Shown: one piece after another, positions 1 through 23,803 of the stretch | How the letters are laid out: every line of letters starts with the position of its first letter | Position numbering within the stretch: the first letter of the stretch is position 1 | Origin: Promethearchaeota archaeon | Lineage (GTDB): Archaea; Asgardarchaeota; Lokiarchaeia; Sigyniarchaeales; SOKP01 | Direction: 5' to 3' | Length of the DNA: 23,803 nt | Assembly (NCBI GenBank): GCA_018238625.1 | Contig: JABCSY010000061.1 | Span: 1-23,803, forward strand | Made by a program: the position numbers and the translations under genes | Notes under the pieces: model-generated | What the model saw: the letters and a program-made list of their open reading frames with translations, nothing else | Databases searched by the model: none | Told to the model about the DNA's origin: nothing

Positions 1-453
1 ACCAATTGAAAAAGAAATACCCACTGCTATATTTCCAAAAAAACCACTCTTCTTACCCCATTTTGCGTATACCCATCCAATGAACCCAAAAAACGACGCT
101 AACACAATATTTAATAAACCTAGATTAAAAAAAATACTATGAAAAATGCTAAGAGCTAATCCGATAATAAGATAAATTGAAAATAGTAACTTTGCTTGCT
201 TTAAATTTATTGAACCTCTTGGAATAGGCCGTTTAGGTCGATTGATTTTATCTATTTCAATATCGTAAATGTCATTTATTACCATTCCTGCAGCCGCAAT
301 AAAAATATATGTAAAAACGCCTAAAATTATATTAATTAATAACCTATCTAATGGAATTCCTAATCTGGTATTCATTAAGCCAATAATTACTGTTAGAGCA
401 CCCATTAAGCAGTTAATAGGTCGTATAATTTCTATAGCGTCTTTAAATCTCAT
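1..453 (-). CDS. Digeranylgeranylglyceryl phosphate (DGGGP) synthase, UbiA prenyltransferase family; 3' end runs off the window
   Basis: Not in the ORF track. Manual translation from ATG (cat at 451-453) gives MRFKDAIEIIRPINCLMGALTVIIG...AAAGMVINDIYDIEIDKINRPKRPIPRGSI, containing the UbiA NDxxDxxxDxxNxPxRP motif, followed by hydrophobic helices. It lies 22 bp downstream of GGGP synthase. Confidence 0.92.
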   Translation of the reverse strand, partial: MRFKDAIEIIRPINCLMGALTVIIGLMNTRLGIPLDRLLINIILGVFTYIFIAAAGMVINDIYDIEIDKINRPKRPIPRGSINLKQAKLLFSIYLIIGLALSIFHSIFFNLGLLNIVLASFFGFIGWVYAKWGKKSGFFGNIAVGISFSIG

Positions 454-475
454 ATTACAAGCAATTAAAGAATTT

Positions 476-1291
476 TTAATTTTTTATACAATAGTTAGTT
501 TTTCGATTTTTACCAGCTTTCTTTATTTCGTCAATAATAGCTTTTAAAGAGTTCCCATCGTCTTTTAATACTTGGTTTTCTAAATATGTTCCCATTACTA
601 TTATGTCTGCCCCCGCTTCAACAAAATTTCTAGCATCTTCTTTAGTACTAACTCCTCCACCCACAATTATTGGAATGCTTAACATGTTTGAACAAAGCCG
701 AATAATTTCGGTGGGAAGTCTTTCACTACCGGACCCCGCTTCTAGATATATAAGTTTAAAGCCAAAATATTCGGCTGCTAATGAGTAAGCAGCAGTTAAT
801 TTAGGTTTTTTTCTTGGAAGTAGTTTGGCTTTACTTATCCATCCAGCAGTACCACCAGGTTCGATAATTAAATATGCTGTGGATATTATTTCAAGGTTAG
901 CCATTTTCACAGTATATGACGCAAGCGCTTGCTGTCCAATAATAAAATAAGGATCTTCAGAATTTAAAATAGACATAAATAAAATAGCGTCTGCTTCTTT
1001 TGAAACGTTTCCGATACCTCCCGGAAAAATTATAATAGGTAAACTTACTTTTTCTTTAATTGCCAATATTGTCTCATCAACAAATCTTTGGTCAAAAACA
1101 GTACTTCCGCCAATTAAAATGGCATCAGTACCGGCTTGTTCAGCAAAAAACGCCATTTTCCCTGCTTTACTTGGTCTTTGTTTAGTGGGATCTGGATCTA
1201 TTAAAGAAAAATGAAGAGTACCATCGCTATTTATTTTATTAATTAAATATTCGTAAGCGCTCGTCTTCAACGTATCAACCATAAAATTCAC
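476..1291 (-). CDS. Geranylgeranylglyceryl phosphate (GGGP) synthase, group II; likely start is ATG at 1282
   Basis: Motifs HFSLIDPD, IGGST, IIFPG, LNSEDPYFIIGQQ, YLEAGSG and VGGG. GGTAGW matches the aromatic-anchor position of hexameric group II enzymes. Confidence 0.95.
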   Translation of the reverse strand: MNFMVDTLKTSAYEYLINKINSDGTLHFSLIDPDPTKQRPSKAGKMAFFAEQAGTDAILIGGSTVFDQRFVDETILAIKEKVSLPIIIFPGGIGNVSKEADAILFMSILNSEDPYFIIGQQALASYTVKMANLEIISTAYLIIEPGGTAGWISKAKLLPRKKPKLTAAYSLAAEYFGFKLIYLEAGSGSERLPTEIIRLCSNMLSIPIIVGGGVSTKEDARNFVEAGADIIVMGTYLENQVLKDDGNSLKAIIDEIKKAGKNRKTNYCIKN

Positions 1292-1300
1292 TTATAATAA

Positions 1301-2695
1301 TTAATTTACGATTTTAGTCTTTATTAAAGTTCTCCTAATTTTGTCATATACTTGTGTAACTCTACTTTTCCATTCTTCAAATTTTACAATGTCATTTGGA
1401 AAGTTTTTATATAGTTTAGAAATTTCGTTCATCCTTATTCTGAGGAAATTTAAATCTAATAATAGGTTTGGCTTAGATAGGCCTTTAAACGCCTTAGTTA
1501 CCATGCCAAGCAACGATAAATCTATTTGTCCAGTTGAAGAGATTTCAAGAATTTCTTCTCCACTTAGTAAATCTTGTTGCAAAGCAAAATTTAAGTCGTC
1601 GTTGGATAGAACTTGGAGAATCATTCTTAGCAAGTCTAATGAAGCGTATTCTGCTCCAAAACTGGTCATTACACTCTTGTTATAACTCCATAACGAATTA
1701 ATTGAGTAATCTTCCTTTTCAATAGCGGCTAAAGCAGTGTTGGCAGCAAAAAAACCACCTCTCATCGAAGGATCGATCCCCCCTCCATGAATTGGATTAA
1801 CTTGGCAAGCAGCGTCTCCAACGAGCATGATACCATCATCTGCACACGACCAAATAGGCCGTCTAATGGGCACTACGCCCCCTCCAGAAGAGATAATCTC
1901 AAACTTTGAAGTTTTAATATATTCTTTAAAAACATTTTGTTGGTATAGGTTTTTTACTTTACCTTTGTAATCCATAAACGTCCCTAAACCAATATTGACG
2001 GATGACTCATTTTTTGGGAAATACCAAATATAACCTCCTGGTGCTTTTTCGCTATTTAACATTATTGAAATGTATTCAGGATCTTTGACTTTTAGGTCCT
2101 GAGGAGAGAACTTTACAATTTCCCTATAGCAAAGAATGCAATCTTCCTTTAAAATCTCTTTCTCAATTAAAGCGCTATTTATTTTCTTTCTAATTGGAGA
2201 ATAAAACCCTGACGCATCAATTAGAATTTTAGATTTTAAATCTATTTTATCGCCATTTTTTAGCTTTACTTTTACTCCAGCAATAAAATTTTTGTTATAT
2301 AATAAGTCTAAGACCATAGTCTTATCCATAAACTGCTCTACGCCGGCATCTAACGCTTCGTTAAGTAGTCTTTGCCCAAACTCTATTCTATTAACAATAT
2401 AACCCGTTTGTTTTGAATCAGTTAAATTGATACATTTTTTTAGGTCAGGGGCATATAATTTTGCGCCTTTGATGCGACACGAAAGCTCTTCTCCTTTTGG
2501 GTGATTAATACTTAAAAAATCAAAAACATCTGTTCCAACAGCGTCCCCACAAATTTTATCGCCGATTTTATTTTTTTCCTTCCTATCGATAAGGCAAACT
2601 TTTAGACCCTTTTCAGCGGCAAACCGAGCAGCTGTACTGCCTCCCGTTCCCGCTCCAACTACGATTAAGTCAAAAATATTCTTTAAATTTTCCAT
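1301..2695 (-). CDS. Geranylgeranyl reductase / digeranylgeranylglycerophospholipid reductase (FAD-dependent)
   Basis: N-terminal GAGTGG dinucleotide-binding motif, KICGDAV, DASG, PGGYIWYFP (YxWxFP signature) and VGDAACQVNPIHGGGI. Directly upstream of GGGP synthase. Confidence 0.92.
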   Translation of the reverse strand: MENLKNIFDLIVVGAGTGGSTAARFAAEKGLKVCLIDRKEKNKIGDKICGDAVGTDVFDFLSINHPKGEELSCRIKGAKLYAPDLKKCINLTDSKQTGYIVNRIEFGQRLLNEALDAGVEQFMDKTMVLDLLYNKNFIAGVKVKLKNGDKIDLKSKILIDASGFYSPIRKKINSALIEKEILKEDCILCYREIVKFSPQDLKVKDPEYISIMLNSEKAPGGYIWYFPKNESSVNIGLGTFMDYKGKVKNLYQQNVFKEYIKTSKFEIISSGGGVVPIRRPIWSCADDGIMLVGDAACQVNPIHGGGIDPSMRGGFFAANTALAAIEKEDYSINSLWSYNKSVMTSFGAEYASLDLLRMILQVLSNDDLNFALQQDLLSGEEILEISSTGQIDLSLLGMVTKAFKGLSKPNLLLDLNFLRIRMNEISKLYKNFPNDIVKFEEWKSRVTQVYDKIRRTLIKTKIVN

Positions 2696-2768
2696 TTTGA
2701 TTTTCTTTATTTTTTAGATGATAACAATAGCTCTGATGATAATAAAAAATAAAAAGTTAGATTTAAGA

Positions 2769-3512
2769 TTAAATTAATGTTAATAGAAAAATTATTAGCG
2801 TTGTAAAAATAGGTACTGTCAGATCGTCATAAGTACTAGGAGAAGCTAACTCTATTATTGTTGCTAAAGCACTGGTAATTAGTGAATATAAAAAAGCAAC
2901 TTCTAATGTAAGATGTATTTGTGTTATTGGAGTTGAAACTACTCCTATAAATGTAAAAGCAAAGAGACAAAGTACAAATCCACTAATAAAAAATACTAAC
3001 GAACCTTCCAAAGACCTCGTAGTGCTAAGCCACGGAAGATTTATTTTTCTTTTTCCATATTTTTTGCCAACTACCGATGCAAGAGTATCTGAAATAATCA
3101 TTAATAATATTCCAGCAATTGGGAAATACAACTTCCCTGGAGCTACGATAACAAAAATTGTGATCAATAATAAGATTGACATACAGTAATTAAATGGGCC
3201 CATTAACCGGCCTACTTTTTCTTCTGCTTCTTCCCCTATTGCATCATATAAATCTTTCAATGGTTTCACTTTACTTTTTTTTGAACTTAAAAAAGTTGTC
3301 ACCGTAAGTGAACCTGCCATAATTACTGCCCACCAAGGCCAAGTAAAATATGGAGTCGCGAATACGCTTAAACCAGCAAATAAATGTACTGCTTTACGAG
3401 CTTGGAATTTAGTTATCTTATCTCTCTTCTTCAATTGAACTGGTATTAAAATAGTTGCAGAAACATAGATAAATGTTAATAGTAAAAGCAGTAAATCAAA
3501 TAAAATGTTCAT
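2769..3512 (-). CDS. Integral-membrane CTP-dependent isoprenoid-alcohol/lipid kinase (phytol kinase VTE5 / Dgk1 / dolichol kinase Sec59-like)
   Basis: Multi-TM protein with RKAVHL, SDTLASVVGKKYG, RSLEGS and DDLTVP, matching the family motifs RKxxH, (G/S)DxxAxxxGxxxG, KSxxGS and DNxxxP. Confidence 0.8.
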   Translation of the reverse strand: MNILFDLLLLLLTFIYVSATILIPVQLKKRDKITKFQARKAVHLFAGLSVFATPYFTWPWWAVIMAGSLTVTTFLSSKKSKVKPLKDLYDAIGEEAEEKVGRLMGPFNYCMSILLLITIFVIVAPGKLYFPIAGILLMIISDTLASVVGKKYGKRKINLPWLSTTRSLEGSLVFFISGFVLCLFAFTFIGVVSTPITQIHLTLEVAFLYSLITSALATIIELASPSTYDDLTVPIFTTLIIFLLTLI

Positions 3513-3584
3513 AAAAATTCGGTCCTTTTAATAGTTTAAAATTTTAAAATTTTATTTATTTAAAAATTCGGTCCTTTTAATAGT
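3512..3584. repeat. Perfect 24-bp direct repeat TAAAAATTCGGTCCTTTTAATAGT, two copies (3512-3535, 3561-3584) with a 25-bp AT-only spacer
   Basis: Read directly from the sequence. The first copy overlaps the A of the kinase ATG on the minus strand. Confidence 0.95.
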
Positions 3585-3679
3585 AAATCCCACTCATTCG
3601 AATATTAAGTGTTACAATCTTAAAAATAATGCTATTCTTTTTGCCATATTAGATTTTTTGTCCAATTTTGGTTCTTTTT

Positions 3680-3694
3680 GAAAACCTATAAATA
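3680..3694 (+). promoter_or_regulatory. Putative archaeal BRE/TATA promoter of the MFS gene
   Basis: GAAAACCTATAAATA: purine-rich BRE-like run followed by TATAAA about 50 bp upstream of ATG 3740. The AT-rich background limits certainty. Confidence 0.4.
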
Positions 3695-3739
3695 TTACAT
3701 TATTCAATTTACATATGCAATATTTCAAGTGAAAATATC

Positions 3740-5122
3740 ATGACAGAACAACAAAAAATGAAGTTTTCTGATTCAATCACAACAAAAAAAATGTTTTTTT
3801 ATACTCTTGGCGGTATAAGTAGTGGTTTATTGTTCACTATGTGGGGGCAAATTCAATTTTTTGCGGTGAATTTTCTATTAATTCCAACAGCAGTAATTCC
3901 GTTGATCTATTTAATATATTCGATTATAGATGGTTTAAACGATCCAATTATTGGATATTTTGCCGATAATTCCAAGAAATTGACCTCAAGATTTGGAAAG
4001 AGATTTCCGTGGATTATTGGAGGTTTAGTTATAGGTCCAATTTTTTTAATCTTAAGTTTTATCCAAATTTCTCCTGACATTCTGATATCTGTAATTTGGT
4101 TAATGGTTATTATGGCGGTATATGATACTTTTATGTCGTCAAGGGAGATTAATGAAATGGCTTTATTTCCCGATTTATTTAGGGAAGATTCCCATAGAAG
4201 AAAAGTAATCGTTATAGGAGCAATTATTGGGGGTATAGCAACAATTTTTATCAATGTCTTAATCCCTAGATTCATATCGTCAATTGGATATTTGGGAACG
4301 GTATTTCTTGTTGTTATTTTTGGTTACATTTTGGCCATTCCATATAGTTTTGGAATTCGAGAACCTAAAGAAATGAAGGCGTTTCGTGCAGAATTGGACA
4401 ATACTCAAAGTGGATCATCCCCTATAGGTGAAGTGATTAAACGGGTTTTTAAGGATCGTAGTTGGATGGGAATTACAATCGCAGGTTTTTCCTGGTCTGT
4501 AGCGGGGGCGTGTTTTCTATACGGCCTTAATTTTTACGTGGAACATTCATTAGGATTAGATATAGGGACTACTGCTCTACCTCTTTTGATGGTGAATAGT
4601 GTTGGGTTTCTTCTTGCTCCTTTGTGGACATGGATTTCTAGAAAAATCGGTGTTAGAAATGCATATATAGCGGGTATGTTTTGTAATATTATCGCGTATT
4701 TCTCATTGATGTTTGTTACTGATTTAATTAGTTTAACTTTAGTATTTGCTTTGGCGGGCGTTGGATTTAGTGCAACTGCTGGAGTCATTTTCGGGTTACT
4801 GAGAGCACAAGGTATAGACAATGCAACAGTTAATTCTGGAAAACGTGAAGAAGGAAGTTATTCAGGTATTTACAAGATTTTCACAGCTTTCTCATACTTT
4901 TTTCAGACAGTAATTTTTGCGATTGTAGCAATGCTTACGGGTTACGATCCAATTCTAGCAACAGGGAACACTGAAACTGCAAAGTTTGGTTTACTTTTTC
5001 AAATGTCAATAATTCCAATGATTATAACTATAATTGGTACGATTGCTTTTTTCTTCCTGTATAAAATATCAAAAGAAGAGGCTATAGATATCAAATTGAA
5101 AATAGAAGAAATGAATCTTTAA
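3740..5122 (+). CDS. GPH-family (MelB-like, MFS_2) glycoside/cation symporter
   Basis: About 12 TM segments; DGLNDPIIGYFAD cation-site helix, SRFGKRFPWI loop and GKREEGSYSG C-terminal GPH motif. Confidence 0.88.
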   Translation: MTEQQKMKFSDSITTKKMFFYTLGGISSGLLFTMWGQIQFFAVNFLLIPTAVIPLIYLIYSIIDGLNDPIIGYFADNSKKLTSRFGKRFPWIIGGLVIGPIFLILSFIQISPDILISVIWLMVIMAVYDTFMSSREINEMALFPDLFREDSHRRKVIVIGAIIGGIATIFINVLIPRFISSIGYLGTVFLVVIFGYILAIPYSFGIREPKEMKAFRAELDNTQSGSSPIGEVIKRVFKDRSWMGITIAGFSWSVAGACFLYGLNFYVEHSLGLDIGTTALPLLMVNSVGFLLAPLWTWISRKIGVRNAYIAGMFCNIIAYFSLMFVTDLISLTLVFALAGVGFSATAGVIFGLLRAQGIDNATVNSGKREEGSYSGIYKIFTAFSYFFQTVIFAIVAMLTGYDPILATGNTETAKFGLLFQMSIIPMIITIIGTIAFFFLYKISKEEAIDIKLKIEEMNL

Positions 5123-5125
5123 TCA

Positions 5126-5140
5126 TTTTATTTTTTTTTT
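5126..5140 (+). terminator. Oligo-T archaeal terminator candidate
   Basis: T10 run at 5131-5140 just after the MFS stop codon. Confidence 0.45.
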
Positions 5141-5203
5141 ATGAAAAGTTATTTTTAATTCTGCATTTTTACTTGTGTAATATATTATTAAGGGAAAATT
5201 GAT

Positions 5204-7249
5204 ATGAACGAGATTTATTCAAAAGAACAACTCCAAAAATTACCATTTATGGATAGCAACCTTAATTTGGAAAATCGGGTAGAAGATTTATTAAGTAGAT
5301 TAACGCTTGAGGAAAAATTTAAGCTAAGCTCTGGAAGATTTATGTGGCATACTAAACCTATTAAAAGGTTGGGTGTAAAACCATTTACGATGTACGATGG
5401 GCCTCACGGGGTTCGACCCGACACTATGGGTGAAATATTGTGTACTTATTTTCCTTCAGGTATTTGTAGGACAGCAACATGGAATCCTAAACTATCTCAC
5501 GAATTTGGGAAAGCTGTAGCAGAAGAAGTTCGTGAAGTTGGTGCTCACATGCTACTAGCTCCGGGTATCAATATTCAAAGAACTCCAATGAATGGAAGGA
5601 CTTTTGAGTATCAAACAGAGGACCCACATTTAAATAAAGTTATTGCTGTTGCTACCGTGAAAGGAATTCAAAGCCAAAAAATTGCGGCGTGTGTAAAACA
5701 CTTCATATGTAACAATCAAGAAGTAAATAGATTCACAGTGAGTTCCGAAGTGAGCGAACGGGCGCTTCAAGAAATATATTTTCCCGCTTTCAAGGCTACA
5801 GTTGAAGAAGCTGATGCATGGTCTTTCATGAGTTGTTATAATAAAGTTAATGGGATCTATGGATCAGAAGACTTCAATTTAATACGAGAGAGATTAATGG
5901 GAAAATGGGGATTTAGGGGCTTTGTAGTTTCCGATTGGAATGCCACAGCCTATACAAGCACAGGAAGTTGTGTTACAGCAGGGTTATCTCTCGAAATGCC
6001 TACAGCAAAAAAGTACAATAAAAGAAATATGAAAAAAGCCTTTCAAGAAGGTAAATTCACCGAAGACTCATTAAACGATAATGTCAAGAGATTACTAAGG
6101 GTTATGTTTTTAGTTGGATTATATGACGCTGAGAATACGCTCCCTCGTGGTAGTAGGAATACCCTTGAACATCAAGCGATAGCTCGCAAGATAGCAGAAG
6201 AAGGGATTGTACTTTTGAAAAACGAGGAAGCTTTACTACCCTTAGATATTAATACAATAAAAAGGTTAGCTGTTATTGGGCCAAATGCGAACTTTAGAAT
6301 AGTAGAAGGTGGTATATTATCTGGGGGGGGCGGTAGCTCAGTTAATTATCCTCCATACGAGATTACGCCTCTTGAGGGCTTAAAGCAGAAATGTAAGGAT
6401 AAATTGGAAATTATTGATACGCCTTCAAAAGCAGATGTAACAATAATTTTCGCTGGACTCAATCACGATCCAGGGATGGATGCTGAAGGCGTAGATAAGA
6501 ACGCGTTTGAATTGCCTTCAGATCAAATTGAATTAATTAATAAAACAGTAAAGGAAAATCCCAAAACGATCGTAGTACTGATCAATGGAAGCCCTATAGC
6601 CATGGAAGATTGGATCGATAACATTCCTTCTGTTATTGAAGCTTGGTACGGAGGAATGGAGGCTGGACACGCTATAGCGAACGTTTTATTTGGCGATGTG
6701 ACCCCTTCTGGAAAACTCACTATGACATTTCCAAAAAAACTTTCAGATTCACCCGCCCATGTATCAAAGAGAACTTACCCGGGGGACGATAAGGTTTTTT
6801 ACGATGAGGGAATTTTTGTTGGATATCGCCATTTTGACACAAAAGATATCGAACCGCTCTTTCCTTTTGGTCATGGGTTATCTTATACTACTTTCGCCTA
6901 TGAAAATGTAATAATTAACAAAGAATATGTAAGAGGAGATGACAAGTTTATAGTATCTGTTGACATCGTTAACTCAGGCAAACGCTCTGGAGCAGAAGTT
7001 GTACAACTCTATGTTCAAGATATAGAATCTAGCGTAGAGAGACCATTAAAAGAATTGAAAGGATTTAAAAAAGTAAATCTTAATCCTGGGGAAAAAACTA
7101 ATGTTGTATTTGAATTAGAAAAGAGCGATCTCTCTTTTTATGACGATGTAAGCGGTAAATGGAAAGTAGAGGAGGGTTTATTCAGCATTTTAATTGGAAG
7201 CTCTTCACGGGATATTCGTCTTCAATGTAAAATCGAATATATCGGATAA
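5204..7249 (+). CDS. GH3 beta-glucosidase/beta-xylosidase (BglX-like) with C-terminal Fn3-like domain, cytoplasmic
   Basis: DGPHGVR, GRTFEY, CVKHF, MSCYNKVNG, VVSDW (nucleophile Asp), YDEGIFVGYRHFD, PFGHGLSYTTF and EVVQLYV. No signal peptide is evident. Confidence 0.95.
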   Translation: MNEIYSKEQLQKLPFMDSNLNLENRVEDLLSRLTLEEKFKLSSGRFMWHTKPIKRLGVKPFTMYDGPHGVRPDTMGEILCTYFPSGICRTATWNPKLSHEFGKAVAEEVREVGAHMLLAPGINIQRTPMNGRTFEYQTEDPHLNKVIAVATVKGIQSQKIAACVKHFICNNQEVNRFTVSSEVSERALQEIYFPAFKATVEEADAWSFMSCYNKVNGIYGSEDFNLIRERLMGKWGFRGFVVSDWNATAYTSTGSCVTAGLSLEMPTAKKYNKRNMKKAFQEGKFTEDSLNDNVKRLLRVMFLVGLYDAENTLPRGSRNTLEHQAIARKIAEEGIVLLKNEEALLPLDINTIKRLAVIGPNANFRIVEGGILSGGGGSSVNYPPYEITPLEGLKQKCKDKLEIIDTPSKADVTIIFAGLNHDPGMDAEGVDKNAFELPSDQIELINKTVKENPKTIVVLINGSPIAMEDWIDNIPSVIEAWYGGMEAGHAIANVLFGDVTPSGKLTMTFPKKLSDSPAHVSKRTYPGDDKVFYDEGIFVGYRHFDTKDIEPLFPFGHGLSYTTFAYENVIINKEYVRGDDKFIVSVDIVNSGKRSGAEVVQLYVQDIESSVERPLKELKGFKKVNLNPGEKTNVVFELEKSDLSFYDDVSGKWKVEEGLFSILIGSSSRDIRLQCKIEYIG

Positions 7250-7337
7250 GTTTGTATTTTTAAAATTTTCTTACTATTACTTTTTTTTCTTTCATATATG
7301 TGATTTATTGGGAAAGCTCGTTACTTTATGTGGGTAT

Positions 7338-8747
7338 TTAACTTAACTCTTCATTTAACTTAATGGTTTTTAGAAAAAGAAGACTTATCAAGTAGAAGAT
7401 ACCCATGGATGATAATAAAAAAGTGATTATAATTGGACTATTTTCATTCGGTCCAGAAAGAATAAAGCCTAATATTATTGAAGAAAGCGCTTGACCAATA
7501 GATGTAAAAAAGGTCAGTGATCCATAATAAGCACCTGATAATTTAGAGATTGCTATACTAGAATTTAATTTATTATCTTTATGAGAGGCTTCATGAACCA
7601 ATGTAGCACCAATAGGGATGGCAAATAATGGAAACGCATACATAGATCCTAATATCGTTCCAATTGATAGTATAAAAATAAAAATTTTTAATCCAAAAGA
7701 AAGGAACTCTAGCAAAAAGAGAAGTTCTAATAATGAGCCAATTGTCGCAAGTCCGATACATATGAAATATTTTGTTATGAGACTTCTTTTAGTAAGGATT
7801 TTTCTCCATATAAAATACCAAGTAAACTTACTAAAAATAGAGACTATTATGTATATAAAAAATTCGCTTTCTTTAAATTTAAGAACATTAACTAAAAAAG
7901 GGAATATTAGAATTCCTAGCGTTATCCCAGATATACTATGCAAGAACCTGACTCCCAAAAAACTTCTAAATTTTTTATCTTTAATAGGTACTGCAATTTG
8001 TTGAATAGTAGACACAATCGATATTTTATTCTTTTCATCAATTGAGGTATTATTATGAAATTTTTCATCTACTGAAAAGAAGGTGAAAATTATTGTTATT
8101 AACCCAAAAATCGCGAATGTTATACCTATCATTGGAATATAGAGAAGAACTAATTCTCCTGAAGGCTGCCACCATTTTACATTTTCAGGATCGGCGAGTA
8201 TACTCTGTACTATTAAGGGTAACATTAATGCTAATATTGAAGCAATAATTGAAAATATGGCTCTATTAGAAGCAACAACTTTCCTGTTTTTTTGAGTTTG
8301 AGATTGTTCTGGTAACATTGATAAGTAAACATTAAAAATTAATGTACCCGATATAGCTTGTAATATCGTCATAGACCATAAATAAATTGCCGTTGGCCAA
8401 AAAAAAGAATCCGCTTGAGGAGCATACCATGGAGGAAACCATATTAAAATGTTTGCTAAAACCCATAATGGTAGTGCAAAAAGCAAAAAAGGTCGTCTTT
8501 TTCCCAATTTTCCGGGTGTTTTATTATCAACTATAACTCCAAATATTATTGAGAAAAAGGCACCAATAATTAATTGCATTGAAATTCCAATTGAGACAAG
8601 TATTGAGTTAAGATTAATTGTATACACATAAAACTGGAAAACAAACGTTCCGAATAATATATTTACTAATGATATTCCGAAGTCTCCAATTGAATAACCA
8701 AATAATCGAAATCCCAATAACTCCCGGGGGCTAGCATCCTCAACCAT
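7338..8747 (-). CDS. GPH-family (MFS_2) transporter
   Basis: About 12 TM segments; GYSIGDFG, GVIVDNKTPGKLGKRRPF and SGAYYG motifs. Confidence 0.85.
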   Translation of the reverse strand: MVEDASPRELLGFRLFGYSIGDFGISLVNILFGTFVFQFYVYTINLNSILVSIGISMQLIIGAFFSIIFGVIVDNKTPGKLGKRRPFLLFALPLWVLANILIWFPPWYAPQADSFFWPTAIYLWSMTILQAISGTLIFNVYLSMLPEQSQTQKNRKVVASNRAIFSIIASILALMLPLIVQSILADPENVKWWQPSGELVLLYIPMIGITFAIFGLITIIFTFFSVDEKFHNNTSIDEKNKISIVSTIQQIAVPIKDKKFRSFLGVRFLHSISGITLGILIFPFLVNVLKFKESEFFIYIIVSIFSKFTWYFIWRKILTKRSLITKYFICIGLATIGSLLELLFLLEFLSFGLKIFIFILSIGTILGSMYAFPLFAIPIGATLVHEASHKDNKLNSSIAISKLSGAYYGSLTFFTSIGQALSSIILGFILSGPNENSPIIITFLLSSMGIFYLISLLFLKTIKLNEELS

Positions 8748-8872
8748 AATAGTAGAACTTTTTTTAGTATAATGTTTATAAAACTAAATGTAGCTTAGAA
8801 TTACAATATTATTTTTTTTAAAAAAGGATAAAAAAAAAGATGTGAAATTATGTTTAAATAATAATTGAAGAT

Positions 8873-9301
8873 TTAATCTTCAAAATATTCTGCTCCTTCT
8901 TCCGTAGCTAGGCCAACAATTTCCCCATAAGCGATAGCATCTTGAAGGTTGCCTTCTATAGCTAGGTCCCCAGACATGTAGGCGCTAGTAGAATCTAATT
9001 CGCCAGAGGATAATCCGGCCCAAGTTGCTCCTGTTGCGGACATGGTAACGCTCGGGTCATCAGCATCTCCTTCGCCATAATCGATCTTTCCGTCTCCCAG
9101 TTTAACCCAATACTTATAATTAACGTCAGTCACTACGAGTTGAACCGCCATAGGATCGATATCTTCTAATTCTTCTTTTAAATCTTCGCTTTCATCGACC
9201 ATTTGCTTGACAAACTCGTACATTTTTAGAGCGTCAGAAGGTTGGCTTGAGCCTTTTGCTCTCATTTCTTTTAATTCTTTTATTAAATTCTCATCAACCA
9301 T
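8873..9301 (-). CDS. SCP2 sterol-carrier/lipid-transfer domain protein
   Basis: C-terminal DPSVTMSA...LSSGELDSTSAYMSGDLAIEGNL matches the SCP2 signature (GxLxxxxAFMxGKLKIxGD). Short helical N-terminal extension; very acidic. Confidence 0.85.
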   Translation of the reverse strand: MVDENLIKELKEMRAKGSSQPSDALKMYEFVKQMVDESEDLKEELEDIDPMAVQLVVTDVNYKYWVKLGDGKIDYGEGDADDPSVTMSATGATWAGLSSGELDSTSAYMSGDLAIEGNLQDAIAYGEIVGLATEEGAEYFED

Positions 9302-9515
9302 TTTAAATTTCTACCTTTTTTTTTTTTATTAAGGTTACAGTTATAGATTACGATATAAGTTTATTTAAAGTTTTATTTTTTGAGATTGTACAGAGGTAAA
9401 ATATATCTATAAAAATTTTTAATTTAGAATTTAATTTACATCAATTCCATCTAAAACTTTTTAATTTTGAGCAAACTTAATAAAATAATATTAAATCTAT
9501 CTCTTCGTTTTAAAC

Positions 9516-10772
9516 ATGCTAAAAGTAGGTATAATTGGTTGTGGTGACATCGCAAACTTAAACGTGTTAGGATATATTCGCTCTCAAGACGCGGAACTCG
9601 TTGCTGTGTGTGATACTGATTTAAAAATTGCTGGTAAAAAGTTAGAAAGATGGGGTTTACGGACCGTTAAAATCTATACTGATTATAAAAAGATGATTGA
9701 TCGCGAAGATCTTGATATCGTAGAAATTTTAACTCCACATCATCTTCACGCTCCAATGACAACATATTGTGCTAAAGCGGGAGTTCCAGGAATTTCGGTA
9801 CAAAAGCCAATGGCTCATACGATAACAGATTGTGAAAACATGATTCGTGTTTGTAACGATGAAAATGTAAAACTTAAAATATTTGAAAACTTTAGGTTTT
9901 ATCCAGTTTATTTAAGAGCAAAAGAGCTGCTAGATCAAGGAATAATAGGAGAATGTTTAAATTTCAGAATAAACACCATTGCCATGGGAGGTCCAGGTAT
10001 GCCAGTAGATATGAAAGCTCTTCTTTGGCGTCGTAATATTGATAAATGCGGAGGGGGTTCATGGATATATGACGATGGAATTCATAAATTCTCAATGGCG
10101 CTATGGTTAATGGATCAAGAGAAAGTCGATGAATTATACGGCTGGATCGATTATTTTTCGACGGTGATGGATTCACCAAGTCTCATTTTTTGGAAATACC
10201 CTAAAAAAGAATTAGATGATCCCCCTAAATACGGTTCAATGCAGTTTACTCTTGCTCCTAATGTTTATTATCCAAGTAATTATTACGATTGTGACGAATT
10301 CATTGAAATCTCTGGAACGAAAGGTATGATATGGTTAAACCAGTGTACTAGTGGTGGAAATCTGATATCTAAAACGCCTCAATATCCACCTATTGTTGTG
10401 TATAGTGGTGGTGAAGTCAAAACTTATGGAGAAGAATTACCACGGGATTGGAGATATTCTTTTATTAATTCTACTGAACATTTTATTCGTGCTATACAAG
10501 AGAAGAGCGACCCGATTTATACTGGCGAACAAGGGAGGGATTTAAGCATTTTTGCTAAAATGCCTTTTATATCGAATCAACAGAAAAGGATTGTAAGGTG
10601 GGACGAAATTACTCCAGAAAATGAGCAAAATGATTCTTGTACCGTGAAGGAGCTTGTGAAAGTTGATGGAGGTACATTTAGAAAATATCTTAAAAATATT
10701 AGAATGGATTTAAAAAAAGGGATTCAAGAAGGATTAGAGCATAAAGAATTTAAGTATCAATATGAACTTTAA
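9516..10772 (+). CDS. Gfo/Idh/MocA family NAD(P)-dependent oxidoreductase, paralog A
   Basis: VGIIGCG Rossmann motif, ILTPHHLH, VQKPMA (EKP variant) and GGGSWIYDDGIH (DxxxH catalytic motif). Confidence 0.9.
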   Translation: MLKVGIIGCGDIANLNVLGYIRSQDAELVAVCDTDLKIAGKKLERWGLRTVKIYTDYKKMIDREDLDIVEILTPHHLHAPMTTYCAKAGVPGISVQKPMAHTITDCENMIRVCNDENVKLKIFENFRFYPVYLRAKELLDQGIIGECLNFRINTIAMGGPGMPVDMKALLWRRNIDKCGGGSWIYDDGIHKFSMALWLMDQEKVDELYGWIDYFSTVMDSPSLIFWKYPKKELDDPPKYGSMQFTLAPNVYYPSNYYDCDEFIEISGTKGMIWLNQCTSGGNLISKTPQYPPIVVYSGGEVKTYGEELPRDWRYSFINSTEHFIRAIQEKSDPIYTGEQGRDLSIFAKMPFISNQQKRIVRWDEITPENEQNDSCTVKELVKVDGGTFRKYLKNIRMDLKKGIQEGLEHKEFKYQYEL

Positions 10773-10778
10773 TTTATT

Positions 10779-11885
10779 TTAAGGGAATTCTTTCAATGAT
10801 ACTTCTCTGCCCAATTCAGAGGATCTTATAGCAGCTAAATTAAATCTTAAATTGGATTTGGCTTGTTCACCAGATAATATTGGTTTTTTGTTTCCTTTAA
10901 CAACCTCTATAAAATGTTTCGTAGCATTAATAAAGCTTTGTTTCCAGTCATTTTCAAATTCGTTATAAGTTTCCACTTTACCATCGCGAATTATAACAAT
11001 AGGAGCAAAAATGGCTGAATTTGACATAGGGTTTCCAATAGAAGTCCCTTGATTTATTTTCATAATTCCTCTACTTGCGATAACTTCAACAAATTCATCA
11101 GTGGAATAATATTTTGAAGGAAGTTTCATCTCAGGCATTAAAGAAAATTCCATATGGCCGTATTGTGGAACAAGGTGTTCTCTGCTTTGCATATATTTGA
11201 ACATTACGTATGCTGGAGCATCTAAACCTTTAAAATTGTCAGTCCACGCAAAAACTTTTTCGATATCTTCGTCAAAGAACCACCTTGCTAAAGCAAACGC
11301 ATGCCACCCGTTGTCAAGTAGAACTGGGGAGCCCATTTTAGCGCCACCTATCATTTTTGGATCTTCTCTCCATTTGTTTGCACTACTTGGCGTGTTCCAA
11401 CCGCCTGTACCGCCCATCGCAATTTTTATTCGAATTGACGATGGATCTCCAATATAATCTAAATCGATTAATTCTTTGGCTTTTAATACGTGAGGGGTAA
11501 ATAAGAAATTCTCGTATATCGAAAGAATTGATCCCGAATCTTTACAAGCTTTAATCATTTTGTCTGCTTCAGTTAGCGTTAAAGCCATTGGTTTTTGGAC
11601 AGAGATTGCTTTCACTCCTTTCCCAGCAGCGTAGATCGTTACTTCAGCGTGTAGGTGATGAGGTAGGAGGATTTCAACAATATCCAATTCCTCTTTATCC
11701 AACATTTCTTTATAATCAGAATATATTCTGATGTTTTTATCTAAATCGAACTGTTTGATTTTCCTTTTTGCTTTTTCTGAAGTTCTATTGCACAGGCATG
11801 TTATCTTTGCGTCTTTATTATTTAAATATCCTAATACATTAAGATCAAAAATAACGCCAGTACCAATTATCCCTACTTTCAGCAT
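10779..11885 (-). CDS. Gfo/Idh/MocA family NAD(P)-dependent oxidoreductase, paralog B
   Basis: VGIIGTG, ILLPHHLH, VQKPMA and LLDNGWH motifs. Confidence 0.9.
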   Translation of the reverse strand: MLKVGIIGTGVIFDLNVLGYLNNKDAKITCLCNRTSEKAKRKIKQFDLDKNIRIYSDYKEMLDKEELDIVEILLPHHLHAEVTIYAAGKGVKAISVQKPMALTLTEADKMIKACKDSGSILSIYENFLFTPHVLKAKELIDLDYIGDPSSIRIKIAMGGTGGWNTPSSANKWREDPKMIGGAKMGSPVLLDNGWHAFALARWFFDEDIEKVFAWTDNFKGLDAPAYVMFKYMQSREHLVPQYGHMEFSLMPEMKLPSKYYSTDEFVEVIASRGIMKINQGTSIGNPMSNSAIFAPIVIIRDGKVETYNEFENDWKQSFINATKHFIEVVKGNKKPILSGEQAKSNLRFNLAAIRSSELGREVSLKEFP

Positions 11886-12044
11886 GACAATTAGTAAAAG
11901 ATTTAATTTAATATATATAACTCTATTTCTGAAAATGTTCTAAATTACTATTAAACAAAAATTTTTAAAAAATAATTGGTTTTCGGATAATATCTAGAAG
12001 GAACGTTAAATTTAAATTATAAATAAGTCGTAGTAGAACCTAAT

Positions 12045-13712
12045 ATGCCAGCAGAAAAAGAAGATTTAGATCCTTTGAAAGCTTATTCCAGAGCTTTATT
12101 TCGTGGTTGTGGCTATTCTTATAAAGACCTAGCAAAACCGCGTATAGCAATCGTTAATTCATGGAACGAGATTAATCCTGGACACATCCATTTAAATAAG
12201 TTGAGTAGTTATGTCAAAGAAGGCGTAAGAGAAGCAGGGGGCACCCCAATGGAATTCAATACAATTGCTACATGCGATGGTATTGCCAATTCAGGCAATT
12301 ATTCAAAATTTGTCTTACCTTCGAGAGAAATAATAGCAGCGTCAATTGAAAGTACAATAAAAGCCTATAAATTTGATGGAATGGTAATGTTATGTTCGTG
12401 CGATAAAATTATTCCGGGTATGCTCTTAGCAGCAGCTAGATGTGATATCCCTACAGCATTTTTAACTGGAGGTATTATGAAACCAAAATATTTCAATGAC
12501 GGCCCGTTAAAAGGAAAAACTTTTGTAACTTCTGATATCAAAGAAGCAATTGGTAGATTTAAAGCAGGAAAAATTAGTAAGGAAGAATTTTTTCTTATTG
12601 AATCGGAGACTTGTTGTTCTCCAGGAGCTTGTAATATGATGGGTACAGCAAATACAATGGCTTGTATCGTTGAAGTAATGGGGCTTTCGTTGCCTGATTG
12701 TGCTACTACAAGCGCATTAGGAAAAGAACGCGAAGAATTGAGTAAAGAAACGGGAAAAACCATAATGAATTTGGTAGAAACGAATATTACCGCTCTAGAT
12801 TTGATCACACATAAATCGATAGAAAACGCGTGCAAAGTTGCTTTATCTTTTGGAGGGTCCACTAACATGATTCTTCATATGTGTGCGTTATCTCACGAAA
12901 TTGGCGGTGCTTTAAACCATTTTGACTTCGATAGATTAAGTAAATCTGTTCCGTTATTGGCTAAATTCAAACCGGCTTCTGAATATAACCTCACAGAGTT
13001 TCACGAAGCGGGGAGCGTTAAAGTTCTTACCAAGAAATTGTCCAAGCTTTTAGATTTATCGACAGTGAATATTTTAGGAGAGTCGTTAGAAACATATCTT
13101 GAAAAAGTTAAAGTATTAGAACATCAGTTAATACGCGACCTAAACGATCCGATTTCAAATGAAGGAGGTATTGCGGTATTAAAAGGAACCTTAGCTCCAG
13201 AAGGAGCGATCGTGAAGCAGAGTGCAGTTGACTATCAAATGAGACGTCATAAAGGACCTGCTAAAGTGTTTGAAGCGGAAGAAGAATTAAAAGACGCTTT
13301 GATGAGTGATAAAATTAAAGAAGGGGATGTTTTAGTCGTTAGATACGAAGGTCCTAAAGGGGGTCCCGGTATGAGGGAATTATCTATCCCCGCAGCCGTT
13401 CTAATAGGTATGGGGCTAGGGGATTCTGTAGCAATGATAACTGATGGAAGGTACTCAGGCGCAACAAGAGGTCCTTTCATAGGACACGTTTGTCCCGAAG
13501 CATTTGAAGGGGGACCAATCTCAATAGTACAAGATGGAGATATAATTGAAATAGATTTAGAAAATCGTCTATTGAACTTAATAGTTTCAGAAGAAGAAAT
13601 TAAAAATAGATTAAAAAATTGGAAAAAACCCGAACCTAAGGTAAAGAAAGGTTATTTAAATGTATACAGAAAAATTGTAAGTTCTGCAAAATACGGGGCT
13701 TATTTAGATTAA
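12045..13712 (+). CDS. ilvD: Dihydroxy-acid dehydratase (IlvD/Edd family, Fe-S)
   Basis: [57 protein letters not shown] and [11 protein letters not shown]. Substrate (branched-chain versus sugar acid) cannot be determined from sequence. Confidence 0.9.
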
Positions 13713-13717
13713 ATAAA

Positions 13718-14911
13718 TTGATAGAAATTAAAATGATAGACGAAAATCGCATAAAAGAAAATTTAGAATCGTTTTCCTTTCCAAGATTATCGGGTACGGA
13801 CGACGAAAGAAAGGCTTTTAATTTAGCATTTAAGAAACTAGAAAAATTAAATTTTAACCCATTAAGTCAAGAGTTCGAATTTAGTACTTTTTATGCAAGA
13901 ATATACCCTAAAATTGTGGTTTTATCGGGATTTGCGCTTCTATTAATGTTGTTTTTAAACTTTATAACAATTATTATTCCAATTTCTTCAATACTTATTT
14001 TATTGTTATGGGGCTTTTTATTTACAATTACAAGAAAACCGGAACGCATAAAAATAGGAAAGAAGTTAAATTCAGCAAACCTTTACATAAAACTTGATTT
14101 AATACCCAAGAATGAAAAGTCAGAAATTAACAAAATCGATTGTAACGGCGAAAAAGACATTCTATTTTTTTGCCATTTAGACTCAAAGGGGCAATGGTTT
14201 TCAATTCTTGTAAGAATAAGAGTTGCAAGAGCTTGGGTTTTCTCATCCCTTACAATAATTATTATAATAGTTTGCAAGAACTATATTTTCATGTCATATT
14301 CATTATTGCTATACATCATCGGAGCATTTCCAATGGTAATTAACTTAATATCCACAATTTTTATCCTATTAAACGCCACAAATAACAAATCTAAAGGAGC
14401 TATTGATAACGCTTCTGGAATTGCGTGCGTACTTGAATTGTTAAATTACTACTCAAATCCAGAATTTAGGTTAAATCATTACAATTTATGGTTCGTGTTT
14501 ACGGGCGCGGAGGAATGTGGAACTATGGGAATCCGAAATTTCTGTTATAAATTAGAACACATTAACAAAAGAGAATCCATAATTTTCAATTTTGACGCGA
14601 TCGCTAAAAATTTATATTTATTTCCCAGTAAAAATATGTCAGGAAACATTAAATCCATTTACAATGCGTTTTTAAATAATAATAAGGGTTTGGAAATTAA
14701 AAGAAATCCTAAGAAAATATATTTCGGCTCTCATTCGGATGGATATTATTTAAAAAAGAATAAGTTTGAGGGGATAGGAATTGGCGACCTGGAATCGTGT
14801 AAATATCTTCATTCAATTCGCGATACCGTAGACAAAGTAGACAGTTCTTTGTTAAAAAATTTATGTGAGATGATCATCGATAACTTAATAGTATTTGATA
14901 GCCAAACTTAA
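13718..14911 (+). CDS. Membrane-embedded M28 family zinc metallopeptidase; likely start is ATG at 13733
   Basis: FPRLSGT, HLDS, GAIDNASG, FTGAEECG, NFD, SD and HSIRDT M28 motifs, with two hydrophobic helix pairs inserted in the domain. Confidence 0.82.
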   Translation: MIEIKMIDENRIKENLESFSFPRLSGTDDERKAFNLAFKKLEKLNFNPLSQEFEFSTFYARIYPKIVVLSGFALLLMLFLNFITIIIPISSILILLLWGFLFTITRKPERIKIGKKLNSANLYIKLDLIPKNEKSEINKIDCNGEKDILFFCHLDSKGQWFSILVRIRVARAWVFSSLTIIIIIVCKNYIFMSYSLLLYIIGAFPMVINLISTIFILLNATNNKSKGAIDNASGIACVLELLNYYSNPEFRLNHYNLWFVFTGAEECGTMGIRNFCYKLEHINKRESIIFNFDAIAKNLYLFPSKNMSGNIKSIYNAFLNNNKGLEIKRNPKKIYFGSHSDGYYLKKNKFEGIGIGDLESCKYLHSIRDTVDKVDSSLLKNLCEMIIDNLIVFDSQT

Positions 14912-14935
14912 TTTAGATATTAAATTTTAAAGTGT

Positions 14936-16480
14936 TTGACAATAATGGACTCGAGCAAAAAGGATTTAGGAGCGGTCTTAACTCCTTCAGGGACTTCCGA
15001 TTTTATCGTATCTAAATTAGGTAAAATTAAAAGTAATCAAAAAGTTTTAGATCCGTGCGTAGGTCCCGGAGCTTTTGTTAAATCGTTATTGAAAGCTGGA
15101 ATTAAAAAAACACAGATTTCTGCTTATGACGTGAATCTTGCTTATAAAACAGATATTGAAGAATTAGGTGTATCCTTTAAAGCAGTAGATACATTAATAT
15201 CGTTTGATTCGGATTGCTATGACGAGTTCGATTTTATTGTTGGAAACCCTCCTTACTTAAATAAGGCAAGTAGTTACGTGAGAGAAAATAGGGTAAAGTT
15301 AAAAAAGATATATGGAAAAACCAACGCTCACGAAACTTATTCAATGTTTATAGTGAATAGTATATGGCGTTTGAAGGAGGGAGGAAAATTAGGTTTTATC
15401 ACGAGCGATACTTTCTTAACTTTAAGCACTCATAAAAAATTAAGAGAATTCATTCTTAATAATTGTATAATAAACGAAATATTACTCGCACCAACTAATT
15501 TATTTGATAAACAGAAAGTTAGCACATATCCAGCAATAATCATTTTAACTAAGTGTTCCGGAGATAGCAATAGGCAAGTTCGGAATAATAATTTAATGAG
15601 TATAATTTCGAGGATAAAAAATGAAGACGAATATTGGAAACCACAAGTTGTAAACGAAATCAAGCAGAGAAGATATAAATCTTTACCTTTTAGCATATTT
15701 TTTTTTGATGTAGAGGACCAAATAATTGATTTGTTTGAAAACGCTCCTAAACTAGATAATTTTATTAAAGGGTACATTGGAATGCACACTCATGACAATA
15801 AGAAATACATTGCTGCGATTGAAAGTACGGAACTAGCAGACATTTTCAGAAAGAAAAACAATACGAAAATTAAGCAAAATGAGAATTTCAAAATTGTTTT
15901 AAGAAGCGATTTAAAAACAGAGAAATGGAAACCTTATCTAAAAAGAGGTGGAGGAGATCAATACTATAGACCTATTATGGAAGCTTTAGAGTGGAACGAA
16001 AAAGCGATCTCTGTTTACGACATTCCAAGTACAGCGCCTTTTGAAAAAGAAGGAGTCGTTATTAGCGGTATTAGCTCAAAGTTAGCCGCCCGTTATATGC
16101 CAAAAGGTTGTTATTGGGACTCGAATAAAGCAATTGGTTTTATCGCTAAGGACAAATCGATTTCTATTGAATATTTCTTGGGACTATTGAATAGTTCTCT
16201 ATATAATTATCTGTCTAAAGGAATAATAAACAATACCAACAGCATTCAAATATCTGGGATTCATTCTTTGCCTTTTATTAAACCCAACAAAAAAACGCAA
16301 GAAGATATTGAAGTATTGGTTAAACAAATAATTGAAAATAAGAAAAAAAGCTTAGGTTACGACTATACGCGTGAACAGAAATCAATTGATGACATAATTT
16401 TTAATTTTTACGCTGTAAGATTTAATTTTTCATCAAAACTAAAAAAAAAATTAGAAGAAAATTACTCGATTTATAAATAA
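14936..16480 (+). CDS. N6-adenine DNA methyltransferase, gamma class (TaqI/Eco57I-like), with C-terminal target recognition domain; apparently orphan
   Basis: Motif X (GAVLTP), motif I (VLDPCVGPGAF), motif IV (IVGNPPY), LKEGGKLGFIT and a TaqI_C-like YFLGLLNSSL segment. No nuclease domain is evident. Confidence 0.85.
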   Translation: MTIMDSSKKDLGAVLTPSGTSDFIVSKLGKIKSNQKVLDPCVGPGAFVKSLLKAGIKKTQISAYDVNLAYKTDIEELGVSFKAVDTLISFDSDCYDEFDFIVGNPPYLNKASSYVRENRVKLKKIYGKTNAHETYSMFIVNSIWRLKEGGKLGFITSDTFLTLSTHKKLREFILNNCIINEILLAPTNLFDKQKVSTYPAIIILTKCSGDSNRQVRNNNLMSIISRIKNEDEYWKPQVVNEIKQRRYKSLPFSIFFFDVEDQIIDLFENAPKLDNFIKGYIGMHTHDNKKYIAAIESTELADIFRKKNNTKIKQNENFKIVLRSDLKTEKWKPYLKRGGGDQYYRPIMEALEWNEKAISVYDIPSTAPFEKEGVVISGISSKLAARYMPKGCYWDSNKAIGFIAKDKSISIEYFLGLLNSSLYNYLSKGIINNTNSIQISGIHSLPFIKPNKKTQEDIEVLVKQIIENKKKSLGYDYTREQKSIDDIIFNFYAVRFNFSSKLKKKLEENYSIYK

Positions 16481-16481
16481 T

Positions 16482-17780
16482 TTATAACAGCAAATACTTA
16501 TCCAATTCCCATTTTACTTCTTTTCCATCGTTTTTAGCAAGTTTGTATTGCTTAATTTCTTCTCGTTTAATTTCTACATAAATATCTGCCAATTGTTTTC
16601 CAAGAATTTTTTTGATAAATTTACTGTTCTCGAACGCCTCTAAAGACTTTTGCAAACTCTGGGGTAATCTCTTAATTCCTAAGGTTTGACGCTTTTCCTT
16701 AGATATATTATCAATATTTTCTGTCACTGGTATGTTTGGTTCGATTTTATTTTTTATTCCATCTAAGCCAGAGGCAAGTAAAAGAGCAGTTCCAAGATAG
16801 ATGTTCATGGCCGCATCACCAGCGCGATATTCTACCCTAGCAGATTTTTCGTATCCTGGCACGCGAATTAAAGCAGTTCTATTACCTACCCCCCAAGACA
16901 CATAAACTGGCGCTTCGTGATTAGGAATAAGTCGCTTGTAAGAATTTGTGATAGGATTTAAAATGGCAGATATAGCGTCTACACGCTTTTGAATCCCCCC
17001 GATATAGTAGCGGAGGATGTCGCTGACACCTGTGTCAGCATCAGCAAATACATTCTTCCCATTATCAACTAAATATTGATGAATATGTAAACCACTTCCT
17101 GCCACTAACGGAAATGGTTTTGGCATGAATGTAGAAATTAGATTTTCACAATACGATTCGAATTGTACTATCTTTTTTGCTGTTTGGACATTATCAGCTT
17201 GACATAACGCATTGTTAGCTACAAATTCTACTTCGTGTTGACTCGGTCCAACTTCGTGGTGAATAGTTTTGAGCTCAATACCCATACTAATCATATCATC
17301 GGTTATCTTACGTCGCAATTCGTGAAATGAATCTTTAGGAGGCATATCCATGTAAGCACCAATATCAGTAAATTCTCGATCGTTTGATAGTAAATACCAT
17401 TCTAATTCTGGTCTCGTTAGAAATTCATAGCCCTTAGAATTTGCCTCACTTAAGATTCTCTTTAATATCCCTCTTGGGCATGTAGGATAAGCAATTCCTT
17501 TATTGTCGGTTATATCGCAAATAAATCTCCCCACCCTATGATTCCATGGAAGTATCGCAAACGTGTTTAAATCTGGCACGATTTTCATGTCGCTTTGCTC
17601 TGCTTTTAAAAAACCAAGACTAGACCCGTCAATACCAGCCCCCTCTTTCATATCTTCCCAGATTTTTGCTGGAAATTCAACACACTTAAATCCCCCTAAA
17701 ATCGTGGTAAATTGAAATTGTATGTAATCAATACTTTTTTCTTCAAATAATTCTAAAAAATCTTTCATAACAATTCTCAC
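16482..17780 (-). CDS. glnA: Glutamine synthetase type I (or GS-like gamma-glutamyl ligase); likely start is ATG at 17768
   Basis: DGSS, PELEW, HHEVGPSQHE, FMPKPF, GSGLHIH, NSYKRL, HEAP, NRTALIRVP and RVEYR motifs. Confidence 0.88.
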   Translation of the reverse strand: MRIVMKDFLELFEEKSIDYIQFQFTTILGGFKCVEFPAKIWEDMKEGAGIDGSSLGFLKAEQSDMKIVPDLNTFAILPWNHRVGRFICDITDNKGIAYPTCPRGILKRILSEANSKGYEFLTRPELEWYLLSNDREFTDIGAYMDMPPKDSFHELRRKITDDMISMGIELKTIHHEVGPSQHEVEFVANNALCQADNVQTAKKIVQFESYCENLISTFMPKPFPLVAGSGLHIHQYLVDNGKNVFADADTGVSDILRYYIGGIQKRVDAISAILNPITNSYKRLIPNHEAPVYVSWGVGNRTALIRVPGYEKSARVEYRAGDAAMNIYLGTALLLASGLDGIKNKIEPNIPVTENIDNISKEKRQTLGIKRLPQSLQKSLEAFENSKFIKKILGKQLADIYVEIKREEIKQYKLAKNDGKEVKWELDKYLLL

Positions 17781-17890
17781 TCAATATAATAATTGGTTAT
17801 TAAATTTCTTTTTTTTTTTATTTTTAAGAAAAAAAGTAAAATAAAAAGGTTGAATCATATCACATAATAATACAAGTTAGATGTGAAAAA

Positions 17891-18088
17891 ATGCCAATTA
17901 TTCATGTAAATATTTGGAAGGGCTTTGGAGATGAAAGGGTTAAAACTGTAATTCAAAACATAACCAAAGTCTTTGTTGACTTAGGCGTCCCCCAACACGC
18001 TGTAGAAGTAATTGTTCACGAAATCCCAAAGACTCATTGGGGAATTGGTGGAGAGCCTGCCTCTGAAAAATTCAAGGATCAACATTAA
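17891..18088 (+). CDS. 4-oxalocrotonate tautomerase superfamily protein
   Basis: 65 aa, Pro-1 after Met removal, beta-alpha-beta pattern and C-terminal HWGIGG motif. Confidence 0.85.
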   Translation: MPIIHVNIWKGFGDERVKTVIQNITKVFVDLGVPQHAVEVIVHEIPKTHWGIGGEPASEKFKDQH

Positions 18089-18115
18089 ACAAAGGTTATA
18101 TAATAATAGAAAAAT

Positions 18116-19933
18116 TTATAATTTTTCTCCTTTTATTTCTTCATCGTACTTCAATCTACGATCGGTTAGATAATGTGGAATTGGTACATCCCACCAACCA
18201 CATGCAGGGCTTCCGGTGTGGGGATAGTCTCTATTTATAAGGATCTCTATAACTACAGGCTTATTTGATTTGCTAGCTCGCTCCAGTGCGGGAAGAATTT
18301 CTTCTTTTTTAGAAATCTTTTCAGAGTAGCATCCAAAACCCTCAGCTATTTTTGCAAAATCGGGAGAATAGGTATTTCCATTTTCATCGTAAAAACTAGT
18401 GCCGTAACCTCGATTTTCGCCAAACGCTGCTTGCTGAAGATCCTTGATAGCAATCCAACCGTGATTATTTAAGACTATAAAGAAGATGTTAGTTAATCCT
18501 AATTGAACTGCTACAGATAGCTCCGAAATCGTCATCATCAAATCGCCGTCGCCTACGAGCGCTACGACTTGACGATTAGGTTTTCCTATATCTATTGAAC
18601 CTAGTTTTGCGCCAATTGCGGCTGGAACGCTATATCCCATTGTAGAAAATCCTCCCGCGGTAATACAAGTTTTAGGCTCGTAAAATTCTAACTCTTGGAT
18701 CATTTGGGCCTGTACGTTACCTGAGCTAGTTACAATTATTGCGTCTCTATCGAAAAACTTTCTTATTTCCCTTAAAACGGTTGAAATCATTACCGGTACT
18801 TTTAAATCGTCTCGATGCTCGTCAAGAAAGGCGAACCATTTTTTCTTTTCTTTTTGTATTTCTTTAAAATAATCTGTTTTTTCGTAATTTCTTGAGTAAT
18901 CGCCAAATTCTTCAATAATTTGACGCAAACACGCTTTAGCGTCTCCTACTACTCCAACTGCGACAGGATAATTTTTGCCAATTTCGTGTGGATCGATATC
19001 GATTTGTATTAATTTTGTTGGCGGAACCGAAAAGCTTACGCCATCCCTGTAGGAGCTAGCAGTTTCGTCGGCAAATCGACAACCTATAGATAGAAGCACA
19101 TCTGCGGTTGAAGTCATTTTCAATCCAACGGTAGTCCCTTTGCTACCAGTGCTCCAAGCGAATAGTTTGTGATCGTTTGGAAATGCATCTTTACCCATCA
19201 TTGTAACGACGACAGCAGCACCAAGTTTCTCTGCTACTTCTTTAACTTCGTCGCAAGCGTCTGCTGTAACCGCGCCTCCACCTAACAATAGAACTGGTCT
19301 TTTTGCTTTTTTTAATAATTCTACTGCCTTTTTAATTTGTTCTGGAGCACCTAATATTTTTCCACATGCCCTTCTTTCCAAAGGATTGGGTATTTCAACA
19401 TTAATAGCATCCGCCTGAACATCCATAGGAAGATCAATGACAGTTGGTCCCATTCTACCAGTCATCATTTGATTAAAAGCTCTTTGCATGACGGTAGGTA
19501 ATTGTTTTACGTCGCTTACTTGCCAAGAACGTTTAACAACAGGCTCCAATATTCGAGGCATATTAGAATCTCTATTTCTTTCAATCTCTTGAAGTACTCC
19601 CTTGCCTCGCATGTGTGTGTGAGTATTTCCAGTAATGCAGAGTACAGGAAAACTATCTACGAATGCATCAGCAAGACCAATGGCGGTGTTAATTGCCCCG
19701 GGACCAATCGATGTAAATACGCATAATGGTTGAGAAGTGACTCTAAAGTATCCTATTGACATATGAACGCCACTCATCTCTTGTTTGGGTTGGATCAATG
19801 TAATTGTATCTTTGTTTTGGAATAACGCATCCACGAACGCTAAGCAACCATGCCCAGGTATCCCAAAAACATATTTTACACCTTCTTCAATCAGATATTT
19901 GGCGATTATTTCTCCTCCAGTATATTTAGGCAT
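18116..19933 (-). CDS. ThDP-dependent enzyme of the acetolactate synthase superfamily with IolD-like features
   Basis: VFGIPGHG, QE catalytic Glu, TSIGPGA, GDGDLMM...NN ThDP-binding motif and C-terminal GWWDVP. Confidence 0.85.
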   Translation of the reverse strand: MPKYTGGEIIAKYLIEEGVKYVFGIPGHGCLAFVDALFQNKDTITLIQPKQEMSGVHMSIGYFRVTSQPLCVFTSIGPGAINTAIGLADAFVDSFPVLCITGNTHTHMRGKGVLQEIERNRDSNMPRILEPVVKRSWQVSDVKQLPTVMQRAFNQMMTGRMGPTVIDLPMDVQADAINVEIPNPLERRACGKILGAPEQIKKAVELLKKAKRPVLLLGGGAVTADACDEVKEVAEKLGAAVVVTMMGKDAFPNDHKLFAWSTGSKGTTVGLKMTSTADVLLSIGCRFADETASSYRDGVSFSVPPTKLIQIDIDPHEIGKNYPVAVGVVGDAKACLRQIIEEFGDYSRNYEKTDYFKEIQKEKKKWFAFLDEHRDDLKVPVMISTVLREIRKFFDRDAIIVTSSGNVQAQMIQELEFYEPKTCITAGGFSTMGYSVPAAIGAKLGSIDIGKPNRQVVALVGDGDLMMTISELSVAVQLGLTNIFFIVLNNHGWIAIKDLQQAAFGENRGYGTSFYDENGNTYSPDFAKIAEGFGCYSEKISKKEEILPALERASKSNKPVVIEILINRDYPHTGSPACGWWDVPIPHYLTDRRLKYDEEIKGEKL

Positions 19934-20143
19934 TATAATCAGGTCTTATTTACTAATTTCCATTTTTATTAATAGGATTTAATGTATTAAATAATTAAAA
20001 ATTTCATTTTAATCCTATTGGTTTTATTACTTTTATTGATTAATTTTAAAAATTCAATATACCCCTCGATTTATATAGTAAACATCAAGAGATAGATTTA
20101 TACACTTCATTAAAAATTAAGTTTTATTTAACTGATGATTTAA

Positions 20144-21469
20144 GTGCCGTCTACTTTAGAAAAGATTCGAGTCTTGGGAGCAAATTCAAAATATGATATT
20201 TGTGCTAGTACCGCTTCCAGTCGCACCGAAAAATATCCAAAACTTTTTGGAGATTCAAAAAATTGGATTGGAGCTACGGCAAGTGCGGGAGTTTGCCACA
20301 GCTATACACCTGATGGTCGATGCGTGAGTCTTTTCAAAACTCTATACACTAATAAATGCATCTACAATTGCAAATATTGCTTTACTAATAGTTGTAAGCA
20401 CCGTATGAGTTTTACACCAGAGGAATACGCTCGCACATTTATGAAACTCTATTCGATGAACGTGGTGGAAGGAGTTTTCATTTCATCTGGAGTTTGTGGT
20501 AGCGCCGATGAAACAACCGAAGAAATGTTGGAAGTAGTTCGACTACTTCGTTTCAAATATAACTTTGGTGGATACGTGCATTTCAAGTGTTTACCAGGTG
20601 TGAGTAAGTATCTCCTTAAAGAGGCGATATCTCTATCTGATCGTATTTCAATTAATTCGGAAGCTTCCACTAAAGATCATTTGGCTGAAATCGCAGAACA
20701 GAAAGATTATTACAACGATATTATAACTCGCCAACGCTGGTTAAAGCAGATCCGTATCAGACATAATGAAGAAACTCTCAAAATCTTGAAAGATTTAAAA
20801 CAAGACAATCAATTGAGATACCAAGAAAACATGATTAAAGGTCGACGGGAAAATGGGTATAAAAAATTTCGATGGGATGGTGCTCCAATTCTCAATAGTG
20901 GACAGACCACGCAATTTGTAGTAGGGGCTGCAGAAAGTGAAAGCGATTACGACCTGCTTAAACGAATTGATTGGGGATACAAAGAAGTTGATTTGAGGCG
21001 TGCGTATTTTTCTTCGTTCATTCCAATTGAAGGTACACCGTTAGCAGGTAAACAAGCAGCTTCGTTAGCGAGAGAACATAGATTATATCAAAGCGATTGG
21101 TTATTACGAATCTATCATTATAAATTGAAAGATTTGAAAGAAGTATTGACCGATGATGGTAATTTACCCGAAGGAGATCCCAAAGTTCACTTAGCAAGAG
21201 AGTATTTTAAGGATCGTGGCCCAGTAGATCCAAACCAAGCGTCATACCAAGAATTACTCCGCGTTCCTGGAATTGGGCCAATTTCCGCTAAGCGGATAAT
21301 TAATTTGCGAGCTAAAAAATTTTCGTTTAAACGCAGGCAAGATCTTAAATCTGTTGGCGTGGTGTTAAAGCGAGCTGACCCGTACCTCTTGATAAACGGC
21401 CAGAAGCAAACTACTCTTTCTACTTTTATTGATCTTAATAGTAGCACAATTTTACAGAGTGAAATCTAA
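20144..21469 (+). CDS. Putative DNA modification/repair radical SAM protein with helix-hairpin-helix (TIGR03916-like); GTG start
   Basis: KYDICAS, GVCHSYTPDGRCVSLFK, CIYNCKYC (CxxxCxxC), GYVHFK, GQTTQFVVGA, REHRLYQSDWLLRIY and HhH motif LLRVPGIGPISAKRI. Confidence 0.9.
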   Translation: MPSTLEKIRVLGANSKYDICASTASSRTEKYPKLFGDSKNWIGATASAGVCHSYTPDGRCVSLFKTLYTNKCIYNCKYCFTNSCKHRMSFTPEEYARTFMKLYSMNVVEGVFISSGVCGSADETTEEMLEVVRLLRFKYNFGGYVHFKCLPGVSKYLLKEAISLSDRISINSEASTKDHLAEIAEQKDYYNDIITRQRWLKQIRIRHNEETLKILKDLKQDNQLRYQENMIKGRRENGYKKFRWDGAPILNSGQTTQFVVGAAESESDYDLLKRIDWGYKEVDLRRAYFSSFIPIEGTPLAGKQAASLAREHRLYQSDWLLRIYHYKLKDLKEVLTDDGNLPEGDPKVHLAREYFKDRGPVDPNQASYQELLRVPGIGPISAKRIINLRAKKFSFKRRQDLKSVGVVLKRADPYLLINGQKQTTLSTFIDLNSSTILQSEI

Positions 21470-22131
21470 TGAGAAAGAAAACAAATAGTCGGGATCCGTT
21501 AGAAGTTATTGGACGCGCAAAAGGATATTCACGCGAAGAATTGGTCCGTAATCTTCCACGCCATTCTGAGTTTTCTCCTGTTCTAATGCAACAAATCAAG
21601 AAGCTTCCAGAAGTAATTTTACGCAATTCAGGAACTCCAGTAGCAAAAAAAATTAACCGAATGATGCGAGAAGTGTCTACTGAAGCGTATCGTGCGAAGC
21701 AATTCGCTCGAACAGAAATAAATAATCGTGGTGTGCTATTCGGAGTTGTACAACTTAAGCATAGAGTGATTGATCTTATCTTAAATTATTTTCATAATAG
21801 GTGGCCACAATGTGTAATCTGTTTGTATAACGAACACACCCATAAAACTGGTGTAATAGACGAAAAAGGATTGATTCGTGAAATTAAATCTCCTTTGAAA
21901 AATGCTGTAGAAAAAATTAGTATTAATCGCCCCTTTATCCCATATTTTGATGATATTCAATTTTCTGGTGAAGAAATCTTCGAAACGCTATACAAATCAC
22001 AATTCATATCTGAACGAGAAAACCAACCTTACTTTAAAAGGATGATCCCGGACCATTGTTTTAAGTTACCAGGGATGAAAAATGGCGTAGAAAAGCGTTT
22101 TCGAAATAGGAACCTTAATGAATTTCTTTAG
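21469..22131 (+). CDS. DUF4130 / TIGR03915-like putative DNA metabolism protein, partner of the radical SAM enzyme
   Basis: TAATG stop/start overlap with the radical SAM gene. VSTEAYRAKQFAR, HRVIDLILNYFHNRW and FETLYKSQFISEREN...MIP resemble the DUF4130 pattern (VxrExHrmxxFvRF; HFxxR; WxxYxxsxxIxxRxN...MP). Confidence 0.75.
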   Translation: MRKKTNSRDPLEVIGRAKGYSREELVRNLPRHSEFSPVLMQQIKKLPEVILRNSGTPVAKKINRMMREVSTEAYRAKQFARTEINNRGVLFGVVQLKHRVIDLILNYFHNRWPQCVICLYNEHTHKTGVIDEKGLIREIKSPLKNAVEKISINRPFIPYFDDIQFSGEEIFETLYKSQFISERENQPYFKRMIPDHCFKLPGMKNGVEKRFRNRNLNEFL

Positions 22132-22309
22132 CAACCTTTGATTAGTTTTCTCAAATTATCATTTTGGATGTATAAATTTTGTAGAAAAAATCTCGTTACT
22201 GAGTATTTAGTTATATCGTTGACTTATTAAACTAGAAAATATTTTCTAATAAAATTAAAAATGCTAAGTCCAAAAATTAAGTAGAACAAATAGCAATAAA
22301 AGTAATATT

Positions 22310-23701
22310 ATGTCTTCAGAAAGCTTTTCAAAGCATAGTAGAATCGAGATTCTGTTGTTTAGCGGTGGTAATTTTATAACAGAGTTTGTAAGTACTGTAT
22401 TCGGCAGTTGGTTATTTTTTTTCTACGAGATTGAAGTTGGTTTAGACGGTTGGTTAATTACTTTAGGGTATTTAATTTATGCTGTGTGGAGTGCGCTCAA
22501 TTCGCCTCTTATAGGGTATTATACCAATCGCTCTACGCGTTTGACGCGTCGTTGGGGACGCCATTTCCCGTGGATTTTGATTTCAGTATTTCCATGTTTT
22601 TTTTGTTTATATTTTATATATTCTCCACCCCTATTTAATCCACAAAGTGCGCAATGGGTAATTTTTCTATGGTTTGCTCTTTTCCTTTGTTTATATAACT
22701 TCTTTTTTACTATTTTTGGAGTAAATTACACATCTTTATTTCCTAAAAAATTTCGTTCTGATTTAGAGAGAAGAAAAGCGTCTGGTATAATTGGTGGCAT
22801 CTCGTTTATTGCCTCTGGATTTGGTAGCGTTCTTCCTGCTCTGGTAATTCAATTTAACGATATAGCTTCTTACGCGGTTATGGCTCTAGTTTCCATGGTT
22901 ATTGCAGGGATCGTGATGTTACTTACCATCCCCGGTATCCGTGAAGATAAAAATCAAATTAAACAATATTTAACGCGACAGAATTCCAATCCGAATCAAA
23001 CATTTTTTAAAACATTGAAGTTTGCTATAAAACAGCGAAATCTTGCTGTTCTTACTATTGTAATGTTTTTAAATCTAATTATAATGCAAAGCGTTGGAGC
23101 TGCTTTCCCTTACGCCGTAAAATATATTTTTAACGCACCAGCGATAACAATTGCGCTAATAAGTCTTTTATATATAGCCGGAGCTGTTATTTCTATGCCT
23201 GTGTGGACAAAATTGGGAAACAAAATAAACAACAATCGTAAAACATTTTTGATTACTTGCGTTTTTTTAATTGGCTCCCAAATATTTCTGTTATTTGTTA
23301 GCGATTTGTTTTTCGCCTCCATTAGTGCTTTTATCTTCGGTTTTTGCTTAGCAGGATTCTGGACGACTTTAACGATGCCTATTAACGCCGATGTTCTTGA
23401 CGAGATTGCGGTACTTACAGGAGAACGTAACGAATCAATTTATATGGGAATACGAGGCTTTTTCGTTAGTTTTTCGATTGTTGCCCAGTCAATTATGTTT
23501 ACGATAATTCATAAAACCACCGGTTTTGTTGAAAATGCTGAATTACAATCAGAACTGGCACAATGGGGAATAAGATTTACGTTGGCTCTGATCCCATTGA
23601 TATGTACTTTTTTAACCTTACTCATCTTTTGGAAAATTTACGATCTAACTCCTGAAAGAGTGGATTCTATTAAAGCGAGGTTAAAGGAATTAAATCTTTA
23701 A
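22310..23701 (+). CDS. GPH-family (MFS_2) transporter
   Basis: About 12 TM segments; WSALNSPLIGY, RRWGRHFPWI and DVLDEIAVLTGERNESIYMG motifs. Confidence 0.88.
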   Translation: MSSESFSKHSRIEILLFSGGNFITEFVSTVFGSWLFFFYEIEVGLDGWLITLGYLIYAVWSALNSPLIGYYTNRSTRLTRRWGRHFPWILISVFPCFFCLYFIYSPPLFNPQSAQWVIFLWFALFLCLYNFFFTIFGVNYTSLFPKKFRSDLERRKASGIIGGISFIASGFGSVLPALVIQFNDIASYAVMALVSMVIAGIVMLLTIPGIREDKNQIKQYLTRQNSNPNQTFFKTLKFAIKQRNLAVLTIVMFLNLIIMQSVGAAFPYAVKYIFNAPAITIALISLLYIAGAVISMPVWTKLGNKINNNRKTFLITCVFLIGSQIFLLFVSDLFFASISAFIFGFCLAGFWTTLTMPINADVLDEIAVLTGERNESIYMGIRGFFVSFSIVAQSIMFTIIHKTTGFVENAELQSELAQWGIRFTLALIPLICTFLTLLIFWKIYDLTPERVDSIKARLKELNL

Positions 23702-23803
23702 TAATATAATTCAGGACTCAGAATACAAATACATTTTATTTGTTATAGATTATCTGAAAAATAAAATAGATTATAGATTTAATTCTTTTAATTTCTCTTT
23801 AAT

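What the first reader, a model, noticed from the sequence alone, without database searches (positions are those of the whole stretch)
21407..21430. Canonical-type PCNA-interacting PIP box (QTTLSTFI) in the radical SAM tail
Seen: the C-terminal tail after the HhH reads KQTTLSTFID, fitting Q-x-x-L-x-x-F-(F/hydrophobic). Known: this is the archaeal/eukaryotic PCNA-binding motif, found as QxTLxxFF/WF in tails of archaeal FEN1, PolB and RNase HII. From recall (needs checking), bacterial homologs of this family often end in a QLxLF beta-clamp motif. Inference: the clamp-binding motif was swapped to match the host clamp, which would place the enzyme's activity on DNA at the replication or repair machinery.
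Basis: partly seen in the sequence, partly recalled or inferred. Interest (0 to 1): 0.75.

Follow-up and report, generated by a model that had tools for sequence, protein, structure and literature searches.

The report
PCNA-docking tail on archaeal radical-SAM enzyme
An uncharacterised DNA-repair-type radical SAM enzyme of an Asgard archaeon ends in a short peptide that looks and models like the standard handle for the archaeal sliding clamp PCNA, while its bacterial relatives carry the bacterial clamp handle instead, which points to an enzyme that works on DNA while tethered to the clamp.

Summary
Bases 21407-21430 encode QTTLSTFI, residues 422-429 of a 441-aa radical SAM + helix-hairpin-helix protein (20144..21469, +). 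The protein is TIGR03916-like and is translationally coupled to a DUF4130 gene. The genome is archaeal (Asgard): PCNA is present and no beta clamp was found.

One regex match alone is near chance (18 C-terminal hits in 3546 ORFs against 12.5 in shuffles). Conservation makes the case:
- Q, the aliphatic residue and the aromatic residue are kept in 120 of 120 nearest homologs, while positions 5 and 6 vary.
- Many homologs end at the motif.

The motif type follows the host's clamp:
- A beta-clamp motif of the QLxLF type occurs in 75 of 88 bacterial tails and 0 of 68 archaeal tails.
- Q..[LIMV]..[FYW] next to the HhH occurs in 31 of 68 archaeal tails and 0 of 88 bacterial tails.

A predicted complex with the genome's own PCNA scored 0.74 (best control 0.00). 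The contacts lie on residues 417-429.

New here: the DUF4130 partner also ends in a PIP-like core (NLNEFL) in archaea only.

Caveats:
- Methanobacteriota homologs carry a truncated form (YQSTLEF or YQTTL).
- Only about two independent domain contrasts exist.
- Nothing has been tested experimentally.

Verdict: a probable genuine PIP box, and a new client of a known kind of motif.

The parts
20144..21469 (+). [quoted passage not shown]
   Evidence: ORF. (TIGR03916, 338.5 bits, cut-off 343.5, profile positions 3-383 of 415). (Radical_SAM residues 68-206; HHH_3 residues 360-404). (AF2 mean pLDDT 86.3).
20357..20380 (+). CxxxCxxC iron-sulfur cluster motif (C72, C76, C79)
   Evidence: All three are invariant columns in alignments A1, A2 and A4.
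21221..21355 (+). Helix-hairpin-helix DNA-binding domain (residues 360-404)
   Evidence: PF12836, E 6e-12. pLDDT is above 90 up to residue 420.
21407..21430 (+). PIP-box-like motif QTTLSTFI (residues 422-429), the finding
   Evidence: sequence. (Q, aliphatic and aromatic positions kept in 120/120). (pLDDT 68 in block 421-430, short helix 425-428). (predicted PCNA contacts on residues 417-426 and 428-429).
21431..21466 (+). Distal tail DLNSSTILQSEI (residues 430-441). It is disordered in the model and absent from many homologs. Its end, I-[LS]-Q-x-[EG]-I, is moderately conserved and unexplained.
   Evidence: pLDDT below 40 from residue 431. (present in only 91-106 of 120)..
21469..22131 (+). 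DUF4130 / TIGR03915-like partner gene, 220 aa. Its start codon overlaps the stop of the radical SAM gene (TAATG).
   Evidence: (TIGR03915, 44.1 bits, below the 112.25 cut-off). (PF13566, 52.9 bits, cut-off 27). (AF2 mean pLDDT 82).
22105..22128 (+). C-terminal PIP-like core of the DUF4130 partner, NRNLNEFL (residues 213-220). There is no Gln at position 1.
   Evidence: tails. ([LIM][DNE]x[FYW]h in the last 25 aa in 30 of 32 Asgard neighbours and 0 of 64 bacterial ones). ('TLDxF' is among the best-kept columns of an alignment with 18-30% identity). (tail pLDDT 53-54, helix 216-219).

Best explanation
Residues 422-429 (QTTLSTFI) are a functional PIP box. This is a short linear motif at the junction between the HhH domain and a disordered C-terminal tail. 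It tethers the radical SAM enzyme to the archaeal sliding clamp PCNA.

Proposed binding mode, following the classical PIP-PCNA mode (established knowledge):
- The backbone of K421-T424 pairs as a strand with the C-terminal strand of PCNA.
- L425, F428 and I429, on a one-turn helix, plug the hydrophobic pocket under the interdomain connecting loop.
- The HhH domain next to the motif holds the DNA.

The enzyme works with the co-translated DUF4130 protein. In archaea that protein carries a PIP-like tail of its own (NLNEFL), so the pair could occupy two protomers of one PCNA ring.

Bacterial relatives do the equivalent with a QLxLF-type beta-clamp motif. In several bacteria they belong to the LexA/SOS regulon. 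The system is therefore best read as a clamp-tethered DNA lesion-repair or DNA-modification activity.

Shown:
- the sequence, its conservation pattern and its partition by host clamp;
- disorder of the tail in the model;
- a predicted interface that passes its controls.

Inferred:
- actual binding;
- the two-protomer arrangement;
- the substrate and chemistry, which remain unknown.
For: (a) Host clamp.
- The genome has PCNA (267-aa ORF).
- No beta clamp was found (completeness 97.9%).

(b) The conservation pattern is that of a PIP box.
- Positions 1, 4 and 7 are kept in 120/120 and position 3 (Thr) in 114/120.
- Positions 5 and 6 vary freely, and tail length varies.
- About 20 of the 120 homologs end at or within two residues of the motif.

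(c) It matches the local PIP consensus.
- I put 10 of the 18 strict C-terminal regex hits in this genome through Pfam.
- Five belong to families known to bind PCNA (that they bind PCNA is my knowledge, from no call): PolD DP2 (KQQQLSNFF), PolB (NQKDLSCYIE), Nre (NQRTIDNFL), a Y-family polymerase (TQTTLINYLEV) and FEN1 (KKQVSLDNFFK).

(d) Partition by host clamp.
- QLxLF-type motif: 75 of 88 bacterial tails, 0 of 68 archaeal tails.
- Q..[LIMV]..[FYW] within 14 residues of the HhH end: 31 of 68 archaeal tails, 0 of 88 bacterial tails.
- Three named DPANN representatives end KTQASLKRWF, SRQFPLSEFA and IQQTTLTTYA.

(e) The motif follows the host, not the gene tree.
- Four bacterial sequences (L038, L039, L041, L159) group at 98% local support inside the clade that holds all archaeal rows.
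- Three of them end QLPLW, QPALF and QLSLW; the fourth (L041) matches neither pattern.
- Their genomes have a beta clamp and, where tested, no PCNA_N.

(f) Predicted complex of PCNA with residues 396-441.
- ipSAE 0.74, best of 3 controls 0.00.
- The mark was reached by 58 of 80 solved complexes and 2 of 110 mismatched pairs.
- The runs agree in at least 65% of their contacts. Partner pLDDT is at least 42.
- Interface on the partner: residues 417-426 and 428-429.
- Interface on PCNA: residues 41, 44-48, 127-135, 232, 248 and 250-255.
- From my knowledge of solved PIP-PCNA complexes, that is the pocket, the interdomain loop and the C-terminal strand.

(g) AF2 model.
- pLDDT 92 for residues 411-420, 68 for 421-430 and below 40 after that.
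- A one-turn helix spans 425-428.

(h) The DUF4130 partner has an archaea-specific C-terminal [LI]-[DN]-x-[FY]-h core.

(i) Context from papers, passages read.
- The bacterial COG1573-COG4277 operon is predicted to be LexA-regulated (PMC8565304).
- DUF4130 is linked with radical SAM and UDG genes in SOS neighbourhoods (PMC3765255).
- An AF3 model of a bacterial DUF4130-radical SAM pair has been published (bioRxiv 10.64898/2026.08.19.745780).
Against: - A single regex match is close to chance (18 found against 12.5 in shuffles).
- Position 8 is Ile here and Thr in 36 of 120 homologs, not aromatic.
- Methanobacteriota: 148 of 151 genomes carry a family member. In the 30 loci read, 29 end in a truncated form (YQSTLEF, YQTTL).
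- FEN1 in all 5 Methanobacteriota genomes checked ends in a full Q.SL..WF. The Q-x-T-L core is therefore kept even where a proper PIP box is not, so it may have a structural role of its own.
- Some bacterial members have Q-G-x-[ILF]-x-x-[LI] at the same position, upstream of their QLxLF motif.
- 5 of 30 Asgard loci have degenerate versions.
- Only 2 domain changes on the tree, 1 on well-supported branches, underlie the partition. No independent-contrast test can reach significance.
- The tree is a FastTree tree with long branches.
- PIP-PCNA complexes are well represented among solved structures, so the pass may reflect likeness to them. The partner's own fold had pLDDT under 50.
- There are no expression or binding data.
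Confidence: 0.72

Rival explanations
1. The conserved Q-x-T-L-x-x-F element is mainly a structural or partner-docking segment. It might cap the HhH domain, dock the DUF4130 subunit, or fold back onto the active site. On this reading its likeness to a PIP box is incidental.
For: - The Q-x-T-L core survives in Methanobacteriota without the aromatic pair, although their FEN1 keeps a full PIP box.
- The four Methanobacteriota genomes tested lack DUF4130. Loss of the aromatic end therefore coincides with loss of the partner.
- Some bacterial members keep Q-G-x-[ILF]-x-x-[LI] at the same position.
- The motif abuts the folded domain and has intermediate confidence (pLDDT 68), so it is not clearly disordered.
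Against: - Bacterial proteins that do have a DUF4130 partner lack an aromatic motif at this position (0 of 88). They carry a beta-clamp motif instead.
- Positions 5 and 6 vary freely and many proteins end right after the motif. That pattern is typical of a linear motif and not of a packed segment.
- The DUF4130 protein has its own archaea-specific PIP-like tail.
- The motif matches those of five PCNA-client families in the same genome.
- The PCNA model passes its controls.
- This rival was not tested directly.
Confidence: 0.17
2. The motif is a genuine protein-docking peptide, but it reads a host factor other than PCNA. In that case the bacterial QLxLF-like tails are also not clamp motifs.
For: No call supports a specific alternative partner. 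It is kept only because binding was not measured and because short hydrophobic motifs are promiscuous (general knowledge).
Against: - Both motif types match the consensus for the clamp of their own domain of life, and they swap with the host clamp.
- The predicted interface is the classical PIP site.
Confidence: 0.06
3. Chance resemblance in a tail under no selection.
For: The regex occurs at close to the shuffled rate across the genome (18 against 12.5).
Against: - The three key positions are kept in 120/120 while the neighbouring positions vary.
- The motif is conserved across Asgard families and DPANN members at 40-50% overall identity.
Confidence: 0.03

Closest known systems
C-terminal PIP boxes of archaeal replication and repair proteins (FEN1, PolB, PolD DP2, Y-family polymerase, NreA)
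   Same: - It has Q-x-x-[LI]-x-x-[FY]-h near the extreme C-terminus, after the last folded domain.
- The same pattern is seen in this genome's FEN1, PolB, PolD DP2, Y-family polymerase and Nre.
- The predicted contacts are at the PCNA pocket, the interdomain loop and the C-terminal strand.
   Different: - The carrier is a radical SAM enzyme of unknown chemistry.
- I found no such enzyme described as a PCNA client: searches, listings only.
- Position 8 is Ile or Thr in most close homologs.
- Twelve further residues follow the motif here.
[quoted passage not shown]
   Same: - It has the same radical SAM + HhH architecture and CxxxCxxC motif.
- It has the same adjacent DUF4130 gene.
- The bacterial operon is predicted to be SOS-regulated (PMC8565304, passages).
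- DUF4130 and the radical SAM protein are predicted to form a complex (bioRxiv 10.64898/2026.08.19.745780, passages).
   Different: - It scores 5 bits under the NCBIfam cut-off.
- It carries a Loki-specific helical insert at about residues 205-250.
- Its tail has a PIP-like motif instead of QLxLF.
- No UDG gene or UDG fusion lies in the window.
- The DUF4130 partner has an extra PIP-like tail.
Spore photoproduct lyase SplB (COG1533), the characterised DNA-repair radical SAM enzyme
   Same: It is a radical SAM enzyme associated with DNA repair. The family was called 'SplB-like' in PMC3765255 (passages read).
   Different: - No SPL entry appears among the listed Foldseek matches.
- The best solved matches are generic radical SAM barrels: HydE, LIAS, BioB and viperin, at TM 0.36-0.40 on the query.
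- PMC8565304 treats COG1533 and COG4277 as separate systems.
- The substrate here is unknown.
Bacterial beta-clamp-binding motifs (QL[SD]LF type)
   Same: It would serve the same function, a C-terminal clamp handle on a DNA enzyme. That motif is present in the bacterial orthologs.
   Different: This protein has none, and 0 of 68 archaeal tails have one. The host has no beta clamp.

Membership tests
Canonical PIP box (Q-x-x-[LIM]-x-x-[FYW]-[FYW]) | Gln at position 1 | tested here: met
   Q422. Kept in 120/120 nearest homologs.
Canonical PIP box (Q-x-x-[LIM]-x-x-[FYW]-[FYW]) | Aliphatic residue at position 4 | tested here: met
   L425. L107, I12, M1 of 120.
Canonical PIP box (Q-x-x-[LIM]-x-x-[FYW]-[FYW]) | Aromatic residue at position 7 | tested here: met
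   F428. F104, Y16 of 120.
Canonical PIP box (Q-x-x-[LIM]-x-x-[FYW]-[FYW]) | Aromatic residue at position 8 | tested here: not met
   I429. The commonest residues at this position are I36, T36, F29 and V7 of 119. The same genome's PolB, Nre and Y-family polymerase also have I or L here, so the local consensus is looser than the eukaryotic one.
Canonical PIP box (Q-x-x-[LIM]-x-x-[FYW]-[FYW]) | Lies in an exposed, flexible terminal segment | tested here: met
   AF2 pLDDT is 92 (residues 411-420), 68 (421-430) and below 40 (431-441). Many homologs end at the motif.
Canonical PIP box (Q-x-x-[LIM]-x-x-[FYW]-[FYW]) | Host encodes PCNA | tested here: met
   PCNA_N, 77.8 bits, in G000:C131.
Canonical PIP box (Q-x-x-[LIM]-x-x-[FYW]-[FYW]) | Physically binds PCNA through the motif | not testable with these tools
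   Only a prediction is available: ipSAE 0.74 against a best control of 0.00. The mark was reached by 58 of 80 solved complexes and 2 of 110 mismatched pairs. The pass may reflect likeness to solved PIP-PCNA complexes.
NCBIfam TIGR03916 (rSAM_link_UDG) | Score at or above the curated cut-off (343.5 bits) | tested here: not met
   338.5 bits, E 6e-101, profile positions 3-383 of 415. The last 32 profile positions, the bacterial tail, are unmatched. Shorter Asgard members score 345-400 bits.
NCBIfam TIGR03916 (rSAM_link_UDG) | Radical SAM CxxxCxxC motif plus a C-terminal HhH domain | tested here: met
   C72, C76 and C79 are invariant. HHH_3 covers residues 360-404.
NCBIfam TIGR03916 (rSAM_link_UDG) | Adjacent TIGR03915 / DUF4130 gene | tested here: met
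   The overlapping downstream ORF matches PF13566 at 52.9 bits, above its cut-off of 27. It matches TIGR03915 at only 44.1 bits against a cut-off of 112.25.
NCBIfam TIGR03916 (rSAM_link_UDG) | Linked uracil-DNA glycosylase family gene | tested here: not met
   No UDG domain was found in any ORF of the window that I scanned. The rest of the genome was not searched for one.
Bacterial beta-clamp-binding motif (QLxLF type) | Q[LMI]x[LMIF][FWL] or Q[LM]xLx[FL] in the C-terminal tail | tested here: not met
   Absent here and in 0 of 68 archaeal tails. Present in 75 of 88 bacterial tails.

The most novel reading that the evidence does not exclude
The radical SAM-DUF4130 pair is a clamp-riding, two-subunit DNA lesion-processing machine that both domains of life share.
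- In archaea both subunits carry their own PIP-type tails. The heterodimer would then sit on two protomers of one PCNA ring as a 'tool-belt' beside a polymerase. It would use radical chemistry on a lesion or base met at the replication fork or at a translesion-synthesis patch.
- The clamp handle has been rewritten each time the gene crossed between domains. In some bacteria a decayed PIP-like relic (Q-G-x-I-x-x-I) remains upstream of a newly acquired QLxLF.
Probability: 0.3. Interest if true: 0.72.

Novelty: new member of a known kind. Interest (0 to 1): 0.52.

Why it matters
The TIGR03916/COG4277-DUF4130(-UDG) system is widespread:
- 59 of 201 Asgard genomes sampled carry it.
- 148 of 151 Methanobacteriota genomes sampled carry it.
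- Many bacterial phyla carry it.

In bacteria it is predicted to be SOS-regulated (PMC8565304). Its substrate and chemistry are unknown.

A clamp handle that switches between PIP and QLxLF with the host clamp is a strong functional clue that needs no assay. It places the enzyme on DNA, at sites where a clamp is loaded.

It also gives a simple entry point for biochemistry. PCNA or the beta clamp could be used as a bait, or as a stimulatory cofactor.

Finally, it is a clean natural example of a short linear motif being rewritten after transfer between domains.

Tried and rejected
A 12-sequence alignment, A2, worked.
- A first motif count dropped proteins with long tails because of my own filter. 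I replaced it with an alignment-anchored count. Only the counts are used.
- L054 is titled Methanomethylophilaceae and looked like an archaeon carrying a bacterial-type gene, which would have been a natural experiment. I rejected it. Its genome (G201) has a beta clamp and no PCNA_N match. The locus is a 2-kb contig that is open at its end. The 'phylum of G201' sample is therefore counted as bacterial: 5 of 5 genomes tested have a beta clamp.
- The independent-contrast test of domain against motif has no power, with 2 domain changes and p = 1.
- Foldseek against the PDB gave only generic radical SAM folds and no clue to the substrate.
- The first FEN1 tail script printed nothing because its pattern was wrong. 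It was redone.
- Literature searches:
  - 'TIGR03916': 0 papers.
  - 'clamp-binding motif' with 'radical SAM': 0 papers.
  - 'radical SAM', PCNA, PIP, archaea: 10 papers held all four terms (9 listed). None was on this family, judged from title and abstract only.
  - Supplementary files were not consulted.
- The rival 'the tail docks DUF4130' could not be modelled.
Full report
**What is there**

The window is contig C191 of a 4.29-Mb archaeal genome (completeness 97.9%, contamination 7.6%). It encodes a PCNA (267-aa ORF), and no beta clamp was found. The nearest homologs of the gene in question that carry a name come from Promethearchaeota/Loki-, Thor-, Hod-, Hermod-, Odin- and Heimdall-type Asgard bins.

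ORF 20144..21469 (+) encodes a 441-aa protein with three parts:
- a radical SAM core (Pfam residues 68-206; C72, C76 and C79 invariant);
- an HhH domain (residues 360-404);
- a short tail.

It matches NCBIfam TIGR03916 at 338.5 bits, 5 bits under the cut-off, over profile positions 3-383 of 415.

Its stop overlaps the start (TAATG) of a 220-aa DUF4130/TIGR03915-like ORF at 21469..22131. The rest of the window holds metabolic and transport genes, archaeal lipid genes and an unlinked N6 DNA methyltransferase. There are no other repair genes.

**The observation**

Bases 21407-21430 encode QTTLSTFI, residues 422-429, exactly as stated.

One match means little on its own. The strict C-terminal pattern hits 18 of 3546 ORFs in this genome, against 12.5 in shuffled tails. 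Conservation carries the weight. In the 120 nearest homologs:
- Q422 is kept in 120/120;
- T424 is kept in 114/120;
- position 425 is L/I/M in 120/120;
- position 428 is F/Y in 120/120;
- positions 426-427 vary freely;
- what follows residue 429 is variable or absent.

Several forms stop right at the motif, for example ...QTTLQNFT.

More distant Asgard families also keep the pattern, for example QTRIDNYV, QTRIREFFQ and QLTLDNF. By the regex, 25 of 30 Asgard loci keep it and 5 are degenerate. Those 30 loci are the best-scoring ones from the 59 genomes with a match among 201 searched.

**Does it look like this organism's PIP boxes?**

I put 10 of the 18 regex hits through Pfam. Five are families known to bind PCNA (that they bind PCNA is my knowledge, from no call):
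- PolD DP2 (KQQQLSNFF);
- PolB (NQKDLSCYIE);
- Nre (NQRTIDNFL);
- a Y-family polymerase (TQTTLINYLEV);
- FEN1 (KKQVSLDNFFK).

The radical SAM tail KQTTLSTFI fits this local consensus. The consensus tolerates I or L at position 8.

**Partition by clamp**

Representatives from a library of 1.8 billion proteins fall into two tail classes:
- a Q..L..[FWY] motif directly after the HhH domain;
- a QLSLF, QLELF or QLTLF-type motif after a spacer.

With sequences of known host, anchored by alignment, the counts are:

| Set | n | PIP-like motif at the HhH end | Beta-clamp motif |
|---|---|---|---|
| Asgard | 30 | 25 | 0 |
| Methanobacteriota | 30 | 1 | 0 |
| Other named archaea | 8 | 5 | 0 |
| Named bacteria | 71 | 0 | 60 |
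| A second beta-clamp-bearing phylum | 17 | 0 | 15 |

- Six bacterial tails match the PIP regex only further down the tail, not next to the HhH. In the ones I inspected the match overlaps the clamp motif, as in QKQLSIF.
- Three named DPANN representatives also end in PIP-like tails.
- One record titled as an archaeon (L054) is really from a genome with a beta clamp and no PCNA_N. I counted it out.

**Gene tree**

A FastTree tree was built from 151 cores with the tails removed. Two fragments were dropped, and the tree has long branches, so it needs care. It separates a large bacterial clade from a clade that holds all 52 archaeal rows.

Four bacterial sequences sit inside that second clade as a group at 98% local support. 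Three of them end QLPLW, QPALF and QLSLW; the fourth (L041) matches neither pattern. Their genomes have a beta clamp and, where tested, no PCNA. So the tail follows the host clamp and not the gene's ancestry.

That still amounts to only two domain changes, one on supported branches. No contrast test can reach significance.

**Structure**

AF2 on a 97-row alignment gives mean pLDDT 86.3. The fold is confident up to residue 420. The 421-430 block scores 68, with a one-turn helix at 425-428. Residues 431-441 score below 40.

The complex test used PCNA (30-row alignment) and residues 396-441:
- It scored ipSAE 0.74, against a best control of 0.00.
- The mark was reached by 58 of 80 solved complexes and 2 of 110 mismatched pairs.
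- The runs agree in at least 65% of their contacts, and partner pLDDT is at least 42.
- The interface uses residues 417-426 and 428-429 of the tail.
- On PCNA it uses residues 41, 44-48, 127-135, 232, 248 and 250-255.

From my knowledge of solved complexes, that is the classical PIP site. Many PIP-PCNA structures exist, so the pass may reflect likeness to them. It supports binding and does not show it.

Foldseek finds only generic radical SAM barrels (HydE, LIAS, BioB, viperin; TM 0.36-0.40), so the chemistry stays open.

**An addition: the partner has its own handle**

The DUF4130 protein ends NRNLNEFL.
- Among Asgard neighbours, 30 of 32 carry [LIM][DNE]x[FYW]h in the last 25 residues. The other two carry KLDSFL a little further in.
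- Among bacterial DUF4130 neighbours, 0 of 64 carry it.
- In an alignment at 18-30% identity, 'TLDxF' is among the best-kept columns.
- The tail is low-confidence, with a short helix at 216-219.

This is a PIP core without the Gln. Whether it binds PCNA was not modelled.

**What speaks against**

Methanobacteriota nearly all have a family member (148 of 151 genomes). Those family members differ from the Asgard form:
- In the 30 loci read, 29 end YQSTLEF, YQTTL or similar.
- FEN1 in all 5 genomes checked ends in a full Q.SL..WF.
- All 4 genomes tested lack DUF4130.

So the Q-x-T-L core can persist without a complete PIP box. It may cap the HhH domain or serve another contact.

A few bacterial members keep Q-G-x-[ILF]-x-x-[LI] at the same spot, upstream of their QLxLF motif. 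That could be an ancestral structural element or a decayed PIP.

These points keep a structural or partner-docking reading alive at about 0.17.

**What is known**

- PMC3765255 (passages) links DUF4130 with 'SplB-like' radical SAM and UDG genes in SOS neighbourhoods.
- PMC8565304 (passages) predicts LexA control of a COG1573-COG4277 operon in Bacteroidetes, and cites the same for Verrucomicrobia and Alphaproteobacteria.
- A 2026 preprint (10.64898/2026.08.19.745780, passages) models a bacterial DUF4130-radical SAM complex and proposes nucleic-acid modification.

None of the passages I read mentions a clamp motif. My searches for one found nothing. Supplements were not seen.

**Verdict**

The motif is most likely a working PIP box (0.72). 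It would make this radical SAM enzyme, and probably its DUF4130 partner, a new PCNA client. The bacterial orthologs are matching beta-clamp clients. As a kind of feature it is ordinary. As a clue to an uncharacterised and widespread repair or modification system, it is useful.

Noticed in passing
L112-L141 (Methanobacteriota loci), L203-L207: 148 of 151 sampled Methanobacteriota genomes carry a TIGR03916-like gene. In the 30 loci read it ends YQSTLEF or YQTTL. Their FEN1 ends in a full Q.SL..WF, and 4 of 4 genomes tested lack DUF4130. This may be a stand-alone subfamily with a truncated tail.
   Followed up: partly
L054 / L148 (genome G201): The record title names a Methanomethylophilaceae archaeon. 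The genome has a beta clamp and no PCNA_N match, and its relatives by phylum have beta clamps. The title appears to be wrong, or the bin is bacterial.
   Followed up: yes
L036, P0129, P0146, P0183: These bacterial-type members have Q-G-x-[ILF]-x-x-[LI] exactly where archaea have the PIP-like motif, followed by a spacer and QLELF or QLSLF. This may be a relic of a PIP box, or an ancestral structural element.
   Followed up: no
window 21449-21466 (residues 436-441): Long Loki-type forms keep a second terminal element, I-[LS]-Q-x-[EG]-I. Many Firmicutes-type proteins end [ST]-G-[EQ]-[LIM] after their clamp motif. This extreme C-terminal mini-motif is unexplained.
   Followed up: no
window about 20756-20893 (residues about 205-250): A largely helical insert (helices 189-217 and 221-232 in the model) is present in the Loki-family proteins and absent from most other members. 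It accounts for the 440-aa length against about 385-398 aa in the shorter forms.
   Followed up: no
G000:C22:228-1694 (L163): A 489-aa DUF72 protein with a 220-aa N-terminal extension ends GQTGLDKFLN. It is another candidate PCNA client.
   Followed up: no
G000:C147:8722-9393 (L171): A 224-aa ORF ends TQRNLSEFLKDLEN and has no Pfam match at E 1e-5. It touches the end of its contig.
   Followed up: no
G000:C171:1-423: A second, partial PCNA-like frame (68% identity to the main one) lies at a contig edge. It could be a paralog, a strain variant or contamination (the genome's contamination is 7.6%).
   Followed up: no
window 14936-16480 (+): An Eco57I/N6_Mtase/TaqI_C-type DNA methyltransferase has no restriction partner among the scanned neighbours.
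   Followed up: no
window 20210-20287 (residues 23-48): The N-terminal segment before the radical SAM core has pLDDT below 50. It varies in length across the family.
   Followed up: no

Follow-up and report, generated by a model that had tools for sequence, protein, structure and literature searches.

Spore photoproduct lyase (SplB, COG1533) is, to our knowledge, the only characterised radical-SAM enzyme of DNA repair, and it uses Cys and Tyr residues as hydrogen-atom donors. For the radical-SAM family TIGR03916 (COG4277), the gene of which we take from its family description to sit next to a TIGR03915/DUF4130 gene, we know of no biochemistry on any member. In some bacteria, the TIGR03916 and TIGR03915 pair is fused to, or located beside, a family-4-like uracil-DNA glycosylase (UDG; TIGR03914/COG1573) and is controlled by LexA or DdaA. 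A passage in PMC8565304 places the COG1573-COG4277 operon under LexA/SOS control in Bacteroidetes, Verrucomicrobia, and Alphaproteobacteria and describes SplB as SOS-regulated in some bacteria, and an excerpt of PMC12392091 counts the pair among the DdaA-activated damage-response genes of Acinetobacter. A review that tabulates reconstructed LUCA genes includes a protein of the same name (PMC8307549, table entry), and an AlphaFold 3 complex of a Lachnospiraceae pair with an ipSAE of 0.80 is given in a section of a 2026 preprint (10.64898/2026.08.19.745780). The locus described here is assigned to this known, biochemically uncharacterised TIGR03916/COG4277 plus TIGR03915/DUF4130 module and, as the earlier note had held, no published reaction or archaeal characterisation of the pair was found in the literature.

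Organization of the Locus

The window, meaning the whole stretch of 23,803 nucleotides that was analysed, carries the two genes as a translationally coupled pair, as had been proposed: both reading frames are present and share one base in a TAATG stop/start overlap (Table 1). The radical-SAM gene starts with GTG immediately 3' of an in-frame TAA. A chance reading frame or artefact is ruled out by an E-value of about 1e-101 together with hundreds of conserved orthologues. The neighbours named earlier were recovered by Pfam matches on both sides, a ThDP enzyme gene (18116-19933, minus strand) and an MFS_2 permease gene (22310-23701, plus strand); these and a glutamine synthetase gene are the window neighbours of the pair, and none is a repair gene. 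A type II N6 DNA methyltransferase gene lies 3.6 kb upstream and is again found near the pair in three other loci (L022, L023, and L027). The pair is single-copy and syntenic, its GC resembles that of the remainder of the window, and its surroundings are metabolic, not island-like.

The pair also has its own conserved upstream block, in which AAATT, CC..C, and TTTATA are invariant across eight aligned Asgard upstream regions, even where a different gene lies upstream (L021, L025, and L026). With its TTTATA TATA box approximately 67 nt 5' of the radical-SAM start codon, this block probably works as a promoter. In two metatranscriptome runs from one study, parts of both genes are matched by contigs with 90-99% similarity, and a relative's 914-nt contig, with 81 differences, crosses the gene junction; these contigs were not counted as expression evidence because a single transcript is not demonstrable from them and DNA carry-over is possible.

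Table 1. Features of the radical-SAM/DUF4130 locus, in window coordinates.
Feature	Position	Strand	Basis
Putative promoter block: TTAAAAATTCAATAT-like upstream element, C-rich stretch, TTTATA TATA box	20046..20077	+	8-sequence alignment
Radical-SAM/HhH gene, 441 aa, TIGR03916/COG4277-type	20144..21469	+	ORF, Pfam, NCBIfam
C51-H52...C60 motif GVCHSYTPDGRC, residues 49-60, beta-hairpin just ahead of the cluster loop	20288..20323	+	Locus survey
CIYNCKYC, residues 72-79, CX3CX2C radical-SAM [4Fe-4S] motif	20357..20380	+	Alignment A1
Helical Lys/Arg/Glu-rich insertion, residues about 206-248	20759..20887	+	Alignment; specific to the window's Asgard lineage
(HhH)2 DNA-binding domain, ComEA-like, residues 360-404	21221..21355	+	HHH_3
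TAATG stop/start overlap, 1 base in common	21467..21471	+	TAA 21467-21469, ATG 21469-21471
DUF4130 partner gene, 220 aa, archaeal short form, ATG start	21469..22131	+	ORF, Pfam, NCBIfam
Pfam DUF4130 domain, residues 45-198	21601..22062	+	Pfam

The archaeal and bacterial pairs have in common both families, the gene order, the tight coupling, the CX3CX2C core, and the C-terminal HhH domain, as well as the GICHS...DGRC motif and the DUF4130 residues E72, R81, F108, R111, R183, and N185. The archaeal pair differs from the bacterial one in having no UDG in the genome, no LexA-type regulation, and NCBIfam scores below the cut-offs. Archaea are, as far as we know, without LexA.

The Radical-SAM/HhH Protein

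The family assignments and the CxxxCxxC and HhH features put forward earlier stood up, with Radical_SAM (34.3 bits over residues 68-206, cut-off 29.5), HHH_3 (45.9 bits, cut-off 27), and DUF4130 all scoring over their Pfam cut-offs and CIYNCKYC present in the translation; C72, C76, and C79 are invariant among the 129 sequences of alignment A1. The TIGR03916 profile is matched over positions 3-383/392 of 415 with 338.5-339.1 bits (E about 1e-101 to 6e-101), approximately 5 bits below its cut-off of 343.5. Relatives with full-length matches reach about 328-403 bits, and among the 61 genomes sampled, of which the window's own is one, 27 pass the cut-off, which splits an orthologous group. The shortfall of the window's protein is attributed to its lineage-specific insertion of approximately 40 residues, which sets it apart from the bacterial protein: the region is 45-74 residues long in Asgard loci versus 1-17 elsewhere, column occupancy there is about 17/151, and most representatives match in two stretches flanking it.

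The AF2 model of the protein (pLDDT 88.9, pTM 0.87) adopts a partial TIM barrel, for which structure comparison finds lipoyl synthase, HydE, and biotin synthase (BioB) as the closest solved folds at 10-16% identity, with spore photoproduct lyase apparently more distant and MiaB, RlmN, and viperin-like enzymes also among the neighbours. Lipoyl synthase, HydE, and biotin synthase, unlike this protein, act on small-molecule or protein-bound substrates and have no DNA-binding domain. A sequence search with the radical-SAM profile found no solved structure of the family. The HhH domain is nearest to the DNA receptor ComEA (41% identity), and (HhH)2 domains of the ComEA-like type bind the backbone of double-stranded DNA.

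The DUF4130 Partner

The partner scores 52.9-53 bits against Pfam DUF4130 (PF13566; gathering threshold 27), and E72, R81, F108, R111, R183, N185, and P194 are conserved family-wide. It matches TIGR03915 with 44.1 bits versus a cut-off of 112.25, over profile positions 91-234 of 243 only, and is classed by these scores as a DUF4130 protein but not as a full-length TIGR03915 equivalog. Compared with bacterial partners, which were taken from the surveyed radical-SAM loci, it is approximately 60-85 residues shorter at the N-terminus and lacks the YDGSFEGLL subdomain, which is missing from all archaeal partners aligned, and its C-terminal tail ends in L-x-(D/E)-(F/Y), unlike that of the bacterial pair. 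A split gene for the N-terminal subdomain is unsupported, as a profile of the subdomain had no match in the whole genome at E<=1 in a search run without a positive control. Among the best 120 matches of a homology search with an Asgard DUF4130 profile, no further diversity was added.

Foldseek with the AF2 model of the partner (pLDDT 83.6, pTM 0.76) gave no match at E<=0.001; the best 30 structural matches are mostly to the DHHA1 half of RecJ, NrnA, Cdc45, and GdpP and to AlaRS C-Ala. The short DUF4130 fold weakly resembles the linker and DHHA1 substrate-binding half of RecJ/NrnA-type proteins, a DHHA1-like module that all archaeal partners retain, with the difference from DHH/DHHA1 phosphoesterases that the partner has no DHH catalytic domain or motif. 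None of the DHH/DHHA1 catalytic residues is conserved according to a statement in the preprint (10.64898/2026.08.19.745780).

A Cysteine Motif Associated With DUF4130

The earlier note had also pointed to extra conserved Cys/His residues that could bind a second metal or Fe-S cluster, a claim that holds in part: KYDICAS, GVCHS, and GRC are all in the translation, and C51, H52, and C60 are conserved within the DUF4130-linked subfamily, though not across the family as a whole. C20 (KYDIC) is not conserved; most bacterial members have Ser or Ala there, and it does not mark the subfamily. The C51/H52/C60 motif occurs in 57 of 77 evaluable loci, 54 of which have DUF4130 next door; motif without partner was seen three times, partner without motif once (L040 being such a locus), and neither in 19, an association that lies mostly within one clade, with only two independent contrasts on supported branches. 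As judged from these loci, the GVCHS/GRC cysteines mark the DUF4130-linked subfamily, not the whole family. Among 136 cluster representatives, 41 carry the C51/C60 pair and 100 have Cys or Tyr at position 51. Cys and Tyr are classic hydrogen-atom donors, and their alternation at this position suggests a SplB-like donor. The auxiliary-cluster CX4CX5C motif of LipA-type sulfur donors is absent from the sequence, which instead has the spacing C51-x8-C60, plus C20.

Distribution and the Absence of UDG

Other genomes have the pair as well. The radical-SAM gene is present in 54 of 61 sampled genomes of the same class, and DUF4130 adjoins it in all 50 of those 61 in which DUF4130 was found; phylum-wide, 45 of 151 genomes have it, with none in two families (0/32 and 0/14). 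Many further archaea and bacteria have relatives of the pair, public Asgard MAGs already include it among their annotations, and approximately 12,000 stretches are estimated to hold the family motif in a collection with one genome per species. DUF4130 lies directly downstream of the radical-SAM gene in 57 of the 80 closest loci, archaeal and bacterial (50 Pfam-confirmed), and four natural rSAM-HhH-DUF4130 fusions were found (P0297, P0300, P0323, and L089, the last a 660-aa ORF). In other genomes, the pair has repair genes as neighbours, namely those for an XPD/DinG-like helicase (L029, L052, L057, L062, and L068), UvrC (L066), photolyase (L063), and NucS (L041).

The lack of an adjacent UDG remarked on earlier extends to the genome as a whole, a MAG of 4.29 Mb (97.9% complete, 7.6% contamination) with no match to the UDG superfamily (PF03167 at E<=0.001; TIGR03914 at E<=0.1); the PF03167 search gave matches in 13 of 14 control genomes. 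Its absence is not distinctive: a UDG domain is present in only two of the 57 loci linked to DUF4130, PF03167 was not matched in 47 of 61 same-class genomes, and in the other 14 it is never adjacent to the pair. A pair without UDG is the usual arrangement.

Proposed Function and Alternatives

Somewhat better than an even chance is given here to the reading that the two genes form one two-subunit enzyme, the Lokiarchaeia-type Asgard version of the module, acting in radical repair or modification, with DNA as its probable substrate. In favour of this reading are the gene overlap, the constant pairing in relatives, the natural fusions, and the complex modelled in the preprint, as well as the bacterial damage regulation, the repair genes beside the pair elsewhere, the DUF4130 fold, the co-distribution of the cysteine motif with the partner, and the Cys/Tyr alternation at position 51. 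The HhH domain would dock the enzyme on DNA, and DUF4130 would cover the barrel opening and grip a damaged nucleotide that is either flipped out or single-stranded. SAM would be split by the reduced cluster, and the resulting 5'-deoxyadenosyl radical would take hydrogen from the lesion. C51 and C60, together with H52, form a motif nearly confined to loci that have DUF4130, and they may relay hydrogen atoms or electrons or else bind a second metal. The lesion would be directly reversed or made fit for ordinary base-excision repair; a pyrimidine-derived adduct is the likeliest candidate, and UDG would not be needed in this organism. Standing against this explanation are the repair-free window neighbours, both NCBIfam scores below their cut-offs, the concentration of the motif/partner association in one clade, locus L040 with its motif-less pair, and the RNA-binding capacity of HhH and DHHA1-type modules.

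Modification of DNA, not its repair, appears unlikely; the enzyme could then, for instance, hypermodify bases by radical chemistry or have a damage-induced 'mutagenesis-related' activity, and DUF4130 would confer specificity. This reading draws on the NCBI family name ('DNA modification/repair'), a figure legend in Aravind et al. that was counted in its favour, the modifying enzymes LipA, BioB, MiaB, and RlmN among the structural neighbours, and the recurring upstream methyltransferase gene, although that linkage is limited to close relatives with unrelated genes in between. The pair is without a PADLOC match and without the auxiliary sulfur-donor motif, and LexA/DdaA induction and the repair-gene neighbours suit repair better.

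HhH and DHHA1-type modules are also able to bind RNA, and the pair could modify tRNA or rRNA in the manner of RlmN/Cfr/MiaB, which would make the DNA-repair label an annotation artefact. This is rather improbable: the distribution across the phylum is patchy in a way not typical of core genes for RNA modification, the closest relation of the HhH domain is to a DNA receptor, and damage-inducible regulation and UDG fusions in bacteria indicate DNA. An anti-virus defence or restriction-type system attacking or marking foreign DNA is highly improbable. In its favour are the involvement of radical-SAM enzymes in defence, the viperin-like structural neighbours, the nearby methyltransferase gene, and the control of both damage-response and defence genes by DdaA (PMC12392091). 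Against it, neither protein has a PADLOC match at E<=0.01, and the pair is single-copy and syntenic and has a conserved probable promoter block of its own, a metabolic context, and window-like GC.

The reading as a two-subunit DNA-acting enzyme leads to a more tentative idea, which we consider possible but doubtful, that the archaeal pair represents, in minimal and UDG-independent form, the core (barrel, HhH, and DHHA1-like lid) of an ancient oxygen-free radical DNA repair system in which the Cys51/His52/Cys60 site, as hydrogen-atom relay or second metal centre, would work only with DUF4130, the bacterial N-terminal subdomain and UDG fusions being later add-ons.

If true, radical-SAM enzymes of DNA repair would comprise two classes, the one represented by spore photoproduct lyase and another that most Lokiarchaeia have retained. 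The pair is among the more widespread damage-linked pairs without a known reaction, and its archaeal form, with a short partner and no glycosylase, is the smallest natural version for reconstitution, with C51, H52, and C60, and E72, R81, R111, R183, and N185 in the partner, as candidate residues to probe. Should it prove to reverse lesions by radical chemistry, it would reveal how anaerobes, among them the archaea most closely related to eukaryotes, mend DNA damage that aerobes treat with oxygen-dependent enzymes.

The Gene Pair and Its Surroundings

The radical-SAM/HhH and DUF4130 genes that the earlier note had read as translationally coupled were found at the positions assigned to them, with a single base common to the stop codon TAA (21467-21469) and the start codon ATG (21469-21471), and are flanked, as had been described, by genes for an MFS_2 permease and, on the opposite strand, a ThDP enzyme. 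Pfam upheld the family assignment, placing Radical_SAM (residues 68-206) and HHH_3 (residues 360-404) in the first protein and DUF4130 (residues 45-198) in the second, each above its gathering score, while the NCBIfam matches lie under both cut-offs: the radical-SAM protein scores 338.5 bits (E 6e-101) against TIGR03916, 5 bits too low, and its partner 44.1 bits against TIGR03915 (cut-off 112), covering only profile positions 91-234 of 243. Both genes are single-copy in genome-wide profile searches.

Features of the window discussed in the text
Feature	Coordinates	Strand	Description
Sugar-use cluster	3740-11885		Transporters, GH3 glycosidase (5204-7249), two GFO/IDH/MocA oxidoreductases, SCP2 protein
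Type II N6 DNA methyltransferase	14936-16480	+	Eco57I/TaqI_C type; PADLOC MTase_II 3.2e-72, weaker PglX-like matches
Conserved upstream block	20046-20077	+	AAATTC-type element, C-rich stretch, TTTATA; common to 8 Asgard loci
Radical-SAM/HhH ORF	20144-21469	+	441 aa; GTG start immediately after in-frame TAA
DUF4130 ORF	21469-22131	+	220 aa
PcrB, geranylgeranyl reductase	elsewhere in window		Archaeal lipid genes
Dihydroxy-acid dehydratase, peptidase, glutamine synthetase	elsewhere in window		Other genes present

The upstream block with its TTTATA box recurs in eight Asgard loci, including those with a different gene upstream, which argues that the pair is transcribed from a promoter of its own; the near-palindromic GAAAATTC within the block could be a regulator site. 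The methyltransferase gene precedes the pair by a few kb, and three Asgard relatives have one in the corresponding position (L022:639-1964, L023:481-1968, and L027:317-1777). The pair is followed in the Asgard loci L021-L024 and L027 by a gene for a MinD/ParA/NUBPL-type P-loop ATPase (e.g., L022:5984-6757, minus strand), whose place is taken in the window by the MFS permease, one of three MFS_2/GPH-type transporters (22310-23701; the others, 3740-5122 and 7338-8747, belong to the sugar-use cluster). The upstream ThDP gene of L027 (L027:2715-3808, minus strand) appears as two ORFs, with the N- and C-terminal domains apart and the central domain missing, and may be broken or mis-assembled.

Genomic evidence suggests that the two proteins work together: their genes overlap, they are invariably adjacent in relatives, four natural fusions exist, and a complex has been predicted for a bacterial pair. 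The fusions, single chains of 660-729 aa in the order radical SAM-HhH-DUF4130, are the cluster representatives P0297, P0300, and P0323 and a 660-aa ORF in locus L089 (L089:236-2215). For this pair, from Lachnospiraceae, a preprint reports an AlphaFold 3 complex prediction with an ipSAE of 0.80 and an interface of 3,666 Å2 (10.64898/2026.08.19.745780). Another cluster representative, P0344, carries an ApbE domain at its C-terminus in place of DUF4130.

Distribution

The nearest proteins, at 80-100% identity, come from metagenome bins under Promethearchaeota/Lokiarchaeota and other Asgard names. In a sample of 61 same-class genomes that takes in the window's own, TIGR03916 matches in 55 at E<=0.001 and in 54 at E<1e-50, and the DUF4130 match found in 50 adjoins the radical-SAM match on the same contig in every case. 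The phylum-wide distribution is patchy: among genomes at least 80% complete, the radical-SAM gene (E<=1e-20) occurs in 45/151, is present in 23 of the 29 genomes of the window's family and common in a few other families, and went undetected in two families with good sampling (0/32 and 0/14). Outside Asgard the family is large: an exhaustive search of cluster representatives yields 3189 proteins at E<=0.001, of which 412 reach E<=1e-30. Loci were surveyed as the best 80 of an estimated 12,000 matching stretches in a one-genome-per-species collection, a sample biased toward relatives of the archaeal protein; it includes Methanosarcinales, Methanotrichaceae, Methanomassiliicoccales, Thermoplasmata, Methanofastidiosum, Methanobacteria, Woesearchaeota, Micrarchaeota, Archaeoglobi, and many phyla of bacteria; among the bacterial loci with the pair are L069 and L081, both from Cellvibrio. 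A quick FastTree was built from 78 radical-SAM proteins, with midpoint rooting only and no bootstraps; it places the window's protein in an Asgard group of nine (support 100), itself nested among 22 proteins that are all archaeal (support 98).

Uracil-DNA Glycosylase

The missing uracil-DNA glycosylase (UDG) had been presented as a distinguishing feature of this locus. Its absence extends to the whole genome, which is 97.9% complete and has no match to the UDG superfamily (PF03167 at E<=0.001; TIGR03914 at E<=0.1), in a PF03167 search that was positive in 13/14 control genomes. Two HhH-GPD glycosylases are encoded there, and base-excision repair as such is therefore present. PF03167 matches occur in 14 of the 61 same-class genomes, never in the contig region where the pair lies. 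Of the 54 genomes whose radical-SAM match is strong, 42 gave no UDG match; these bins are incomplete, and absence is not implied. One match, G023:C36:30874-31353 in a same-genus genome (locus L016), lies within a 976-aa open frame, unusually long for a UDG.

As a special feature, the missing UDG did not stand, since among the loci surveyed the UDG-less arrangement is the usual one. In 57 of the best 80 loci the radical-SAM gene is followed immediately by DUF4130 (HMM from alignment A3; Pfam confirms 50), and only two of these 57, L079 and L086, both Acidobacteriota, have a UDG domain, which is attached to DUF4130 at its C-terminal end. No UDG was found among 150 neighboring ORFs within 2.3 kb in L021-L053; for L054-L100, 60 ORFs from 44 of the 47 loci were scanned, comprising plus-strand ORFs just downstream and the L089 fusion ORF. 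By the TIGRFAM description, UDG fusions make up ∼40% of TIGR03915 proteins.

Two Subfamilies and the Extra Cysteines

The additional conserved Cys/His residues emphasized in the earlier note are not family-wide. Position 20 is Cys in 67 of the 136 cluster representatives that have an N-terminus. At position 51, 48 of these representatives have Cys and 52 have Tyr (together 100); His occupies position 52 in 39 and Cys position 60 in 56, with C51 and C60 paired in 41. What did hold is that the C51/H52/C60 motif marks the DUF4130-linked subfamily: in the 77 readable loci of the best 80, the GICHS...DGRC motif (C51 plus C60) and a DUF4130 gene in the same locus are both present in 54 and both missing in 19, with the motif alone in three (L035, L054, and L063) and DUF4130 alone in one (L040). 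The KYDIC residue, C20, is Cys in archaea but Ser or Ala in most motif-bearing bacterial members. Of the 20 proteins without the motif, 17 fall into a single clade (support 96) that combines Chloroflexota, Methanobacteria, and a few other groups. Only two independent contrasts of motif and partner fall on supported branches, too few to demonstrate co-evolution of the two. What can safely be said is that two subfamilies exist, one DUF4130-linked with the Cys-His...Cys motif and one stand-alone, in which Tyr mostly occupies position 51. The stand-alone clade, whose members lack a neighboring DUF4130 gene, comprises 17 loci (L042, L044-L048, L050, L053, L055, L058, L061, L064, L065, L067, L073, L074, and L098), with neighbors including DUF6504 (L065), DinB_2 (L058), DprA (L061), and an IrrE-like peptidase with an HTH regulator (L045).

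Spore photoproduct lyase uses a Cys/Tyr hydrogen-atom donor, and the Cys/Tyr alternation at position 51 would fit such a role by analogy; the other option is that the extra cysteines form a putative second metal site.

Structural Features of the Two Proteins

The AlphaFold2 model of the radical-SAM protein (pLDDT 88.9, pTM 0.87) is of low confidence only at residues 24-45, and its best Foldseek matches are HydE (E 1.6e-7), lipoyl synthase, PFL-activating enzyme, viperin, and biotin synthase. The modeled fold appears nearer to lipoyl synthase and HydE than to spore photoproduct lyase, the known DNA repair lyase. C72, C76, C79, R136, H146, P151, N171, E173, Q257, D268, and Y324 are invariant in 129 aligned sequences, which also share a conserved block (R310, R313-Q316, and D345-K347) between the barrel and the HhH domain. 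A helical, charged insertion at residues ∼206-248, seen only in the window's own Asgard lineage, probably explains why the TIGR03916 score falls 5 bits short.

The partner is likewise well modeled (pLDDT 83.6, pTM 0.76). R111 is the only invariant residue in an alignment of 49 DUF4130 proteins, in which E72, R81, F108, R183, N185, and P194 are conserved at >=90% (start Met aside); Asgard members additionally share R31-H32, H98, and a Y175-x-S-Q motif. Archaeal partners are all short (188-236 aa, Pfam domain from residue 18-49), whereas bacterial ones (246-313 aa, domain from residue 80-136) possess an additional subdomain at the N-terminus, in which a YDGSFxGLLT motif occurs. The profile of this subdomain had no match in the window's genome at E<=1, in a search run without a positive control, and thus gives no hint of a split gene.

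Proposed Function

The literature searched on these families gave genomic or transcriptomic mentions only, none of them describing a reaction. The functional pointers all come from bacteria: LexA control is reported in three phyla (PMC8565304) and DdaA-dependent expression in Acinetobacter (PMC12392091). Repair genes also adjoin the pair in several of the surveyed genomes. On the strength of this bacterial regulation and these neighbors, the reading we commit to is a two-subunit radical enzyme working on damaged DNA, with the balance tipping slightly toward DNA repair as its role. That the pair instead modifies DNA is unlikely, and that it modifies RNA a little less probable again; a part in defence is very improbable. 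The interpretation in the earlier note was reasonable and right as to the family, though the missing UDG, its selling point, proved ordinary.

The archaeal pair is thus a further example of a known, biochemically uncharacterised gene pair. Worth pursuit are the short partner common to archaea, whose model weakly resembles the DHHA1 half of RecJ/NrnA-type proteins, the Cys-His...Cys motif as a marker of the subfamily that depends on the partner, and a predicted fold closer to lipoyl synthase and HydE than to the known DNA repair lyase.
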